The notes under the pieces are model-generated. The model did no database searches. It worked only from the letters and a program-made list of their open reading frames with translations, and had not been told where the DNA came from. The position numbers were made by a program, and so were the translations under genes. A stretch of 64,000 nt of DNA, taken from IMG/VR virus record IMGVR_UViG_3300044691_000116, positions 1-64,000 of that record, one strand, 5' to 3'. How positions within the stretch are numbered: the stretch's first letter is position 1; the number at the start of each line of letters is the position of its first letter. Shown here piece after piece: positions 1-64,000 of this stretch. This DNA is from a virus.

Positions 1-1
1 C

Positions 2-199
2 ACGCGCCAGGAAGCGGCGCTCATCTTCGCGAACTGCCGCCCGCACGTCGATCCCCTGTGGCACTGGACGAGCGAAGAGCACGAATCGAACGACTCGTGT
101 GCCTGGGATTGCCACTTCAGCAACGGCTGCCAGGTCAACGGCAGCAAGTCCTCCGAGGGCAGCGCCCGAGCCGTCCGCTTGATTCACATCACCGACTGA
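2..199 (+). CDS. DGR target protein 1, C-terminal part (5' end outside window); DUF1566/C-type-lectin-fold-like
   Basis: Frame from nt 2 reads TRQEAALIFANCRPHVDPLWHWTSEEHESNDSCAWDCHFSNGCQVNGSKSSEGSARAVRLIHITD*. It has the WTS...AW..F..G....ARAVR pattern of DGR CLec targets and contains VR1. Confidence 0.88.
   Translation, partial: TRQEAALIFANCRPHVDPLWHWTSEEHESNDSCAWDCHFSNGCQVNGSKSSEGSARAVRLIHITD
89..178 (+). repeat. DGR variable region VR1
   Basis: 90-nt ungapped match to TR 1264-1353 with 9 mismatches, all opposite TR adenines. Confidence 0.95.
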
Positions 200-237
200 A
201 TCCTTCAATCCTTCAGTCCACTCGAGGAGATGACCCA

Positions 238-696
238 ATGACCGAAATCACGCTGCAGGCCGTTCGCGCCAAGCAGACCGAGTTGGCGACCATGATCGCC
301 GCCCTGATGAACCAGACCGCGACGACGGTCTCCGTCGACGCGATCGACATCGAGCTGCGCGACGGCGAGCACTACGCCGGCGCCGTCCTGAACGATGACG
401 GCACGATCAAGCACCACCTGGTGCTGATGGCCGAGAAGCCGGACGAGATGCTGCCGTGGGCGCGCGCCATGGTCTGGGCCGATAGCGTTGGTGGCTTGCT
501 GCCCACGCGCCAGGAAGCGGCGCTCATCTTCGCGAACTGCCGCCCGCACGTCGATCCCCTGTGGCACTGGACGAGCGAAGAGCACGAATCGAACGACTCG
601 TGTGCCTGGTATTGCTACTTCATCAACGGCTACCAGGACCTCAACTTCAAGTCCTCCGAGGGCAGCGCCCGAGCCGTCCGCAGATTGACTTCGTAA
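238..696 (+). CDS. DGR target protein 2 (152 aa; DUF1566/CLec-like C-terminal domain, helical N-terminus)
   Basis: ATG at 238 after GAGGAG. Motifs LPTRQE, WHWTS and AWYCYFINGYQ...ARAVRR. Contains VR2. Confidence 0.9.
   Translation: MTEITLQAVRAKQTELATMIAALMNQTATTVSVDAIDIELRDGEHYAGAVLNDDGTIKHHLVLMAEKPDEMLPWARAMVWADSVGGLLPTRQEAALIFANCRPHVDPLWHWTSEEHESNDSCAWYCYFINGYQDLNFKSSEGSARAVRRLTS
592..686 (+). repeat. DGR variable region VR2
   Basis: 95-nt match to TR 1264-1358 with 8 mismatches, all opposite TR adenines. Confidence 0.95.
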
Positions 697-728
697 GTCC
701 TTCGATCCTTTGAATTGAGTCCCGCCAC

Positions 729-1091
729 ATGGCCATCCACGACCAACTGCCTATCTACCGCACCGGCGTGCGCCTGCTCGCCCTTGCGGTCAGAGTGCAG
801 GAGCAAATGCCGCGCAGCATCAAACGCATCTTGGGCGAGAAGATCACCCACCATTGCGTTGAGATGCTCGACCTGATGGCGTTCGCCAACGCGACCCAGA
901 AAGGCGTGCGCGCCAGGCACATCCAGGCGCTGCTGTCGCGGCAGCGCGCGGTGACCGTGCTTCTGCGGGTCAGCCACGATAGCCGATACCTCTCACCCAA
1001 GCTGTGGGCCGAGTCTGTCGAGTTGCTTGGCAGCATCGGCAGCCAAGCCGGCGGGTGGCTCAAGTCCGCAAATAGGGCGCCTGCAGCATGA
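729..1091 (+). CDS. avd: DGR accessory variability determinant (Avd, four-helix bundle)
   Basis: 120 aa basic helical protein with LPIY...MPR...LGEKI...IGSQAGGW pattern, lying between target and TR/RT. Confidence 0.88.
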   Translation: MAIHDQLPIYRTGVRLLALAVRVQEQMPRSIKRILGEKITHHCVEMLDLMAFANATQKGVRARHIQALLSRQRAVTVLLRVSHDSRYLSPKLWAESVELLGSIGSQAGGWLKSANRAPAA

Positions 1092-2449
1092 CGGTCAAGG
1101 CCCTCATGCCCGTGCGCAATGTGAATCTGGTTGCGCCCCTCGCCTACCCGGCGACGGACATGCACACCACAGATACCGTCGCCTCTGTGCGGGCCGCGTC
1201 TGGTGCAGCTATCGACCTGATCGGCGCAAGCCTTCGGGTCGACGGCCTTGAAAGCGCGACAACAACGACTCGTATGCCTGGAATTGCAACTTCAACAACG
1301 GCTACCAGGACAACAACAACAAGTCCTCCGAGGGCAGCGCCCGAGCCGTCCGCAGATTCCAACCTGTTTCCCCTGCTCGTCGAGGCGTACCTCGATTGCC
1401 GGCGCACGAAGCGCAACAGCGCCAGCGCGCTCGCATTCGAGGCCCACCTCGAAAGCAACCTGTGTGACCTGCACGACGATCTGGTCTCTGGCGCCTACCG
1501 GCCTGGGCGATCGACGTGCTTCGTCACGCTGCGCCCCAAGCCACGCGAGATCTGGGCGGCCGGCTTCCGCGATCGGGTGGTCCATCACCTGCTCCACAAC
1601 CGGATCTCGCCCACCTTCTACCGGTCGTTCACGGCTGACACCTGTGCCTGCATCCCGGGCCGCGGCACGCTGTACGCCGCTCGTCGCCTCGAGGCACAGG
1701 TGCGCAGCCTCACCGAGAACTGGTCGCGGCCGGCGTACTACCTGAAGTGCGACCTGTCGAATTTCTTCGTTGCGATCGACAAGTACGTGTTGCGCGAGCA
1801 GCTGCTGCCGCGCATCGAGGGCGCCTGGTGGCAGGACCTCTCCGAGACGGTGCTGTTCCACGACCCGCGCGGTGACGTCGAAGTGCGCTCGCCGGCGGCC
1901 GTCATGCGCCTGGTGCCACCGCACAAGAGCCTGTTCAATGCGCCGGCCGACACCGGCCTGCCGATCGGCAACTTGTCGTCGCAGTTCTTCGCAAACGTGC
2001 ACCTCGACGCGCTCGACCAGTTCGCCAAGCACCAGCTACGCGCGCCGCGGTACGTGCGCTACGTCGACGACTTCGTTTTCACGCACGAGTCGACCGAGGT
2101 TCTTAGCGGCTGGCTGCGCCAGGTCGACGCGTTCCTGCCATTGCGGCTCGGCGCTCACCTGAACCCACGCAAGACCGTGCTGCAGCCCATCGCCCGCGGC
2201 ATCGACTTCGTGGGCCACGTCATCCGTCCGTGGCACCGCACGCTGCGGGCGAACGCCCTGCCGAACGCCTTGCGCCGGCTCAGCGCAACGCCTGATGACA
2301 CGCTCTTCGAGACGCTGAACAGCTACTTCGGCATGTTCCGCCAGGCGCCGGCTAGCCATCACGTCCGCGCCCAGCTGGCCAACGCAGCCCGGAACCGCGG
2401 CTTCTGCGTCAACGGCTCGCTCACAAAAGTTTATCGAAAGACAGCATGA
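1088..2449 (+). CDS. DGR reverse transcriptase
   Basis: Motifs KPREIWAAGFRDRVVHH, YYLKCDLSNFF, GLPIGNLSSQFFAN (DGR-type SQ) and YVRYVDDF. ATG overlaps the avd stop (ATGA). True start uncertain. Confidence 0.95.
   Translation: MTVKALMPVRNVNLVAPLAYPATDMHTTDTVASVRAASGAAIDLIGASLRVDGLESATTTTRMPGIATSTTATRTTTTSPPRAAPEPSADSNLFPLLVEAYLDCRRTKRNSASALAFEAHLESNLCDLHDDLVSGAYRPGRSTCFVTLRPKPREIWAAGFRDRVVHHLLHNRISPTFYRSFTADTCACIPGRGTLYAARRLEAQVRSLTENWSRPAYYLKCDLSNFFVAIDKYVLREQLLPRIEGAWWQDLSETVLFHDPRGDVEVRSPAAVMRLVPPHKSLFNAPADTGLPIGNLSSQFFANVHLDALDQFAKHQLRAPRYVRYVDDFVFTHESTEVLSGWLRQVDAFLPLRLGAHLNPRKTVLQPIARGIDFVGHVIRPWHRTLRANALPNALRRLSATPDDTLFETLNSYFGMFRQAPASHHVRAQLANAARNRGFCVNGSLTKVYRKTA
1264..1358 (+). ncRNA. 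DGR template repeat (TR)
   Basis: AAC-rich invariant copy of VR1/VR2 (26 adenines in 1264-1353), located between avd and the RT core. Confidence 0.95.
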
Positions 2450-2709
2450 CGCCGAAGTTCACCGCTCCCGCCATGGTCGGCCGCATGTCCCCGCCGCTGT
2501 TCTCGCAAGGCTGCCTCATGGAGCCGCACAACCCGCGCTTCGCCAGCTACCCCTTCGTAGCGGTGCGGTACTGGATGCATGCCGATGGCTGTCGCCCGGG
2601 ATCATTCAGCTCACGCCCGGCCAATCGGCAGCGCGGCCGAGAGTCCGACTGGTTTCTGTGCGCTCTTCCGCCAGTGCAGGCCGAACTTTTTCAAGGATGC
2701 CTAGCATGA
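2446..2709 (+). CDS. hypothetical protein
   Basis: ATGA-coupled to the RT stop and to the next gene. Confidence 0.5.
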   Translation: MTPKFTAPAMVGRMSPPLFSQGCLMEPHNPRFASYPFVAVRYWMHADGCRPGSFSSRPANRQRGRESDWFLCALPPVQAELFQGCLA

Positions 2710-3104
2710 GCGCCACTCCCAAAGCCGACCGTATCAACGCAGTCGCGCTGACCATGCAAGGCGTGATGGCTGGGCTGGTCGACTTCTACGACGACGCCGT
2801 CGGCGCTGGTCAGCACAACATCGTCTTGATCGTCAACGCAGGCGACACGTCGCAATACGTTGCAAACACCGAACGGCCCCAGGCCATCGGAATGATGCAA
2901 GGCGTCCTCGCCCGCTGGTCGCTCGGGATGCCCGACACGATGCCGGGCGAAAGCGCTCCTGGCGACACGCGGGCCTTCGAGTATCTGTTGAACGAGTTCG
3001 TCGCCGAACTCAAGCGCAGCGGCACTGAGATGAACACGTCGCGCGCCAACCTCGTCGCGCACGCCGGCAGTCTGGTAGCTCAGGCCAATCGGAGGCGCGC
3101 ATGA
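2706..3104 (+). CDS. hypothetical protein
   Basis: ATGA overlaps on both sides; protein-like composition. Confidence 0.65.
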   Translation: MSATPKADRINAVALTMQGVMAGLVDFYDDAVGAGQHNIVLIVNAGDTSQYVANTERPQAIGMMQGVLARWSLGMPDTMPGESAPGDTRAFEYLLNEFVAELKRSGTEMNTSRANLVAHAGSLVAQANRRRA

Positions 3105-3397
3105 GATCCGGCCACACCTTCTATGGTCATGAGGCCGGCCGCGCATCCCGCGAACTCGGGCAAGCGCTCACCCAAGCCAACACGTTTCGCAGCCTGCTCG
3201 CCGAGACGGATGCCGCCTTGCGCGGGGCGTGGGTTGCTGGCCGCTTGCCCGCCGGGATCATCTCAAACGACTTGATCGAACGAACGCGCGCCGCACTTGC
3301 TGGCGAAGCAGTCCGACGCGAAACCTTGGAGGAGTCGGTCGATCGTCTATCAAAACTTCCCGGCGCAATCACACAACTCACGAAAGCCGGCCCGTGA
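3101..3397 (+). CDS. hypothetical protein
   Basis: GGAGG RBS; coupled start. Confidence 0.65.
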   Translation: MRSGHTFYGHEAGRASRELGQALTQANTFRSLLAETDAALRGAWVAGRLPAGIISNDLIERTRAALAGEAVRRETLEESVDRLSKLPGAITQLTKAGP

Positions 3398-3624
3398 ACA
3401 TCAAATCCGCGCTCTGGCCTGTCCTGCTGGTCACTGCCATCGCCCTCGGCTGCCTGGGCGCAGAACTGCACCAGCAGGAGCACGACACGTGGATCCAGTT
3501 CCGCACCACTCACCGCTGCGTCGACATCGGCAAGACCTCACCGCCAGCCGGCATCAGCACAACGCCAGGCAAGACCGCGTGGCTCTGCGACGACCAACTG
3601 ATCCACGTGCACGACACCGAATAA
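3394..3624 (+). CDS. small membrane-anchored/exported protein
   Basis: GTGA-coupled start; N-terminal hydrophobic segment; W..F...H.C and WLCDD motifs. Confidence 0.6.
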   Translation: MNIKSALWPVLLVTAIALGCLGAELHQQEHDTWIQFRTTHRCVDIGKTSPPAGISTTPGKTAWLCDDQLIHVHDTE

Positions 3625-3648
3625 CTCCGGCATTCACGAAAGCAAATC

Positions 3649-4056
3649 ATGAAGACCATCCTCGCGACCCTCGCCCTCATCGCTCCGCTGCTGGCGAGTG
3701 CTGCAACCGTCGAGCCGACGCCTTGCTACAACTACCCGGCCACGCAAGTCAACTGCGTTCCCCTCGTGGTCGATGGCATCACGTCGGCGAACATGGTTCG
3801 CTATTCCACGTCGGCCGGGTCATTCCTTGCGATCACGTTGGACAACGTGGTCTATACGACGCTGCCGAGCGCCTGGGTCACGACGTCGGTGGCGACCGGC
3901 CCTTATGACGCGAACCAAAACTGGGTCGGTCAAGCGTACTCCGGTGCGGCGGTGCTGTCGTTCAACCTGAACATGCACACGAAGCGCGGCATCTGCTCGG
4001 GCCGCGGGTGCCGGACGCCCTACAGCTACTCCGTGCTGGGCGGCTCGCTGCAGTAA
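3649..4056 (+). CDS. exported protein with signal peptide
   Basis: MKTILATLALIAPLLASA signal peptide; two Cys pairs; beta-rich. Confidence 0.7.
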   Translation: MKTILATLALIAPLLASAATVEPTPCYNYPATQVNCVPLVVDGITSANMVRYSTSAGSFLAITLDNVVYTTLPSAWVTTSVATGPYDANQNWVGQAYSGAAVLSFNLNMHTKRGICSGRGCRTPYSYSVLGGSLQ

Positions 4057-4104
4057 CCCCCACCCCTCCCACCAGGGCATTTACTACGTCAACGAAAGAT
4101 TGAG

Positions 4105-4971
4105 ATGACCGAAACCACTCAAGCCGCACGCCAGGTGCAAATCGTCAGCCGCTGGAATTCGTCCCGTGTGCTGTTCTCGTTCGATGTGCCGGCAACGGTC
4201 GCGAGCGGAATGGAGACGCGAGCAGCGCTGGAGTCCGCTGTGGCTGGCGGCGCCAACCTGCGCGGCGCCGACCTGAGCGACGCCGACCTGAGCGACGCCA
4301 ACCTGCGCGGCGCCGACCTGAGCGACGCCGACCTGAGCGACGCCAACCTGCGCGGCGCCGACCTGCGCGGCGCCAACCTGCGCGACGCCGACCTGAGCGG
4401 CGCCGACCTGCGCGGCGCCAACCTGAGCGACGCCAACCTGCGCGGCGCCGACCTGCGCGACGCCGACCTGCGCGACGCCAACCTGCGCGGCGCCGACCTG
4501 CGCGGCGCCAACCTGAGCGACGCCAACCTGCGCGGCGCCGACCTGCGCGACGCCGACCTGCGCGACGCCGACCTGCGCGGCGCCGACCTGCGCGGCGCCG
4601 ACCTGCGCGACGCCGACCTGCGCGGCGCCGACCTGCGCGACGCCAACCTGAGCCCAATCAAGGCCGACTACTTCGACGTGCTGCTGCGCGCGCCGCGCGA
4701 GATTCCTGCTCTACGCGCCGCCTTGGTTGCCGGCAAGGTGGACGGCTCCTGCTACGAGGGCGCGTGCGCGTGCCTTGTGGGCACGATCGCCAATGCTCGC
4801 GGTGCGCAGTACGACGCGCTCGGCTCCGGTCTGGCGCCGAATTCGAGCCGACCCATCGAGAGCTTTTTCATGTCAATCACGAGCGGCGACACGCCGGAAA
4901 CGAATCAGGTGTCAAAGCTGGCTGTCGAATGGCTCGACGAGTTCGCCGGCTTGTTGTCTGCCGCCGCCTGA
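4105..4971 (+). CDS. pentapeptide repeat protein
   Basis: 27 A(D/N)L(R/S)(G/D) units, plus a C-terminal [17 protein letters not shown] domain. Confidence 0.92.
4252..4656 (+). repeat. 15-bp coding tandem repeat, 27 units
   Basis: Unit GCC(A/G)ACCTG(A/C)GCG(A/G)C. Confidence 0.95.
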
Positions 4972-4998
4972 CCCCACGGGGCTTTATAGGAGATTGAG

Positions 4999-5355
4999 AT
5001 GGGACGAGAGCTTTTCCGAGTGCCGATGGATTTCCCGATGAACCCAACAGACGGGCAGATTGCTTACCGGCAAGGTCGGCAGCTCGCGTACAAATCTGGG
5101 CGATGCAAGCCTCCGGCCGGCTACCAAATGTGGCAGACCGTCAGCGACAGGCCTTACTCGCCGGTCTTTGCGACCGCTGAGGAATTGGCCCGTTGGTGCT
5201 CACTCAATCCGTGGGGTGCCGAGCGCGATAACCCAGTCAGCTACGAGACGTGGCTTCGTTTCATCAACGGCCCCGGGTGGGCGCCTTCGATGATCGCCAC
5301 CAACGGCAACATGCAAACCGGCGTCCACGCCCTCGCTACCGGAGCAACGCAATGA
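4999..5355 (+). CDS. hypothetical phage protein
   Basis: AGGAG RBS; GYQMWQTVS..P.SPVF.T.EELA.W motif. Confidence 0.75.
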   Translation: MGRELFRVPMDFPMNPTDGQIAYRQGRQLAYKSGRCKPPAGYQMWQTVSDRPYSPVFATAEELARWCSLNPWGAERDNPVSYETWLRFINGPGWAPSMIATNGNMQTGVHALATGATQ

Positions 5356-5612
5356 GCAAGCCGAAATTGACGCCGTGGTTTCCTGCCACCCAGAAACCTG
5401 TTCGCCCAGGCGTTTACGAGGTCATAACCCGTTGCTCCGAAGAGGGCCAGCCAGCGTATAGCCATTTCGACGGCGCCTACTGGAACGGCGGATGGGAGTC
5501 TCCAGAGCGCGCTGCGATCCGCGCGAACTTCTGCGACAAAACAGGTTCTCAGGGTAGTTGCGAATTGCTGCTGAATTGGCGCGGACTCGCTACCGGAGCA
5601 ACCCATGCGTGA
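5352..5612 (+). CDS. hypothetical phage protein
   Basis: MSKPKLTPWFP...KPVRPGVYEV...WRGL; flanked by a 17-bp direct repeat. Confidence 0.75.
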   Translation: MSKPKLTPWFPATQKPVRPGVYEVITRCSEEGQPAYSHFDGAYWNGGWESPERAAIRANFCDKTGSQGSCELLLNWRGLATGATHA

Positions 5613-5934
5613 GCCTCTGACGCCCAACGAAGCAGCGGGTCTACCGTCGATAGCCAGCGATTTGCACGCCATTGCGGCAAGAGCCGTTTTTGATTTTAAG
5701 GTTCCGACTAAAGCGAAAAGCCTCTACCCGGCACTACACGCGGTGGCTTATGCAATCGAGTGGCCCAACCAAGCTGAGGCACTTGGCGCAGTCTTCCGCA
5801 TCGTCGCGGGCGCGTGCGGAGTCAAGTATGGCTCGGAATACATGGGCAGGGTAATTGACGCTAGGCATCGGGACGGAACGCTTCAGTCGGTGCTGCGTGG
5901 CGCCATCAAGGATCACCATGACCAAACCAAATGA
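5605..5934 (+). CDS. hypothetical protein
   Basis: GGAG RBS; overlaps neighbouring genes. Confidence 0.6.
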   Translation: MREPLTPNEAAGLPSIASDLHAIAARAVFDFKVPTKAKSLYPALHAVAYAIEWPNQAEALGAVFRIVAGACGVKYGSEYMGRVIDARHRDGTLQSVLRGAIKDHHDQTK

Positions 5935-7069
5935 CGCCCAGGCAACCCAAGCCGCTTCGCCCAAGCAAGCGGAGCCGGCAGGGTGGAAGAGCCTTTCCGA
6001 TTGCGAATGGGTGAACATCGTCAACGCGCCGAGCGTTCTCGACCCGATGAACAGCAAGGATGATGCTGTTGCGGAAGCGTTCAAACTCATTGAGGCGAAG
6101 CTGCGCGAGAAGAATGCGGGCACGCACCCAGCAGAGCCGGCAGATTGGTCGGGTCGTGTGATCGAAGTTTTCTACGAGACGCATCGGGCGGTCATCCGTT
6201 ACGAAGGAGATCACCCTGAAATCAATCAGGCCGTCTATCTCGCCACCCCGCAACAAGCGGTATCAGCGCAGGAGCTGAGCGACGAGCAAATCAGCCTGCT
6301 CTGGATGGAAGCTCATCATCCGCATCGTGCGGGAAGCTCTACCGGCAATACACGCGTTAAGCGCTTCGCCCGTGCTGCTATCGCCGCTGCCCGCGCGCAA
6401 CAGGCCCCGCAAGCTTCCCCGAAGTCCGACGAGCCACTCGACATGCCCGAGAACGACGAAGCGCACGAGGCATGGGTATCGGCCTGCGAGGTGGACGGCG
6501 TCAAGCACAGCGGATCGGCGTTTGAGCGTGGATGGGAACTCGCGCTGTCGAACGGCTTGCCGGAATGGCCTACCTGGGCTTCGCAGATCCTGAAGATCGT
6601 TCGCGAGCACTCAGGATACGACGGCTTCGATGATGCCGATGGCGTTGACCTTGTCGAGGAAACTCGCGAGTGCCTTGGCGAGTTGGCGGCTATGGCTGAC
6701 CGTGCCCGGTCGGAACTGAAGGCGGCCCCGCAAGCCTTGGAGGTTAGGGACTGCATCGAATACCTGAACGACTGCTTCGTGGATGACGATGGCCGACTCA
6801 CCTTGACTCGTGATCGGATCGTGGAAACCTTGCAGGCGTTCACTACTCCGAAATCCCCGCAAGCTGTCGAGTCGCAGGGGCAGGTGCAGAAGGGTTGGAA
6901 GCTCGTGCCGATTGAGCCGACGATGGAAATGCTCGCGGCAGGCTACGAGAACCGCGAAGGCCCAACGCCCTATGCAGCGTACCGGCCTAGCGAAGTCGGC
7001 GCGATCTATCAGGACATGATCGCCGCAGCTCCTGACCGCACAGCTACTCCTGCTGGGGAGGGCGCATGA
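5918..7069 (+). CDS. mosaic multi-module phage protein
   Basis: Several short modules joined by PQA linkers, including GWKLVPIEPT.EML.AG and LSDEQI...FARA. Confidence 0.7.
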   Translation: MTKPNDAQATQAASPKQAEPAGWKSLSDCEWVNIVNAPSVLDPMNSKDDAVAEAFKLIEAKLREKNAGTHPAEPADWSGRVIEVFYETHRAVIRYEGDHPEINQAVYLATPQQAVSAQELSDEQISLLWMEAHHPHRAGSSTGNTRVKRFARAAIAAARAQQAPQASPKSDEPLDMPENDEAHEAWVSACEVDGVKHSGSAFERGWELALSNGLPEWPTWASQILKIVREHSGYDGFDDADGVDLVEETRECLGELAAMADRARSELKAAPQALEVRDCIEYLNDCFVDDDGRLTLTRDRIVETLQAFTTPKSPQAVESQGQVQKGWKLVPIEPTMEMLAAGYENREGPTPYAAYRPSEVGAIYQDMIAAAPDRTATPAGEGA

Positions 7070-7317
7070 GCAAACGTTTATTCACTGCCGCAAATGGCGA
7101 AGTCCGCTGCGAATGGACTATCAGGCTGCGAGGCAAGGCGGCAAACCTCGGTAGCGATGACGTAGCGCAATGCATGAGGCGCAAGGTTGTCGGCGATCTT
7201 TGTGCTCAGCACGCCAAGATGGCAGACCGCTGGTCGTGCAACTACTGCGGCGGGAACGATGAACTTCCGCCCGACCACTGCATGGATTGCAGCCGCCCAC
7301 AGGACGTAAAAGCATGA
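7066..7317 (+). CDS. small Cys-rich hypothetical protein
   Basis: Coupled start; CxxC pairs. Confidence 0.6.
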   Translation: MSKRLFTAANGEVRCEWTIRLRGKAANLGSDDVAQCMRRKVVGDLCAQHAKMADRWSCNYCGGNDELPPDHCMDCSRPQDVKA

Positions 7318-7718
7318 CCCCCTCTATCGCACGACTGCGGCAGGCGCTGGAGAACCTCGATTCGCTCCCGAAGAATACGGGGTTCACGCCTGCCGAGAGA
7401 TTCCATGCGGCCGGCGATCGACGCAACGCATTCCGTAGCCTAGCAGACGCCGCGAACCCCGAGGCCATCCGCGAGGTGCTCGATCTTCTCGATGCAGCGG
7501 AGAAGGATGCGGGGCGGCTGAAAGCGAAGCTCGATGCTCTGGACAACCTTCCTGCCGAAGACTTCATCCGCAAGGTAGCGGGTCAGATGGGGCCGCCTCC
7601 GTTTAAAGAGTGGCCGGTGTCGCACGTCTGCCAGCAGAATGCCGACGAAGCCCGCGAACTCGTCGAAGCCTACGCCGCAATCTCGGCTCGCGCATCTACT
7701 GCGGGGAATTCCCTATGA
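7314..7718 (+). CDS. Ead/Ea22-like hypothetical protein
   Basis: AANPEAIREVLDLLDAAEKDA motif. Confidence 0.6.
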   Translation: MTPSIARLRQALENLDSLPKNTGFTPAERFHAAGDRRNAFRSLADAANPEAIREVLDLLDAAEKDAGRLKAKLDALDNLPAEDFIRKVAGQMGPPPFKEWPVSHVCQQNADEARELVEAYAAISARASTAGNSL

Positions 7719-8860
7719 GCGCTTGGTACAACGAAAACGACCCCTACGTCGCCGAGTGGCTGCGCAACCTAATCACGGCCGGCCACATCGCGCCTGGCGT
7801 GGTCGACGAACGGAGTATCGAGGATGTCTTCCCCGACGACCTGCACGGATTCACGCAGTGCCATTTCTTCGCCGGCATCGGCGTCTGGAGCTACGCGCTA
7901 CGTCAAGCCGGTTGGGACGACTCACGACCTGTTTGGACAGGTTCCTGTCCGTGCCAACCTTTCAGCGACGCAGGCAAAGGCGCTGGGTTTGCTGACGAGC
8001 GGCACCTCTGGCCCGCGCTCTATCACCTTGTCACGCAGCATCGCCCTCCAGTCTTCTTTGGAGAGCAGGTTGCGAGCAAGGACGCAATGCCTTGGCTCGA
8101 CCTTGTTCAAGATGACATGGAAGCCGTGGGTTACGCCTTCGGGGCGATCCCGTTTCCGGCTGCGAGCGTCGGTGCTCCGCACATCCGTGACCGCTTGTAT
8201 TGGGTGGCCGACGAGCCGAGCAACAGACGGGGACAAGAACGTTCGCACGCTGGAAGGATCGCTGCGGGAAATCGCGCGCAAGGGCGGGCCACAGGACTTG
8301 AATCAGGCCGCGTGTCTGGCCTCCTGGGCAACGCCGGCAACGAGGGATTGGCACTCGGCGTCGGGTTCCCCGGAGTTCCTGGCGGGTCGTGCGGAGCAGA
8401 CGCGGGGCAAGCCTTTGTCGGAGCAGGTGTTCACGCTGGCGAGTTGGCCGACTGCGGCAGCCAGCGATGGATCGGGCGGGAAGGGTTTTCGGCCGGGCGT
8501 GAGTATGACGGGGCGGATGCCGGATGGGTCGAAGGTAACGATGGACTTGTCGGCCTCGGTAAAGCTGGCGATGCATCACGACGAGCCAGCCCGACTAACG
8601 GATTCTGGCGAGCTGCTGACTGGCTCAGATGCACGGATGACCGGTGGCGGCCAGTTGAACCCGGCACATTCCCGTTGGTTGCAGGGGTTGTCGATCGCGT
8701 GGGACGAGTGCGCGCCGATCAGGAACGCCTCGCCGCGCTCGCGCCACGCAAAGGCCAAGGTAACCGCATTGGCCGGCTCCGAGGATACGGCAACGCGATC
8801 AACGCGGAAGCCGCGATTTCCTGGATCGAAGCCTACGACTTGAAGGAAATCGCAGCATGA
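7715..8860 (+). CDS. DNA (cytosine-5) methyltransferase, catalytic chain
   Basis: FFAGIG (motif I), GSCPCQPFS (IV), GEQV (VI), PHIRDRLYW (VIII), RLRGYGNAI (X). Confidence 0.9.
   Translation: MSAWYNENDPYVAEWLRNLITAGHIAPGVVDERSIEDVFPDDLHGFTQCHFFAGIGVWSYALRQAGWDDSRPVWTGSCPCQPFSDAGKGAGFADERHLWPALYHLVTQHRPPVFFGEQVASKDAMPWLDLVQDDMEAVGYAFGAIPFPAASVGAPHIRDRLYWVADEPSNRRGQERSHAGRIAAGNRAQGRATGLESGRVSGLLGNAGNEGLALGVGFPGVPGGSCGADAGQAFVGAGVHAGELADCGSQRWIGREGFSAGREYDGADAGWVEGNDGLVGLGKAGDASRRASPTNGFWRAADWLRCTDDRWRPVEPGTFPLVAGVVDRVGRVRADQERLAALAPRKGQGNRIGRLRGYGNAINAEAAISWIEAYDLKEIAA
7824..8843 (+). CDS. nested alternative-frame ORF; putative MTase second chain (TRD-like repeats plus motif IX-like segment)
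   Basis: Three W(P/A)T..A.D units and GQLNPAHSRWLQGL; open over ~1 kb inside the MTase gene. Confidence 0.7.
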   Translation: MSSPTTCTDSRSAISSPASASGATRYVKPVGTTHDLFGQVPVRANLSATQAKALGLLTSGTSGPRSITLSRSIALQSSLESRLRARTQCLGSTLFKMTWKPWVTPSGRSRFRLRASVLRTSVTACIGWPTSRATDGDKNVRTLEGSLREIARKGGPQDLNQAACLASWATPATRDWHSASGSPEFLAGRAEQTRGKPLSEQVFTLASWPTAAASDGSGGKGFRPGVSMTGRMPDGSKVTMDLSASVKLAMHHDEPARLTDSGELLTGSDARMTGGGQLNPAHSRWLQGLSIAWDECAPIRNASPRSRHAKAKVTALAGSEDTATRSTRKPRFPGSKPTT

Positions 8861-9342
8861 TCCCCCACAACTCAGATGCTGGCCTGCCGGATGGCAAGGG
8901 GCTGCCAGAGCCGGCGATGCGCGAGATCAACCCGTACCTGGGCAACGGCGATCCCTACGGCGGCAAGACGCATCTCGAATGGTTCACTGCCGCCCAAATG
9001 GAAGCCTACGCCACCGCTCGCGTAGCGGCGAGCCAGGCCGAACGTGATTCTGCCCGCGCTCGCGCCGCCAGTCACCAAGCCGATGGCGCTGCATGGTGGA
9101 AGCTGGCCGATGAGCGAGCGGTCGAGATTGCGCGGCTGCGGGAGGCGCTTGCCGAGTTGATTGCCTGCAAGGATCTGAAGGACGCGATGCTGACCGTTCG
9201 CTCCGATCCCTACTACATCACCCAGGCCGACCGCATGGAATCGCAGTACGACCAGCGCAAGCCCGTCGCCTGGGAACGCGCTCGCGCCGCACTCAACCCA
9301 CCTCCCGCTGCGGGCGATAGCGCTGTGAAGGGGGCGCTGTGA
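8857..9342 (+). CDS. hypothetical phage protein
   Basis: Coupled start; FTAAQMEAYA motif. Confidence 0.65.
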   Translation: MIPHNSDAGLPDGKGLPEPAMREINPYLGNGDPYGGKTHLEWFTAAQMEAYATARVAASQAERDSARARAASHQADGAAWWKLADERAVEIARLREALAELIACKDLKDAMLTVRSDPYYITQADRMESQYDQRKPVAWERARAALNPPPAAGDSAVKGAL

Positions 9343-9596
9343 AGGCCCGCCGCGTCACGCTTGCGCTTGGTCGGTCGGCGCTCGAAGAGGTGTTCTATGT
9401 CCCCGAGACTGTCCTCGATGCTGGCCGAGTCAGGGATTACGAACTCGCCGCGTGCCGCCTGTTCCTTGCGTGGCAGAACGGCTTCCCGCACGTTCGCCGT
9501 CCCATCTGTGAAATCGAAGGGCTACCGCTTGAGTCGGCGGCAATGAACAAGGCCCTATTCCGGTCACCGAAGTCCAGGAAGGAACAAGCAGTATGA
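9339..9596 (+). CDS. hypothetical protein
   Basis: GTGA coupling on the operon strand. Confidence 0.45.
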   Translation: MKARRVTLALGRSALEEVFYVPETVLDAGRVRDYELAACRLFLAWQNGFPHVRRPICEIEGLPLESAAMNKALFRSPKSRKEQAV

Positions 9597-10207
9597 CCCC
9601 CACCGACCAGCCGATCAACCTGCCGCCGCTGCCCAGCGACCTGTCGATTTCCTACCTCGCGGCGAAGGCAAAGAACCCAGCGCCCGACACCGCAGACCGC
9701 TATATCGACGTTCTCGCAGACCGCGCAGCTCAATCCGAGGCTCAGTCACCCCAGGGGGGCGAAGCGGCACAGGCCGAGCCGGTTTGCGAGCGAAGAAGAT
9801 GCCGGCTGCATGACGCATGCTACGGGCACTGCCTGAAGACTGACGCCACTCCCGCTGCCGCACAGGCCGGCGCACCGGGACGAAGTGAGCGGGAGGGGCC
9901 GGTGGCGCTTGAGAACAGGCTCATGGGACTCGCAGCGCATCTCCGAATGGGAAGCGCGCCGGAGTTGGTCGCCGCCATTCTCGATGAAGTCGCGGGACGA
10001 AGTGAGCATGCGGTGCCGGAGCCGAGCGACCGCGTTCGCCTTCGTGCCGCGCAAGCCGCCGCTGTGATGCCCATGATCGGCCTGCTGCTCGACGCGTGGG
10101 AGCACGCGAGGCATCACATAGTCAATGACAGGGAATGCACCGAACTGTCGAAGCAACTTCGAGCCATCAACCGAGCCATGGAAGAGGCGGGAGACGATCA
10201 TGAGTGA
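9593..10207 (+). CDS. mosaic hypothetical protein
   Basis: Coupled start; AAQA and GRSE linker repeats. Confidence 0.6.
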   Translation: MTPTDQPINLPPLPSDLSISYLAAKAKNPAPDTADRYIDVLADRAAQSEAQSPQGGEAAQAEPVCERRRCRLHDACYGHCLKTDATPAAAQAGAPGRSEREGPVALENRLMGLAAHLRMGSAPELVAAILDEVAGRSEHAVPEPSDRVRLRAAQAAAVMPMIGLLLDAWEHARHHIVNDRECTELSKQLRAINRAMEEAGDDHE

Positions 10208-10565
10208 TTTCAAAATCCCTACCGGGTACGCCCTCGTGCCGCTGGAGCCGACGCCGAACATGGAACGTGCCGCCTCGGATGCCTACCTCGGATCGCATGG
10301 CTATGGTGCGGCGTGGATTCGCGCCGTCTTCGCGGCCATGTTGCGTGCAGCTCCCCCGCAACCCCTCATGCATGGGGCGCCAGAGAGCGTGCGACAGCCG
10401 CTGACGGAGGATGTCATCTCCGACATTGTCGACCGGCTTGAGGAATCGCCGACCTCACTGGCTCACGCAAAGCACGACGACATCGTTCTGCTCGTTCGCG
10501 CCATTGAGCTGGCGCATGGCATCGACTCGGCTACAGCAATGAAGGCAGCGGGAGCGCGGGAGTGA
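10200..10565 (+). CDS. hypothetical phage protein
   Basis: PTGYALVPLEPTPNM and QPLTE...VRAIE.AHGI modules. Confidence 0.7.
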   Translation: MSDFKIPTGYALVPLEPTPNMERAASDAYLGSHGYGAAWIRAVFAAMLRAAPPQPLMHGAPESVRQPLTEDVISDIVDRLEESPTSLAHAKHDDIVLLVRAIELAHGIDSATAMKAAGARE

Positions 10566-11119
10566 GCGACACCCCATACACCCTCAAGGCGATGGCTCTG
10601 GCCCAGGCGTATCGCACTGCCGATTACGCTAGCCTCGACGCTACCCGCGAAGCCCTTCTCACCCACCTACGTGCTGCGCAAGCCGCTCCTGCCAACTTCA
10701 ATGTGGCATGGGATCGCGAGATCGCGAATAACAACGGTGTCCAGATCGGCGCCGACTACCGGCACTGGATGCTAATCGGATGGCGGGCTGCGCAGGCCGT
10801 GCCGGAAGCCCGCTGGTGCAAGCACTGCGGCGAGACAACGGTAGCCGGGCTGTGTCGATCCCCTGAACCCGTAGGCCACGAAGCCCGCCGCCGCGCTTAC
10901 CAGGAGGGCCACAGGGATGGAGAGGCTCAGGCCAGGGCGGAAGCGCTGGAGCAGGCTGCCAAGTTCGTCGAGGAGAACCGCCTCATCAGCGGCGGCAACG
11001 GCCCGAACTTCTCGTTCGGATGGGCGGAGGCGGTCGAAGCATCCGCGCTCGGCATCCGCGAGATTCTCATGAAGCCCAAACGCGCCACGAAGCCGGCTCA
11101 GGAGGGTGACCATGTCTGA
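10562..11119 (+). CDS. hypothetical phage protein
   Basis: Coupled GTG start; RAEALEQAAK module. Confidence 0.6.
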   Translation: MSDTPYTLKAMALAQAYRTADYASLDATREALLTHLRAAQAAPANFNVAWDREIANNNGVQIGADYRHWMLIGWRAAQAVPEARWCKHCGETTVAGLCRSPEPVGHEARRRAYQEGHRDGEAQARAEALEQAAKFVEENRLISGGNGPNFSFGWAEAVEASALGIREILMKPKRATKPAQEGDHV

Positions 11120-11489
11120 TCGGGAGTTGCTTGAAGCTGCGGCTCGCGCCTTCTGGGCCGGTGAGATCGACGATGTCGTGTCGATCGAGTGGGGCACCCA
11201 GGACGACTGCATTCTGTACACCCACGCCGACAACCAAGACCACAACGGCCACGACCGCGCGTTTCGATGGGATCCACTGGAGGAAAATCACGACGCATTC
11301 GAGCTGGCGGTGAAACTCAATCTCATGATCTTTCCGGATGATGACCCAAAGGGGGATCGCCGCTACAGCCTCGTCGAATGCGGGATCACTGGCAAATTCG
11401 GATCGGTGGATTGGACTGACGATCCCTATGCCGCCACCCGTCGGGCCATCGTCCTCTGCGCCGCTGCTCTTGCGAAGGACACCCCATGA
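11112..11489 (+). CDS. hypothetical phage protein
   Basis: MSDRELLEAAARA...WDPL....DAF.LAVKL...ATRRAIV..AA pattern. Confidence 0.75.
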   Translation: MSDRELLEAAARAFWAGEIDDVVSIEWGTQDDCILYTHADNQDHNGHDRAFRWDPLEENHDAFELAVKLNLMIFPDDDPKGDRRYSLVECGITGKFGSVDWTDDPYAATRRAIVLCAAALAKDTP

Positions 11490-11646
11490 AACTCCGCAAC
11501 CTGAAGCACCACAACGTCTCCGCCCTGCTGGCAACGCCACGCGTCTATCTCCGCGTTCCCGGCGGAATTCCTCGCCAGGACGCCTACCGAGCACTGCGCA
11601 ACATGACCAAGAATGGCCGCATCGTGTGGCCGAAGAGGGAGGGGGC

Positions 11647-11940
11647 ATGCTGACCGCTGCGCAACTTGCTACCGAACTGAACGTCAGCGTCCGCCACGTT
11701 GAGCGCTGCGCCGCGGCCGGGATGCCGTCCATTCTCGTCGGCGCCCGAGCCAAGAGGTACGATCCAAAGACCTGCCTATCCTGGCTTGCAGAGCACAGCG
11801 GAGAACTGTCCACATGCCGATCAAACGCACCCCGCAAGGCGGTTTCTCGGTTCGTGTCTGCGTCCGCGGTCAACGAGCTCACCGCCGCCTCGCGCCGGGC
11901 ACTCCTGCGTCTGACGCAAAGAGAGTCGAATCAGAGCTGA
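11647..11940 (+). CDS. excisionase-like HTH protein
   Basis: MLTAAQLATELNVSVRHVER...GMP...RYD winged-HTH pattern, directly upstream of and overlapping int. Confidence 0.7.
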   Translation: MLTAAQLATELNVSVRHVERCAAAGMPSILVGARAKRYDPKTCLSWLAEHSGELSTCRSNAPRKAVSRFVSASAVNELTAASRRALLRLTQRESNQS

Positions 11941-12797
11941 GGGTTGCGCTAGAGCGCAAGGCGCCCGAGAAGCGCTCGGTGGCTATCCCCGGCGACCCAC
12001 CCATGTTCGACGTGCTCACGCTCTACACCGAGGAGGCGGAGCACCTGCGCAGCCCGAAGACGAACCAGAGCCATGCCGCCCGGATCGCCGCCCACGTCCG
12101 GGAGTACCGGGCCAGTGACGCTCGAGCTTGTGCAGCAAACTTCGTGAAAAAGGCCCGCGCCGGGAAGTTCGCCGTTGGCACGATCAACCGCAGTTTGGGC
12201 TGCATGCGCCGCGGGCTGTATCTCGCGTGGGAGAAGGGGCTGACGCGCGAGGACTACAGCACCCAGGTCAAGGCGCTCCCCGAGCACAATGCCCGCGAGA
12301 CGCATCTTTCCGTCGCCGAGGTGCGCACGCTGGCCGATGCTGCGAGCGAGAACGTTCGGGCAGCCATCTGGATCGCGCTTCTGACGGGGTGCCGGCGAGG
12401 CGAGGTCTGCCAGATCAAGGCCAGCGACATCGGCGCCGACTCGATCCTGATCCGGGCCGGTAACACGAAGACCCTGAAGACGCGCACGGCGCCCATCTTC
12501 CCGGCCCTTCGGCCATGGTTGGGCTACCTGCCCCTTGCTATCAACTTCGAAGGCGTGAAATCTGGCTTCCGGCGCGCGCGTGAGGCTGTCGGAATGCAGC
12601 ATGTCCAGTACCGTGACCTGCGTCGGTCTTGCGGGATGCTGCTACTGTCGCTCGACGTTCCGCTCGACGTGATCCGCGACGTGCTCGGCCACGCCAGCAT
12701 TAAGACCACGGAGACGCACTACGCGCACGCGATCGTCTCGCGTCAGCGCTCGGCGCTGGAAAAGCTAGGCGCCCTGACCGAAGGCAAGGCCGCGTAA
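11814..12797 (+). CDS. int: tyrosine integrase
   Basis: TGCRRGE, RDLRRS and LGHASIKTTETHY catalytic motifs. Confidence 0.93.
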   Translation: MPIKRTPQGGFSVRVCVRGQRAHRRLAPGTPASDAKRVESELRVALERKAPEKRSVAIPGDPPMFDVLTLYTEEAEHLRSPKTNQSHAARIAAHVREYRASDARACAANFVKKARAGKFAVGTINRSLGCMRRGLYLAWEKGLTREDYSTQVKALPEHNARETHLSVAEVRTLADAASENVRAAIWIALLTGCRRGEVCQIKASDIGADSILIRAGNTKTLKTRTAPIFPALRPWLGYLPLAINFEGVKSGFRRAREAVGMQHVQYRDLRRSCGMLLLSLDVPLDVIRDVLGHASIKTTETHYAHAIVSRQRSALEKLGALTEGKAA

Positions 12798-12798
12798 A

Positions 12799-12873
12799 TG
12801 GTGGGCGGTGCAGGTTTCGAACCTGCGACCCCGTCCGTGTGAAGGACGTGCTCTACCCCTGAGCTAACCGCCC
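12799..12873 (-). tRNA. tRNA-Val (anticodon CAC), full length with encoded CCA
   Basis: GGGCGGTTAGCTCAGGGGTAGAGCACGTCCTTCACACGGACGGGGTCGCAGGTTCGAAACCTGCACCGCCCACCA folds into a complete cloverleaf. Confidence 0.95.
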
Positions 12874-12877
12874 GGCT

Positions 12878-13053
12878 ATGCACCAGTGCCATGCACCAGC
12901 AGCCGTAAGTAGTTGATTCATATGGTAAAGCCCTTGCCGTGTGAAGGCCATTTGGCGGGGCCTGTCGCCCTAGTGCTACCGGGCGTAGAGGGGTCTGCTG
13001 ACGGGCCGTTTCCGCGTCTGTCGGCCATGGTTTTGCACCAATCCATGCACCAG
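12878..13053. other. attP: core GCC-GTGTGAA-GGC (12936-12948), arm-type repeats and IHF site
   Basis: TGCACCA-containing repeat pairs at 12878/12891 and 13033/13045 flank the core. AATCAACTACTTA (minus strand, 12906-12918) matches IHF consensus WATCAANNNNTTR. The core equals a Val(CAC) anticodon loop. Confidence 0.75.
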
Positions 13054-13074
13054 CCTCAGCGCCAGAATGTCCGA

Positions 13075-13314
13075 ATGCTCTACGACCGCGCCCCCTCCTC
13101 CCCCGAGACCGGCCACCCCTGCTGGTACTGCCAGCACTACGGCGGCCCGGCCTGGGGCGACTCGAGCCTGGCGCTATGCAAGCGCGACGGTGAGCATTGC
13201 CGGTCGCAGGCTGAGCGCGGATGCGCGTACTTCGAACGCCTTCCCGGCGTCGACGATGATGGGTGGGAACCGGCGCCGATGGTCTACAAGCCGCTGAAGC
13301 CCATCAAGCGATGA
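13075..13314 (+). CDS. small Cys-rich hypothetical protein
   Basis: CWYCQHY...C...GCAYFERLPGVDD. Confidence 0.6.
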   Translation: MLYDRAPSSPETGHPCWYCQHYGGPAWGDSSLALCKRDGEHCRSQAERGCAYFERLPGVDDDGWEPAPMVYKPLKPIKR

Positions 13315-14488
13315 TGGCTGCCTTTGGCGGCGTTGCCGGCTTGCGCGTGTGGCCGTCGATCACGCGCTGCAGCAGGTTCAGCACGATCCCCGTGAACACG
13401 AGCTTGACCTGGATCTGGTACGGGTCGCGGAAGAAGATGAACGGCAGGATGCTGACCAGGAGGCAGTACAGCGCGCGGGAGTGCGGCGTTGTCGCCTTGA
13501 GGGCCGCGCGCCCCAAGAACGCGCCGACGGCACCGACGAACATCAGTCCACCGATGAACCCGAAATTTCCTATCGTGGCGACGATGATGCTTTGCGCGCC
13601 GAACGGCGACTGATATTCGGGGTAGAGGTCGGTCAACTGAACGATGTGGTCGACCTTGTCAGGCCAGATCGAGCTCGGGATTATGTTGACGAATGAGCTG
13701 ATGAACTCGCCGGGGAACGCGAACCAGTGCCAGTTGTCGCCGAGCACAAACGAGATCCCGGATATGTCCGTAAACAGCGGCTCGGCGAACAGGAAAAAAC
13801 CCAGGCCCGCGAGATCGAACGAACCCAGGCGCAGCATCCCGATCGCCGCGAACACCAGCGGCGCCACGACGATCCACTTGATAATGCGCAACCGATCTTT
13901 TCGTGTGCGCGCGACCCATTTCCAGCGATGGAAAATCACCGCTGCGAACGTCGACGCGACGTAGATCCGGCCGCCCATACTCAGGAGCGCCAACGAGGAC
14001 ACCAGCAACAGCAGGCCGAAGGCGAGCGAGTATCTGCGAAGGGCTGCCTCTTTGCACGCGATGTACTGATAGAGCAGAACCATTTCGAGGGTCGCGATCG
14101 GGCCCATGAGGCTTGGATCGACGCCGCCCACGTAACCGCCGAACAGGAGCTCGCGCGCCTGGAGCGCAAACGTGAGTAGCAGGAGCACATAGATCGGAAG
14201 AAGGAGCTTGCTCGAAAAGCGCGGCCGCACACCCGTACGAAAGGGCCTGGACTTGAACTGGCGTGCGACCCAGTTGCCCGCGATGTAGCAGGCCGGCAGC
14301 AACAACACGTAGGCCGCCAGTGCGTACCATCGGGCAGTGCGGAGGTCGAACTGATCGGCAAATGGCGCCGCCTGGTCGACGAGCGCGAACAGGTTGAAGT
14401 ACCCGGCAGCCATCGGCAGCCCCAGGTAGTAGACCCAGCCGATCAGGAACATATGGACGTGGGACAGCTTGCTCGGACTGGGGGTCAT
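13304..14488 (-). CDS. Wzy-like O-antigen/polysaccharide polymerase (moron)
   Basis: About 390 aa polytopic membrane protein with a MGGR motif after TM helices and a large C-terminal periplasmic loop followed by NFGFIGG; adjacent to attP. Confidence 0.72.
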   Translation of the reverse strand: MTPSPSKLSHVHMFLIGWVYYLGLPMAAGYFNLFALVDQAAPFADQFDLRTARWYALAAYVLLLPACYIAGNWVARQFKSRPFRTGVRPRFSSKLLLPIYVLLLLTFALQARELLFGGYVGGVDPSLMGPIATLEMVLLYQYIACKEAALRRYSLAFGLLLLVSSLALLSMGGRIYVASTFAAVIFHRWKWVARTRKDRLRIIKWIVVAPLVFAAIGMLRLGSFDLAGLGFFLFAEPLFTDISGISFVLGDNWHWFAFPGEFISSFVNIIPSSIWPDKVDHIVQLTDLYPEYQSPFGAQSIIVATIGNFGFIGGLMFVGAVGAFLGRAALKATTPHSRALYCLLVSILPFIFFRDPYQIQVKLVFTGIVLNLLQRVIDGHTRKPATPPKAAIIA

Positions 14489-14663
14489 CGGCGGCTCGTG
14501 AATATCGAGCCGCATTCTCGCATCCCGCCTGAGGTCAAAATCCCCGCCGGCCGTGCAGGCGCCTGCAGCACCGGCGGGGCCACCCCAACGAAACGATCCC
14601 TGACACGAGCCCCAAAACGCAGAAAACCGCCCGACCGGCGCTAGGCCAGTCGGGCGGATGATC

Positions 14664-14704
14664 TGTGGATAACCTGTTGACAGGTTATGTGGGTAACTTA
14701 CAAT
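14664..14704 (+). promoter_or_regulatory. sigma70-like promoter overlapped by two DnaA-box-like sites
   Basis: TTGACA (14677), 16 bp, TACAAT (14699). Minus-strand TTATCCACA at 14664-14672 and TTACCCACA at 14688-14696. Confidence 0.65.
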
Positions 14705-14710
14705 GCGCGC

Positions 14711-14827
14711 ATCGTAGTCGGGAACTCTGACACGCGGGGGCTGCCAGGATGCGCATCCTGGAGAGTTGGCGTTGCGCCCCCTCCGACACGCGAAGAGGGC
14801 CGCCGTGCATGGCGGCCTTCGGTTTTC
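14711..14827 (+). ncRNA. candidate structured small RNA with intrinsic terminator
   Basis: Lies between the promoter above and the GGCCGCC-GTGCAT-GGCGGCC-TTCGGTTTT hairpin; several complementary segments; no plausible ORF. Confidence 0.5.
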
Positions 14828-15083
14828 AGGGCCGCCGCGACAGCCTTCCGTGCAGCCACATCCCGGCCATCGCACCCAGGCCGGCACCGAACCCGATCGG
14901 CAGCACAATCCAGCCCCACCCGCGCGTCGCCGCCTGCCAAGTGACGTACACCTCGCAGACGGCCATCGCAAGCGACGTCGGCAACACCCACAGATACTTG
15001 CCGCTCGAGACGTTGAGTTGCTGAAACGATTTGAGCAGCACGAAGACGAAGGCGGACGAGAAGGCCAGGGCGAACAGCATCAT
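14826..15083 (-). CDS. small membrane protein
   Basis: Three hydrophobic segments; LKSFQQLNV motif; coupled start. Confidence 0.7.
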   Translation of the reverse strand: MMLFALAFSSAFVFVLLKSFQQLNVSSGKYLWVLPTSLAMAVCEVYVTWQAATRGWGWIVLPIGFGAGLGAMAGMWLHGRLSRRP

Positions 15084-15460
15084 GCGCCCGCGCCGGGCCG
15101 GCGCTTGTCCTTCAGGATCTCGAACAGCAGGCCCTGAGCGTTGAACAGGATCGCGCAGAGGTCGGCTTCCATATCCGGCGCCGCCATCGGGTCTTGAACG
15201 ACGAATCCACGGTGTCGCGTCCAGAGGTGCAGGACGTGTCGCCACATGCCCTTGACATAGGCCTCGCGCGGGATGCCCTTCTGCCAGTTGTCGCCGCTGC
15301 GCACCGACCCGTCAGGCTGCACGCGGTTGGCCTGCATGTATTCGCTGAAGCGTTCGATGACGATGGGCGACAGGAAGGCCTCGGGGTCATAGCGGCCGGC
15401 GTCGCTCGAGCGCGTGGCGCCTGTGTCGAAGGCGCGGACCAGAGCGGTTGGTTCAGTCAT
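15080..15460 (-). CDS. dATP/dGTP diphosphohydrolase-like (DUF5664) protein
   Basis: F.TGA.R....G+.D...NWQKGIP...Y....RH pattern. Confidence 0.75.
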   Translation of the reverse strand: MTEPTALVRAFDTGATRSSDAGRYDPEAFLSPIVIERFSEYMQANRVQPDGSVRSGDNWQKGIPREAYVKGMWRHVLHLWTRHRGFVVQDPMAAPDMEADLCAILFNAQGLLFEILKDKRRPGAGA

Positions 15461-16366
15461 GCGGGCTTTCCGTGGTGGCTGCGCGCTTGCGCGCGATGGC
15501 GGCTTTCATCGACGCGGACCGCTTGGTGCGGGTTTCTAGAGAGATGTTGGCTGCTCGCTCTGCGCAAGCGCGTCGCTGCTCAACCGACAAGGGTTCGCGC
15601 GGGCGCCGGTTTGCGGCGGCATTTCGGGCGCGCCATTCAGGGTCTTGGGCGCGCCTCTCGGCCGCGTCCTTCATGTGGCGCCGCGATTCTGCAGAGAGTG
15701 GCCCGCGCGAATTCCGTGCCGCTACCAACCTCTCGCGCACTTCCGGGCGCATAAGGCCTTCATATCGCTTGGCAACCATCTCGGGGTGCTTTGCACGGTC
15801 GGACGCGGCGCGGCGGTACTCTTCAGCATCAGCCGACTGCCAGAAAGCAGACGTGCTTTCCGAAGTCTTTTGGCGAACTTCCGGCCTGCGCAGCACTGCG
15901 GTGCGTCTGGCGTGCATCGAAGGGCCCGCACAGCCGCCAGGAAGTTCGCGATACGCTCCGGGTCTTGGTGGCGCTCCAACATCATCTGGCGACGTGCGGC
16001 TTGGATGATGGGGTTGGCCGCCATCGCAAGCGCCCTTTGGCGCGTTGCCTCTCGCAACCGTTCCGAGACCACCACCCCAGGAGCGCCCCTACCGCCGCGC
16101 GTCTTGTTCACGAGTGAAACTCCCTCGGCGCCAAGGGCCGCTATCCACTCCCCTTCCGCCGCATATGCATCATCTTCCGCGTCAAAGTACGCGACGATCT
16201 CCGCATCGAAGCGCCCCTTATTCTTGAGGACAACGCTGTTCCAGTGGGCTCCGCGGCCGACACCGCTACGAGCGCGGTTGCCGCTGCCCTTGCCGACGTA
16301 GAAGACGGCGCCAGTGTCCGGACGGCGATGGATATAGACGTAGAACTTAGAATGGCGATCAGCCAT
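15453..16366 (-). pseudogene. GIY-YIG homing endonuclease with helical DNA-binding repeats, frameshifted near 15925
   Basis: FYVYIH...FYVGKG..R...E...LVNKT.GG N-terminal domain; the repeat tail (PEVRQK, PEVRER) continues in another frame. Confidence 0.72.
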
Positions 16367-16402
16367 GAGCCGAACCTCCGCAAAAGGTTGGTGATTGGTT
16401 AG

Positions 16403-16436
16403 GCCCCGCAGTCGTGTTAGCGCACGCTGCGGGGCT
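16403..16436 (-). promoter_or_regulatory. hairpin in the leader of the endonuclease gene
   Basis: GCCCCGCAG...CTGCGGGGC inverted repeat around GTGCGCTAACAC. Confidence 0.5.
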
Positions 16437-16466
16437 GCCTGAATTCTAATGGATGTGCGTCAAGGA

Positions 16467-17660
16467 TCAAATCACCTCGTCTAGCATTTCGGGGACAACG
16501 GTGTTCCGCGCCACGAGCCCATGCGTCGAGTGAAAGGTCATCGCGGTCGCCTGGCGCTCGGCGATCCAGCCGCCGCGGGCTGCATAGGCATCGCGCGCCG
16601 TCAGCGTCGGGTGCTGAATCACGGTCATGCCGGAATGCTCTTTTTCCTCGACGTGGTGCCGATGGCCGCAATGGGCATAGCGCTTCGTCGTCGCGCCCCA
16701 CACCTTGGGGAACTGCGCCGCGAACAGCAGCGGGAGCTGGTCGTTTTTCTTCAGGTGCCCGTGATGCCAAGCGAGCATCGTCTGCCCATGCTCATAGACG
16801 TAGTACGGCAGCGGTGAATCGATCACTTCGACGCGCGGTTCGTTCTCGTACAGCGCCGCGAACAGCGTGCGCAGCCAGATTGATGACGAGATGTCGTGGT
16901 TGCCTTCGGCCATCAGGACGATGACCTTCGCATGCCGCATCAGCGCGACGTCGACCACGCGGCGCAGGATGCGCACGGCAATCTGCACGACCTTCGGGAA
17001 CCTGCCATCCGCATCGAGGACGAAGTGAGACGTCGGTGTCGTCGGGGAAATTGAGTCCTGGTGCAACCAGTCGCCGAGTTGAGCCACGATGCCGACGCCG
17101 GCCGCAGGGCTGCCGGCGACCATCTGCTCGAAGCAGCCCGTGAGGATGCGCTCGGCGATTTTTAGGTCCCAGTCTGCGCCGCCCTCGCGATTCCAGCAGA
17201 GGCTTCCGACGTGACTGTCCGTCAAAGTGTAGAGGTTGCAGAGGTGCGAGACCGTCAGTGACGGCAGTGGTGCAGGCGCGGCGCGTGGTACATCTTGGAC
17301 CATCGCCTGCACAGCAGCGCGCATGAGTGCTTCGCGCTGGGCGGCATCAGGCGATTGGCGTTCCCAAGTGTCCTTGACCTGACCGAGTTCATTGCGATGA
17401 ACCGTCACCTTGCCCATGAGGTAGCCGGGGGCGACGCCATTGTTGAAATGCCCAGGCGCATGGCCTTGTAGGGCATCCAACTTCCTCTGCTCCAGCGCTG
17501 CGCGATTCTTCAAGCCCTGCATGGAGTCGGAAACGCGCCCCTTGTTCATGCCGAGCGCTTTGGACGCCTTCGCCATGCTCCCGTGCTTCTCGATGGCCTC
17601 GATGTACTCGAGCTGCCGAACGGAGGCCCAGGTGCGGAGCTCGGCGTATTTGTCGATCAT
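16467..17660 (-). CDS. HTH plus calcineurin-like metallophosphoesterase
   Basis: D.H (TDSH), GD, GNHD, HHGH and GHRH motifs; N-terminal HTH. Confidence 0.85.
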   Translation of the reverse strand: MIDKYAELRTWASVRQLEYIEAIEKHGSMAKASKALGMNKGRVSDSMQGLKNRAALEQRKLDALQGHAPGHFNNGVAPGYLMGKVTVHRNELGQVKDTWERQSPDAAQREALMRAAVQAMVQDVPRAAPAPLPSLTVSHLCNLYTLTDSHVGSLCWNREGGADWDLKIAERILTGCFEQMVAGSPAAGVGIVAQLGDWLHQDSISPTTPTSHFVLDADGRFPKVVQIAVRILRRVVDVALMRHAKVIVLMAEGNHDISSSIWLRTLFAALYENEPRVEVIDSPLPYYVYEHGQTMLAWHHGHLKKNDQLPLLFAAQFPKVWGATTKRYAHCGHRHHVEEKEHSGMTVIQHPTLTARDAYAARGGWIAERQATAMTFHSTHGLVARNTVVPEMLDEVI

Positions 17661-17878
17661 TGCGATCCGACGTGTTCGCCACATCGCTCCGTAGATTCAG
17701 TGATCGGCCATACGGTGCAGGCTTCCTCATCGTCAACGATGACGACCGGAGGGAAGCGGAGGCAGAAGCCAGCGGTTCCCTCAGAGTTGCCTTCCCAGTG
17801 GGCGCAGTTTCCGCAGGTGCCGCGCACGACGGCTAGAACGTCGCTCTGCTGAGTCGATTCGGAGGTTTTTCGACTCAT
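17657..17878 (-). CDS. small Cys-rich hypothetical protein
   Basis: C.NC.HW...G.C.R.PP...WP......CGE. Confidence 0.7.
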   Translation of the reverse strand: MSRKTSESTQQSDVLAVVRGTCGNCAHWEGNSEGTAGFCLRFPPVVIVDDEEACTVWPITESTERCGEHVGSQ

Positions 17879-18384
17879 GGCGTTGGTGTGCTTAGGGTTG
17901 AATAGGACCGCTCGCAGGCGAGGCCGGCGATTCGGTTGGCGTCAGCCTCTGCTGCCACGCCTGTCGCAAAGTCGTCAGCTTCTCCGAGCACTTGGGCGAG
18001 CACCCCGATGGGGTCACCGGCTGGCGCGCCTCCATTGGAAGCGGCGGGACTGCTGGCGCCGCGATGGGCAAGTACGTAGGCATTGAGTTGCAGCCGGAGA
18101 GAATCACGAGCGGCACTAGCGCGAGCAGCGCCAGCACGAGCAGCGTCAGCTTGAAGTTTGGCGTCATGGGCGATCCCTTGTTGGTCGGCGGCGATCTTTG
18201 CGGCCTTGGCTTGCTGCTCTTGGGCGAGCCGCATGGAAGCTTCGGCGGTCTCGGCCTTGTTCTTGGCCTCGCCGATGGCCTGCTGATGACTCACGAATGC
18301 TGCATACCCAGCCAGCAGCGCCAGCACGAGCAGGCCAATCCCGATCGCCTTAACGGCGAGCGTCGACAGGCCGAATGGCATCAC
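17875..18384 (-). CDS. Rz-like inner-membrane spanin (DUF2514-like)
   Basis: N-terminal TM, coiled coil, C-terminal AGLACERSY. Confidence 0.85.
   Translation of the reverse strand: MMPFGLSTLAVKAIGIGLLVLALLAGYAAFVSHQQAIGEAKNKAETAEASMRLAQEQQAKAAKIAADQQGIAHDAKLQADAARAGAARASAARDSLRLQLNAYVLAHRGASSPAASNGGAPAGDPIGVLAQVLGEADDFATGVAAEADANRIAGLACERSYSTLSTPTP
17892..18167 (-). CDS. Rz1-like outer-membrane lipoprotein spanin (embedded)
   Basis: Lipobox LSGC; Pro-rich; nested in Rz in another frame. Confidence 0.8.
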   Translation of the reverse strand: MTPNFKLTLLVLALLALVPLVILSGCNSMPTYLPIAAPAVPPLPMEARQPVTPSGCSPKCSEKLTTLRQAWQQRLTPTESPASPASGPIQP

Positions 18385-18647
18385 TTCACCGCAGCGGTAG
18401 TGTTCAGGCGCGCAAGGGCCTGTTGCAGTGCTAGCGCCGTGGACTGCTTGCGCTCCGTCGCGGCGACGATCAGGGCGTCGTCATCGGTCGAGTTCGCGGC
18501 AGCCACCAGCACATCGACAGCGCCCTTGATCGCATCGATGCGCAGGATGGAAGACTTCTGGCGCGTGAACCAGGCGTGCACGGCGATGCCGGCGACGAAG
18601 AGAAGAACAGCGGCGGCAGCAAGGGCGATCAGTTGGAACGTGGTCAT
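18381..18647 (-). CDS. membrane protein in lysis cassette
   Basis: One N-terminal TM segment. Confidence 0.6.
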   Translation of the reverse strand: MTTFQLIALAAAAVLLFVAGIAVHAWFTRQKSSILRIDAIKGAVDVLVAAANSTDDDALIVAATERKQSTALALQQALARLNTTAAVK

Positions 18648-18699
18648 GGAGTTCTCCAATGGAATGGTGCGCGGAGAAAGGGCCGCGCGCGCCCTGGGT

Positions 18700-18960
18700 T
18701 CAGTTGGTGGCGGCCGAAGCGTCGCCCTTTAGGACGGACTTGATGCCGACGGCGACGCCGACAGCAGAGCCCAGAATGGTCATATGCTGCGAGTACTGTC
18801 CGAGGTCAGCTATGGTCAACATGTAGTGCTGATGGGCCAGCATGAAGCCGAGCAAGCCGTGATAGCCGCTGATCGCCAAGCCGCCTGCGACGCGGGTCGG
18901 GCAGAGCGTGGCGCCGTCCGGCTCTGTGAAGATCTGCAGGAGGCGTTCTTTGATGGTCAT
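18700..18960 (-). CDS. holin-like membrane protein
   Basis: 86 aa, two hydrophobic segments, directly after the endolysin. Confidence 0.55.
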   Translation of the reverse strand: MTIKERLLQIFTEPDGATLCPTRVAGGLAISGYHGLLGFMLAHQHYMLTIADLGQYSQHMTILGSAVGVAVGIKSVLKGDASAATN

Positions 18961-18962
18961 GA

Positions 18963-19583
18963 CTATTCCGAAAAGGCGTTGAGCGCCTGCTGGGTGTACT
19001 GCTTGCGCAGGGTCGCTTGCAGCATCGCGCGGCCATTGATCGCGCGGGTGATGGCATCTAAGGCCCCAGCATCGGCCAAGGCATTGAGCTTGTTTGTGTG
19101 CCAGAACCATGCGGCCGTCAGGCATGCGTCGGCGGGCAACGACACCAGCGATGGCGCGTTCAGGTAGTCGTGGGCGAGCCCAGTCGCGGCGTCGGAGTAA
19201 TGTTCTCGGCCCGTAACCTGCAGCAGGCCGCGGCCACGAAACGTGTATCCATCGCCGCTGGACTCGTCGCCGTTGCCGAGACGGTTGGCGTAGACGCGTG
19301 CGCCCAGCTTCGAAGGGTTCTTGGCGTACGGCGCCGCCTCCGATGCGCTCATGAAATGCGACGGGAAGACATCCCAGATGTGCGCTGGATCGCTGTAGAA
19401 GAGATTCTCTTCCGTGTGGATCAGGCGGTCGCTCTCGACCATGCACTGCCCGAGGAAGGCGGCGATACGCGCCGGCGTGTCGATGTCGAATCGAGCGCAT
19501 GCATCGTTGAGGGGTGCCGCGAACGTGCTGGCCTGCGTTGGAGCGATGCCTGCGGCGACGAGCTGCGATGCAGAGATATTCAT
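18963..19583 (-). CDS. endolysin, glycoside hydrolase family 19
   Basis: RIAAFLGQ...ES...EENL.Y, YANRLGNG, FRGRGLLQVTGR and ITRAING. Confidence 0.93.
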   Translation of the reverse strand: MNISASQLVAAGIAPTQASTFAAPLNDACARFDIDTPARIAAFLGQCMVESDRLIHTEENLFYSDPAHIWDVFPSHFMSASEAAPYAKNPSKLGARVYANRLGNGDESSGDGYTFRGRGLLQVTGREHYSDAATGLAHDYLNAPSLVSLPADACLTAAWFWHTNKLNALADAGALDAITRAINGRAMLQATLRKQYTQQALNAFSE

Positions 19584-19587
19584 GCGA

Positions 19588-19767
19588 TCAGCCCAGGTTG
19601 CCTGGAATCTTGGTGCTCAACTTCCCGTCCGAGCCGACTCCGACACCCTTCGCGGCGCCAGGAACCTGCGTCCAAGACGGCGAAGCCGGCACAGTGGCCG
19701 GCTTCGTGACTTTTTCTCCCAGCGGCCTGAACTTGGGCTCGCTGTCGGTCGGGTCGTTCGTTCTCAT
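19588..19767 (-). CDS. small hypothetical protein
   Basis: ATGA-coupled to the upstream holin-like gene. Confidence 0.45.
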   Translation of the reverse strand: MRTNDPTDSEPKFRPLGEKVTKPATVPASPSWTQVPGAAKGVGVGSDGKLSTKIPGNLG

Positions 19768-19937
19768 GGCGTACGCCTCACAATCTTGTCGCGGATGAGG
19801 ATGTAGAGCTGAACCACGGTGTAGACCAGGGTCGCGGCCAGCGCGAGGTTTTGCAGCGTGATGGAGCCGAAGAGGTAGCCGATCCAGGCGGCAGCGACCT
19901 TGAGGCAGGCAGCGAAAGGAGTGGTGTCGTCGTGCAC
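19764..19937 (-). CDS. putative holin (57 aa, below the ORF-track cutoff)
   Basis: GTG start after AAGGA; MHDDTTPFAACLKVAAAWIGYLFGSITLQNLALAATLVYTVVQLYILIRDKIVRRTP has two TMs and a basic tail. Confidence 0.7.
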   Translation of the reverse strand: MHDDTTPFAACLKVAAAWIGYLFGSITLQNLALAATLVYTVVQLYILIRDKIVRRTP

Positions 19938-19961
19938 TGGTTATCCTTTTGGAATGCTGCT

Positions 19962-21965
19962 TCAGACCAATGCGACTGCGGACGCCTGAAACGTCGCAGT
20001 GCCGCCGCCGGTATTCGTGATCGTGGCTGACGGGTCGTTCCCCGTGACGCCGAAGGTGATCGTGCCACCGGTGGCGGTGGAGCCCAGTGTCAAGACGAGT
20101 ACAGCCGCGCCGCTTGAACTTGACGTATAGAGCGCCCACCCACGAACGATGTGCGCCGTCCCGCTCGAGAACAATGAGACGAGAGTCAATCGCTCTTGGG
20201 CGCGCAGCGTTCCCGAGCCTGAACCAATGACGGGCATGACTACGGGATAACTGCCCGCAGCACTGCTACCGACGGCCACGATATTTCCGGTGACATCGCC
20301 TCCCAGCGTGACATCTTCGGAGAAGACTGCGGGCTGCAAAACACCGTTGAATGTGTTTTTTGTCAGCGTTGCAGCACCCAGAGGATTCAGTGCATTTCCC
20401 TGGAACGTGACTCCGGAAATGATGGTGCTGGGCGTCGCTGCCTGCGTGTAACCCACACCGGATTGAAAGGCCGTGATCAAGTAGTTCTGTGCGCCGGCGG
20501 TGTTGTCGGTCTTGATCAAGGTCATGGGTCCGACCGTGATGTTCGTCGCAGATCCGGCGGTTCCCGCTCCGAGATTGATCGCCGGTTGCTGCGAGGTCAC
20601 CTTGATCCTGCCGCCGCTAAGCGTCGAATCCTGTCCGATATTGACCAACGCGGCGCCCATGGCGCCCTCGATGTCGTTGTCGCCATAAGTACAGCTGTGA
20701 GCGAAGGAGACGGCATTGGCTGCGCCGCCGGTCGTGCATCGCACGGTGTTGCCCGTGAAGACGCCGGAGTCCGCCACCACCGCGCCGCCTTGAAATTCGA
20801 TAAACCGCGTATTGGTGATCGCGACCCGACCCAAGGCCGCCACACCCTTCTGTCCAGCGACCTGCGCCGATGACCAGAAGTTGCAGAAGTCGATTGAGAA
20901 CTCGCTGTTCACATCCGAATTCACGACAGTATCGAATAGGAATTCGGCTGTGACGCGCGAAATGTGGCTATCGCTGGTGAAGGTATCGCCCGTGATAGCG
21001 CGCGCGGCGGACGACACCCACAAGTCACGGTGCGTGACGCCGTTCATGTTGCTTCCGCAGCTCAGCGTGAGATTCTGAGAGGGCTGCGTGTAGCCCGACG
21101 GGCCGATCAGGCCCATGTCGCGAATCGTAGACGGCGTGCCGCTGATCCGATAGTTCCAGATCAGCTTGTAGTAATCGGCGGTGCCTACATGATTGGCCGC
21201 AAAGAAGGCCGCGTTATTCGACGTCGTGATCCTGGTCTCATAGGTGCCCGCTCCGTAGAACGTTGACTCTTGCCCAGTCATGCGAATCAAGCCATTCGGC
21301 CGCGCCGTGGTCAGGTTGATCAGGTACAGGCCTTCCGGCGCGTAGATGGACCTAGCGCCCGACCAGAGCGCGAGCTGACACCCGATGTAGTCCCAGGTGT
21401 CGGTGTCCTGAAACGGCTGGGCTGTCGGAGGGGCAAAGGTTCCGCCCGTGCCGTAAGGCGAATTCGCCAGGTTCGTCTTCAGTGGGTTGCCGTTCCAGGT
21501 ATTCCACGGCTTCGCCATGATGGAGATGCTCTGCGAAGCGGGAGTCGCGCCGGTGCCATCGCCAAGCGCCCCGAAGTCCTTCACACTGACTGTATCCGTC
21601 AGTTTGTTGAAGATCGTGCGGAGGATCCCGCCCGACAGGCTGGACAGGAAGCCGACCAATGTCGATCCAGCCGAACTAGCCAGGGTCGCCAAAAATCCCG
21701 TGAGCACGTTCCCCCACCGAATGCCGAGCGACTGAGTGCTGTCGGCAATCGGCGATGTTCCATCGGCTCCGACGGCGAGGCGCCCATCCGCTGCACTTCC
21801 GCGTGCGATCAAATCCCCTTTTGCAGTGGTCGGCGTGTAGAGATCCGCGATGTCTTGCGACGTCGCCTTGAAGTTGTCGCCCGCCTGGACGACTCGAATC
21901 AGTTCAGCGCCAGTGAGCGGGGCCGCGGCCGTTTCGCCGGAGGTCGTTTTGTTGACAAGAGGCAT
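19962..21965 (-). CDS. tailspike with pectate-lyase-like beta-helix
   Basis: RT...KL.D.VSVKDFGA.GDG and IY.P.G.YLI motifs followed by beta-helix-type repeats. Confidence 0.85.
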   Translation of the reverse strand: MPLVNKTTSGETAAAPLTGAELIRVVQAGDNFKATSQDIADLYTPTTAKGDLIARGSAADGRLAVGADGTSPIADSTQSLGIRWGNVLTGFLATLASSAGSTLVGFLSSLSGGILRTIFNKLTDTVSVKDFGALGDGTGATPASQSISIMAKPWNTWNGNPLKTNLANSPYGTGGTFAPPTAQPFQDTDTWDYIGCQLALWSGARSIYAPEGLYLINLTTARPNGLIRMTGQESTFYGAGTYETRITTSNNAAFFAANHVGTADYYKLIWNYRISGTPSTIRDMGLIGPSGYTQPSQNLTLSCGSNMNGVTHRDLWVSSAARAITGDTFTSDSHISRVTAEFLFDTVVNSDVNSEFSIDFCNFWSSAQVAGQKGVAALGRVAITNTRFIEFQGGAVVADSGVFTGNTVRCTTGGAANAVSFAHSCTYGDNDIEGAMGAALVNIGQDSTLSGGRIKVTSQQPAINLGAGTAGSATNITVGPMTLIKTDNTAGAQNYLITAFQSGVGYTQAATPSTIISGVTFQGNALNPLGAATLTKNTFNGVLQPAVFSEDVTLGGDVTGNIVAVGSSAAGSYPVVMPVIGSGSGTLRAQERLTLVSLFSSGTAHIVRGWALYTSSSSGAAVLVLTLGSTATGGTITFGVTGNDPSATITNTGGGTATFQASAVALV

Positions 21966-21966
21966 T

Positions 21967-22278
21967 TCACACTCTCAATTCAAAGGAACCGTCTTCGCGA
22001 AGCTCGAAAGAGCCGTCTTCGCGAAGCTCAAAGGTGGGGGTAAGAATTTCTTGGATCGCCTTGAGCAACTGGCCCGGATCTGTCGGATCAAAGTCAAGGC
22101 CCGCAGCGATGATGACGGTGCGGAATTCCTCGTACATGCCCAGGAACCAGTCGCCGCCGATGTGCGTCGGCGGCGTGGATGTCACCGCATCGCCAGCCGT
22201 CGGAAATCCGATCGAATACTTGGTCTGCGGCGCCCATTCCGTAGGGGCTGCATTGGCAGTCCATAGAAAGTCGGCCAT
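21967..22278 (-). CDS. stand-alone tail-fibre N-terminal-like domain with FELREDGS repeats
   Basis: EEFRTVIIAAGLDFDPTDPGQLLKAI; paralogue of the next two genes. Confidence 0.75.
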   Translation of the reverse strand: MADFLWTANAAPTEWAPQTKYSIGFPTAGDAVTSTPPTHIGGDWFLGMYEEFRTVIIAAGLDFDPTDPGQLLKAIQEILTPTFELREDGSFELREDGSFELRV

Positions 22279-22281
22279 GTG

Positions 22282-22533
22282 CTACAGCCCTCCGGCAGCC
22301 AGGATCTCGACTGCCTGATAGAACTGCTTCAGATTGGTCGGGTCAGGCGTCAGGCCGGCGGCGACGATCACATTGCGGATCGACTCGGCGACGTAGTAGA
22401 AGATGAACGGTCCCAGGACTGTCGTCGCCCCAGGTGTCCAGGCGGCGTTGTTGATTTGGGTAAACCCATACGCCCCCGGAAAAGGAGGGGACGTCGGCAA
22501 TCCACTTGCGTTGGAGGCGTAGACATGATCCAT
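22282..22533 (-). CDS. stand-alone tail-fibre N-terminal-like domain
   Basis: ESIRNVIVAAGLTPDPTNLKQFYQAV. Confidence 0.75.
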   Translation of the reverse strand: MDHVYASNASGLPTSPPFPGAYGFTQINNAAWTPGATTVLGPFIFYYVAESIRNVIVAAGLTPDPTNLKQFYQAVEILAAGGL

Positions 22534-22545
22534 GCCTGACCCCGA

Positions 22546-22800
22546 TCAGATCGCGCCGGCGCGAATGCCGATGTTTCGGATGGCCTGGAACAGCTGCGTC
22601 GTATCGTACGGATCGGGGACGAGCCCGCCGCCAATGATCACGTTGCGGACCTCCTCGCCCCATCCGTAGTAGAACCACGCCCCCGGCGTCGTCGCGCGTA
22701 CCGTGGGCGTTGCGCCGCGAGGGTAGCCAGCAACGGACGTAGCGGGATAGGCGGGGGGCGTTCCGGCCGCTCCCGATTGGTAGGCGCGCGGCTCCATCAC
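22546..22800 (-). CDS. stand-alone tail-fibre N-terminal-like domain
   Basis: ATTPGAWFY...EEVRNVIIGGGLVPDPYDTTQLFQAI. Confidence 0.75.
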   Translation of the reverse strand: MMEPRAYQSGAAGTPPAYPATSVAGYPRGATPTVRATTPGAWFYYGWGEEVRNVIIGGGLVPDPYDTTQLFQAIRNIGIRAGAI

Positions 22801-23579
22801 TTGCCTCGCACATTCAGAAGAATACTTGTCGTGCTGCCAACCGGGATGGCGCCTATTGCCACCAAGCAGTTCGACAAGGTGTGTGAGATGACGGTGGCGC
22901 CGACGAAGTTGTTAGCTCCGCCACTGGTCGCACTCGGATTCGTCGCTGAGACGCGCGGCGTAAACGATGCCGTCGGGAACGCGATGGGGTAGGAAATCGT
23001 GATGATGGTGCTCGGGCCGGAGCTCGTTTCGCACCACTGCTCAATCATTCCACCTGGGAACTTCTGGTAGCCGTTGACCGCAATCGATTGATTCGCGCCC
23101 GTGAAGGCCGAGTTCAGAACAAACGACGGCGCGCCGGTGATCTGGCTCCACGGGTAGGTTCCCGGCTGGAGGACAGACCAGCCCGTCGCAGGAGAGGTCA
23201 AAGTCCCGGTGTCCGGATTGACCGTGTTGTTCTCCGCGGTCGAAACCCAGAAGGCGCTATAGGAGGCAGCCTTGAGGATGGCGCCAAGTGGGTAGCCTCC
23301 GATCGCCGCCTGGAAGGTCGCGTCGCGCTGGAACACGCCGCCCGCCTGAATCCAGCGCGAGCACGCCGACAACTGCTGCAAGATGCCGTTCATGTCCTCG
23401 CCGAAGAACGACACGCCGCCCGAGAGTGGGTCGATGAAGTTCGCGGGCGGGAAGCCCGTATCGAGGCTGGCGTAACCCAGCGTCGAGCTGGCCGCCGTCG
23501 GGATCGGTCGGATGTAGCTCGGCCCCGCGGAGTTACCCCACGGGATCGGGAACTTGGCGGGGATTTGGCTGCTGTTCAT
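22797..23579 (-). CDS. tail fibre protein
   Basis: P.KFPIPW, AS..TGFPP, DMNGIL and AIGGYP.GA N-domain; NGYQKFPGG.IEQW C-domain. Confidence 0.85.
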   Translation of the reverse strand: MNSSQIPAKFPIPWGNSAGPSYIRPIPTAASSTLGYASLDTGFPPANFIDPLSGGVSFFGEDMNGILQQLSACSRWIQAGGVFQRDATFQAAIGGYPLGAILKAASYSAFWVSTAENNTVNPDTGTLTSPATGWSVLQPGTYPWSQITGAPSFVLNSAFTGANQSIAVNGYQKFPGGMIEQWCETSSGPSTIITISYPIAFPTASFTPRVSATNPSATSGGANNFVGATVISHTLSNCLVAIGAIPVGSTTSILLNVRGK

Positions 23580-23590
23580 GGAGGTCTAGG

Positions 23591-24247
23591 TCAAGGGGTG
23601 ACGATGGACATCAGCACGCCAGACGGGCTCGCGAAGGCGCCCGACTGCTGCAAGATGGCGAGGTCGAGAGGCGTAGGCGTGAAGTCGAAGACGTAGGCCG
23701 CAGTCATGCTACCGAGGTCGGAGACGTAGACGTTTCCCTGCCCGGCGAACATCTGCATCAGCGCTGCATTCATCGACGGGATCGAGCGATCGGAGATGTT
23801 CGAGAGCGCCTTGACGAGGATCAGCCTGCGGTAGTCGTCATCGAGCAGGATGTAGTTCGGCGTCTGGTGATTGCTCGTGTTGAACGGCGCTTGGCCGAAG
23901 CCGAACCACGTCGCCGACAGCGCTTCGGCGAACCCGGCAAGGCGTCCGGTCTGGCCGCCGGGCACGTAGAGCGCGCGGCGCACATTGACGATGCGGCCCC
24001 AGATGTCCAGACCGTAGCCTGTGGCCGTATCGATATTCAGGATCGAGTCGTAGAACAGATCACTCAGGCCATCGGCGTTGATGGCATCCGAGAAGGACTC
24101 GATCAGCGCCAGAATTCGTGGGCTGTTCGCGTACTGGCTCAGGATCGTCTGTGGCCAGACCGGCGGGATGCGAGGGTAGAGCTCCGGGCCGACGGGGAGA
24201 TCGACGGTCGAGTCAACCGTCGGATCGAGGAATCCGGGGAGCGCCAT
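23591..24247 (-). CDS. baseplate wedge protein (DUF2612-like)
   Basis: TILSQYANSP, TA.GYGLDIWGRIV and L.DDDYR.LI..KA..N. Confidence 0.85.
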   Translation of the reverse strand: MALPGFLDPTVDSTVDLPVGPELYPRIPPVWPQTILSQYANSPRILALIESFSDAINADGLSDLFYDSILNIDTATGYGLDIWGRIVNVRRALYVPGGQTGRLAGFAEALSATWFGFGQAPFNTSNHQTPNYILLDDDYRRLILVKALSNISDRSIPSMNAALMQMFAGQGNVYVSDLGSMTAAYVFDFTPTPLDLAILQQSGAFASPSGVLMSIVTP

Positions 24248-24249
24248 GG

Positions 24250-25662
24250 TCAGGAGAAGGTCACGGCGATGTCAGTCGCCACGAGCTTCGGGATCTGATC
24301 CATGCGCATCAGGATCGAGTTCTGATTCGCGGCGGTGATGCCCAACAGGATCGAGTAGATCTGTGCCCACGCGCCAATCGATGCGATGCCCGCATAGAAC
24401 CGACTCGCGAAGATGGAGCTGGCGATCCGCGCCTTCAGGCCGCCATCCGTGCCGTTGAAGGCGGACATCACGGCCGCGCGGATCAAGGCGACGGCATTGG
24501 ACGGAACATTGCCGTTGGCCTGCATGGCAATCGCGAACTTCACCGCCGTCGGCGTCGGGATCTGGAAGCTGACGTTGTAGGCCGGAAAGCCTGCGGTGTA
24601 GGCCGGGTTCGTGTCCGCGACCGAGACTGTCGTGCTGCCGTTGTAGTCACAACCTGGATTCTTCTTGCGCAGGATGACGGCCCCGATGTCGGCCGCGGCG
24701 CCTCCGTAGGCCGCCACGTAGATCGAATGCGGCACCAGCGGGACACCGCCGAAGGCGGCCGTCAGCGTGGCCGATGCCACGGTGCCGGAGATGTTGACGG
24801 CATACGTCCCCGCCCCGCCCGTCGTACCGCTGATCTGCTGCGTGACCGCCGTCCCACTCGTCGTCGTGCCACCCGAGAGCATCATTCCTTGCGCGATGGT
24901 CCCCGTCACGCCCGATGCGGTCAGAACAGTGCCGGCGATCGACCCCGTGAAAACAGCGCCGCTGGTGACCGCAAGCGGGTTCTCGAGCGCGTAGGCGTCG
25001 AGCACGCCCGGAACCGCCAGCACTGCGGCGAGGACGGCGCCTGTCTGGCCGGTGGCATTGAGAGCGACCGACTGCCTGCGGCGAAATTCGAAGTCGGCGC
25101 GGGTCTCGACGTTGTTGCCCTGCACGCCGTCGGCGGGGTTCGTGATGGAGTCCCAGCCGGGGATCGACTGATAGATCGACGTCAGGCTTCCTGCCGGGCA
25201 GGCAATGGGGCCGGTCGTCGCGCACGCAAAGGTCAGCGTCACGAAACCGCCGACGGGAATCGTTCCGGCTTCGGTGGCAAAGTAGATGTTGCCGTCCGCG
25301 GCGACTGCCTGGGCTCCGATAGGGATGAAGACACCGACGAGTCCGTAGCAGTTGGCGGTCACGACCGTCGACGTCGCGGCGATCCGCTCGAGGAAGTAGA
25401 TGCGGGCCAGCGCGTCCTGAAACCGACCCGATGCCAGCGCGGGATCGAACCCGTTGGCGATCGCGAGCAGGCTGTCGTTGCAGGCGCCGATGATGGCCGT
25501 CTGCGACTGCGCCAGCTGGCCTTGCGGCGTCACCAACGACGGATTGAGGTCGCCGCCGAAGGCGCTCTGCATGTCGGCTTGCACGCCCGCGAGGATGGCG
25601 GACTCGGCCGGAACGACGATGCCGGACGGGCCGATCGTGATGGATGGGACATTGGTCGTCAT
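24250..25662 (-). CDS. baseplate J/gp47-like protein with an inserted beta domain
   Basis: [26 protein letters not shown] and [10 protein letters not shown]. Confidence 0.9.
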
Positions 25663-25678
25663 GGGTGCCCTGAAACGC

Positions 25679-25703
25679 AAAAAGGCCACCCGAAGGCGGC
25701 CTC
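25679..25703 (-). terminator. intrinsic terminator-like hairpin
   Basis: AGGCCGCC-TTCG-GGTGGCCT-TTTT on the minus strand. Confidence 0.65.
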
Positions 25704-25722
25704 GTTGCTGGCGAAGAGGGTT

Positions 25723-26091
25723 CTAGAAGCTGGCGACCGACACCGTGCCGGTGGCATCGGTGACTTGCACTTGGCCGATGACCTTGCGGTCAGTGATGGC
25801 GCTGATGAAGACTTTCACGGAGGTCACGGTGGGCACATTCATCGCGGCGTTCACAAACTGCGACTTCAGAAGTTCGATCGAAGGCGCCTTGCCGATGATC
25901 TCGGCGAAGTACGGGATGCCCTTGGTCTGGTCGTAGTAGCACTCTTGGGCGAACGTCTTGATCTCCGACGCGGCGTCTTGCGCCAGCGCGTAGGGAGCCG
26001 AGGCTTTGGCGATGCTCCCGCTCGAGTCCAGGACCAAATCCCATGCGGTAGGGCTGGAGGGATCCGGATCGACGTACAGCGTAGAAGCCAT
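25723..26091 (-). CDS. baseplate wedge initiator-like protein
   Basis: WDL.LD.SG.IA, AQD.AS.IKTF..E..YD..KGIPY; gene position. Confidence 0.75.
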   Translation of the reverse strand: MASTLYVDPDPSSPTAWDLVLDSSGSIAKASAPYALAQDAASEIKTFAQECYYDQTKGIPYFAEIIGKAPSIELLKSQFVNAAMNVPTVTSVKVFISAITDRKVIGQVQVTDATGTVSVASF

Positions 26092-26092
26092 G

Positions 26093-26842
26093 TCAGATCA
26101 CCGTTCCTGTGTGGCCCGTTGAGGTCATCGTGCCGTGGTCGTGTTCGTGGTTCGGGCCGACGTCCTTGGTCTGAGCAAGGAGTTGCGTCGTGGCGTTCAC
26201 CGTCGGCGCCAACACGGTGCCAGTGGACGTAACGTTGCCGTTGTTCACCTGATTCCCGTTGACCGTGAAGGTTGGCGTCGTGATCGCAGCCGATGTCGTC
26301 GCGGCAATCTCGAGCGTCGCGCAGCTGATCTGCACGTCTGGCGCCTCGAGCTTCACCAGCGTCGGCGAATGGAGCGTGATGCCGGCGTCAGAGAACTGCA
26401 CGTACTGCGTCGGCGCAGCATTCAGTACGCCTCCGAGGTACAGGCCGTCGGCCATGTCGAAACGCCGCGCGCTGCCGGGATTCGCTTGTCCCTTGTTGGC
26501 CGTCACGCTGCTGATGTCGCGATCGGCAAAGAGCGCAATGCCGAGGTCGCCGACTTGCGGATCCAAGATTACGGCGTTCGCCCCGCCCTGGAGACGAAAA
26601 TATGGACACTTGTAGATCGTTCCGTGTGGCACCGCCACGCCGGCGCCGTCGACTTGGTTGACCAGCGGCAGGAGGTCGACGAAGCCGACAGGAGACACGC
26701 CGCCGGCGTTCGTCACGGCCATCACCTTCGCAAGCGTGCAGGTCGCAAGGCGCTTGAGCAGCGCTTGCACCATGAAGGCCTGCGCGTTGAAATCGGACGC
26801 TGCTGTGCCGGGTCTCTGGAACCCGTTGAAGCCGTCAGCCAT
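26093..26842 (-). CDS. baseplate central spike (Gp138-like)
   Basis: RLQGG.NAVILDPQVGDLG...ADRDIS; C-terminal HxH metal-binding tip. Confidence 0.88.
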   Translation of the reverse strand: MADGFNGFQRPGTAASDFNAQAFMVQALLKRLATCTLAKVMAVTNAGGVSPVGFVDLLPLVNQVDGAGVAVPHGTIYKCPYFRLQGGANAVILDPQVGDLGIALFADRDISSVTANKGQANPGSARRFDMADGLYLGGVLNAAPTQYVQFSDAGITLHSPTLVKLEAPDVQISCATLEIAATTSAAITTPTFTVNGNQVNNGNVTSTGTVLAPTVNATTQLLAQTKDVGPNHEHDHGTMTSTGHTGTVI

Positions 26843-27698
26843 TGAGACTCGCCCCGCTGAAGCGCGTGTACCACTGGCCGCCCGGGTCTTCGCTCTGGAG
26901 TTCGTGGCTCATGTTGAAGACCTGCCATGTGCCGTTGGCGACTTCCAGGCCGCTCTTGACCTGCACCTTGCCGCCCGGGCGAAGCAGTGGGTTGAACAGC
27001 GTCGTCAGCTCGATCCCGTAGACGCTGGTCGAGTAGTTTGGGTAGCCGACCATTCCCGTCTCCGGAGAGATCAAGGGAATCGAGCCGCCGCGCGTGCCGC
27101 CGATCGGGAAGATGGCCAGCGTTCCGTCATCGATCACCCATTCGAACTTGCCGGCCTCCGCGCACCGCTGAGCCTGCTCGCGAGGTGATCCCGGGAAGTA
27201 CGGCGTCGCCAGCTGCACAGAGACGCCGTTGTTCTCGAAGGCGTAGCCCATCAGGAACGCGAGATTCGACATGATCACGGCCGCGTTAGCACTGCCGGGG
27301 TAGCTGGATGGCGGCACGTTCTGCACGGCCGCGAAGGCGCCGGCTTGGGCCAGCACCATCAGCGCGGTGTCGGGCGCCGTGTTCAGCATGATCTGGCTGA
27401 CCTGGATTTGCCCCTGAAAGACAGTGGACATGCCTGAGATGTCGTCGCCGGCCAAGACAATGATCGTGTTCCGGCGGGTTGCCATGGTCGCTTGGTTGAG
27501 CGAGGACAGCTGATTCATCAGCGATGGCGTCAAGCCGTGAACGCGGATCTGCGCTTCGCCCATGCCGGGGCCGAAGACCTTGTCGATGTGGGCTTGCACG
27601 CGCAAGCCCTCCACCGTCACCGTGTTCGTGCCGCTCTCGCCAAACGTGCCGGTGCCGAGTTGGAATGTCAGGCTGACGCGACGCCGAACGAACGTCAT
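26835..27698 (-). CDS. baseplate hub protein
   Basis: Position; VFQGQI, ISPETGMVGYP and LFNP motifs. Confidence 0.8.
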   Translation of the reverse strand: MTFVRRRVSLTFQLGTGTFGESGTNTVTVEGLRVQAHIDKVFGPGMGEAQIRVHGLTPSLMNQLSSLNQATMATRRNTIIVLAGDDISGMSTVFQGQIQVSQIMLNTAPDTALMVLAQAGAFAAVQNVPPSSYPGSANAAVIMSNLAFLMGYAFENNGVSVQLATPYFPGSPREQAQRCAEAGKFEWVIDDGTLAIFPIGGTRGGSIPLISPETGMVGYPNYSTSVYGIELTTLFNPLLRPGGKVQVKSGLEVANGTWQVFNMSHELQSEDPGGQWYTRFSGASLNG

Positions 27699-28015
27699 GC
27701 CGGAAGACCCGCTGCCGTAAGGTCTGTGGCCTCGATGTACATCAGCAGAAAACGCGTGCCGAGACCAGGACTCGACGGATCATCGGTGCCCTGCGTGTCC
27801 TGGAACATCAGCTCACCCGCGAAGCCCAGGTAGTCGGAAATGACGACCCGGCTCAGATTGCGACAGGCCACGCCGCCGACGATCAGGACATCACTGACGT
27901 ACAGGTCGCAGTAGAAGCCGGTCGACTTCGTGTACAGGTTGATCGTGCAGGCCTGCCCACCGAGATTCACGGACAGCGTCTGCGAGACGACGTCGACCAA
28001 GGGAATGATCTGCAT
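27695..28015 (-). CDS. baseplate plug-like protein
   Basis: Q.LSV.LGGQ.C.I...YLGF.G.L.F.DTQG..DP...GLG.RF. Confidence 0.75.
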   Translation of the reverse strand: MQIIPLVDVVSQTLSVNLGGQACTINLYTKSTGFYCDLYVSDVLIVGGVACRNLSRVVISDYLGFAGELMFQDTQGTDDPSSPGLGTRFLLMYIEATDLTAAGLPA

Positions 28016-28692
28016 CAGGGCACCACCGTCGCACCGCCGGCGAAGGCGTCGGAAAGCTTTTCGAGCGCGGTTGCTGGCTGAGTGGTCTGCGCCGGCGTGG
28101 GCTTCTGGGGCTGGACGGTACCCGCGCTGACCGGGTCCGCCCCGCTAGGCTTGGCTGGAGACTTGATCGCCGCAACAGGTGCGCCGCCACCTGTTGTAGT
28201 GGTGAACAGCGGCGCCAGGGCTTGCCGAACTTCGCTGAACGCCAGCTGCACCGTCAGCAGCGTGACCCCGTTGTGAGCCGACCGCTGATAGCTGTACTGG
28301 ATGATGTTGGCGTTTGAGTAGGTCGCCTCGGGGGTGACGATGTCGTACAGGTTCAGCGACTTCGCGGCGGCGTCGACGGCGGCCAGGAACGCTTGCCTCT
28401 CGCTGCTGCTGTGGCCGCCCTTGGTCATCGAGATTCGCGAATCGAAGGGAGAAGCGACCTTGTTGTACGACTGGAAGGCCCCCGCCTCTTGCGGCGCATT
28501 CGAAATCCGCCAGTCGTTCTTGTATTCGACCTTGACGATCGAATCTGCTGCGATGGCCAGCGCGCCCTTGAGGTAGATGCCCCATGTCGGCTTCGCCGCC
28601 TGCGCCTGAACGCCCGGCGCATCCGATGTCATCAGCGCCGGCGCGGGGGGTGCTGGCGCGGGGGTCAGCAGCGACGGAACGCCATTGGCCAT
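28015..28692 (-). CDS. tail tube initiator / Dit-like protein
   Basis: ISNAP.E.GAFQSYNKV..P and LYDIVTPE.TY.N; follows the tape measure gene. Confidence 0.78.
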   Translation of the reverse strand: MANGVPSLLTPAPAPPAPALMTSDAPGVQAQAAKPTWGIYLKGALAIAADSIVKVEYKNDWRISNAPQEAGAFQSYNKVASPFDSRISMTKGGHSSSERQAFLAAVDAAAKSLNLYDIVTPEATYSNANIIQYSYQRSAHNGVTLLTVQLAFSEVRQALAPLFTTTTGGGAPVAAIKSPAKPSGADPVSAGTVQPQKPTPAQTTQPATALEKLSDAFAGGATVVP

Positions 28693-30326
28693 CAGTTCAC
28701 CCCGCTATTGGCCTGCGAGGCGAAGGCGAAGTTACGCATTTCGCGGCCGATGTCGCGAGCGATGCCCTTGGCGTCCGTGGCCGCAGTGTGCACATGGATG
28801 TCGCCGGTCGTCACGTGCGTGGATCCGCTGCCGCCCTGCCCTGCGCCCATGTTGCCCATGATCCCGTTGATGTACCCCCGGGTTTCGTCGGGCATGTAGC
28901 CCTTGGCGAGGTTGCCGGGGCCTTCGTTGTAGGCGGCCAGCGCCATCGGCAGGTTGCCGCCATAGCGCTTGAGCAGGTCGCTCAGAAGGTGCGCAGCAGC
29001 AGCGGCCGATTCTGTCGGGTCGTCAGGATTCTTCAGGCCGTACTGTGCAGCGGTGCCGGGCATGAACTGGAACGGGCCGCGCGCGCCAGCCGAGCTCACA
29101 GCACCCACTCCGGAGCCCTTGCCGGTTTCTTGGTTCTTCACAGCGGACAGCAGGCCCGCCGGCAGACCCCAAGCCTGCTCAAGCGCGGAATACGAGGATC
29201 CGCCACCCGAGTGGAAGGGATCGAAGCCGGCAACGTCTCCGAGTCGGCCCTGAGCGCTGGCGCTGAGCGTCACACCATCGCGGCTCTTGGCCTGAACAAG
29301 ATCGATCGTCGCCTTGACCAGGCCATAGACCTCATACAGGGATGCCGCTGCGATGCCGAGCATACCCAGGCGCCCCATGAGCGTTGCCGCCGCCGTGCCG
29401 ACCACGCCCATCGCGCCAGACCAGCCGGCGGCCCATGTCGCCAGTTTGAACCCGGTCAGCACAGTCGCTGTCGAGATGAGCGCAAGCAGTAGGCCATTGG
29501 CGTACGGGACATGCTGCTCCAGGAATCCGAAGACGGATTGCAGGCCCCTGAGGAAGGACACGAGCGCCGGCGTCACTTCGTTGGCGATCTTTCGCCCGAA
29601 GCCGACCATCGTCTCCGTCAAGTCGTTCCAGGCCTTCTCGCGGGACATGGCAATGTCTGCGTCTTCCTTGGAGACGACGTTCATCTTCTTCTGTTGGTCG
29701 ACCAGATCGCCGAGGGCGAAGCGGGTCTGCAGAAGGATGTTCAATGACTCTTCGCTGAAGCCGGCTTGCTGCCCGAAGCGCTGCGCATCCTGCGGCGTCA
29801 GTTTCTTCAGGGCGTCCGACAGCATCAACAGGCGTTGCGTGTAGGTCGTCGCCTTGTCATTGAATTTGCCGATGTCCAGGCCGGCACGCGCGAGAGGCGT
29901 CAGGGCTTCCGACCCGCCGGTGAGTTTGATGTCCTCGAGGATCTTGTTGACGCCGCGAAACATGCCGTCGGCATCGCCCGAGCTCGCGCCCAGGCGTTTT
30001 GCGACACCCTCCCAGGCGGACAGTTCTTCCGTCGCGACGCCGAGGTTCTTCGACAGCCGGCCAACCGCGGCGTCGTTGGCGGTCAGGTACTGCAGGAAGT
30101 CTTTGCCGGCGACCGCCCCGATGATGGCCGCGGTGATCTCGAGGATGCCGTCGCGAACCTTCTTGTAGCTCTCGGCCGTGCGCTTGGCGGCGTCGTCGAG
30201 TTCCTTCTGCTGCTTCCGAGCGGCTTTGCCGGTCTTCCCTAGCGCCTCTTGAGCATCTTTCTGGCCCTTGGTGAAGCCAGTTGCGTCCAAACCCAGGGTT
30301 ACGAACAAGGCGTCAATGATGTTCAT
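28692..30326 (-). CDS. tape measure protein with lytic transglycosylase domain
   Basis: IIDAL.VTLGLD N-terminus; QET, GARGPFQFMPGTA and ALAAYN.G.G motifs. Confidence 0.9.
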   Translation of the reverse strand: MNIIDALFVTLGLDATGFTKGQKDAQEALGKTGKAARKQQKELDDAAKRTAESYKKVRDGILEITAAIIGAVAGKDFLQYLTANDAAVGRLSKNLGVATEELSAWEGVAKRLGASSGDADGMFRGVNKILEDIKLTGGSEALTPLARAGLDIGKFNDKATTYTQRLLMLSDALKKLTPQDAQRFGQQAGFSEESLNILLQTRFALGDLVDQQKKMNVVSKEDADIAMSREKAWNDLTETMVGFGRKIANEVTPALVSFLRGLQSVFGFLEQHVPYANGLLLALISTATVLTGFKLATWAAGWSGAMGVVGTAAATLMGRLGMLGIAAASLYEVYGLVKATIDLVQAKSRDGVTLSASAQGRLGDVAGFDPFHSGGGSSYSALEQAWGLPAGLLSAVKNQETGKGSGVGAVSSAGARGPFQFMPGTAAQYGLKNPDDPTESAAAAAHLLSDLLKRYGGNLPMALAAYNEGPGNLAKGYMPDETRGYINGIMGNMGAGQGGSGSTHVTTGDIHVHTAATDAKGIARDIGREMRNFAFASQANSGVN

Positions 30327-30328
30327 GG

Positions 30329-30942
30329 TCAGTCCACCTTGTTCGCGAGGCGCTGATTGAACGCGTCGACGGTCATGATCTCGAGGAAATCGAACAGGTC
30401 TTCGACCCCGTAGACCGTCCCAAGCTCATGCAATGTCGCGAGCCTCAGCGGGCTAGCCAGCACGGAAGCGATCGTGCGCGGCACGTTCACACACTGAGCG
30501 AAGCGCCGGCCGCCACCGCCGCCGAACTCGTCGATGTCGAGCGGGCGGCGCGTGCGAAAAAATCGGTGTGCAGTTCGAACACCTGTTTGCGCAGGTAGAA
30601 GCGCGTCGCCACTTCCTCGATGTCCGATTCCACGAGGTTACGAATTACCTTGGGCTGCCCGGGATCCGGAATGAACTGAACGCACCCCATCATCTCGTCG
30701 AGCAGCGGCTTTGCGTCGGCATAGTTCATGCTGCCCAGAAGGGTCTTGAAGCCGAGGATCGCGATGCCCGCGATGCTCTGCGGGATCTGATCCGGGATCT
30801 CGGCGCCGCCCTTGGCAATGGCCATGAAGGCGCGGATGGCCCAGGCCTCGGCTTGCGTCGCCGGCATTTCGGTCAGCAAGAACGTGCGCCCCTTGTCACG
30901 CCCTTCGGCGTCGATCGCGACGCAAGAGACCTTGCGCCCCAT
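30329..30942 (-). CDS. tail assembly chaperone pair (short form 30487-30942; -1 frameshift-extended form to 30329)
   Basis: Slippery T-TTT-TTC at 30556-30562; the -1 frame stays open (...ATLHELGTVYGVEDLFDFLEI...KVD*) up to the tape measure start. Confidence 0.85.
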
Positions 30943-31376
30943 TACAGCGGCGCTCCGACCATCTTGTTCCAGGTGATCACAAAGCTTCTCGGCTGCAGGA
31001 TCTTCTTGGCGTCAGGCATCATCGAGAAGCTCGAGAGAACACCATTCGTCAGCGTCCACGTCGCGCCCAGGCCGGGCAGCGTGATGACGGCGCCGGCGGT
31101 GAACTTGTCGCGAGCCTGCTCTTCGGCGTTGATCCAGTCATCGAAGATCGTCGCCGACGGGCTGTTGGCCTGGATGTGAAACGTCTGCACGCGCGTCGTG
31201 AAGACGTAGCCGTACGACATGACGCCGTCGGCACCCATGACGACCTCGGCATTCGAGACCATGGCCGTATCGAAGATGTCCTCGGCGGCGAACTCTTGCA
31301 GTTGCTGGGGCGAGTCGTAGAGACCCGCGACGGTCAGCATGATGATGCTGTTGGCGGAAGTGAGATTGTTGGCCAT
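30942..31376 (-). CDS. tail tube protein
   Basis: TSAN, MGADG.MS.G and QANSPS...FD motifs; follows the sheath gene. Confidence 0.82.
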   Translation of the reverse strand: MANNLTSANSIIMLTVAGLYDSPQQLQEFAAEDIFDTAMVSNAEVVMGADGVMSYGYVFTTRVQTFHIQANSPSATIFDDWINAEEQARDKFTAGAVITLPGLGATWTLTNGVLSSFSMMPDAKKILQPRSFVITWNKMVGAPL

Positions 31377-31399
31377 GGCTTGTTCCTATTCGTGTCGGG

Positions 31400-32902
31400 T
31401 CACTGCACTTCGACGCTAGCCAGATTGATCTTGTTGACCGATCCGCCGTCCATGTACCAGAGCGTGCAGGGCGGTGATTTCCGCTGCCCACGCACCAGCG
31501 CAGTCGCATCGAGGATCTGGAGATACCAACCTTGCGACGACAAGGTCGTGTCGATCTTGGTTCCCGCCGCGTTGTTGACCTCGGAGATCTGGAGCGCCGA
31601 CAACGTCACGCCCGGCTGGATCGCGCCGAAGTTGACGCCTTGGTTGATCGGGTCCATGCATGCCGCGTAGATCGCGGCTCGGCCCGGGGCGTTGTAGGGG
31701 ATGCTTTTGAACGCCACCAGCAGTTGCACCAGCGCCAGCTGCAGCGCGTTGTTCAGCCAGATCTGGTTGACGTAGGAGTCCATCCACTTGAAGGGGCCAG
31801 ACACGCGGCCATCCTGGAAGTTCTGGAAGTTCTGGTTGCGCGTAGCGATGGCGACGTAGGCGTTGTAGCCATTGGCGACGAGGTTCGAGTACGACGTGAC
31901 GTCGGTGACGTCGGGCGACAGCCCAGTCTGCGAGCGCCAAGCGAAGTTCGTTCGGCCATTCTTCTGCGTGAAGTCGACCGCGGCCACCGCACCAGAGATG
32001 AACGCCGCCTTGTCGTAGGTCGGCGCGTAGATCGGGCACGTGCCGGAGCTGTTCGAGGCACCCAGGAGATAGGCCAAGCTGGTCGTCGCCGTGGCGGAAC
32101 TCAGCGGCGCCAGATCCGGATCCCACGCGATATAGGCGAAGCCGTTGCCCTGCGCGTTCGTCCAGGCGGCGAAGGCCTGCTTCAGGGTGTTTCCGCTGCC
32201 GCCGTCCGGATCGAAGATCGTGAAGAACGTGGCCCAGTTTTGCGTCACACCAGCGACCGAGTCCATGAACGTGCCCGGAACCGCAGCGATCGCACCCTGC
32301 GAGTTCACGGCGCCATCGGCCAGCCGCAGGTTCAACGCATCCGCCAGCGTGCCCGACGCGAAGCTGATCGTGGAGCTCACGCCCGTCGTGGCGCTGGTCA
32401 GGAGAAAGCCCGACGACACACTGTCGAAGACGAGCGTGAAGCCCGGCGACGTGAAGGCCGCCAGGGTGATGGTCGCCGCGTTGCTGAAGCTGGTGGCCGC
32501 CGAGAGGTTGATCGTGCTCGAGGTCTTGACAACGCCGTCGACAGTCACGATGAGCGTACCGGTCAGGGCCTGCAGCTGCGTCAGCGTCATGGCCGACAGG
32601 GAGGCGCCCCGAAGCCATGCCGCTACCGGGCCGGTGTTGTACTGGGCCATGAGCAGCCCGCCCGGCTTGACGTTCGAGTTGTCGAAGCCGGCGAAGTAGA
32701 TGGCCGCCATCGCTGCTTCCGCCGAGGCGCCTCCGAAGTACGCCGAGACCGAGGTCGCGGCCGGGAACTGGAGGACGGATCCAATCGGGATGCGCGTGCT
32801 CGTGGTCAGCGCAAGGCCGTTCAGGTCAAGGGCCGATCCGCCGGCGCTGATGACGCCCGGCACGATCGACACGAAATAGCTGGCGGGAATGGATTTCGTC
32901 AT
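31400..32902 (-). CDS. tail sheath protein (DUF3383-like)
   Basis: SIPAS..V...PGVISAGG, TQNWATF, W.DSYVNQIWLN and WY.DGGSV. Confidence 0.9.
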   Translation of the reverse strand: MTKSIPASYFVSIVPGVISAGGSALDLNGLALTTSTRIPIGSVLQFPAATSVSAYFGGASAEAAMAAIYFAGFDNSNVKPGGLLMAQYNTGPVAAWLRGASLSAMTLTQLQALTGTLIVTVDGVVKTSSTINLSAATSFSNAATITLAAFTSPGFTLVFDSVSSGFLLTSATTGVSSTISFASGTLADALNLRLADGAVNSQGAIAAVPGTFMDSVAGVTQNWATFFTIFDPDGGSGNTLKQAFAAWTNAQGNGFAYIAWDPDLAPLSSATATTSLAYLLGASNSSGTCPIYAPTYDKAAFISGAVAAVDFTQKNGRTNFAWRSQTGLSPDVTDVTSYSNLVANGYNAYVAIATRNQNFQNFQDGRVSGPFKWMDSYVNQIWLNNALQLALVQLLVAFKSIPYNAPGRAAIYAACMDPINQGVNFGAIQPGVTLSALQISEVNNAAGTKIDTTLSSQGWYLQILDATALVRGQRKSPPCTLWYMDGGSVNKINLASVEVQ

Positions 32903-32951
32903 GGACGCTCCGGGTCAGGTTGTTGCGGGCGTGCCGCGGCGAACAGAAATG

Positions 32952-32975
32952 AAATAGCCGCCCGAAGGCGGCTAG
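32952..32975 (-). terminator. intrinsic terminator-like hairpin
   Basis: TAGCCGCC-TTCG-GGCGGCTA-TTT on the minus strand. Confidence 0.65.
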
Positions 32976-32995
32976 TGCGGTTAGTGCGGCGCCGG

Positions 32996-33541
32996 TCAGG
33001 GCGCGTAGGTGGCGTCGACGTTGATCACGCCGACCGTCAGGTGATCCGCGAAGTCCTGCGCTGTCGTAACGACAGGGTTGCAATGCAGATTCGCGTCCAC
33101 CGTGTAGCGCTTCTCGACTTGGCGCCCCTCGTTGACGAACGGGATCTGTCGCGGCTCACTCGTGTAGAGCGGCGTCACGTCAAAGCCCGAGGTGGCGAAC
33201 TGGTCGCACCCATAGCTCGAGCGGAACAGCGTCGTGAAGACCTGCGCGTTGTCGGCTGCCAGCGGGCCGTGGATGTCGATCTGCACCGTCACTTGTGTGG
33301 GCTGCATGTCGGCGCGTGTCTGCGGGTTGGACGGGTAGCCGTCCGTGAAGGCCGTCAGGTTCGTCGCCAGGCGCGTCTTCAGGATCGGCGTCATGACGAT
33401 GTAGTTGTCGGCGGTCGGCGCGGGGACGCGGTTGTCCTGGCCGACGACGACCGTCGTTCCGGCCGGCATGATCGCGACAAGGAAGTTCCCAAGCGCCGTG
33501 AGGGTCTGGCTCTCGGTGAGGCTGAGGGTCGGAGCGGTCAC
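32996..33541 (-). CDS. neck/tail terminator protein
   Basis: GQ.NRVP.P, VQID..G and TLFRS motifs; gene position. Confidence 0.75.
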   Translation of the reverse strand: MTAPTLSLTESQTLTALGNFLVAIMPAGTTVVVGQDNRVPAPTADNYIVMTPILKTRLATNLTAFTDGYPSNPQTRADMQPTQVTVQIDIHGPLAADNAQVFTTLFRSSYGCDQFATSGFDVTPLYTSEPRQIPFVNEGRQVEKRYTVDANLHCNPVVTTAQDFADHLTVGVINVDATYAP

Positions 33542-33915
33542 GACTTCTGCCTAAGAATTGCAGCGTGGGTCCAGCCGTCGATTCGCGCCCAGTCTTCCAG
33601 TACCACCACCACCAACCAGATCGACCCATCCGGGAGGGTGATCAGGTCGCCGCCCGTGTTGTCCGGCCGGCTGACGCCCTCCAACAGGCCGTTGACGTAG
33701 ATCGCAAGTTTCTCGCCCTGCAGGTTCAAACTTGATATTTGCTCCAATTCGGGCGAGCTCAGCGCCTGGACGTCGGCCTTCATGGTCGTCGTCGAATAGG
33801 TCGGCGTCCGCGTGAAATCAGCGTTCTGGGTCGATCCCGTGCTGTGCCGAACGGTCACCGTGAGCGGCGGGCTGATGACCCGCACTGCGCCGGCGGCGAG
33901 CGCGTTGAGGTTCAC
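33538..33915 (-). CDS. head closure/collar protein
   Basis: VQAL, LNLQG, GGDL and WLVV.VLE.W motifs. Confidence 0.75.
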   Translation of the reverse strand: MNLNALAAGAVRVISPPLTVTVRHSTGSTQNADFTRTPTYSTTTMKADVQALSSPELEQISSLNLQGEKLAIYVNGLLEGVSRPDNTGGDLITLPDGSIWLVVVVLEDWARIDGWTHAAILRQKS

Positions 33916-34457
33916 TCCGCGTCTCCGACGATGCTGGTCAAGGTCGAGATGAGCAGGCCGGAATCATGCAAGGCTTGCGTGCGGCTGCTGCCCTCTTCGC
34001 CCGCGGCCACGCGCGCCGCGGCCTCTCCGACAACCCGGCCGGTGACGACCAGCGACGGATCCGCATCGCGCATCTTGCGCAGCATCAGGGTGATGTCCGA
34101 CAACTTGGTGAAGTCGCCGCTCGCGAGCGTGACGCCAATATCAGCCGAAGCCTGTAAACCGACGCCCTCGAGGACATCGTTGGCGTCCGCATTGCCCTTG
34201 ATCACCGCGCGCACGCCGTCGGCCATCACCTTGACCCAGGCCGCCTTGCGGTCGGCGATGGTCGGGCGAATGAAGGGCCGCGGCGGAATGCCGTTGGCCG
34301 GAGAGCCGTTCTCCTGGATCGTAGCGACGTACGCTACAGGCGTGCCGTCTTTGTACTGCGCGGACGGGAACCAGCCGACCTTGGCGACGCGATCGGCGAA
34401 CCCATCCGGGATGGCATCGAGCTTCGCCTTGATCTTGTCGAAGTTCAGCTCTTTCAT
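33912..34457 (-). CDS. neck/virion morphogenesis protein
   Basis: KVGW...A.Y.DGTPVAYVA.IQE.G...IPPRPF.RPT...L.DSG.L. Confidence 0.8.
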   Translation of the reverse strand: MKELNFDKIKAKLDAIPDGFADRVAKVGWFPSAQYKDGTPVAYVATIQENGSPANGIPPRPFIRPTIADRKAAWVKVMADGVRAVIKGNADANDVLEGVGLQASADIGVTLASGDFTKLSDITLMLRKMRDADPSLVVTGRVVGEAAARVAAGEEGSSRTQALHDSGLLISTLTSIVGDAE

Positions 34458-34885
34458 CAGAATCGGCCGCCACTTTTGCGGAACGCAGCGCGCTCGAGCG
34501 ACCCGCCGATGATGAGACCGCCGGCAACCCGCTGACTCAGCAGAGCCCAGAGCTGCAGGCCGTACGGAGTCGTTGCCAGCCAGAACTGCCAGCCACTCGT
34601 GGCCGGCGGGGGCTGCATCGAGATGGTCACGCTGCCTTGCGTGGCTCCGGTGACTGGCGCGGCCGTGGTCTGGCCAGCCGCCAGCATGTTCGAGAGCTGC
34701 GTCAGGTGCGCAGTCATCAGGTTCAGGGCCAACTGCAACTGAGCGCCCGACAGGATGCACCCGTCATTCGCATTCATGTACGCCGTCGCCATCGTCCAAT
34801 AGTTCCCCAGCTGCGTGGGGTTCTGTGCGGCGAGCGCCGGGAACGACGACTGGAACAGCGTCAGATCGAACGTGTGCAGGGCCAT
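34457..34885 (-). CDS. head-tail adaptor (DUF4054-like)
   Basis: L..AHL..L, A..GSV.IS and W...TPYG...W motifs. Confidence 0.8.
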   Translation of the reverse strand: MALHTFDLTLFQSSFPALAAQNPTQLGNYWTMATAYMNANDGCILSGAQLQLALNLMTAHLTQLSNMLAAGQTTAAPVTGATQGSVTISMQPPPATSGWQFWLATTPYGLQLWALLSQRVAGGLIIGGSLERAAFRKSGGRF

Positions 34886-34892
34886 GACATGC

Positions 34893-35279
34893 TCAAGAGT
34901 TCTTCGCCGACGGCTTGGCCGTGGTTTCTTCGTTCACTCCGATGTAGTCGGCGGGCGTCTTCGGGCTCGACGGGTCGGCGCGGTTCATGTCGGCGGCGAC
35001 CTTTTCGACGTCGGTCGACTTTTTTTGCACGGACATGTGCCCGTTCGTCTTGTGCAGCAGGAACACGTTGTTCTTGTGCAGCATCTCGAGCTCGGCGTCG
35101 TCCACCTCGGTCATGACGCCGAGCGGTGTAACGATGCGGTCATTGGCAACGCCAGCGCCGCCCTTGATGAAGACCGTCGGGCCTTCGGAGGCCATCGCGC
35201 CAGCATCGGCACCCGGAATCCAGTGCGTGTATCGCATGTCCGTCGCCAGGGTCGAGAACACGAAATGTCGTTGGGCCAT
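34893..35279 (-). CDS. hypothetical head-module protein
   Basis: V.IKGGAGVAN...TP.G..T; directly after the major capsid gene. Confidence 0.7.
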   Translation of the reverse strand: MAQRHFVFSTLATDMRYTHWIPGADAGAMASEGPTVFIKGGAGVANDRIVTPLGVMTEVDDAELEMLHKNNVFLLHKTNGHMSVQKKSTDVEKVAADMNRADPSSPKTPADYIGVNEETTAKPSAKNS

Positions 35280-35296
35280 CTTTCACTTCTCCAATG

Positions 35297-35329
35297 AAAA
35301 AGGCCCCGCGGGATTGCCGCGAGGCCTTC
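35297..35329 (-). terminator. terminator downstream of major capsid gene
   Basis: AGGCCTCGCGG...CCGCGGGGCCT-TTTT on the minus strand. Confidence 0.65.
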
Positions 35330-35359
35330 GGGGTTGAAACGCTCAGTACGGCGCGAATT

Positions 35360-36472
35360 TCACGTGCCTGAGCCCCGAACAACGGCATAAGGCCTTTTGC
35401 ACAGCAGGCCCGCCGTCGACATGGAATAGTCCTCGAGGTACGACTTCGCCTTCTTCTCCACGCCGAGCGCCATGAACTTGGCCGGCACGATCTGCTCGAA
35501 CACGCGGCTGTTGTCCGAGGCGCCGTCATCGACGGACTCGGCGTACAGGTAGAACACGTTCGCGCCACCGTTGGCCGCGTTCAGTTGCGGCGCCGATTCG
35601 ACACGCATCTGCGGGTAGGTCTCGCGGATCCAGCCCATGACGGACTGGTTGCCGTAGACCGCCACGGTCGACAGATACCCGTAGGTGTTCGTCGACACGA
35701 CCAGGGTGGTCGGCGTGGTGCCCGGGTTGATGGTGTCTTGCGACTGCGTCTGCAGCTTCACGACCGCCTGGCGGATGTCGGCGGTGATCTCGGTGAACGT
35801 CTTGGACGACCACAGGGGCGAACCGCTGACACCGTTGGCGATGGTGTAGTACGACGGCAGGCTCGGGTCGTTCAGGAAACCGTACGTGCGGTTGTTGCCC
35901 GAGTTGTAGCCGAAGAAGCCGATGACGTTGCGCTGCACCTCGAGCGACTGAGCGGCGCTGTTGCGCTTCTCGGCCGCCGAATTGATGCGGATGCGCGCCG
36001 CGCGGGCTTCCTCGAGCACGCTGACTTGCAGACCCTTCTCGAAGCGCACGATGGTGCGGCGCTCGAAGTTGGTGTTCCAGCTCGAGAGCGGAACCTGCGT
36101 CAGGTCACCGTACGGAACGGCAACGCCGATCGGCTCGAGGACGCCCTGCACGACTTCCTCGTCTTCCCACGAACCGATGGTCGTGACGCCGACGAGGGTG
36201 TCGATCTTGCGCGCCGCGGTGATCGTCTTCACGAAGCCGGGCAGCCATGCTTGCAGGAACTGCACGGGCGTGGTGATCGATGCGGTGGTGATCAGACCTT
36301 GCTGATCGTCCATGCCGAATCCGGCGAAGCCAGCCATCTTGTTGACGACCGCTTCTGAGAAACCGATGCCGACGCCGCCAAGGGCTGCGAAGTCATTCAC
36401 ATCCTCCGCGGTCATCACCATCGGGCGCACATCGCGCGGGGCGATGTAGCTGCGTTCTTGAGACTTGATCAT
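35360..36472 (-). CDS. major capsid protein (DUF2184-like, HK97 fold)
   Basis: PVQFLQ.WLPG, G.A.PYGD, GF.GY...RTYGFLNDP.L and C-terminal TAG...KRP.AV.R. Confidence 0.9.
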   Translation of the reverse strand: MIKSQERSYIAPRDVRPMVMTAEDVNDFAALGGVGIGFSEAVVNKMAGFAGFGMDDQQGLITTASITTPVQFLQAWLPGFVKTITAARKIDTLVGVTTIGSWEDEEVVQGVLEPIGVAVPYGDLTQVPLSSWNTNFERRTIVRFEKGLQVSVLEEARAARIRINSAAEKRNSAAQSLEVQRNVIGFFGYNSGNNRTYGFLNDPSLPSYYTIANGVSGSPLWSSKTFTEITADIRQAVVKLQTQSQDTINPGTTPTTLVVSTNTYGYLSTVAVYGNQSVMGWIRETYPQMRVESAPQLNAANGGANVFYLYAESVDDGASDNSRVFEQIVPAKFMALGVEKKAKSYLEDYSMSTAGLLCKRPYAVVRGSGT

Positions 36473-36485
36473 GTCAGTGCTCCGA

Positions 36486-36992
36486 TCAGTTGGTCAGGCG
36501 GATGGCCACGAGGCCGGCCACCGAAGTGAGGTTGCGCACGACGCAGTTCGGAACGAACGCGTTGCCCGAGCCAGCGGCAGCACCCGGAGCGACTGCACCG
36601 AGAGCGCCCGTCGCTGTGGCGTAGACCACGAGGTCGCCGATGTTGGCGGCGGTCGTGAGGGCCACGACCATCGTTCCCATCAGGACGAAGTCGCCGTCCG
36701 ATTGATCGGGCAGCGTCAGCGTCGGGGTCAGCGTTCCGGACGTGGTGCCCGAAGTCGAGTATTCCTTCGGGTTGGCCAGGATGCCGGCGAAGACGGTCGA
36801 GCCGTTCGTGATCGCGCCGCCGACCGTTGCGATGTCCGTGGTGTTGGACTTCGTATAGGCGTAGCCGATGACGTTGGGCGTGCCCGACGAATTGATGGTG
36901 GCCTTGCTCGCGCGCAGCGGGCCATCGTTGATGAGTTCACCGATGACGCCGTAGGCGTAGGTGATGTTCACAGTGGATTGGAAAGCGCTCAT
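36486..36992 (-). CDS. capsid decoration/cement protein
   Basis: FQSTV...GV.GE...DGP.R and FAGIL.NPK; between protease and capsid genes. Confidence 0.78.
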   Translation of the reverse strand: MSAFQSTVNITYAYGVIGELINDGPLRASKATINSSGTPNVIGYAYTKSNTTDIATVGGAITNGSTVFAGILANPKEYSTSGTTSGTLTPTLTLPDQSDGDFVLMGTMVVALTTAANIGDLVVYATATGALGAVAPGAAAGSGNAFVPNCVVRNLTSVAGLVAIRLTN

Positions 36993-36995
36993 GGC

Positions 36996-38528
36996 TTAGG
37001 CCCCCTTGTTGAGGTGACGGGTGACGAAGTTGCTGCCGGTGCCCGTGTCCATCGCTGCGGCGGTCTTGGCCGTCGCAGCCTTGGCGGGATCGCCCTTGGC
37101 GAGCAGGTAGCCCGAGAGAACCGCGGCTTCTTGGCCGGCTTGGGCCTTGATGCCCAGCTGCTTGACGCCGTAGGAGGCGACTTCAGCTTCGTTCATCTCG
37201 GAGTGGTCGAAGGTGCCGATGTGGGCGGACAGCTGCTTGGCGAGCGTGTCGCGGCGAGCGATCTGGCCAACGAGTTCCTTGAAGGTCAGGGCGGCGTCCA
37301 TCGACATGTCGGGGTTCTTGTCGGAGTCAGCCGCTTTGGCTTCCTCTTTCTTGTCGTCCTTCTTGTCGTCGTCCTTCTTCTCGAAGTCGGCGTCTTCAGC
37401 CTTCTTCTCGTCGTCCTTGTCGTCCTTCTTTTCGTCGGACTTCTCGGCTTCGTCCATGATCATCTTGATCGCGGGCATCGCCTGCTTGAGGGTCGCGAGT
37501 GCAGCGTCCAGCGTCATGCCGGAGCCGCCCTCGTTTTCTTTGTCAGCCATGGGTGGCTCCTTGGGTAGTGAGGTGGATTGATCGATCGAGTCCAAGACCG
37601 CAACGTCTGGCCCCATGCGCCCGGAATGAACCAGCGCCAAGTGATTGCCGCGAATCGTTCGCTGGATAGCGTCGTAGGCCGCACCTTGGAAAACTCCCTT
37701 GGTGAAGTCATAGACACAGCGATAGCCGCACGACAATTCCCGCTTCCCGGCTTCGATCAGGCCCGCCATGGATTGGGAGAAAACTTTCAGATTCCCGTAG
37801 AGGGTTCCGTCTTCGAAGAACACGTCTTCGCCGATCACGCCCTGAATGCCCTTGCGCTCGGCGGGCATCAACCCGTCCTCTTCGCTGCCCAGCATCACGT
37901 GGTCATCGATCCACGGCAGGAGGCGGAAGCTGTCGATGCATTCCGGATCGGCGAGCTCTTCGGCCGGCCGGTAGACCCGGTACTGACGGTCAGGGTTTTC
38001 CGCGTCGCCGACCTGGCGGCCGAGGTAGGGGAAGACGCCGACCTTGGAGAGCGGGTTGCGCGAAATCTCCGGCCAGCCGTTCGTATCTACGGTTCGCGCT
38101 GACTCGTCCATCGAGACCGCGTCGGTAAGCGCAAGGTTGATCGCCGCAACGGCTTGGAAGGCACCTGTTATCTGGTCCGCAACGGCCGGATGCAAGGGAC
38201 TCGGCAAGTCGGACGTCGTTGCCCAGACATAGCCGTCGTGTTCTTCGTTGAGGGTGGGCGCGAAGGTATCGCCGACGCACAGGAACAGCACGAAGCCGCC
38301 GCGCTCTTCGAGGAGCGTGATGGCGCTGGGTGCATGACCGGTCTCTTCGACGGATTCGCGCACCGCTGCTTGCTCTCCGCTCTCGCCCTCCTCGATTCCG
38401 CCAGCCGGGAATCCCCATGTCGACGGGTTCGAGGCGGCATTGGCTGCGCGCTTGAGCAGCAGCACGCGGTCGCCAGTGATGTAGGCGATGCCGGCAGCCG
38501 TGGCAACAGGGGGGAGTTCTTGGGTCAT
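36996..38528 (-). CDS. prohead protease/scaffold (DUF2213-like) with N-terminal NUDIX domain
   Basis: Nudix box [22 protein letters not shown]; [22 protein letters not shown] and NHLALV..GR.G. Confidence 0.88.
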
Positions 38529-38584
38529 GGCTGCACAATTGAAAAAGCCCGCGAGGTGCGGGCTTGGAATCGAAGTGGTCGAGG

Positions 38585-38833
38585 CTACTCGTTGACGATC
38601 TGGTCAACCGGATTCGGAGCGAGTAGCTCGTCCTCCCAGGCCTTCTCGCAGTGGCGGGCCTCGAACAGGTTCAAGAACTGGCAGACGTAGCCGCAGAACT
38701 TGCACTTGCCTTCGAGGATGTCGTGACCCATGCGAGCCGACAGCGTCATGCGCGGGTCGCCGCCGAAGAGCGTGTTGATCGATTGATCGAAGAGGTGCGC
38801 CCAGTTGAAGAGGTATTGCAGGAATTTGCGCAT
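38585..38833 (-). CDS. hypothetical phage protein
   Basis: DQ..NT..GGDP..T.S.R.G...C..L......HC. Confidence 0.75.
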
Positions 38834-38843
38834 GGCAGGCTCT

Positions 38844-39695
38844 TCAGTCGGTGTCGAAAGTGACAAGGGGGCGCATCTTGCAGCGGCAGCCTGGAAGGTC
38901 GCCGGGCTTGCCGTAGACCTTCTCGCCATACATATCGCCGATGTAGGGCGGCTCATCGAGTCGATAGACATTGCCGTTCATGGCGACATGCAGCGGGCGG
39001 GGCTCTTTGCTTCCGCCGGCGTGGACCCATTCGTAGGTCTTCACGCCGATCGCATCCATGCGCGCGGTATTGATGTTGTTGAAGGACTTGCGTACCTGAT
39101 CCATCGACACATTCCGCGCGTGCCGAATGTTGCCTTGGTACTGCTTTTCCAGAAACGGCACGAGATCTTTCATGCCGTTCCCGCTCGTGATGGATCGCAT
39201 CACGGCGCCCTGCACCTTGCCGAGGTAGTTCGTCGGGATCAACTTGATCAGTCCTACCGCCTCGGTCGTGCTGGCCGTGATGATGTCCAGCAGCTTGGGC
39301 GTCATCTGCTTCGGGTCGAGCGTGACCGAGGCGCTGATCTCGCGCAGGGACATGCCGAGCGTGACCGCACTGTTCTTGACCGTGCGGTCGATCATTCGCT
39401 TCGTCGCCCGCTTGGCGAACTTGTTGAACATCGCCTCGTACTTGTCCAGCAGCCGATTCGTCGCGATGCGCGCCTGACTGCTGATGTTCGTGTGGCCAGC
39501 GATCGCGCCTTCGATCGGCTTGGCGTCCATGGCGTCGTGCGCTGCTTCGAAGAAGAGTGTCGTCAACTCCTTCTTCGTCTCGTCGGCCATGCGGCGAATC
39601 AGCGTCAGGATCGCCCAGGTGAACTCCTGTTCAATCGCCGCGCTCGGGTTCAGGACGCCGCCCTTGAGCGGCTCATTCCTCCGCGTCGGGGTCAT
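38844..39695 (-). CDS. head morphogenesis protein (SPP1 gp7/MuF-like)
   Basis: A....DQ..K, Y.W.H......PR..H..MNG and PG...CRC motifs. Confidence 0.88.
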   Translation of the reverse strand: MTPTRRNEPLKGGVLNPSAAIEQEFTWAILTLIRRMADETKKELTTLFFEAAHDAMDAKPIEGAIAGHTNISSQARIATNRLLDKYEAMFNKFAKRATKRMIDRTVKNSAVTLGMSLREISASVTLDPKQMTPKLLDIITASTTEAVGLIKLIPTNYLGKVQGAVMRSITSGNGMKDLVPFLEKQYQGNIRHARNVSMDQVRKSFNNINTARMDAIGVKTYEWVHAGGSKEPRPLHVAMNGNVYRLDEPPYIGDMYGEKVYGKPGDLPGCRCKMRPLVTFDTD

Positions 39696-41166
39696 CGTCC
39701 AACGGAGGTTCAACTTCCTGCGACAGGTCAACGCCCGCATAGCCGCTGGCCGGATCCAGGCCGAGGCGCTGGCGCTCGTCTTCGCTGGCAAGGGCGCCGG
39801 ACGCAATCAACGCTGCGCCAGTCTGTGCTTTCACTAGATTCGTGTCGGCCTGCTCCTTGGCGGTCGGGCTATCGAGCGGGCGCCATTCGACAGTGGTCTC
39901 GATCTTCTTGTTGCCGACCTCGGAGCGCATAACCAGCAGGTGATGACGCTCGATGAATGGCGTCAGGTCGTGCGCTTGGATGCTCTCCAACTCTTCGTGG
40001 TAGCTGGCCTCTTCGTAATCTCCCGTGGCGTTGAAGCCCTTTGGCGTCGTGCCAAGTAGCTTCGTGCTCGGGATGTTCGCTGCGGCCGCCACGATCTGGT
40101 ATTGCGTCATGATGACGCTATCCAGGTCGGCGAGGCTGGTGTCGAATTGGTTGAATTCGTCGCCTTCCTTGTCGCCGAGCTTGATCGCGTAGTTATCGCG
40201 GAACGCCACCCAGTCGTTCATGCGGCTGACGGCTTCATCGCCGAGCGCCACGAACTTGGCCATGTCCGTCATGAACACCGTCGTGCGCTTCGTCTGCGCC
40301 AGCTGCGGAGCCTCGTTGGCGACGCGCTCGGCCGCATAGACCCGCTCCATGATCCGCTGCGGCAACGGAACGCCCCCATACATGTACTGCGGCTTGAGCA
40401 GGTCGGGCAGGTCGCCGTTGCGGTAGATGATCAGGTGCGAGCGGTGGTAGCGCACGCCGTTGATCTGCCACCATGTCGGCTCGTAGAAGTGCCTCGTGTC
40501 CGGGCGCGACGACGAGGCCTGATCGAGTTGCGGCGCCGTCCAGTACGGGTCGACCTGCACGATGCCTTTGTAAGAGCCGGGCGTCACGCCGTCGGCGTTG
40601 AACGGCTTCGTGTAGTACTCGGGATCGCTCGAATCGACCTTGAACAGCGCGATGCGGATGCCAAAGATCCGGCCCATGCGCACGAATTGCTCGAGATTCC
40701 AGTTCAGCCGCATCGAGCGATCGGCCTTGTGGAGGATCTTGAGCGTCTTCTCGTCCATGTCGTCGCCGTCGACATTCACGACGTCGAAGCCCTGACGGAT
40801 TGCGTCGCGCGCCGGGACGGTGCAGGCCTTGTCGATCAGCCAGTGTTGCGCCAGGATCGCGCACATCTGGTGCCCGATGAACGTCTGCGAGGCGTACCAC
40901 ATCGCCAGGACTTCTGGCAGGTTCTGCGCGGTCGCGGCCATCTTGAGCGCGATGCCGCCCGAGCCGTCGTCGTCCATGACGCCGCCCACCTGGATCTTTG
41001 GCGCCTTGTTGATTAGCTCCCGAATATGGTCGCCTATCTGGAATAAGCGCCCACGTTCTTCGGCAAAGTGCGTGCTCCAGAATGAGCCGCCGGCCTCTTT
41101 CGACGCGGCTGGTTGCGGCGGCGCCGAGGTTTCCCGGTTGCCGAAGACCCACGAGAACATGCCCAT
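39673..41166 (-). CDS. portal protein (DUF1073-like)
   Basis: FIGHQ.CA.LAQHWLIDKAC..P.RDA.R, YHRSHL and IP.TKLLG..PKGFNATG. Confidence 0.9.
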   Translation of the reverse strand: MGMFSWVFGNRETSAPPQPAASKEAGGSFWSTHFAEERGRLFQIGDHIRELINKAPKIQVGGVMDDDGSGGIALKMAATAQNLPEVLAMWYASQTFIGHQMCAILAQHWLIDKACTVPARDAIRQGFDVVNVDGDDMDEKTLKILHKADRSMRLNWNLEQFVRMGRIFGIRIALFKVDSSDPEYYTKPFNADGVTPGSYKGIVQVDPYWTAPQLDQASSSRPDTRHFYEPTWWQINGVRYHRSHLIIYRNGDLPDLLKPQYMYGGVPLPQRIMERVYAAERVANEAPQLAQTKRTTVFMTDMAKFVALGDEAVSRMNDWVAFRDNYAIKLGDKEGDEFNQFDTSLADLDSVIMTQYQIVAAAANIPSTKLLGTTPKGFNATGDYEEASYHEELESIQAHDLTPFIERHHLLVMRSEVGNKKIETTVEWRPLDSPTAKEQADTNLVKAQTGAALIASGALASEDERQRLGLDPASGYAGVDLSQEVEPPLDDDPDAEE

Positions 41167-42539
41167 CAGCCGAACCAGCTCGTCTTCTTCATCACGCCCG
41201 GCAGGAACGCCATGATGAAGGCGTCCGCCAGATTGGGAGAGGCGACCTCGCGTTTGGCAAGATCCTTCTTGCTCTCGACCTTGACCCGCCCGGCGGCGTC
41301 GTAGTCGCGCAGCGGGGTTGAGAGTTCGTCCATGAGCTTGTCCAGGTTCGGCATCGCGCTGTCGATGAAGATCATGTCTTCGTCGGCAAACTTCTGCCCG
41401 TTGCGCACGGCGTTGTAGGTGTTGCGCAGCCTGTCGGCCACGAGCCACCACGCCTGTGCTTTGATGTTCGAGAAGAAGTCTTTGTTCTTCATCTCGGTGT
41501 CGCCGTACTTGGCGTCGGGTCGGAAAACCGCGCCGCCGGCGAAGAACTTCATGTGCTCGACGTTCGGGCCATCGGTCGCGTTGAGCTCGTTGAACTTGGC
41601 CCCGGCGCTGGCGCCTACGCCGATGGCGTCGTAGATGACCAGTGACCCGTGGGTCCGGGCATCTGAGTGCACGCGGGTGCACGACTTCAGGAGCTCGTCT
41701 TCCTTGCCGCGCCACGTGTCCGATGACGTGGCAAGCGGGCCGACCGCGTCAACCGTAGCACAGGCATCCTCGCCAGCATCGGCGATGTCGAAGCCTTTGC
41801 GCTTGCTACCGCGGATCTCAATCTCGAGCGCCTTGTGCGCATCCAATGCGGCCATGAGCCACGATCGCTTGATGACGACGCGCTCGTCGTCGAGCATCGG
41901 AACGCCTTCGTAGACGTGCAGATAGTTGTCGTAGTCCGCCGCCTTTCGCTTCTCGATCACCTTGCGGCTGGTGTCCGAGAGGAATGGGTTTTCGTCGTAG
42001 TTGATCTTCCGGACGATCGTGTCGCCATCCGGATTGAGCACGAAGGTCTTGTAGACAAAGTCCGTCGCCAACTTCGGGTTGAAGACGACCCAGACCTGTG
42101 ACCCGTTCTTGCGAATCGTGGGCTCCAGGATGTCCCACTGCGCTTTCGTGAGGTAGTGGCCCTCCTCGATCCAGAGGATGTCCACGCCCTCTAGGGACTT
42201 CACCTCGGCGATGTTGCGCGCCAAGCCGTAGAACAGGAACTCCGTCCCGGTGATCCGGTTCGTGATCTTGTTGTGCAGGATCTCGAAGCGATTCGAAAGC
42301 CCGAACCGTTCGATCTGGATCTTCAGGAGGGCGTAGACGCTCTCTTCGATTTTGTTCTGGAACTGCCGGGTGCACAGGATCCGGAGCTTCGCCGCATTCG
42401 CCAGGAACGTCGCCATGCCAGCGGCGTCCCACGACTTCGACGAGTCCCGCCCACCGTACAAGACTCGGTTCCGGTATCCCTTGGCTTCCCAGAATGGCCG
42501 CAGGGCCGGGTTCAGCGTCGGGAGGCTATCGCTCCCCAT
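41166..42539 (-). CDS. terL: terminase large subunit (PBSX-like)
   Basis: YGGRDSSKS Walker A, ILWIEE Walker B, FNP and C-terminal SPNLADA. Confidence 0.93.
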   Translation of the reverse strand: MGSDSLPTLNPALRPFWEAKGYRNRVLYGGRDSSKSWDAAGMATFLANAAKLRILCTRQFQNKIEESVYALLKIQIERFGLSNRFEILHNKITNRITGTEFLFYGLARNIAEVKSLEGVDILWIEEGHYLTKAQWDILEPTIRKNGSQVWVVFNPKLATDFVYKTFVLNPDGDTIVRKINYDENPFLSDTSRKVIEKRKAADYDNYLHVYEGVPMLDDERVVIKRSWLMAALDAHKALEIEIRGSKRKGFDIADAGEDACATVDAVGPLATSSDTWRGKEDELLKSCTRVHSDARTHGSLVIYDAIGVGASAGAKFNELNATDGPNVEHMKFFAGGAVFRPDAKYGDTEMKNKDFFSNIKAQAWWLVADRLRNTYNAVRNGQKFADEDMIFIDSAMPNLDKLMDELSTPLRDYDAAGRVKVESKKDLAKREVASPNLADAFIMAFLPGVMKKTSWFG

Positions 42540-43152
42540 AGAAGAAGCCCAACCCCGCCGGCGCCTTGTCGTCGCCTCCCGCCTCGGCCCCGATGTTGTA
42601 GGCCTCGCGCTCGAGACCAACCAGATGGCGCAAGGTTTCGGCCAGCGCCTTCATGGTCTTGGTGCGTTCCGGCAGGCTGATGACCGCTTGGTAGATGTCG
42701 TTCAGCTTGTCGACGCCGTTCTCGTTTTCCTTGCGCAGCATGACGCCGAGGTCGACCAGGGCCGGGAGGTTGCCGGTCTGGCTCTCGAGTTCGGCGATTA
42801 GGGTCTCGGTCAACTCCTGAGCCCTCGCGGCCATGCGGCGATGCTTGATGCGGACGCCGGCCTGCTGTGCGGCCACGCTCTCCACAACCTCGCGCTCGGT
42901 GGCCGCCGGTACGCCACTTTCTTGCGTACCGGTCTTGCGTACCGACTCCTTGCGTACCAAGTCATCGGCCTTCGCCTTGATCTTGGCGCCGATGTCTCGC
43001 GTCCAGCCGTCGCGCTTGACGCGCTTGCGGATCGATCCCTCGGTGATGCCCCCCACCTGGGAAGCGATCTCGCGCAGGGTCAGGATGCCGGCCCGGTAGG
43101 CGATCTCGATCCGCTCCCAGTCGATCACTCGGCGAGGCTTGGGGTCGGTCAT
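42526..43152 (-). CDS. terS: terminase small subunit
   Basis: DWERIE..YRAG...LREIA...IRKR.KRDGW.RD HTH, upstream of terL. Confidence 0.85.
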   Translation of the reverse strand: MTDPKPRRVIDWERIEIAYRAGILTLREIASQVGGITEGSIRKRVKRDGWTRDIGAKIKAKADDLVRKESVRKTGTQESGVPAATEREVVESVAAQQAGVRIKHRRMAARAQELTETLIAELESQTGNLPALVDLGVMLRKENENGVDKLNDIYQAVISLPERTKTMKALAETLRHLVGLEREAYNIGAEAGGDDKAPAGLGFFYGER

Positions 43153-43269
43153 AGGGGGTTACTCAACAATGGACAACCACTCGGGGCCGTTTAGACTGAC
43201 CCAGCGGCGGGATGGGTGCGTGAGGCGCCCTCCCCGCTGCGGGTTCTGTTCTTCAACTGAGGGGGAAAC

Positions 43270-43821
43270 ATGAAACGCTACTTCTTGGCGGGAGCCGCTG
43301 CATTGCTGGCGAGCTCCGCAGCGCTGGCCGACGTGACTTTTGCGATCCCGCTCTCGGGGACGATGACGTACTCGGCCGACATCTGCGACCATCCGGACGG
43401 ATCAACGGATGGCTGCTCGATCACGACACCGTTCACGGGGCCGCTTGAGGTGGTCCTACCTTCGGCGGCTGACGGGTTCTACTTCGCGCCAGGGATCACG
43501 ATGTTTCTGGGCTCGCCTGCGTACAGCATCACGAGCTCGTCGGACTATCAGTTCGGTGTCACCGTCTTGGGCGGCAGGATCACCGACATCTATGCAGACG
43601 CTGCGGTGGGCAGCGGGTACATGGCTGTGAATATGGGCGGTCCGACCGGGTTGCACCTGGAGGACGGGGATGTACACGGGTACACCGTGATTGATGCGGC
43701 GCTGATCGTGCCAGAACCTAGCGCTGCGGGCTTGGTTCTCGCCGGGGTCGGCCTTTTGGCGACCCGCTCCCGGCGTCGAGCAGGTTACGGGAAGACTGTC
43801 GCCGGCACTGCCAGCGATTGA
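43270..43821 (+). CDS. PEP-CTERM sorting-signal surface protein (moron)
   Basis: Signal peptide; C-terminal VPEPSAAGLVLAGVGLLATRSRRR; opposite strand to neighbours, with TGGACA-16-TAGACT upstream. Confidence 0.85.
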   Translation: MKRYFLAGAAALLASSAALADVTFAIPLSGTMTYSADICDHPDGSTDGCSITTPFTGPLEVVLPSAADGFYFAPGITMFLGSPAYSITSSSDYQFGVTVLGGRITDIYADAAVGSGYMAVNMGGPTGLHLEDGDVHGYTVIDAALIVPEPSAAGLVLAGVGLLATRSRRRAGYGKTVAGTASD

Positions 43822-46800
43822 AGGATCGGCACGACCTGCTGGCCGAACGGCGTAAGTTCGGCCGGGTTTGAGGTCTGATAGCCGCCGCCGCCGGCATTGT
43901 AGGAGCCCGCAAGGCGAATCATCGCGTATGGGTTCCCGCCGTTATTGTTGCTCGGGTCATCTAGCGCCCATGGCAGCCAGCCCAGGAGGTTGGCTTCCGC
44001 AACAGCGATCAATTCGAGGGCATCCAGGTTGGTGAAATTGCCGCTTTGTTGGTTCTGATATGCGGGGCCGAACTCTCCGATACAGTAGGTCGGGCCACCT
44101 ATTGCGTTCGCGGCCGTGCTCATGGCCACAGCCGCGGCCGTGAAGCCTCCTGTCCGGTAGCCACCGTAGATGTGTGCGGAGAACATCGTGTTGACCTGAG
44201 TATCGGTTGCGAGGACGTTCTGCCCATGATGGGTCAGTGTCCAGAAGTTCCCGGCGCCGCCCAAATCCTGGCCGGAGCCCGGCGCATCGATCATGATCGT
44301 GCATTTGTAGCCGGCGGTACGGAGGGCCGCGACCATGGCGTTGTAGGCCTCCCTCCAGGTCACGTCGTCGAACGACGTTGCGACAGATACTGCCTGACCC
44401 GGGGTCACGGCATAGGTGGCGCCGATCGCGCCGGCCGTTCCGGTCAGTGGCGTGGCGCTCACAATCTGGAAAGGCGTAACGCCTGTGGCGCCAAGATACA
44501 TCCGAGTCCGAATCGGAGTCGCCGCTGATACCGCCGCCGTGAGCGTCAGAGTCGTTCCGGAGATCGTACCGTGAACAACACCCGTTATGCCGGCAGTTCC
44601 CCACTCGTTGACGATGTTCAGGATCATGTAGCGCTCGTACGCCGCCCAGCGCGGATACTGCTCGACCCATTGCTGCGTAGCTGCCGCCAGGACTGCGACG
44701 CTGGTGTTTCCTGACGTGGGGCAGTAGTACCCCATCGTGCTCGTCGACGCGACCGTCTGCGCCGCGCCGCTGATGGTGTAGGTTCCCTCTTTGCCTTGGA
44801 TGCCTGAGCCGTTCGTGTTCGTCAGCTGCGCGGTAATGATCGCGGAGCCAGTGACACCTGTTCCTGACAGGCCCGTACCATTGGGCTGCGAGGTGCCGTT
44901 CGATACTGCAATGACTCCACGGTCGGTGCCATCAGACGCATGCGCCATCGCGGTCACGGTAAGCGTGTTGCCGCTGACGCTGCCCGTGAAGTAGGCCTTC
45001 ACAGCCGCAATGACCGGAATCGGGACGCACTGGTGATTCGGCGACGTCGAAATCATGTCGTCGATCAGTGGTTTGTTCTTCGTCGTCCAGTCCTGCGTCA
45101 TGTCGGTGAACATGCGCTGGCAGTTGGCCTTGGTGTTGAATAGGCCGACCGTTCCGGTTACCGGGGTATTGGAATCCCAGTGCAGGCGGTTCGCCCCGCG
45201 CGGGCGCCACTTGTTGCCATTCGCATCGTAGAGCGTTCCGTGGGCCGTCCAGAAGCCGACGCCCGTGCTCGTGCCCGGCCGCGTCATGGTGGACGGAGCG
45301 GTATCGGTGAGAGAGTCCGCACACGCTGCCGTGCTGAGGCTTGCAACAATCTTGAGTGAGGTGCTGAAGAACGAGCCGTAGGCGGTCAGATTCCCAAGCG
45401 CCGTTGTGCCGGCATAAACACCAGGGGCCAGCACCGAGTCGATGTAGTGGGTGCCGATGTAGACCCGGATCTGCGAAACCGCCTGTACCGTGATGCCCGC
45501 GTTCTCGCCGAGACCGCCGATGTTCAAGCCGGCGCCGGGGCTGGCCGCGGTCTGAACCGCCGTCTGCGAGACCACCGTGTGGGTCGCCGTGAATTCAGTA
45601 CTGGCGTAGGTGCCGCTTGGGGTCGTGACGCGCACACTGAACCACTTGCCCACGTCGCCTGTGACCGGCGTGTAGGTTGAGCCCGTCGCGCCGCTGATCG
45701 CCACCGGGCCGGAAGTGCCAGCATTGGCATGCCACTGTTGCGATGTGATCGGGCCGGTATAGCCTGGTGTGACGTAGGTCAGGGCTTGGCCCTTGACCGG
45801 AATCCCGAGGATCACGGGCGTGAACGGCGTCGGGTTGATGTAGGCCGCCCCGATCAGTCGCGCCAGCTGAGTCATCGACAACACGATGGGCAGCACGATC
45901 GCGCCGAGAGTCTCGAGCGCCGTTGCACCCCAGCCGTCGGCCGCCGTCCAGGCCTCAACGTTGGTAGTCGTCGTGGGAGGCGTCCAATAGAACGTCCCGT
46001 TTGCCTGAACACCGACGCTGCCGCCCTTGGTGTCGTAGGCGACTTGATTCGCGGCCGCGAGATCAGCACTGGCGGTGAGGCGATTGGCCGTCGTCGCATA
46101 GGGCGTGGCCAGGGTGACGTAGGCCCAGCCGGCTTGCGGCAGGATGCCCGTGACCAACGCGGAGGTGTTGCTAGTCGCGCCACCGTTGACGGTCACGACG
46201 AGGCTGACGGCAGTTCCGTAGCCATTCGTTCCGCGGGCGACCGTGACGGTGATGGACGTATCCGACCAGGACGTTACGGCGCAAACAGTTCCGCCCAACG
46301 CGACCGAGCCCGTGCCCTGCGTCGCCCCGAAGTTGACGCCAGTGAGCGTCAGCGACCCGAGGTGCCGCGGCGTCTTCGTACTGACGCCGGTGATGGTGGG
46401 TGCAGTGGTCGAGCCCTTGATGATGAACGCCGCGGCGGACCAGAAAGTTGAGGCCGACAGCGTCCAGCCTGGCGTCCATGTTCCCGTCGTCGTCGTGGCG
46501 CGCGTGATGATGCGCAGTTGCTGCGCCGAGCCCACGTTGTCGTTGCCAATGAGCGGCGTATACCCGGACAGCGGCGTCGCCGTGGCAAAGGCCACGTTGC
46601 GCGTGACCATGAAGCCAACGACCAGGTCGTTCGTGAAGGTGTTCGGGCCGACGGCTACTTGCGGCGCCGTGCTGCCAGCGTTGAATGCCGTCGTGACCGC
46701 GGCGTCCAGCAGGTCGGCATGCTCGCCCGTCACCGCGAAGATGGCGGCGCTGACTTCGACCGAGCTACCCGCCTTGCCGAACGTGACGGTCGGCGTGGTG

Positions 46801-47060
46801 CCATTCGTGGCGACATTCGCGACCGCCTGCCAGACGCCCAGCCCGCGCGTGTCGTTGACATCCGCGATCTGCGTCCAGGTATTGCCCCGGTTATCAGAAA
46901 TAACGAGGTTGTGGGCGGAGGTATTGTTCGTCGCCGCGACCGCGTACATCAGGTCGCCGGTCGCGATGCCGCCGGCGCTGGAGAAGGTGACGGTTTTGTT
47001 GGTCGTGTTGTTGGAGGAATCGGTTCCCCCATCGACCGCGCTATAGATCGTGATCGTCAT
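43785..47060 (-). CDS. large multidomain protein: beta domains, IPT/Ig-like domains and GH5 glycoside hydrolase
   Basis: G.LYDANG....RG.N..HW, NIVNEWG, IMIDAPG.GQD, FSAHIY, IGEFG and GWL.WA; LTLTG.NFG.TQG.G.V..GG.....SWSDT.I IPT domain. Confidence 0.85.
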   Translation of the reverse strand: MTITIYSAVDGGTDSSNNTTNKTVTFSSAGGIATGDLMYAVAATNNTSAHNLVISDNRGNTWTQIADVNDTRGLGVWQAVANVATNGTTPTVTFGKAGSSVEVSAAIFAVTGEHADLLDAAVTTAFNAGSTAPQVAVGPNTFTNDLVVGFMVTRNVAFATATPLSGYTPLIGNDNVGSAQQLRIITRATTTTGTWTPGWTLSASTFWSAAAFIIKGSTTAPTITGVSTKTPRHLGSLTLTGVNFGATQGTGSVALGGTVCAVTSWSDTSITVTVARGTNGYGTAVSLVVTVNGGATSNTSALVTGILPQAGWAYVTLATPYATTANRLTASADLAAANQVAYDTKGGSVGVQANGTFYWTPPTTTTNVEAWTAADGWGATALETLGAIVLPIVLSMTQLARLIGAAYINPTPFTPVILGIPVKGQALTYVTPGYTGPITSQQWHANAGTSGPVAISGATGSTYTPVTGDVGKWFSVRVTTPSGTYASTEFTATHTVVSQTAVQTAASPGAGLNIGGLGENAGITVQAVSQIRVYIGTHYIDSVLAPGVYAGTTALGNLTAYGSFFSTSLKIVASLSTAACADSLTDTAPSTMTRPGTSTGVGFWTAHGTLYDANGNKWRPRGANRLHWDSNTPVTGTVGLFNTKANCQRMFTDMTQDWTTKNKPLIDDMISTSPNHQCVPIPVIAAVKAYFTGSVSGNTLTVTAMAHASDGTDRGVIAVSNGTSQPNGTGLSGTGVTGSAIITAQLTNTNGSGIQGKEGTYTISGAAQTVASTSTMGYYCPTSGNTSVAVLAAATQQWVEQYPRWAAYERYMILNIVNEWGTAGITGVVHGTISGTTLTLTAAVSAATPIRTRMYLGATGVTPFQIVSATPLTGTAGAIGATYAVTPGQAVSVATSFDDVTWREAYNAMVAALRTAGYKCTIMIDAPGSGQDLGGAGNFWTLTHHGQNVLATDTQVNTMFSAHIYGGYRTGGFTAAAVAMSTAANAIGGPTYCIGEFGPAYQNQQSGNFTNLDALELIAVAEANLLGWLPWALDDPSNNNGGNPYAMIRLAGSYNAGGGGYQTSNPAELTPFGQQVVPILQSLAVPATVFP

Positions 47061-48997
47061 GTGCCAATCCCCTGCGTCGCGCCGATGTCATTGAAGGTGA
47101 CGCTCGGCACGCCCGTCCCTGTCTGTGGTCGCGCGATGGCGTAGAAGTCGGTCGCTATCGCAACAGGCTCGGCCGCGACGACGGCGCCAAGGCACGGACT
47201 GCCCGCGGCCAACGTCAGGTCGAATGTCGACAGGCTGGTGAACAGCGGATTGCTATAAGCGGTACCCGCGTGCAGATCTTTCGATGGGGCAGTTAATACG
47301 ACGCCGCCAAAATCAAAGTACTTGTTGTAGTCGAGCGTGACGGCGGTATCGCCGGCGCCAAAGTTATTGAAGTCGAGAAACGAGTTATGCCCCGTCATCA
47401 GGCACAAAATGTTGTGATTGATATTGACCGTGCCGCTCGTGATCGCGCCGCCGTCATTGACCAACAGGTACGGATAGGCGCCCGTCGTTGCCGTCTGGAC
47501 GATCGTGTTGTGGGTGAAGTTGATCGCTCGCGACGCGACGTTGTCGCTGATCTTGAACGAGCCGCCGTTCTGGGGGCCACCGCAGCAGTTGATGAAGATG
47601 TTGTTGTAGATGTCGACCGATTGCACCGAACTCGCGCAGGTCAGACCGTTCTTCGCGGCGCTCTTGATCCAGTTGCCGTAGACCTTGTGGCCCGTGAACT
47701 TGTCACCCGAGCCCTGCGTGTCGTTGAACTGAATGCCTGAGCCACCCGTGATGTCCTCGACCCGATTCCACCGAATGATCCAGTTGTGCGAGCACGGGCC
47801 GTTGAAGCCGCCCGAGATGGACTGATTGCCCGAGCCGACATAGATCCCGTGGTTGGTCATGCTCGTCTGCAGGCAACCGACGTCGTGGACGTAGTTGAAT
47901 TGCAGAACGACGTTGTCGCCCTGTCCAGGAATGCCGCCCGCGAGCGCACCCGTCAGCGTCGGCCACGAGACTTCGCAGTTCGACACCCACCAGTTGTCGG
48001 CGCCTTGTTGCAGGTTGATCGGTGCGCCGTCGGTCGCGCTCGATGCAGCCGCGCTGAAGACCTTGAGTCCGCTCAGCTTGACGTACTGCCCCGACGTGAG
48101 GGCGCCGGCGTTTGCGTGGGCGCTGATCGGCCCCATAATGCCGCCGCGGCCGCTGCTCGGATCTTGGTAGTACGGCGTCTCGGGCGCGTTGCCGAGAATC
48201 GGGCCGGGATAGCGCGTGATTCGAATGTTGCCGTGCCCCGCGGCGCCGGTGGCAGGTGATCCGTTGTGGCGATTCTCTTGGAAGCGCGCCCACCGGTTGT
48301 CGAATCCCACCTGATCCACGTAGGGCGTCCCCGAGTTCGCGCGCACGACGATGCAGTCACCGGGGAGCAGTCCTGCATCGCCCTGCGCGGTCGTGGCGGC
48401 CCACAGCGACCCCGCGACGGCCGTGTTTGCGCCGCCGTAGTTCTGGAGATACTGGAACGGCTTGGTGATGTCGTCAGGTTTGCCGGTGGCATCGTTGCCA
48501 GCGACGTTGTCGACGTACCACGTGCGCCCCGGCTGCACGATGAACGCCGCGGTCAGGATGTTGGTGTCGACGCCGTTGACGGTGAGTTTTACGTCGAGTG
48601 CGCGGCCGGCAGTCATCAGGCCGCCCAGCGAGCCAATCTGAAACAGGATCGCCATCAACTGGTGCGTGACGAAAACGTTTGGCAGCGTCAGTGCGCGATA
48701 GTTGTCGACCTCATGCCATGCGTTGTCACCCAGCGGGTCACGAAAGAACACGCGCGCACCCGTCGCCTGTCCTAACTGGTCCGACCGCCCGAGGGCGTAG
48801 CCATAGGCCTCGAGCGTGAACCCCTTGTTGTTCTCGCCGCCCGTCAGCGAACCCGAGTCCGTGTCGAGAGCAAGCAGCCTCGGCGCCACCTGATAGCCGG
48901 TCGGCTTGTCGCCAGCTGGCCACGCGCTCCAAATGCGCCCATCGAAACTGGTGAGCCAGCTCGACCAGTCTTTGGCGACAATGTTCTTTGCGGCCAT
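47057..48997 (-). CDS. right-handed beta-helix (pectin-lyase-like) protein
   Basis: WYVD...GND.TG......PF, PGD.I..R and repeated N.VHD/HGIY/I.NN.F coils. Confidence 0.8.
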   Translation of the reverse strand: MAAKNIVAKDWSSWLTSFDGRIWSAWPAGDKPTGYQVAPRLLALDTDSGSLTGGENNKGFTLEAYGYALGRSDQLGQATGARVFFRDPLGDNAWHEVDNYRALTLPNVFVTHQLMAILFQIGSLGGLMTAGRALDVKLTVNGVDTNILTAAFIVQPGRTWYVDNVAGNDATGKPDDITKPFQYLQNYGGANTAVAGSLWAATTAQGDAGLLPGDCIVVRANSGTPYVDQVGFDNRWARFQENRHNGSPATGAAGHGNIRITRYPGPILGNAPETPYYQDPSSGRGGIMGPISAHANAGALTSGQYVKLSGLKVFSAAASSATDGAPINLQQGADNWWVSNCEVSWPTLTGALAGGIPGQGDNVVLQFNYVHDVGCLQTSMTNHGIYVGSGNQSISGGFNGPCSHNWIIRWNRVEDITGGSGIQFNDTQGSGDKFTGHKVYGNWIKSAAKNGLTCASSVQSVDIYNNIFINCCGGPQNGGSFKISDNVASRAINFTHNTIVQTATTGAYPYLLVNDGGAITSGTVNINHNILCLMTGHNSFLDFNNFGAGDTAVTLDYNKYFDFGGVVLTAPSKDLHAGTAYSNPLFTSLSTFDLTLAAGSPCLGAVVAAEPVAIATDFYAIARPQTGTGVPSVTFNDIGATQGIGT

Positions 48998-49003
48998 GCG
49001 GGC

Positions 49004-50176
49004 TTATGCGTGCACTTGGCTGAAGGCTTGGCCGACATTGACCAGGACGGTCGTCGCGCTCAGTGCGATACCAATGATCTGGTCAACGTTGCCGGTCGCG
49101 GCGGGCAGCGTTTGCGTCAACGTGCCGGCGGTCGTCGACATGTAGACCAAGCCGCCCGGCGTCCATGTCCACGCGTCATGGCGCGCGATGCCGTGGTTCA
49201 GGAATTCCGTGGCAGCACTCGATGCATAGCCAGCGATGGCCAAGCCCATGCACAAGATGCCGTTGCTGGCGCCGGCGAGCGCGACTTGTCCCGAACTGTT
49301 GATGCCGACAGCCTGCCAGAGGGTGATCGTTGCCGCCGCCACCAGCCCTTGCACAGTCGTGCCAGTGAAGGTATCCGTGGCGGCCGGCAGGACAAGCTGA
49401 AGTTTGGGAACGGGTGCGGCGATCCTCGACCACGTGTTGGCGCCCCCTTGGCCGAACAGGGCGATGTCGCCGATCGCCCAATTCGTGAGGCCGTCCAGCG
49501 TGGTGGTTCCTGCAGTCGTGACGACGTACGCATTGGCGATGCCAGTTGGCGCCGTGCTGGTGACCAGGGCCGGCACGTTGGTCGATGCGTTCCAGCCAAG
49601 CGGGACGCTGATTCGCGAAGTGGCCGAGGTGGCCGCATTTGCGGCAGCCGTCGCAATGTTGCCCACCGAGGTATTGATGCTGACAATGTCAGCCGTGACG
49701 TTGTCGGCCAGCGCGGCGAAGAGATTGGCGCCGCCGTTCACAAGGCGCGACCACGTGCTCGAGCCACCCACGCCGAAGACCGCGACATCACCCACAACCC
49801 ATGTGAAGATGCCGTCCAGAGCCGTAGACCCGGGAGTCGTCACGATGTAGCTGTTGCTGGCGGCGGCCGTTCCGCTGGTGAGCGTCGGCGTGTTGGTACC
49901 CGCATTCCAGCCAAGCGGCACGGCGACCCGGCCCGTGACGGCGGTCGAAAGCGCTCCGACGCCTGTGTTGGTGCCGACAATGTCGGCCGTGATTTTGTCC
50001 GTCAACGCCGAGAACGACGTGACGCCCCCACCGCCACCCATGGCTGTGGAGACCTGCGCACCCACGTTGTTGAGCGTGAGCATCGTCGGGACACCCGTCG
50101 TCGGATCAACGGCGACTCCAATGCCGGGAGTGAGAGTCTGGTTTTTGTCGACCAGAAAGGCGTTGGGAGCGGTCAT
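49004..50176 (-). CDS. fibre-like protein with two GWNA.TN.P.L repeats and a C-terminal capsid-cement-like domain
   Basis: Internal duplication of about 100 aa; W.WTPGG.VY.STTAG.LT.T.P...G...Q.IG.A tail. Confidence 0.65.
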   Translation of the reverse strand: MTAPNAFLVDKNQTLTPGIGVAVDPTTGVPTMLTLNNVGAQVSTAMGGGGGVTSFSALTDKITADIVGTNTGVGALSTAVTGRVAVPLGWNAGTNTPTLTSGTAAASNSYIVTTPGSTALDGIFTWVVGDVAVFGVGGSSTWSRLVNGGANLFAALADNVTADIVSINTSVGNIATAAANAATSATSRISVPLGWNASTNVPALVTSTAPTGIANAYVVTTAGTTTLDGLTNWAIGDIALFGQGGANTWSRIAAPVPKLQLVLPAATDTFTGTTVQGLVAAATITLWQAVGINSSGQVALAGASNGILCMGLAIAGYASSAATEFLNHGIARHDAWTWTPGGLVYMSTTAGTLTQTLPAATGNVDQIIGIALSATTVLVNVGQAFSQVHA

Positions 50177-50266
50177 ATTTGCTTCTTTGCTGCAATGCGC
50201 ATGGGTCGAGGCGTCGCCTCAGCCCCCAAGCGGGATAGACTGCGTATCCATTTGTAAGGACGCCGC

Positions 50267-50494
50267 ATGCTCTGGTCTCACCCGTACTGGCTCGCCGTCG
50301 TGGCTGTGGCGGCCGTGGCCGCCCTCGTGTGGATCAACTTGCGAGCGCGCAAGCTGCCGCAGGATCCCGCTGAGGAGATCGACCACGCGTATTTCCTATA
50401 CGGCGAGGCGTCGCTCGATCGACCCACGCCGCCACCCACCAGCGAGCCGGCGTCGGTGAGAGCCGCGGGTCAGGAAGTCGGGGGGGCGTTGTAG
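50267..50494 (+). CDS. small single-TM protein (possible moron)
   Basis: AAGGA RBS, TAGACT upstream, one TM; opposite strand in an intergenic gap. Confidence 0.5.
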   Translation: MLWSHPYWLAVVAVAAVAALVWINLRARKLPQDPAEEIDHAYFLYGEASLDRPTPPPTSEPASVRAAGQEVGGAL

Positions 50495-52467
50495 AACGGG
50501 TGAGTCGTCGGCAGGACGCTGGCTTGCAGACCTTGACGCCAGGCAATATCGCCTTCGACCTTCTGGCGATTCGCCGTCGACAGCGCGCTGTCGAACATGT
50601 CGAATTCGCGGGCGACGATCGCCACCAGTAGCGAGTTCAGCGTAGCGATCGTCACGTTGTTCGAGGTCGTCGCGGAGAACGTTGTCGCCCCCGAAGTCAC
50701 GAAGGTGCCGGTGGCCGTGACGGTGCCGTTCAGGGACAGCGTCGTCACATTGTTGGCAGCGTCAAAGACTCCGACCACGAGGGTCGGCGTGTTCGTCGCA
50801 AGAGCAACGCTTGAGGTAATCGTCGTGGCTGCGTCAGCGTCTTGCCGGCGATAGGTCATCGTCGGGAAGCCGCTCGAGTTGACGCCGAGGATCGCGCGCT
50901 CGCTGTTGGAGCCGGTTATCGTGGCGCCGAAGATGCAGCGCGATCCGCCCGGCACGGTAGTGAGTTGGTACAGGGCCGCCAGCGTGACGCCGGCCAGACC
51001 GCTCGTGAACGGCTTGAGGCTTGAGGCGTCGCCAAGCAGGCCCTGAGTCGTGCCGTTGAACGTGTAGCCCGGGCCGCCATTGAAAGACGTGGCCCCGTAG
51101 GTCGGCGCAACGCTGCCCGTCCAGGAATAGCCGGAACCGCAGCCGTTCAGTCCCGTCCCGGTCGTCGGCGTCGTGGCTGGATTCGAGAAGTCCGTCCAGA
51201 GCACCGATTTCAGCGGGTCGACGTTCAGCGACAACATGCTGAACTGCGGCAATGGGAACAGGCCAGCTAACTGTGGGCCGCTGATGACGCCAGAGGCAAC
51301 GATTGCGGCGTAACCAGCGGCGTCACAGTGCAAGCCGTCACCCGTGTAGTTCGCCAACCAGACATCCGTGAGGGTCGTGTCCTGCGTCTGCGCAGCGATG
51401 TCGACGGTGTATTTGTATGGCGCAGGCTTGGTCAGCATCCATGCGTCGAATGTCTGGCGCGCCGCAGCGTTTCCATCTGCTGTCTGCCCGCCCGCAGTGG
51501 TAAACGTGCCCGTCGTGGCTGGCGAAAGCGTGCAGCCGATGACTGTCTTGGTCGGGAAACGCTTGGCGGCGATGGTGAAGTCGCCTTGCAGTTGGAGCGC
51601 CGTCCGGTTCCCGCCTGCCGTGCGGATGTCGTTGATGCCGTAGCCGTTGATGACGTGGCTGCAGTACGTGTTGCCGAGGATCTGGCGCTTGCGGCCACCC
51701 GTGTTGAACTGCGAGAGCTGCGAGCCACCGACGCCGCAGTTGATGAAGCCGTAGCCGACGCCAAGCGACTGCGCGACCTGGCCCATGTTGCCGTTGCTGT
51801 CGGGTGCCGTCGAACCGCCTGCGCTGGTTGAACCGATCGTGCGGCTGTCGCCCAGCAAGAAGAACGAGGCCTTCGTGGTCGTCGCAACGATGCACATGGG
51901 GTAGATGAACGCGCCAGAGCCGCCATCCGTGATCGTGCCGCCCAACGACAGATCCGAGAGGCTAGTTGCCGAAAAGGCACACGCCTCTCCTTGAGCCGCC
52001 CATCGCGTAGATACCGTCGCTTGCGTGCTAATGATCCCGCCGCCCGTTCCTGTCGCTGTTTTGACGAACGGGCGCAACCAGAATATCGACCCTTTCGGGA
52101 TGACGACCGCTACAGGATCGCAAAGGCCGGTATCGCCGTTTTGCGGTGCGACTCCTGGGCTGGCGCCCGACCAAAGCGCCTGCGTGAAAGTGCCCGATGG
52201 GTATTCGACCCCGATGGCGTAGTTCAGTACTGCTGTTGCCGTACTCTCGGTGGATGGGCAAAACCAGCCGGGATACTTGAACTGGATGGCAGTCAGGTCT
52301 TCGGTCGCAACGTGCGCGGTCCGACAGTTCGCGTAGTTGTTCGTTCCGCTCGACACATTCGGAATGTGCGAGCGGGTTGCGACAACACCAAGATAAGGCG
52401 CGAGCACGAAGGGCGACGCCGACGCGCTCCCGGAAAGCGCGCGCAGAAACAGCGAGGCGTAGCTCAC
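50470..52467 (-). CDS. SGNH/GDSL esterase plus LamG/ConA-like domain
   Basis: LLGDSRT, NCGVGG, YGIND and DGLH blocks; C-terminal F.GT..L...LS......VEG..A. Confidence 0.85.
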   Translation of the reverse strand: MSYASLFLRALSGSASASPFVLAPYLGVVATRSHIPNVSSGTNNYANCRTAHVATEDLTAIQFKYPGWFCPSTESTATAVLNYAIGVEYPSGTFTQALWSGASPGVAPQNGDTGLCDPVAVVIPKGSIFWLRPFVKTATGTGGGIISTQATVSTRWAAQGEACAFSATSLSDLSLGGTITDGGSGAFIYPMCIVATTTKASFFLLGDSRTIGSTSAGGSTAPDSNGNMGQVAQSLGVGYGFINCGVGGSQLSQFNTGGRKRQILGNTYCSHVINGYGINDIRTAGGNRTALQLQGDFTIAAKRFPTKTVIGCTLSPATTGTFTTAGGQTADGNAAARQTFDAWMLTKPAPYKYTVDIAAQTQDTTLTDVWLANYTGDGLHCDAAGYAAIVASGVISGPQLAGLFPLPQFSMLSLNVDPLKSVLWTDFSNPATTPTTGTGLNGCGSGYSWTGSVAPTYGATSFNGGPGYTFNGTTQGLLGDASSLKPFTSGLAGVTLAALYQLTTVPGGSRCIFGATITGSNSERAILGVNSSGFPTMTYRRQDADAATTITSSVALATNTPTLVVGVFDAANNVTTLSLNGTVTATGTFVTSGATTFSATTSNNVTIATLNSLLVAIVAREFDMFDSALSTANRQKVEGDIAWRQGLQASVLPTTHPFYNAPPTS

Positions 52468-52471
52468 AGCC

Positions 52472-53377
52472 TCAGTTCTGGAAGATTTCCAGGTATGCGG
52501 TGAAGACCTCGGAACTGGTCGGCGTGTAGGCGCCGCGCGCCTCGAGCAGGCCGTAGATCGTCGTGCCGGAGGACAGTGCGAAGGTGATGTCGCTGCCAAT
52601 CAGGGGGGCACCGTTGCCGGCTGCGCCATCCGTGCAGGCGATCATGCTGGTGACGTCGAGCGCACCCAGGTAGTTCGCGGCGCCGACAGGGACGAAGGCG
52701 CCCCCGTCACCATTCGTGGGGGCCAATGGCGATGCGCTGAAGAGGTGCAGCCGGAAAGCTGCGTTCGTCGTCGACGTGCTGGTCTTGCTCAGGCGTCCGC
52801 GGCGGATGGTCGCCGAGCCGGCAGCCAGCCTGGAGGCCGTGAACTGTAATGCGGTGACGCTGCCGGCGGTCGTGCTGTTGGCGACGAGTTGGCCGACCAC
52901 GTAGGCCGTCGTGTTCGCGGGTCGCGTGACCGTGGTTGACGGCGTAGCCACAATGCCGGCCGTCTTGCCGATGATGTTCTCGCCGGCCGCCAGGACGATG
53001 TTGGCGATCAAGTCGCGCGAGATGGAGCGCAGCTTGGCGAGGACCGTCCCAACGGCGCCGGCGGTGACCGCAGCATCCGCCGTTGTCCCGATGCCGTTCG
53101 CCGTAGCTTGCTCGGCGGTGATCTGGGTAGCCTGGTCCCGCGAAATCGACCGGAGCTTGGCAGAGATGGTGCCGGCTGCGCCAGCCGTGACCGCAGCGTC
53201 GGCGATCGCGCCTTCAGCCACGTCTGCGCCGTCAGCGACCGTGGCCGCGCCACCGCCTCCACCGCCGCCAGTGGTCGCGATCTTCAGGGCGAATGTTCCA
53301 TCGCCCTGGTCGACGAACCGGACAGGGATTCCTGTGCCGGAAGGCAACGCCTCCACGCCTACGATTTTGTCTGCCAT
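52472..53377 (-). CDS. hypothetical structural-type protein
   Basis: Duplicated DAAVTAGA.GT..AKLRSISRD; TRPANTTAY..G and FRLHLF...P C-domain. Confidence 0.7.
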   Translation of the reverse strand: MADKIVGVEALPSGTGIPVRFVDQGDGTFALKIATTGGGGGGGAATVADGADVAEGAIADAAVTAGAAGTISAKLRSISRDQATQITAEQATANGIGTTADAAVTAGAVGTVLAKLRSISRDLIANIVLAAGENIIGKTAGIVATPSTTVTRPANTTAYVVGQLVANSTTAGSVTALQFTASRLAAGSATIRRGRLSKTSTSTTNAAFRLHLFSASPLAPTNGDGGAFVPVGAANYLGALDVTSMIACTDGAAGNGAPLIGSDITFALSSGTTIYGLLEARGAYTPTSSEVFTAYLEIFQN

Positions 53378-53592
53378 GGAGTTTCCTTACAGGGGTGCTC
53401 GTGCTCTCCGCAGCGCCCGATCGAAGTGGGGTCTACGGACCGTTCAGGTCTTGTGCGGGTGGTGGTGCGCGATGCGCAGATCCAGCGCGATTGGGATGCG
53501 AACGATTCGCCGACGGAAGCGGCGCTCCAGCAGGATCGCGAGCCAGATCCAGAACCCAATGCGCGCGCCCATTTCCTCGTCGTCTTCGTCGA

Positions 53593-53925
53593 TCACGCCG
53601 AGACGGACAGATCCATCGCGGACGGCACATTCACCATGACAACGACGACATCAGTCACAACCAGCGGACCCGGCTGACCCCCGTTGACGGTGGCGACTGC
53701 CGGCGCGGTGAGCGCATTCCCAGCAGCATCGGACGCGACGATCGTGGCGCTCCACGAACCAGCGTCCAGAGTGACTGCTACCGCAATGCCGTCGATGGGA
53801 AGGCTGACCGTCTGCGTTGCGCCGGCAGCCTCGGTGAAGACTGCGGTGTAGTGGTCAACGGCGTCGGCGAGCGACGATGCAGCGACAGCCAGAAGGGTAA
53901 CGGTACCAACAACAGAACGGGACAT
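53593..53925 (-). CDS. hypothetical beta-rich protein
   Basis: AAGGA RBS; Ig-like composition. Confidence 0.55.
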   Translation of the reverse strand: MSRSVVGTVTLLAVAASSLADAVDHYTAVFTEAAGATQTVSLPIDGIAVAVTLDAGSWSATIVASDAAGNALTAPAVATVNGGQPGPLVVTDVVVVMVNVPSAMDLSVSA

Positions 53926-53999
53926 GATGCTTCCTTGCACAACGAAAGAAGCCCGTGCGGCGCAATGCCGGACGGGCTGGAATGTGGAAAGGGTATGGG

Positions 54000-54230
54000 C
54001 TAGACGGAGTCGCCGCAGACACCCTTGTTCGACCATCGAATGGTCACGGTGCCGGGGCCTTCGACTTGCAGGAGAAGCGCATCGACGCCGCCGCGGTCAT
54101 CGCAGTGATTGGCCTTGACTTGCACGCTTCCCGGGTGCGGGTCATCGTGGGCGACAGGGGGGGGTGCGGTCGCACAGGAAGCCAGCGAGGCCGCCAGAGT
54201 CAGGATTGCGAGGGTGGCGGCACGGTGCAT
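54000..54230 (-). CDS. small lipoprotein
   Basis: GGAG RBS; lipobox LASC. Confidence 0.6.
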   Translation of the reverse strand: MHRAATLAILTLAASLASCATAPPPVAHDDPHPGSVQVKANHCDDRGGVDALLLQVEGPGTVTIRWSNKGVCGDSV

Positions 54231-54246
54231 AGGGGCTCCAGAATGC

Positions 54247-54276
54247 AAAAAGCCCGCAGAGCGAATCTGGCGGGCT
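54247..54276 (-). terminator. terminator after putative late promoter (tR'-like)
   Basis: AGCCCGC...GCGGGCT-TTTT on the minus strand. Confidence 0.6.
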
Positions 54277-54381
54277 GATTTGGCGATGGCTTCGCCCCAG
54301 CAGGGGCTACCGGTCGAACCGGTTTACGCGATAGTTCGCGATCGAATTACCCAACGGGACAAAACCAAGCTGGGCATGCGG

Positions 54382-54410
54382 ACTTTAGCGCGAGAAGTCG
54401 GGGAGCGCAA
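54382..54410 (-). promoter_or_regulatory. putative late promoter (pR'-like)
   Basis: TTGCGC-17bp-TAAAGT on the minus strand, in the gap ahead of the late genes. Confidence 0.5.
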
Positions 54411-54446
54411 GCGGATCGTTGCGGCCTAGTTGGCGGCGGCGCATCT

Positions 54447-54677
54447 TCATGGGGCGCCCTTGCAAACCAACGTCCAGCGTGCACCGTCATTTGGAACATG
54501 AATCCATTGGCCGCCGCCGTTAGGGCACGCGACGACGGGTTTCTCTGCGACGATCGGCGGCAATGGCGGTGCCGGTGGTTCCGGGTGATGCTGGGAACGC
54601 ATGATTGTCGCCACCGCTTGGAAGAAGCTGAAGATAGAGATGCCGACGACGGCGGGAAGGAAGCTGCCGTGGCTCAT
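54447..54677 (-). CDS. small membrane protein
   Basis: N-terminal TM; coupled start. Confidence 0.55.
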   Translation of the reverse strand: MSHGSFLPAVVGISIFSFFQAVATIMRSQHHPEPPAPPLPPIVAEKPVVACPNGGGQWIHVPNDGARWTLVCKGAP

Positions 54678-55060
54678 GGCAGCTCCACCGTCTCGCCGAG
54701 CTTGCTGGCAACGTAGGCGCGCATCGCTGCAACGAGGGGCCCTTCAAATGCGATGACACTCCCCTCTTCCGGGTAGTAGCCATGAGGCCCCGGCATCTTA
54801 GCCGTCCAACAGTTGTGACCTGGCTGAACTTCGCTTCCGGCTATCAAAGCGATCCGCTCGCGCTCGATGATCGGGCCGCCGTCCAGCCAAACGGTCGAAG
54901 GCGAGTATGTCCTGCCGGTCCGTCCCTCTCGAATGCCGACTCCGATGATTCTCGCAGGGTTGGTGAGCGTGCGAGCGTACTCAAATTGTCCTTTCTCGCA
55001 GAGAGAGACAGCGTAGTCGAGCAGCACGCCGCCCAACTCAGAGGTCTTGTAGGTGGTCAT
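54674..55060 (-). CDS. NinX/DUF2591-like protein
   Basis: L.G..LDYAV, YSPST.W..GGPIIERE and PL.AAMRA.VASKLG..VELP. Confidence 0.85.
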   Translation of the reverse strand: MTTYKTSELGGVLLDYAVSLCEKGQFEYARTLTNPARIIGVGIREGRTGRTYSPSTVWLDGGPIIERERIALIAGSEVQPGHNCWTAKMPGPHGYYPEEGSVIAFEGPLVAAMRAYVASKLGETVELP

Positions 55061-55305
55061 ATGCAATACCTCTTGTACGCCTCGGCGAACCCATCGTTCG
55101 CTTCCCACTCCGTCGGGAACAATTGACCCCAGTCGAATACGTCGCCATTCTCAGCGATCTGGAAGTACTCGCTGTCCCCGCAAAGCTTCTTGCACGCGTC
55201 TTGGAACGTCTCGGCTTCCGCGCGACCGACAAGGAAGGCGGGGCTCGGGATCGTCTGGCCCATATCTGTCGGCAAGTAGGCGTGCCATACCTCGAATGTC
55301 TTCAT
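55057..55305 (-). CDS. hypothetical protein
   Basis: AAGGA RBS; G...AETFQDAC motif. Confidence 0.65.
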   Translation of the reverse strand: MKTFEVWHAYLPTDMGQTIPSPAFLVGRAEAETFQDACKKLCGDSEYFQIAENGDVFDWGQLFPTEWEANDGFAEAYKRYCI

Positions 55306-55337
55306 GCTGAAATCCTTCCTTCCGGCTCCTGCCGTCA

Positions 55338-56213
55338 TCAACGATTGGCCTGTTGCTCAGCAAGAGACAGCGTCGTCTTTGCCTCATCGACTGTCTCACG
55401 GGCCAGCCTCATCTGGCGCTCTACCTCGGTCAGCATCATCGAAGACTCGTCGAAGAGGTAGAGGGCGAAGTCATGCTGAGCGGGATTCTTGCCCAAGGTC
55501 GTCTTGCGTCGCCCGGATCCGCCGCAGCCCTGACGCCGGGTGCACAGAATCTGCGGCGATCCATCGTACCCTCCACTGAAGCCGCGCCCTTGGCACTCAT
55601 GGCACGTCGGGTCGAGCAGCGCGTCGAGCACGCGACCGGACAGTGCGTTGACGATGGTGAGGCGATCCCGAACGCGCTCGCGCCATGCGTGGAAGGCGGC
55701 GTCCTTATCCGGGTCAGTCTTCGGCATCGGCCCACATTCCATGAAGCCGACACGCTGGGCGATGCTCATGGACCATGCGCCGAACCTCTGTTTCACTTCC
55801 GGCAGGCTCTTGAGTTTGAGCAGCACGAAGGCGTGAGCCATCTGGGTTTCGTGTTTGGCTTGCTCTCGGATTGCCTTGGCGAGCTCAACGACAAGAGCCT
55901 GCGCGTCGAGTGGGGACAGGTCGGGGTCGCCGCGCCGCCGACGGCGATGTTCCTCGGCCGCCATACGGAGACTCAACTCGGCCTTTGCGCGCGCGGCCGA
56001 CGCATCCGAGTTCCGTCGCGCGAGCGAGCAATCTCCGCGAGCATTGTCGTATTCGGCCATGAGGCGATAGAGCATCGTACCCATGGTCTCCTTGACCAGG
56101 CCGGCGGCGATTATCAAATCGACATCTCCGCGCCTCAGCGTGGACATCTCGAGATGGCTCGTCCCCATAGCGCGGGAGTAGCGCTCGCCGAGAGTTGGTG
56201 CGTCAGTGCTCAT
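55338..56213 (-). CDS. late antiterminator Q-like protein
   Basis: ERYSRA..TS.L, and C..C.G.G ... C....C.GSG Zn finger; end of the nin region. Confidence 0.65.
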   Translation of the reverse strand: MSTDAPTLGERYSRAMGTSHLEMSTLRRGDVDLIIAAGLVKETMGTMLYRLMAEYDNARGDCSLARRNSDASAARAKAELSLRMAAEEHRRRRRGDPDLSPLDAQALVVELAKAIREQAKHETQMAHAFVLLKLKSLPEVKQRFGAWSMSIAQRVGFMECGPMPKTDPDKDAAFHAWRERVRDRLTIVNALSGRVLDALLDPTCHECQGRGFSGGYDGSPQILCTRRQGCGGSGRRKTTLGKNPAQHDFALYLFDESSMMLTEVERQMRLARETVDEAKTTLSLAEQQANR

Positions 56214-56240
56214 GGTCTCCGCTCCTCAGCGTGTCGTGTT

Positions 56241-56714
56241 TCATTGGCCGCGATAGTCTTCCCAGCGTTTTTCGCTGAAGATGACGCCTAGGTCGACCGC
56301 ACCGAAGGCTAGGACTTTCTCAAGGTATTCGCTCATCTTTTTCACGGACAGGCCAGTCGTCGAGCGCAGGCGCCGCAGTACCGATGTGCGCTTGCGCCCC
56401 GCGACCTTGACCTTCTTGATCTCGTAGCCGAGGAACTGTCGCTTGCACAGCTCGTGATATGCCTCGGCCGCGAATTGGTCGCCATTGATGCGCGCCTGTT
56501 CGGAGATTTCCTTTAGGACGACGCCCCAATAGAATCGCAGTTGCCGCAGGGTGCGGTCGCTCTCAGCCTCTTCGGCCCGAATACGCACCTCCTTGCCGTC
56601 GGCGATCAGCATCTGCGCGCGCTCGTAGGCCAGCTTCGCGACCTTGTGCGCGCCCTGGCGGGTGCTGACGATGACGTCGAGGGGTTCGGTCAAGCACCCT
56701 CCCCTTTGGGCCAT
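56241..56714 (-). CDS. NinB/YbcN-like recombination protein
   Basis: RT..Q...YW...L..IS.Q...K..F...RSTT.LS...MS.Y.E.V.AFG. Confidence 0.8.
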   Translation of the reverse strand: MAQRGGCLTEPLDVIVSTRQGAHKVAKLAYERAQMLIADGKEVRIRAEEAESDRTLRQLRFYWGVVLKEISEQARINGDQFAAEAYHELCKRQFLGYEIKKVKVAGRKRTSVLRRLRSTTGLSVKKMSEYLEKVLAFGAVDLGVIFSEKRWEDYRGQ

Positions 56715-56926
56715 TCCGCGCGAACACGCTCCCGCAACCGGCGCCCCGCTTCAGCGCCTTCGAGGAAGTCCACTTGCTCGATGAAGGCGGCCCGCTTGCC
56801 GCGGTTCGAGTTCCCGCGCATCGACAGAATCTCCTGAACTTGGCGGTGACGATGCAGACACTCAGCCCTCCACTCGGGCGAATCGCTTTCGACCTCGCGG
56901 CCATCGGAGAGGGTGACGGTGGTCAT
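56690..56926 (-). CDS. hypothetical protein
   Basis: DG..V...S.EWR.EC motif; coupled start. Confidence 0.65.
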   Translation of the reverse strand: MTTVTLSDGREVESDSPEWRAECLHRHRQVQEILSMRGNSNRGKRAAFIEQVDFLEGAEAGRRLRERVRAEWPKGEGA

Positions 56927-57429
56927 GCGGCGCCCGTCCAATCCAAGGATTTGTCTTGCATCCAAAGGCGCTCGCGCGGACCACCTTCGTAGGGTGAAAC
57001 ATTGAATAGTTCGCAGAGTTTCAGGAAGTCGCGCCAACTCAACCCCTCGTGGCCGTCCGTCTTGACGAAGCGTGGCAGTTGCTCGTCGAGCATGTCTGAA
57101 TCATCGTCAAGGATTGCGTACTCGATGACCTCGGGATGAGCCTTGAGCCAGTCGGCGATTTGCTGCCCGCGTGGACCCATTCCGTTGCCCGTCTTGCTCA
57201 TGATCGGCAGCCTCAGCGCGTTCGCCACGTCGTGCGGGTCGCGCCCCAGACGCCATGCCGATGAAAGGCATATGCTCAAACCACCCACCTCGCAAAGCCG
57301 GCGAATCATGCCAAGCGCCGCTTGATCAAACGCCGCTTGATGCTCCAACTCAAACGGGTAGCCGCCGAAAGCGAGCGCCGTCCGTGTGCTATTCAACACG
57401 CCATCGATGTCGAGGAATAGAACCCTCAT
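56923..57429 (-). CDS. HAD-family protein (RNA-repair-associated HAD-like)
   Basis: FLDIDGVLN, LSSAWR, RG..I..WL and YAILDD..DM. Confidence 0.85.
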   Translation of the reverse strand: MRVLFLDIDGVLNSTRTALAFGGYPFELEHQAAFDQAALGMIRRLCEVGGLSICLSSAWRLGRDPHDVANALRLPIMSKTGNGMGPRGQQIADWLKAHPEVIEYAILDDDSDMLDEQLPRFVKTDGHEGLSWRDFLKLCELFNVSPYEGGPRERLWMQDKSLDWTGAA

Positions 57430-57950
57430 GCGGTTGTTCCTCTAATGAGTCCGACCCGGGCCAGTACCGCCCTCAACTTCGCATCGCCCGCAGCGTTGGT
57501 GATCAGCGTGGCCTGCGTATCGGCAGCTGCTCGGAGTTCGAAGGCGCGTTTCTCGCCGCGGTTCATCAGCGCCGTCATGCCTACCAAAAAATGGCATCCG
57601 GGCGCATCGAAGCCTCGCGCGACACACCCAGGCCAACAGGTGAGATCGCAAGCCTTGATGCGCTCACCTTTCCCGTCCGCTCCAGAATCCGAATGGCAGG
57701 CATTCGAGAATCCGACGATGCCGCATCGGTAGCATGGCAACGCGGCCACTGCGCGTCGATAGCCTTCGTCGACCACGTACTCGCGCTTGGGCTGCGGGTT
57801 GAACACCGCCGCACTTGGCGCTGGCACCCGGTACAGCCGCGGCGCGATGCGTTCGAGGGTGACGACGAGGTCGTCGTCGAGCGGGAGCGTCACGCGCACC
57901 GGCGGTTTACGCTTGAATGCGGTTCTCCGAAGTGGCGCGCCGCGGTTCAC
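57426..57950 (-). CDS. Zn-binding nuclease-like nin protein
   Basis: YR..VA.LPC..CG....S.A.H...K....K.CD...P.C......CH. Confidence 0.7.
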   Translation of the reverse strand: MNRGAPLRRTAFKRKPPVRVTLPLDDDLVVTLERIAPRLYRVPAPSAAVFNPQPKREYVVDEGYRRAVAALPCYRCGIVGFSNACHSDSGADGKGERIKACDLTCWPGCVARGFDAPGCHFLVGMTALMNRGEKRAFELRAAADTQATLITNAAGDAKLRAVLARVGLIRGTTA

Positions 57951-58126
57951 GACACCATCCCCCAGAGCAAGATCAGCGCGCCGACTGCGGCCAGAAAAAC
58001 ACCGAACACTCCGCAGACCGCAATCGCGTCATGTTTCTGGTCCCACGTCTCGTGGAGCGCTGGTGTCGGGTAGAGGTATTCGGCCAGAATCGCGACGAGG
58101 AACATCAAACAGCCGAGCGTGATCAC
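57947..58126 (-). CDS. small two-TM protein
   Basis: 59 aa; GTGA-coupled on both sides. Confidence 0.5.
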   Translation of the reverse strand: MITLGCLMFLVAILAEYLYPTPALHETWDQKHDAIAVCGVFGVFLAAVGALILLWGMVS

Positions 58127-58446
58127 GCTGCCACCTCTTCAGGCCGGCCGGTGATGATCACCATCTCGTCGACCGCATCTGCGCCCGGGTCGCGGAGGGG
58201 ACGAAGCATCGCATCCGGGATGTCGACGAGACTGCCCATCGTGGGGTTTTGCCAGTGCCCGTCGCAACAGGCCAACAGGCCGCCGCTTGCCGAACGAATC
58301 GCCCAATGAAATCGCGAGTCGCCGTCCGAGCTCCAATCGTCACCAGCCTCGACCACCCGCACGAATTTTCCTACATCCATTTCACTCCATGGATCCTCAG
58401 CCCCCACAATCACAGCGATGTCGCCGACCTTGCAATTGAGTTTCAT
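58123..58446 (-). CDS. hypothetical phage protein
   Basis: LNCK.GD.A.IV...D..LRP.RD.G.DA.DEM. Confidence 0.75.
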   Translation of the reverse strand: MKLNCKVGDIAVIVGAEDPWSEMDVGKFVRVVEAGDDWSSDGDSRFHWAIRSASGGLLACCDGHWQNPTMGSLVDIPDAMLRPLRDPGADAVDEMVIITGRPEEVAA

Positions 58447-58449
58447 TGG

Positions 58450-59793
58450 TTAATCCGCCTCAAAGTGACGCTTGCCACGCGAAGCGGCAGCGATGGGTTT
58501 GATGTCCTCGGAGCTCTCGTTCCAGAGTTGGTAGCGCCCCTGGAAGTCCAGGCCGAACTTCCCCGTGGATCCGCTTCGGTTCGCCGCGACGCCACAGGCG
58601 ATCAACTTGTGCCCGAACGTATCGAAGTCGCGCACCGGCCAGAGGAAGATCACGGCGTCAGCGTCCTGCTCGATCGATCCGGACTCGCGCAGGTCAGAGA
58701 GCCGCGGCTCTTTGTCGGGTCGGCTCTCCACGTCGCGGTTCAACTGCGACAGCAGCAGAACGGCGCAGTCCAACTCCTTCGCCAGCGTCTTGATACCGCG
58801 GCTGATCTCGCCGATCTCCTCGTTTCGATTGGCGCCGGCTCGACCAGTGCTGCCTGAGCACAGCTGCAAGTAGTCGATCACCAGTAGCTTCAAGCCCTTG
58901 ACGGCGCGCGCCTTGCTACGGATGTCGTTGAGCGTCAGGCCGCCCTGATCGTCGATCCAGATCGGCACCCGGGACAGCGTCTCAACACCCTCGGTCATGC
59001 AGCCCCAGTCGTCGTTCGTCAGCTTGCCGGTCATGAGATTGCTGTAGGGGACTCGACCAACGTTGGAGATCGCGCGGTCTGTCACCTCGGTGTCCGGCAT
59101 CTCCTGGGTGAGGATCAGCGACGGCAGCCCGTCGTCTTTGGCGAACGTCGTTGCGATTTGGGCGCACAGACTGGTCTTGCCGACCTTCGGTCGCGCAGCC
59201 ACGACGTAGACCTTGCCTCCGCGCAGTCCACCGGATAGGAGGCGATCCAGAGTTGGGATCCGTGTTCGCCAGGCGCTCGGGATCTCGCCCATGGACAACG
59301 CGGTGTAGTAGTCGATCCGGTTGATCAGAAGATCACTGATCAGCCGCGGCATCTTGCGCACGGTCTTGTGTGCCATGCCGCTAAAGAGCGCCGTGATCTG
59401 CTCAAGTCGGCCGTTCAACTCGCCATCACCCTCGGCGATCGCTGCCGCCTCCTCGATGGCCGCGGACAGGTTTCGCTCAATCGAGGCGATGCGCAGGATC
59501 TCGGCGTAGCGCCGCGCCGCGCGTGGACTGCCCAGGCTCTGCGCAATCGCGTTGATGTCCGTAACGGACAGGTCGTGCGTGCCGAGTTCGCCGAGCTTCT
59601 GGTGCACCGTGAGCACATCCACGGCCTTGCTCGCCATCACGAGCGCCGACACCGCAACGAAGATGGCTCGATTGCCGACGTTGACGAAGTCCCGCTCGGT
59701 GACCACGTCCGCCACCCGGTCAAAAGTCTCCGGGTGCGTGATGATCGCCGACAGCAGTGCATGCTCGGTGTCGAGGCTGAAGGTACGGCTCAT
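58450..59793 (-). CDS. dnaB: replicative DNA helicase
   Basis: AARPKVGKT, VIDYLQL, LSQLNR and DLRESGSIEQDAD. Confidence 0.95.
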   Translation of the reverse strand: MSRTFSLDTEHALLSAIITHPETFDRVADVVTERDFVNVGNRAIFVAVSALVMASKAVDVLTVHQKLGELGTHDLSVTDINAIAQSLGSPRAARRYAEILRIASIERNLSAAIEEAAAIAEGDGELNGRLEQITALFSGMAHKTVRKMPRLISDLLINRIDYYTALSMGEIPSAWRTRIPTLDRLLSGGLRGGKVYVVAARPKVGKTSLCAQIATTFAKDDGLPSLILTQEMPDTEVTDRAISNVGRVPYSNLMTGKLTNDDWGCMTEGVETLSRVPIWIDDQGGLTLNDIRSKARAVKGLKLLVIDYLQLCSGSTGRAGANRNEEIGEISRGIKTLAKELDCAVLLLSQLNRDVESRPDKEPRLSDLRESGSIEQDADAVIFLWPVRDFDTFGHKLIACGVAANRSGSTGKFGLDFQGRYQLWNESSEDIKPIAAASRGKRHFEAD

Positions 59794-60722
59794 GCGGGCA
59801 CCTCTTCAGTCTCTTCTTCGTCCGGAACGTAGCCCTGGTCGTGGTAGTCGCTCTCCAGAACGCGATTCCACTTCTCCTGCGCCACGATCCACTCAAGCTT
59901 CGCAAAGAATCGCCGCCGACCCGGCGAGGGTTCAACCTTACCCGTGAGGAACGGGCTCGTCGCGACGAATCGAAACAGCTTGGCAAAGAAGCGAAGGCCG
60001 TCATCCTGCGTCTTCCAGCCTTTCTCCTTGGCAGTTTCGCGCCAACGAGTTCGGAGAGCCTCCGCACGCTTGCCGTTCCACAACGCTGGGTTGTGGCGCG
60101 GATTGTCCGGCAGCAGCTTTTCCCACAAGGCAAGGATTTCGCCGTGAGGGCAGTCGGGGTATGCCAACTTCCGAGCCTTGCCGCCAGTCGCGGTGGGCGA
60201 ATCGCCAGATTCGGACGAAGCATCACCGTTAGGTGATGCTGGGTTTACTTCTTCTCTCCTCTCCTCTTCTCTAGGCGTGACATCGTCATCGGTGGCGTGA
60301 CATGGCGTGACATGGCGTGATGTGTCTTCGTTTGGTTTTGTTTGGTTGTCGGCGTCGGCGTCACGGGCGCGTTGCCGGCGCTTTCTCTCCGTTGCGTTGT
60401 CGTCGTCCCGCTCGCGCTTTGGCTGGCGCCTGTCCCATGCCTCAAGCCGCCCCGATGCGCGAATCACCATGGCCTTGTCGACCATGACGCCGTAAACGCG
60501 CTCAGCGTCACCTTCTTCCATGCCGAGCAGGAAGTCGATGGATTCAAAGTCGGGCATACCGGGGTTGCCGCGATCTTCCGAGGCGCTGGCTGCCTCCATG
60601 AGTAGGTGCCACATCGCGATGACATCGCCGCGACGCACCCTAGCCTTCGATGCCACAAGCCCGAGTTTCGGGTCCGACACCGTGCCGTGGTGCGCGCGAT
60701 ACCATTCGATGCCACCAGCCAT
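59790..60722 (-). CDS. phage replication initiator
   Basis: W.R..HG...DPK N-domain, W..RQPKRE and ERKRRQR.R; upstream of dnaB. Confidence 0.8.
   Translation of the reverse strand: MAGGIEWYRAHHGTVSDPKLGLVASKARVRRGDVIAMWHLLMEAASASEDRGNPGMPDFESIDFLLGMEEGDAERVYGVMVDKAMVIRASGRLEAWDRRQPKRERDDDNATERKRRQRARDADADNQTKPNEDTSRHVTPCHATDDDVTPREEERREEVNPASPNGDASSESGDSPTATGGKARKLAYPDCPHGEILALWEKLLPDNPRHNPALWNGKRAEALRTRWRETAKEKGWKTQDDGLRFFAKLFRFVATSPFLTGKVEPSPGRRRFFAKLEWIVAQEKWNRVLESDYHDQGYVPDEEETEEVPA
60243..60322. repeat. putative replication origin iterons within the initiator gene
   Basis: GGCGTGACAT at 60274, 60294 and 60304, partial copy at 60314, next to a pyrimidine tract. Confidence 0.6.
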
Positions 60723-60939
60723 CAGCGCAGGCCCTCCTGCTTGCGGTGGGCGGCCAGCAGCCGCTCCGACTCTGAGCGCGAGTTCAGGCCCGCGGCCTTG
60801 ACCGCGTCGAGATCGAGCATGTCGATGCCGGTCGTCTCGGGCGGAAATACCTCGCAAGCCGTCAGGCCGTGGCGACGTGCGATCTCGCGGCACTCCGCGA
60901 TGGCGTGCAGGCGATCATTTGCCAATTGGAGAGGCTGGC

Positions 60940-61239
60940 TCACGAGAACAACGCTCCCTGCGCTTCGCCGACCGCGGCCAGCCGGACGGGGTGGATCTGC
61001 CTGCCGGAGACGTTGCAAGCGCGCGTCGGGCCGAGCTCTAGCACACCCAGGTGGCGAAGGTCATTGCACCGACCAGACACCGTATTGATCGGAAGCCCCG
61101 TCGCGCGGCACAACTCCTGCAAGCTGTAATTCCTGCCGACAGAGATGGCGTCGACGATGATCTGCTGCTGCCGCGAGAGGGTACCGTCCGCGCGGATGGC
61201 TTCGTAGGCCTCGCGGCTGGTTGAGGCGACGTTTGTCAT
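60940..61239 (-). CDS. winged-HTH protein
   Basis: TS.EAY......LS.QQ..I...S..EL...TGLPINTVSGR.N.L. Confidence 0.75.
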   Translation of the reverse strand: MTNVASTSREAYEAIRADGTLSRQQQIIVDAISVGRNYSLQELCRATGLPINTVSGRCNDLRHLGVLELGPTRACNVSGRQIHPVRLAAVGEAQGALFS

Positions 61240-61778
61240 GCGACCCCGTTCCAGTTGAAGGCGCTCGCCGCAGGGATCACCACAGACTTTCTGGCGGTTC
61301 CGCGCCGAATGTTCCCGGCGTGCGTCTTGCTGATACCGTGTCGTGCCGCGCACGCATCGAGGCTGTCGGTGCTAGCGCGAATATCAGTGATATGCGAATC
61401 ATCCAGGCGCGACTGCGCTCGGCGCCCTATCGCCACCTTTGCGGCGTGCAACATGGGGTTTTTGCGCGGGTGTCTCTGGCACGCAGCCGATAGCGTACCG
61501 GCGCGCCAATGCCCTGGATTGGCGCAAGTGCTGACGCCGCAGTGCGGATACCAGACCACATCCGGCGCCGGCCGCTTCCCCGTCTTCAGAAAGCAGATGA
61601 CGCCGCCGATTGTGACGGTGGCGCGAAACTCAGCGAACCAGAGTTTCGGGGTGCCGCGGCAGTCCAGCGCCAGTTGCCAGAGCCAGCACGCATCCTCACC
61701 GTCTGCGACGCGGGATCGCGCTTTGAGGTCGTTGGCGGAACGAACGCCGCCGAGGTATTTTCCAAGCACGTGCGCCAT
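61236..61778 (-). CDS. HNH-like protein with C-terminal HTH
   Basis: CWLW...CG...CANP.H...GT...I..IR. Confidence 0.65.
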   Translation of the reverse strand: MAHVLGKYLGGVRSANDLKARSRVADGEDACWLWQLALDCRGTPKLWFAEFRATVTIGGVICFLKTGKRPAPDVVWYPHCGVSTCANPGHWRAGTLSAACQRHPRKNPMLHAAKVAIGRRAQSRLDDSHITDIRASTDSLDACAARHGISKTHAGNIRRGTARKSVVIPAASAFNWNGVA

Positions 61779-61779
61779 C

Positions 61780-62124
61780 TCAACTCCTCGCCTTCGGCTG
61801 CCAAGCCGGCACGACGACGGAATCGAATTTCGACGAGAAGCCCGGTGGCCAATCGAGGCGAAAGACCGGCATTGGTGGCACCGGCGCCCCATCCATCGGA
61901 GTCATCCGCCACATGATTCGTCCGGTCGAATTCCTCATTCGCTCGACCCAGCCAGCCTCGACAGCAGCCTTGAGCGTCGACGGGACGGCGTTACCTTCGA
62001 CGCCGAGCGCCCTGGCCATCACGCAGTTTCGTGACCAGGCGCCAGCTGGCTTGCTGCGTTGCTGGGTCTTGAGCCAAGCGACCATTCGAGCCTCGTCGGA
62101 TCCTTGCTTCGGCGCGTAGCTCAT
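61780..62124 (-). CDS. hypothetical (HTH-like) protein
   Basis: Coupled start on the operon strand. Confidence 0.55.
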   Translation of the reverse strand: MSYAPKQGSDEARMVAWLKTQQRSKPAGAWSRNCVMARALGVEGNAVPSTLKAAVEAGWVERMRNSTGRIMWRMTPMDGAPVPPMPVFRLDWPPGFSSKFDSVVVPAWQPKARS

Positions 62125-62387
62125 ACCGCCGGTCTCCCCGCCTCGAACGCGTCGCGAAAGCCATTGGCGATCTCGGTGCCGATGTCGAGCGGTGCGGCAT
62201 CAGCGGGCCGGCGCGCGATCCATTCCGGCATCCTCGATTGGTCGCCACGGTTGCGGCACACGCCTTGCCTCGCCAAGTCGTCGGTGATGCGATCGATCTC
62301 GACAATATCCCCGCGGGAAGCGGCATGGATAAGTGCGTCCCTTTCGTTCAGTCCGAACGTGAGGGCGATGTGTGGGTGCGTGAGCAT
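62121..62387 (-). CDS. hypothetical protein
   Basis: GAGGA RBS before ATG 62387. Confidence 0.55.
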   Translation of the reverse strand: MLTHPHIALTFGLNERDALIHAASRGDIVEIDRITDDLARQGVCRNRGDQSRMPEWIARRPADAAPLDIGTEIANGFRDAFEAGRPAV

Positions 62388-62440
62388 GGTGGGTTCCTCG
62401 AAGGAAATCAGTTGGTGCGGCGCCAGCAAGCGCCCTTCAA

Positions 62441-62875
62441 TCAGGTGGCGCGAATTTCCTTGAAGATCCGGCGCTCTATCTCGCGCTCCATCCTTTCGCG
62501 CTTCAACTCCTCCAACGCGATGCGGAGCCGCATCTCCGTCTGGGTCTCCACGTGGCGCAGCGTCGTAATGTCGTAATTGCGCGAGTGCAGCAGCCACAAC
62601 ATCGGCGCCTCGTTCTCGGCGACATCCATGAACAAGTTCAACTTGTCCTGTGGAAAATTCGCGGATCCGGCCTGTCCCATGATTCGAGACCACTGCGCCT
62701 GATCCTTCACGACACCGGTAGCGCCGTAGAACTGCGCGTCATCCTTACCGCTCAACGTCTGGCACAGATGCAGCGCCTTCGTGAACGTCGGCTGTTTGTA
62801 GATCAGCGCCGGGTCGATCGCCTGCATTGCTGGGCGATTGGTCATTTCAAACTGCATCGCCGCATCATTCGTCAT
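62441..62875 (-). CDS. CII-like transcriptional regulator
   Basis: D.AQWSRI..G.ANFP......FMD...NE.P..WL....YD...LR..ET..E. Confidence 0.6.
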   Translation of the reverse strand: MTNDAAMQFEMTNRPAMQAIDPALIYKQPTFTKALHLCQTLSGKDDAQFYGATGVVKDQAQWSRIMGQAGSANFPQDKLNLFMDVAENEAPMLWLLHSRNYDITTLRHVETQTEMRLRIALEELKRERMEREIERRIFKEIRAT

Positions 62876-63158
62876 GATTTATGACTCGGCATGACTCGTT
62901 CAGTTGGGCAAAAAAAGTTGCAATGAATGCATGGACAACTTCAGCGACGCAACGAGTGAAACCAACCAACGACATGTGGGCGATGGCTGCCGTCCAATCG
63001 CTCCTCAAGCGAGCCTGTACGACGATCTCGCGGGAATACGCCTTCCTGGCCGGGGACATTGCGGTGCCAGATACGAAGCTGTTGGCGCAAGCCTTGGAGA
63101 AGGCACGCAGGAAGGCACCAGGAAGGCCGACACGGAGGGGTTGAACGGCCCGCATGCC

Positions 63159-63527
63159 CTACCCCTTCACCGCTTCAGCGGCTTCCTCGCGGAGCGTGTC
63201 GATGGCGAACTGCGGCACGTTGTAGCCAATACCCCTCAGGAATTCGAGCTGGTCGGCGCAAGTGGCAGCGTCGGGCAACGAGAAGGATTCGCCGTCGTAC
63301 GGCAAGCCGATCTCGGCGCGCAGGGACGCATCGAGAATGCGCATGACTTCTTGATGGCGCGCGACGTAGGCGTCCACGTTCGCAGCGGTCATTTCCACGC
63401 GGGGCGGGAATGGCTCGCACGGCACAACACGATTGCCAGCGACGTAGATTTGGAAGTAGCCGTCGCAGTGCTCGAAACAGTAGATGTCCGAGGCAAAGTC
63501 GTCGGAGCTGAATCGACAGTAGCTCAT
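63159..63527 (-). CDS. hypothetical phage protein
   Basis: MSYCRFSSD...D.Y...IGLP.DG..F...GY.VP..AI..LREE. Confidence 0.75.
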   Translation of the reverse strand: MSYCRFSSDDFASDIYCFEHCDGYFQIYVAGNRVVPCEPFPPRVEMTAANVDAYVARHQEVMRILDASLRAEIGLPYDGESFSLPDAATCADQLEFLRGIGYNVPQFAIDTLREEAAEAVKG

Positions 63528-63530
63528 GAC

Positions 63531-63740
63531 TCAGCACCCTCCCCGCAGCCGACGCCGGATTTCAGCGTCGGCTGCGACGGCTTTACGATGCCGCTCGGGC
63601 GCTTGCATCTGGTACTTCAGGTACGCCCACTGGATCTCCACGCTCCAGTAAGGGATGCGCTCTTGCAACGCCGCCGCAAGCGTGCCCATGGTCCGACCAA
63701 TTGGGCCTGCCGTCAGAGAGATCCAAGTAACGAGGCGCAT
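63531..63740 (-). CDS. hypothetical protein
   Basis: AGGAG RBS; operon spacing. Confidence 0.5.
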   Translation of the reverse strand: MRLVTWISLTAGPIGRTMGTLAAALQERIPYWSVEIQWAYLKYQMQAPERHRKAVAADAEIRRRLRGGC

Positions 63741-63743
63741 CGC

Positions 63744-63935
63744 TTACTCCTGCGACCAGCGCCCGCAGCGATGGTCGATCGGTGCGACCATCAACAGGCC
63801 ACGCGGAGTGGTGTTGACCGGCTCCGGGGCCTTGCGGATCAGCGCGAGAGCTGCAGCGAGTTCGTCGGCGTCGACCTTCTCACCGCGGAAGTAGATGGTG
63901 CTGGGCGCAGGGGCCTGCGCGTTCTTGGCGTCCAT
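63744..63935 (-). CDS. hypothetical protein
   Basis: Operon spacing. Confidence 0.45.
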   Translation of the reverse strand: MDAKNAQAPAPSTIYFRGEKVDADELAAALALIRKAPEPVNTTPRGLLMVAPIDHRCGRWSQE

Positions 63936-64000
63936 GGCGGCAATGCCAGGCTCATCGTCAGGACGAACATAGTTCCTCTCGGCCAGCCATTCGCCGAAGT

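What the first reader, a model, noticed from the sequence alone, without database searches (positions are those of the whole stretch)
1..2449. Phage DGR that diversifies two tandem small non-tail proteins from one template
Seen: one TR (1264-1358) matches two VRs. VR1 has 9 and VR2 has 8 substitutions, all at TR adenines and mostly different (AWDCHFSNGCQVNGSK vs AWYCYFINGYQDLNFK). Known: the Bordetella BPP-1 DGR diversifies the tail receptor protein Mtd. Here target 2 is only 152 aa with no signal peptide, and the cassette sits in the early operon about 20 kb from the tail genes on the opposite strand. I saw no VR at the ends of the tail fibre or tailspike genes. Inference: the targets are hypervariable intracellular binders, for example against host defence or regulatory proteins, possibly acting as a hetero-oligomer with combinatorial diversity.
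Basis: partly seen in the sequence, partly recalled or inferred. Interest (0 to 1): 0.9.

Follow-up and report, generated by a model that had tools for sequence, protein, structure and literature searches.

The report
Phage DGR diversifying three small lectin-fold proteins
A soil phage carries a standard mutagenic retroelement (DGR) that rewrites the tips of three small side-by-side lectin-like proteins encoded among its early genes, an arrangement already seen in cultured Burkholderia phages, though what these proteins bind is still unknown.

Summary
TR 1264-1353 matches VR1 (89-178, 9 mismatches) and VR2 (592-681, 8 mismatches), all at TR adenines. avd (729-1091) and an RT gene (to 2449) complete a canonical DGR.

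Two corrections:
- There is a third VR (13 mismatches, all at A) in a paralogous 135-aa gene "A" at 72755-73162 of the 73,233-bp record, outside the window.
- "Target 1" is a tandem duplicate of gene B (B') that spans the contig ends. The last 127 nt of the record equal window 144-270. Contigs and k-mer depths from the probable source sample fit four copies of the shared VR/TR segment and two copies of the B N-terminus. VR1 is therefore probably a real locus, not an artefact.

The targets are stand-alone DUF1566/C-type-lectin-fold proteins. The same A-B-avd-TR-RT cassette sits among early, recombination and integrase genes in phage Magia, vB_PL1, prophages of Burkholderiales and most of 73 IMG/VR loci. 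A and B are predicted to heterodimerise (ipSAE 0.81, best control 0.01).

Multi-target DGRs, short DUF1566 targets and non-structural phage targets are all in print. This is a new member of a known kind. An intracellular role is plausible but untested.

The parts
1..199 (+). 3' part (frame 2) of target gene B', a tandem duplicate of gene B. Its 5' end lies at record positions 73202-73233, and about 233 nt in between are not in the record. The stop codon is at 197-199. The deduced length of about 154 aa is my own count.
   Evidence: Positions 1-106 are identical to 504-609, and the record's last 127 nt equal 144-270. A Logan contig of 528 nt joins 149-503 to 1-173.
89..178 (+). VR1
   Evidence: 9 mismatches to the TR, all at TR adenines.
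238..696 (+). Target gene B (152 aa): N-terminal helix, linker, DUF1566/C-type-lectin-fold domain.
   Evidence: Pfam Lcl_C 5.2e-5, below the curated cut-off. 199 homologs of about 150-160 aa. AF2 pLDDT 85. Foldseek top hit is the Lcl C-terminal domain 8q4e.
592..681 (+). VR2 (identity to the TR runs on to 686)
   Evidence: 8 mismatches to the TR, all at TR adenines.
729..1091 (+). avd (accessory variability determinant, 120 aa)
   Evidence: Pfam bAvd PF22296, 1.2e-10, 42.2 bits against a cut-off of 40. PHROG 'Avd protein of DGR', 2.7e-22.
1264..1358 (+). Template repeat (TR). All three VRs share 1264-1353.
   Evidence: 26 A in the 90 nt.
1088..2449 (+). Reverse transcriptase ORF. The TR lies in its 5' extension and similarity to relatives' RTs starts near 1373. 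The true start is unresolved.
   Evidence: Pfam RVT_1, 8.5e-11. 57-78% identical to RTs next to avd in related loci. The peptide IGNLSSQ and YVDD are readable; their role as DGR RT hallmarks is recalled.

Best explanation
This is a canonical, recently active DGR of a temperate myophage of Burkholderiales that is related to Burkholderia phage Magia. The cassette is avd, TR and RT.

Mechanism: TR RNA is copied by the RT into cDNA with random bases opposite adenines. The cDNA replaces the 3' ends (VRs) of three tandem genes, A (135 aa), B' (about 154 aa) and B (152 aa). The record is a circle cut inside B'.

The targets: each is a stand-alone DUF1566/C-type-lectin-fold domain, and the B type carries an extra N-terminal helix and linker. 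A-type and B-type proteins are a conserved gene pair and are predicted to form a pseudo-symmetric heterodimer. The variable loops flank the interface, so two or three independently diversified faces could combine into one ligand-binding surface.

Likely site of action: the cassette is embedded in the early recombination/lysogeny operon, not in the late structural operon, and the proteins have no virion-attachment domain. I therefore think they more likely act as soluble binders in the infected or lysogenic cell than as tail receptor-binding proteins.

Shown: the sequence anatomy, the adenine-only pattern, the fold prediction and the conserved context. Inferred: the retrohoming mechanism (by analogy with BPP-1), the heterodimer and the site of action.

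Sub-confidences: DGR with three targets 0.9; VR1 is a real locus 0.85; A:B pairing 0.55; non-virion role 0.55. The overall figure of 0.5 is for the whole statement, including the inferred site of action.
For: DGR identity:
- 30 of 30 TR/VR mismatches fall at TR adenines.
- avd and RT match their families.
- B' and B are identical over the 106 nt before the VR, yet their VRs differ at 11 positions, all at TR adenine sites (read). This argues for DGR activity after the duplication.

VR1 as a real locus (Logan contigs of run X1):
- A 528-nt contig closes a 503-nt cycle: intergenic region, B N-terminus, VR1, A-type 3' end. Its depth is 46.8.
- The avd/TR contig (window 657-1349) has depth 26.
- The 34-mer shared by the TR and all VRs has depth 110, about 4 x 26.
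- The two short segments each expected to be shared by two loci have depths 55 and 57.

Fold: AF2 pLDDT 85. The best PDB matches are the Lcl C-terminal domain, the Bd2740 C-terminal domain and intimin.

Conserved architecture:
- Magia has three VRs plus a TR, and vB_PL1 has two.
- 42 of 49 analysed IMG/VR loci have 2 or more VRs, and 1140 of 1206 mismatches are at TR adenines.
- 42 of 56 loci with a full B-type gene have an A-type gene ending within 150 nt upstream.

Context:
- An exonuclease lies upstream and the integrase downstream.
- Magia and vB_PL1 have the same layout, as do the Pandoraea and Limnohabitans prophages.
- In 35 dereplicated loci, the three ORFs nearest on each side (95 downstream, 101 upstream) match ParB-like, integrase, methyltransferase, dNMP phosphatase, CII-like and exonuclease families. 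No head, tail or lysis family is among the 25 commonest on either side.

Pairing: ipSAE 0.81 against a best control of 0.01. That mark was reached by 58 of 80 solved complexes and 2 of 110 mismatched pairs. The runs agree in at least 66% of contacts and the partner pLDDT is at least 81.
Against: - No expression, proteomic or binding data exist for any member of this family.
- Known C-type-lectin-fold DGR targets in phages (Mtd) and the best structural matches (Lcl, Bd2740, intimin) are extracellular adhesins.
- The B-type N-terminal helix could be a virion anchor.
- Gene position may only reflect where a self-contained cassette could insert.
- The depth argument for B' rests on a few very short contigs and one reference contig, all from the sample that probably gave the assembly. 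At k=31 the 33-nt shared segment cannot by itself link VR1 to its 3' flank.
- The record starts 106 nt, not 127 nt, before VR1. I cannot explain this.
- The predicted interface uses motifs conserved in both paralogs, so homodimers are just as possible. The pass may reflect likeness to solved lectin-fold oligomers.
- Pfam Lcl_C hits are below the curated cut-off.
- No promoter or terminator was predicted around the cassette, so the operon assignment rests on strand and synteny only.
Confidence: 0.5

Rival explanations
1. Ordinary tropism switching. The small lectin-fold proteins, alone or as A:B dimers, are accessory adhesins carried on the virion, for example docked through the B-type N-terminal helix. 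The DGR varies host-receptor recognition as in BPP-1.
For: - All experimentally studied phage DGR targets are receptor-binding proteins. The Roux et al. preprint assumes that unannotated viral targets are structural (passages).
- The closest folds are adhesin tips.
- PHROG 4245, the only PHROG hit, is a 583-position profile with the lectin domain at its C-terminus.
- Lack of a signal peptide is compatible with virion assembly in the cytoplasm.
Against: - The targets have no attachment domain.
- No longer fused relatives were found (weak evidence).
- The cassette lies about 20 kb from the tail genes and on the other strand.
- In 35 related loci, no head or tail family is among the 25 commonest families of the flanking ORFs.
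- Magia, vB_PL1 and two prophages show the same early placement.
Confidence: 0.3
2. Prophage-expressed function for the lysogen. The diversified binders are made from the prophage and recognise incoming rival phages or other variable intracellular ligands, as a form of superinfection exclusion or defence, rather than helping the phage's own lytic growth.
For: - The cassette lies a few kb from the integrase at the prophage end.
- In Magia a terminator is annotated just before gp47, which would make the cassette its own transcription unit.
- DGRs have been proposed as immunity-like systems for cellular targets (PMC10053308, search listing only).
Against: - No effector domain is present.
- No promoter was predicted.
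- Nothing distinguishes this from the counter-defence reading with the data at hand.
Confidence: 0.12
3. VR1 is not a separate gene. It is a minor population variant of VR2 or a chimeric assembly path, and the phage has only two targets (A and B).
For: - Window 1-143 is a tail that enters an otherwise perfect 72,963-bp cycle with a 127-nt overlap.
- VRs are known to break assemblies (passage in PMC8008677).
- Wu et al. warn of assembly errors in tandem targets (passage).
Against: - The depths fit four copies of the shared segment (110 against 26), full stoichiometry of both the VR1-type and VR2-type junction segments (55 and 57), and about double depth of the B N-terminal region (46.8).
- VR1 carries an A-type 3' end followed by the intergenic region and a B start. 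An allele of VR2 would not.
- Locus L034 has three tandem targets in a relative.
Confidence: 0.15

Closest known systems
DGR of Burkholderia phage Magia (NC_070954; gp57, gp47, gp46, Avd gp45, RT gp44) and of vB_PL1 / vB_E192a
   Same: - Same cassette order: A-type target, B-type target, avd, TR, RT.
- About 71% nucleotide identity over avd/RT.
- B-type proteins are 41-43% identical.
- Several VRs per TR.
- Same place, between the recombination genes and the integrase.
- The Magia paper already notes targets in 'relatively short reading frames'.
   Different: - Here the B-type gene is duplicated in tandem (B', B).
- Magia instead has a third target 6 kb upstream, and its annotation does not call gp46 a target, although one search shows a VR in it.
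- The genome here is 73 kb against 45-57 kb, with different flanking genes.
Bordetella phage BPP-1 DGR (mtd-avd-TR-brt)
   Same: Same order of target, avd, TR and RT. Adenine-specific changes, a VR at the C-terminus of a C-type-lectin-fold protein, and a GC-rich shared 3' end of VR and TR. The BPP-1 features are recalled and from passages.
   Different: In BPP-1 there is one target. As recalled, Mtd is a larger trimeric protein at the tail-fibre tips, encoded beside the tail genes. Here there are three targets of 135-154 aa with no attachment domain, encoded in the early operon.
Category 'd' / CLec2 DGR targets (DUF1566 type, e.g. Legionella LdtA) of Wu et al. 2018
   Same: DUF1566-like VR domain. 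[quoted passage not shown]
   Different: LdtA is a surface lipoprotein. The proteins here have no signal peptide or lipobox (read) and are phage-encoded.
Quimbyvirus DGR with a second target in a defence-related island (Benler et al. 2021)
   Same: A phage DGR target away from the structural module, on the other strand, next to methyltransferases and nucleases. The authors interpret it as non-structural (passages). Methyltransferases and ParB-like nucleases also flank relatives of the present cassette.
   Different: Quimbyvirus is a gut Bacteroidetes phage that also has a structural target. Here no target lies in the structural module, and the targets are a conserved paralog pair.

Membership tests
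Diversity-generating retroelement (DGR) | TR/VR pair whose differences fall at TR adenines | tested here: met
   9 of 9, 8 of 8 and 13 of 13 mismatches at TR adenines for VR1, VR2 and VR3. The TR has 26 A in 90 nt.
Diversity-generating retroelement (DGR) | Reverse transcriptase next to the TR | tested here: met
   RVT_1, 8.5e-11, above the cut-off. 57-78% identical to RTs that follow avd in related loci. IGNLSSQ and YVDD are readable; their status as DGR RT hallmarks is recalled, not tested.
Diversity-generating retroelement (DGR) | Accessory gene avd | tested here: met
   PF22296 bAvd, 42.2 bits against a cut-off of 40. PHROG 3206 'Avd protein of DGR', 2.7e-22.
Diversity-generating retroelement (DGR) | VR at the C-terminus of a ligand-binding (C-type lectin) fold | tested here: met
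   The VRs end 18-21 nt before the stop codons. The AF2 model and Foldseek hits are lectin-fold domains.
Diversity-generating retroelement (DGR) | IMH/IMH* and target-recognition hairpin downstream of the VR | tested here: inconclusive
   A shared GC-rich 33-nt 3' segment is present in the TR and all VRs, with divergence after it. No significant hairpin follows VR1 or VR2 (z-scores -0.67 and +0.80).
Diversity-generating retroelement (DGR) | Ongoing mutagenic retrohoming (adenine-site polymorphism in reads) | not testable with these tools
   Only contigs, not raw reads, were available for the source run. Indirect support: B' and B are identical in 106 nt of flank but differ at 11 TR-adenine sites.
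Lcl_C / DUF1566 (PF07603) | Pfam match above the gathering score | tested here: not met
   23.9 and 19.1 bits against a cut-off of 34.9. Many homologs carry a precomputed PF07603 hit. Two A-type homologs are named DUF1566 by NCBI.
Lcl_C / DUF1566 (PF07603) | Fold like the solved Lcl C-terminal domain | tested here: met
   8q4e_A is the top Foldseek hit: E 8e-4, TM 0.49/0.56, 24% identity over 114 columns.
Mtd-type tail receptor-binding protein | N-terminal domains that attach the lectin domain to the tail, and a gene in the tail module | tested here: not met
   The proteins are 135-154 aa with only a helix and linker before the lectin domain. The genes are about 20 kb from the tail genes on the other strand. 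No longer relatives were found (weak evidence).

The most novel reading that the evidence does not exclude
The A-type and B-type proteins form an antibody-like heterodimer: two independently hypermutated lectin-fold chains, with B' as an alternative second chain, make one composite binding site. It is produced early inside the cell to bind variable host defence proteins or proteins of rival phages. That would be a phage-encoded, DGR-driven, combinatorial intracellular binder.
Probability: 0.2. Interest if true: 0.85.

Novelty: new member of a known kind. Interest (0 to 1): 0.45.

Why it matters
The role of short, DUF1566-only DGR targets is an open question. Wu et al. list them without a function, and large surveys assume that unannotated viral targets are structural.

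This lineage gives a clean case to test that assumption:
- The cassette is conserved in cultured Burkholderia phages (Magia, vB_PL1, vB_E192a) and in prophages of many Burkholderiales.
- It always sits among early, recombination and lysogeny genes.
- It carries a conserved pair of paralogous targets that are predicted to bind each other.

If the pair proves to be a soluble heterodimer acting inside the cell, phage DGRs would have a second mode of use besides tropism switching. It would also be a natural two-chain scaffold for binder evolution. If the proteins are found on virions, the finding is an ordinary tropism DGR with an unusual gene position.

The case also shows how DGR targets break assemblies. 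The record called linear is a circle cut inside a duplicated target.

Tried and rejected
- Hairpins downstream of the VRs, as in BPP-1 target recognition: no structure better than shuffles.
- Promoter and terminator scans around the cassette: nothing beyond chance.
- Fused or longer relatives of gene B that could name a partner: none at E <= 1e-5 among 949 candidates (weak evidence).
- Local tblastn of the window phage's structural proteins and of Magia/vB_PL1 flank proteins against the 73 IMG/VR loci: few hits and no structural ones. Sensitivity is low because the flanks are diverse. I replaced this with the PHROG census.
- BFVD fold search: only generic lectin-fold/DUF1566 proteins of uncultured phages and eukaryotic viruses, with no functional lead.
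- The iScience 2026 paper on vB_PL1/vB_E192a (PMC12860723, passages): no mention of the retroelement and no virion proteomics.
- Literature search for DGR variable-protein heterodimers: one unrelated paper. Within the held library I found no such report.
- Run X2 (small share of words) laid on window 1-480: only diverged pieces of a relative, not used.
- I considered a disulfide or metal site from the conserved Cys/His of the B family. The A family lacks the first Cys and often has Gln in place of the second, so I dropped the idea.
- Count caveat: locus L039 was counted with 3 VRs because one gene was listed twice. It has 2.
- Supplementary tables of Wu et al. and Roux et al., which may list this lineage, could not be seen.
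Full report
**1. The observation**

The window is the first 64,000 bases of a 73,233-bp IMG/VR virus record.
- The repeat finder reports one repeat family with copies at 1-178, 504-681 (94%) and 1176-1353 (65%).
- A base-by-base comparison over TR 1264-1353 (90 nt, 26 adenines) gives 9 mismatches for VR1 (89-178) and 8 for VR2 (592-681). Every mismatch is at a TR adenine.
- The flanking genes are an Avd protein (729-1091; PF22296 above its cut-off; PHROG 'Avd protein of DGR') and a reverse transcriptase (ORF 1088-2449, RVT_1).

**2.

A BLAST of the TR against the whole record finds a fourth copy at 73053-73141.
- This is VR3. It lies at the 3' end of a 135-aa gene 'A' (72755-73162) and has 13 mismatches, again all at TR adenines.
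- A and B are paralogs, and both give sub-threshold Lcl_C/DUF1566 hits.

The record's last 127 nt (73107-73233) are identical to window 144-270, and window 1-106 is identical to 504-609.
- Positions 144 to 73106 thus form a closed cycle in which gene A is followed by the intergenic region and gene B.
- Window 1-143 is a tail that enters this cycle. It has B-type sequence upstream of the VR, its own VR1, and an A-type 3' end.

**3. Is VR1 real?**

I laid the Logan contigs of run X1 on window 1-480. X1 is a soil metagenome and is probably the source of this DNA, so it is not independent of the assembly.

| Contig or segment | Depth | Expected copies per genome |
|---|---|---|
| 528-nt contig joining 149-503 to 1-173 (a 503-nt cycle: intergenic region, B N-terminus, VR1, A-type 3' end) | 46.8 | mostly 2 |
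| Contig covering window 657-1349 (B 3' end, avd, TR) | 26 | 1 |
| 34-mer shared by the TR and all VRs | 110 | 4 |
| 31-mer shared by VR1 and VR3 | 55 | 2 |
| 35-mer that fits VR2 plus the TR | 57 | 2 |

- The 503-nt cycle length equals the spacing of the two copies found.
- The depth ratios (about 4, 2, 2 and 1.8 times 26) fit a genome with TR, VR1, VR2 and VR3 at one copy each and a duplicated B N-terminal region. They do not fit VR1 as an allele of VR2.
- The simplest origin is unequal crossing-over in the 33-nt segment shared by all VRs. That would give A, B' and B in tandem, with the record cut inside B'.
- Caveats: the depths come from very short contigs and a single sample; k=31 cannot bridge the shared segment; and I cannot explain why the record starts 106 nt rather than 127 nt before VR1. 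I put the three-locus model at about 0.85.
- B' and B are identical in the 106 nt before the VR but differ at 11 VR positions, all at TR adenine sites (read). This argues that the DGR has been active since the duplication.

**4. The genome**

- PHROG searches place portal, protease, major head, sheath, tape measure, baseplate and tail-fibre genes on the minus strand between about 41.7 and 22.8 kb.
- A GH19 lysin candidate lies at 18963-19583 (minus strand) and an integrase at 11814-12797 (plus strand).
- Upstream of gene A on the plus strand lie a PHROG-5715 exonuclease and three proteins of unknown function.
- The cassette therefore sits in a plus-strand block that runs from the recombination genes across the record junction towards the integrase. 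It converges on the end of the late operon.
- No promoter or terminator was predicted near the cassette, so 'early operon' rests on strand, gene content and synteny.

**5. Relatives**

Cultured phages:
- The avd/RT region is about 71% identical to Burkholderia phages vB_PL1 and Magia.
- In Magia the cassette lies between exonuclease, RecT, an AAA ATPase and a regulator on one side and HNH, excisionase and integrase on the other. gp47 and gp57 are annotated as possible DGR targets.
- The repeat finder shows three VRs in Magia (gp57, gp47, gp46) plus the TR, and two in vB_PL1.
- The Magia genome announcement mentions targets in 'relatively short reading frames' (passages).

Protein families:
- The B-type protein has 199 homologs with E <= 0.001 among 241 candidates, nearly all 150-160 aa.
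- The A-type protein has 451 homologs among 559 candidates.

IMG/VR loci (73 loci with a B-type relative):
- 49 had avd and RT in the expected spacing and were analysed. Of these, 42 have two or more VRs, and 1140 of 1206 TR/VR mismatches are at TR adenines (one locus was double-counted, see Tried and rejected).
- 42 of 56 loci with a full-length B-type gene have an A-type gene ending within 150 nt upstream.

Species genomes: 21 loci were found, and all those named to genus or order are Burkholderiales.

Context in relatives:
- In a Pandoraea prophage and a Limnohabitans prophage the neighbours are Sipho_Gp157, a DNA methylase, a VapE-like protein, a ParB/FtsK-gamma protein and the integrase at the prophage edge.
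- I ran a PHROG census of the three ORFs nearest to the cassette on each side in 35 dereplicated loci.
- Downstream (95 ORFs): ParB-like proteins in 15, integrases in 8, methyltransferases, HNH.
- Upstream (101 ORFs): dNMP phosphatases, CII-like activators, methyltransferases, exonucleases.
- No head, tail or lysis family is among the 25 commonest on either side.

**6. The proteins**

- The B alignment shows a conserved N-terminal helix, a variable linker and a lectin-like domain. Its hypervariable columns coincide with TR adenine codons.
- Q133 and K138 are nearly invariant although their codons contain adenines, which indicates selection.
- AF2 gives pLDDT 85.
- Foldseek ranks the Legionella Lcl C-terminal domain first (E 8e-4), followed by the Bdellovibrio Bd2740 C-terminal domain, intimin and animal C-type lectin domains.
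- Neither family shows a signal peptide or lipobox in the alignments. This does not exclude a virion role.
- No longer fused forms were found (weak evidence).

**7. Do A and B bind each other?**

Complex prediction with both alignments supports binding but does not show it.
- The score was 0.81 (runs 0.82, 0.81, 0.81) against a best control of 0.01.
- That mark was reached by 58 of 80 solved complexes and 2 of 110 mismatched pairs. These counts hold only roughly, because my own alignments were used.
- The runs agree in at least 66% of their contacts, and the partner pLDDT is at least 81.
- The interface is pseudo-symmetric: B 45-51, 92-102 and 130-134 against A 27-33, 73-82 and 111-115. It includes the invariant Gly and the conserved Gln inside the VR, so the variable residues would flank the dimer contact.
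- The contact residues are conserved in both paralogs, so homodimers are not excluded. The pass may also reflect likeness to solved lectin-fold oligomers.

**8. Interpretation**

Firmly established: an intact and, by the B/B' comparison (section 3), probably recently active DGR with three tandem stand-alone lectin-fold targets, belonging to a lineage of temperate Burkholderiales phages.

Site of action is inferred, not shown.
- For a non-virion role (my estimate 0.55): the conserved early placement, the lack of any attachment domain, and neighbours such as methyltransferases and ParB-like nucleases. These recall the defence-related island around the second Quimbyvirus target (passages of PMC8008677).
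- For a virion role (0.3): every tested phage DGR target and the best structural matches are adhesins, and the B-type helix could be an anchor.

**9. Novelty**

The following are already in print:
- The Magia cassette is annotated.
- A non-structural phage target has been proposed.

I found no report of paired DGR targets forming a heterodimer in the held library.

I therefore class the element as a new member of a known kind. It carries two modest additions: a tandemly duplicated target that breaks the assembly, and a testable heterodimer hypothesis for a conserved target pair.

Noticed in passing
window 1-270 and record 73107-73233: The record is classed 'linear' by IMG/VR, but its last 127 nt equal window 144-270. 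It is a circle, or a circularly permuted genome, cut inside a duplicated DGR target. About 233 nt (a copy of window 271-503) are missing from the record.
   Followed up: yes
window 4105-4971 (+): A 288-aa pentapeptide-repeat protein (Pfam 5.6e-53) lies in the same plus-strand block. Its repeat region gives 74-82% nucleotide matches in Ralstonia, Bordetella and Escherichia phages. Its function in phages is unknown.
   Followed up: partly
window 3649-4056 (+): A 135-aa ORF whose N-terminus (MKTILATLALIAPLLASAATV...) reads like a signal peptide. It has no Pfam or PHROG hit and may be a secreted or periplasmic moron product downstream of the RT.
   Followed up: no
window 36996-38528 (-): The head maturation protease (PHROG 3778) carries an N-terminal stretch (residues about 10-122) that matches MutT/NUDIX hydrolase PHROGs. 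This is an unusual fusion.
   Followed up: no
window 43785-48997 (-): Two large ORFs (1091 and 646 aa) next to the packaging/head region have no PHROG hit at 1e-5.
   Followed up: no
GenBank OK094664.1 and OP650936.1 (hits H5/H6, H18/H19): 'Shewanella phage vB_Sb_QDWS' and 'Hujiaoplasma phage zrk29-1' have the same length (47,902 bp) and gave identical scores in two searches. They carry this Burkholderiales-type DGR cassette. They are probably one phage deposited under two hosts, and the host assignments look doubtful.
   Followed up: no
loci L013, L015, L016, L021, L023, L025, L034, L037, L038, L042, L043, L045, L059, L064 (ORF directly after the RT); L089:12159-14282: In many relatives a 620-790-aa ORF follows the RT directly. 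In L089 it is a ParB_N + HTH_ParB + FtsK-gamma protein, and 15 of the 95 downstream ORFs match ParB-like PHROGs. It is a recurrent neighbour of the cassette but is absent from the window phage.
   Followed up: partly
Magia locus L006:7680-8144 (gp46): gp46 is annotated as a hypothetical protein, but it contains a VR (L006 8035-8124) matching the TR. It is the B-type target, so Magia has three targets, not the two named in its paper.
   Followed up: yes

Follow-up and report, generated by a model that had tools for sequence, protein, structure and literature searches.

The DNA analysed here (the window) comprises the first 64 kb of the 73,233-bp IMG/VR virus record IMGVR_UViG_3300044691_000116, which is from a soil phage, and it contains a compact integration module. 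The tyrosine integrase gene (int; 11814–12797, plus strand) encodes a protein of 327 amino acids that matches Pfam PF00589 (E 3.2e-16) and has phrog_1 as its best PHROG (E 4.6e-32). The integrase has 1164 homologues in our searches, mostly betaproteobacterial or metagenomic. Upstream of int lies a gene for a possible excisionase or HTH protein (11338–11940, plus strand), which is weakly matched by phrog_66 (‘excisionase and transcriptional regulator’, E 8.3e-5) and by a small-terminase HTH (E 7.2e-6), and for which no Pfam match was found. The stop codon of int (TAA, 12795–12797) lies one base from the 3′ end of a tRNA gene on the other strand, and the tRNA is followed by the putative phage attachment site (attP). 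Directly after the right arm repeats of this site there is a small Cys-rich ORF (13075–13314, plus strand) with no match in Pfam or PHROG; a longer frame of this ORF, which begins at 12913 and overlaps attP, is probably over-extended.

The tRNA gene (12799–12873, minus strand) is called by ARAGORN as a complete tRNA-Val(CAC) and scores 65.6 bits against Rfam RF00005, where the gathering score is 29. It encodes the terminal CCA and has the anticodon stem CGTCC/GGACG. Just downstream, on the tRNA strand, a weak terminator-like hairpin with a T-run is observed (12770–12786, minus strand; one site against 0.5 expected from shuffles). Aligning this tRNA with those of 26 relatives that share its setting (27 sequences, 21 of them distinct, with the duplicate L035 and the 77-nt L065 left out; L numbers denote the loci of the comparison described below) gives standard pairs in 441 of 441 cloverleaf pair cells. 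Compensatory changes are found at 16 of the 21 pairs, including all five pairs of the anticodon stem, and no shuffle and no slid register of the alignment comes near this covariation. That every cell is paired and that the covariation goes beyond both controls argues strongly that the phage tRNAs are working tRNA genes under structural selection.

The putative attP (12876–13054) consists of an arm pair, an IHF site, a core and a second arm pair. The left (P) arm (12876–12900, plus strand) is formed by direct repeats at 12876–12887 and 12889–12900, which contain the heptamer TGCACCA, and the right (P′) arm (13029–13054, plus strand) by direct repeats at 13029–13040 and 13043–13054. Counting both strands, the 64-kb window has 12 copies of TGCACCA where shuffles predict 8.0, and four of the 12, all on the plus strand, fall inside 174 bp at attP. 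Relatives carry equivalent repeat pairs of the TTACACC/TTGCACC type at the left-arm position. Between the left repeat pair and the core, AATCAACTACTTA (12906–12918, minus strand) is an exact match to WATCAANNNNTTR, which we take to be the IHF consensus motif; the consensus has two matches in the window against 0.36 expected. IHF-like matches between arm and core were also seen by eye in L033, L045, L073, L100 and L201. A tyrosine integrase together with two plus two direct repeats and an IHF consensus around a core, here as predicted sites, are the attP features of tRNA-dependent lysogeny.

The core itself (12931–12948, minus strand) is 18 nt long and identical to positions ~28–45 of a host-type tRNA-Val(CAC). 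It is made up of 3 nt of the 5′ stem strand, the loop TTCACAC (12939–12945), the 3′ stem strand GGCAA and a final GGG. Exact matches to the 18-mer lie inside tRNA-Val(CAC) genes with a TTGCC/GGCAA stem in two of the 401 genomes searched, one of which appears to have an unoccupied site. A Rhodoferax MAG is among the two. The first-pass annotation of this DNA had described the core stem as GCC/GGC; its host-type character is borne out, but the description is too short, the identity to the TTGCC/GGCAA tRNA-Val(CAC) spanning 18 nt. The 11-mer CCGTGTGAAGG occurs in exactly two copies in the 73,233-bp record, one in the tRNA anticodon loop (12835–12845) and the other in the core (12937–12947). A pair of 11-mers within 500 bp is uncommon yet possible by chance; a chance origin of this pair was rejected, as it is the only such pair in the record and falls exactly on the anticodon loop, between the repeat pairs.

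The core is not followed by the remainder of a tRNA. The T arm and the acceptor strand (tRNA positions ~46–75) are missing, neither ARAGORN nor Rfam calls a tRNA at the core, and an ungapped comparison with the T-arm/acceptor part of reference tRNAs gives an identity of 0.38, where the true fragments of relatives give 0.72–1.0. Because these positions are missing, the attP cannot restore the host gene. The tRNA 5′ end and the core loop are 65 nt apart and on the same strand, with the tRNA outside the arms. The elements listed by the first-pass annotation, including a core bare of any tRNA 3′ half and, beside it in the same orientation and outside the arms, a whole tRNA-Val(CAC) with the CGTCC/GGACG stem, were thus all recovered in place by ARAGORN, Rfam and the repeat and motif searches.

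The module is embedded in phage DNA. CheckV gives the record a completeness of 100%, and Pfam and PHROG scans reveal a structural module similar to those of E217 and Pam3, with portal, capsid, DUF3383 sheath-like, baseplate J and tail-fibre genes. Further genes encode an endolysin-like protein, a DnaB helicase, a C5 methylase and a DGR comprising bAvd (729–1091) and a reverse transcriptase (1088–2449). By these scans the record has the predicted gene content of a temperate myovirus whose genome is complete and unintegrated. Pfam finds phage genes on both flanks of the integrase, and the 73-kb record holds no tRNA-Val fragment besides the tRNA and the core, so that the module is seen in the attP state. 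A template-like repeat of the DGR (1264–1358) is 90–92% alike to 89–178 and 592–686 and 87% alike to 73053–73141. The two record ends (59–270 and 73022–73233) are 90.6% alike over 212 bp inside the DGR variable-repeat sequence, which suggests either a circular genome with an assembly break at a hypervariable site or the presence of two or three target genes. In the capsid module a NUDIX domain is fused to a DUF2213 protein (36996–38528, minus strand; head maturation/scaffold-like). A 90-nt ‘tRNA-Pro(CGG)’ called by ARAGORN at 4304–4393 (minus strand) is probably false, as it lies antisense within a pentapeptide-repeat ORF (4105–4971).

Of four sequencing runs consulted, only the probable source run contains this region; one of its contigs, 68.5 kb long, covers 12000–13800 unchanged and in the attP form only. 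Three further runs gave short contigs of diverged relatives and many tRNA-Val 3′-half matches that end at 12845; the contigs of two relatives end at 12964–12969, which does not coincide with the expected divergence point. The junction form of the window phage was absent from the contigs of all four runs, rare junctions being beyond what contigs can reveal.

Searching viral contigs with the single integrase protein gave no relative, and an integrase alignment (A1) built from 30 homologues was needed to fetch the loci for comparison. The resulting set of 147 loci comprises the window, 80 viral loci, 20 of 80 genome loci (L082–L101) and 46 of 80 metagenome loci (L175–L220), after 60 distant species-representative-genome loci and 34 distant or tiny metagenome loci had been dropped. 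Classes were assigned from ARAGORN calls and from the flank similarity of every anticodon-loop motif to host tRNAs, with L201 and L088 assigned by eye. The classical free attP, in which int is followed by a tRNA-Val fragment (positions ~27–75) with arm repeats ~100 nt beyond, was found at 83 of the 147 loci, and a further 15 are integrated classical prophages (int, host-type full tRNA, host DNA). The layout of the window, a whole phage tRNA with a bare core, was found at 29 loci, of which 23 are free (including the window), one is cut by the contig end, four are integrated and one is an inverted odd case (L088). The other loci show a full tRNA and then the contig end (four), a contig end right after int (11), nothing recognisable (four), or a bare core without an adjacent tRNA (L202, a 2.6-kb contig). 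Among classifiable loci, 29 with the layout of the window therefore stand against 98 classical ones. Many of the 147 are near-duplicates, and removing identical and short integrases leaves 112 rows (67 classical, 27 with the layout of the window and 18 unclassified).

Loci with the layout of the window are highly regular. The distance from tRNA to core is 62–79 nt in the 27 tabulated cases, the tRNA is always co-oriented, and its isoacceptor type always agrees with that of the host gene that is cut. At the 83 classical free attP loci the 1.5 kb after int never contain a full tRNA-Val(CAC). The att/tRNA unit is inverted relative to int in L003, L019, L043, L088 and L202, and the core of L088 looks degenerate. 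L202 carries a bare tRNA-Val-type core between inverted arm repeats (1420–1800), with no tRNA in the remainder of its 2.6-kb contig. It may represent a phage that, like Daredevil (PMC10865867), breaks the tRNA but has no spare copy beside the site.

The outcome of integration can be read from the four integrated loci with this layout, namely L091 (an Azonexus MAG), L093 (a MAG), L051 (an IMG/VR provirus) and L201 (a metagenome contig). At attR all four share the order int, complete phage tRNA with a non-host stem, two arm repeats, spacer, core and host DNA, and in each the core is fused directly to host tRNA positions ~47 to 1. The host DNA past the junction contains a gltX-like gene and a tRNA-Ala/Glu/Asp cluster in L091, L093 and L051, and a tRNA-Thr in L201. 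In these lysogens the cut falls at the anticodon arm of the host tRNA, and the gene is not repaired but present as two halves only. In the three tabulated lysogens the phage tRNA lies 71–75 nt downstream of the truncated host gene, on the same strand.

Both prophage ends were recovered for L091 and L093. The L091 attL (G001:C15 ~688–736) lies 48.5 kb from the attR on the same contig and has an orphan host 3′ half and phage arm repeats, in the order host ppc-like gene end, host tRNA positions 75 to ~27, phage DNA and three arm repeats. At the L093 attL (G405:C82 ~31,750–31,800) an orphan host 3′ half is likewise accompanied by phage arm repeats, and in both cases repeats equivalent to the right arm lie ~75–85 nt from the core. 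The prophages measure ~48.5 kb (L091) and ~35.9 kb (L093) and are flanked by direct repeats that correspond to the anticodon arm (18 bp and 17 bp, respectively); the host-type arm is found only at the two junctions in both MAGs, which are incomplete. The sole intact tRNA-Val(CAC) found in the 2.6-Mb L091 MAG is that of the phage, although possible incompleteness of the MAG weakens the word ‘only’, and a similarity search of this MAG for valine tRNAs returned tRNA-Val(GAC) and the phage copy only. In L201 the phage-derived 3′ stem strand has a mismatch at one position to what the host 5′ strand requires. By this mismatch the exchange would lie at the loop-proximal stem or 5′ of it, which is consistent with the anticodon loop as the overlap region. 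ARAGORN also calls a 72-nt ‘tRNA-Val(CAC)’ at L162 688–759, the attL of L091, that is assembled from the orphan host 3′ half and phage DNA. The phage side of L162 starts with GGCGG ~25 nt before the loop, and the window (12949–12973) has GGGCG at an equal distance; the likeness may be due to chance or may be a relic of a 5′ half.

The first-pass annotation had held that the host tRNA-Val(CAC) is broken and a whole copy supplied by the phage. The four junctions of relatives, with both ends in two of them, support this, and since they map to the bare core, the crossover in these relatives is not inside the full tRNA. For the window phage itself, neither the contigs of the four runs nor a metagenome scan yielded a lysogen, an attL or an attR; the scan gave no near-identical lysogen, the closest integrase with DNA available being 65% identical. 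The window phage probably uses the same crossover, and its lysogen may depend on the phage tRNA.

Each phage tRNA was compared with its nearest host tRNA, chosen on positions outside the anticodon stem. For the 21 distinct phage tRNAs the two differ at 107 of 210 anticodon-stem positions and at 159 of 1155 positions elsewhere (odds ratio 6.5; neither the sequences nor the paired positions are independent, which makes the p-value nominal). The host-to-host control gives 2 of 110 in the stem versus 21 of 605 elsewhere, the stem being the most conserved part of host tRNAs. Relative to the host-type stem implied by the adjacent core, the phage stem differs at 2–10 of 10 positions in all 27 tabulated loci, and loop position 32 is also changed in five phage tRNAs. 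The tRNAs of the window and of L073 differ at six anticodon-stem positions only; their integrases are 48% identical. The 17-mer of the window's phage-type arm was found in none of the 151 genomes searched, and all 19 of the 19 host-side tRNAs collected have CTGCC or TTGCC stems. On these comparisons the recoding of the stem appears non-random and targeted. With its stem recoded, the tRNA is probably protected from being paired with the core by Int or homologous recombination; evasion of host defences is an alternative reading of the same changes.

A quick maximum-likelihood search (IQ-TREE) was used to build an integrase tree of the 112 rows. The 27 rows with the layout of the window require at least 19 label changes on this tree, 12 of which are forced by well-supported branches. 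The window falls in a 99%-supported clade of 11 rows, the others being nine classical and one unclassifiable, and all of its closest relatives by integrase are classical. The pattern calls for repeated gain or loss of the layout, or else for a tRNA–attP unit that moves independently of int. One tRNA type (stem CCACC/GGTGG) recurs in distant integrase clades, which hints at the latter. We would tentatively suggest that the whole tRNA, P arm, IHF site and bare core form an exchangeable ‘destroy-and-replace’ cassette with perhaps a dozen or more gains or losses in its history. On this view the stem, and in some cases loop position 32, would have to be recoded so that neither the phage's own Int nor homologous recombination can use the replacement tRNA as a second core, and with the spacing of 62–79 nt the replacement could be driven by the host tRNA promoter. 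If this is true, a host-type stem on the phage tRNA would lead to Int-dependent deletion of the P arm or to aberrant excision.

Taken together, the integration module of the window is probably one of tRNA-dependent lysogeny, in which a crossover at the bare core splits the host tRNA-Val(CAC) and the phage tRNA replaces it. The heterobivalent tyrosine integrase would bind the two plus two arm repeats with the assistance of IHF, and the 18-nt core would exchange strands with the anticodon arm of the host tRNA-Val(CAC), the 7-nt anticodon loop being the most likely place. Since neither a T arm nor a 3′ acceptor strand is present in the attP, integration would leave the host gene as two dead halves. 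The phage tRNA, which lies between int and the P arm, would then sit on the strand of the truncated host 5′ half, ~65 nt downstream of it, and would take over decoding as tRNA-Val(CAC). The compensatory stem changes would leave only the loop common to the phage tRNA and the core, and the recoded stem would plausibly prevent Int or homologous recombination from treating the phage tRNA as a second att core.

How the phage tRNA might be transcribed can be considered from its position. Its placement just downstream of the host 5′ half, on the same strand, fits the suggestion that the host tRNA promoter drives it. Consensus scans around the phage tRNA, and ahead of the host halves in L091, L093 and L051, gave no sigma-70-like promoter, results that are uninformative rather than negative. 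In L093 the junction hairpin and T-run (4517–4533) scan as terminator-like, and several relatives with the layout of the window have a T-run directly after the core hairpin, where the window has only TTT. Such a T-run might stop transcription of the truncated host half, and these features argue against simple read-through from the host promoter. It should also be considered that tRNA-Val(CAC) may be dispensable if a tRNA-Val(UAC) reads GUG, in which case the ‘dependence’ part of the known mechanism may not hold here.

The attP may have been read correctly and the phage tRNA nevertheless serve a different purpose, either the translation of GUG-rich phage genes or escape from tRNA-targeting defences, with the host tolerating the loss of tRNA-Val(CAC) by virtue of another valine tRNA that reads GUG; we regard this as unlikely. 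It is favoured by the changed loop position 32 in five phage tRNAs and by the L091 MAG, where only tRNA-Val(GAC) and the phage copy are seen by similarity search. A study that we count on the same side reportedly describes phage tRNAs that evade anticodon nucleases via loop mutations. The discussion in PMC10865867 itself names defence evasion as a possible selective force. However, the coupling of tRNA and core is strict: a bare core without an adjacent tRNA is seen only in L202 (the 29 loci of the layout having both by definition), full tRNA-Val(CAC) genes are absent from the 1.5 kb after int at all 83 classical free attP loci, and the tRNA is always the cut isoacceptor, co-oriented and 62–79 nt from the core. 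The divergence is moreover concentrated in the att-core stem and not in the loop that nucleases usually read.

A different assignment of the core would make the complete tRNA at 12799–12873 the attP core and the second, 11-nt copy incidental or a relic. Although the tRNA stands beside the int stop codon, where most relatives carry their tRNA fragment, and the closest integrases to that of the window are classical, it is the second copy and not the tRNA that the repeat pairs and the IHF site enclose. All four of the four lysogens with the same layout join at the bare core and leave the phage tRNA untouched. The arm of the window tRNA is found in none of 151 genomes and the core arm in real tRNA-Val(CAC) genes, and the 19 host-side tRNAs all have CTGCC or TTGCC stems; this assignment is accordingly very improbable. 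Finally, the record might not be a free phage but tandem prophages, an assembly chimera or some other integrated or rearranged element, with the tRNA a host gene and the att-like site a leftover. The IMG/VR label ‘linear’ would agree with this, and int followed by a full tRNA is also typical of an integrated classical prophage (L026, L083–L087). Phage genes nevertheless continue on both sides, there is no second tRNA fragment in 73 kb, the record ends are 90.6% alike over 212 bp in the DGR variable region as for a broken circular genome, the 68.5-kb contig of the source run covers 12000–13800 unchanged, and the same free layout occurs at 22 other loci. An integrated element is hardly credible on this evidence, and the specific case of an integrated classical prophage with the host tRNA rebuilt beside int was rejected on the same grounds.

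Anticodon-loop tRNA attP sites that restore the gene through a 3′ segment reportedly belong to the sublocation classes of Williams in 2002. Classical tRNA-restoring attP sites are also covered by Islander. The classical form, found as a free attP at 83 of the 147 loci, shares with the window the integrase family, the target tRNA and a loop-centred core. It differs in that its attP includes everything of the tRNA between crossover and 3′ end, a segment that is absent at the window core.

The mechanism proposed here is already published (PMC10865867, PMC8631192), and the window probably extends it. tRNA-dependent lysogeny has been reported for the actinobacteriophages Fionnbharth/K4, Cluster L, Cain, Gaia, BrutonGaster and Mollymur (Guerrero-Bustamante and Hatfull, mBio 2024, PMC10865867), in which the phage tRNA is required for lysogeny; it is genetically demonstrated in mycobacteriophages and inferred in Gordonia phages. 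Those phages and the window have in common a lambda-like tyrosine integrase and arm-type site pairs, predicted ones in the window, that flank a short core. The core measures 8–17 bp and overlaps a host tRNA gene in the actinobacteriophages; in the window it measures 18 nt and is identical to the anticodon arm of host-type tRNA-Val(CAC) genes. The tRNA is not rebuilt after integration in the actinobacteriophages, nor in the lysogens of the window's relatives. Close integrase relatives with a classical long core at the same tRNA exist in both settings (Boilgate versus Fionnbharth in PMC10865867, and the 83 classical loci here), multiple origins are inferred for both, and in Gaia the tRNA lies downstream of int as it does in the window.

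The two settings also differ. The phages of PMC10865867 are siphoviruses of Actinobacteria that target tRNA-Lys, tRNA-Ile2 or tRNA-Leu, whereas the window is from a myovirus whose relatives form lysogens in Burkholderiales/Azonexaceae-type and Xanthomonadales-like genomes and target tRNA-Val(CAC). The Fionnbharth tRNA can be far from attP and has its own demonstrated promoter, in contrast to the fixed 62–79 nt and common orientation seen here. Divergence concentrated in the anticodon stem is found here and is not described in the available parts of that paper.

Another precedent is provided by vTRX32-1-like podophages of Rhizobium leguminosarum (Front Microbiol 2021, PMC8631192), in which a 12-bp att motif lies inside the host tRNA-Leu and the host gene is interrupted, as in the lysogens of the window's relatives. 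These phages carry a whole tRNA-Leu without the att motif, which the authors read as replacement and as prevention of ‘super-integration’, the same logic as that proposed above for the recoded stem. The phage type, integrase and tRNA are different, and the available text of that study is bioinformatic only and has no comparison with classical relatives or statistics on phage tRNA divergence. Sinorhizobium papers also mention integration that breaks a host tRNA with a replacement tRNA from the phage. Among the papers listed for ‘tRNA-dependent lysogeny’, the titles and opening lines of abstracts gave none on betaproteobacterial phages or on tRNA-Val, and the prevalence of the phenomenon beyond actinobacteriophages is left open in PMC10865867.

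There are practical consequences. Boundary-finding tools that expect the tRNA to be restored, with its 3′ fragment displaced, will misplace prophages of this kind, tRNA annotators will label the phage tRNA as a host gene, and integration vectors derived from such phages would need the tRNA too. For the biology of the family, the likely reading of the window and its relatives is that tRNA-dependent lysogeny now extends to environmental phages of Betaproteobacteria and of a Xanthomonadales-like host, with tRNA-Val(CAC) as a new target. Destroy-and-replace and classical forms occur side by side in one integrase family, with frequent switching of layout between them. Two regularities are added to the known mechanism, in that the replacement tRNA keeps a fixed distance and orientation to attP, and its divergence from host tRNAs is concentrated in the att-core stem.
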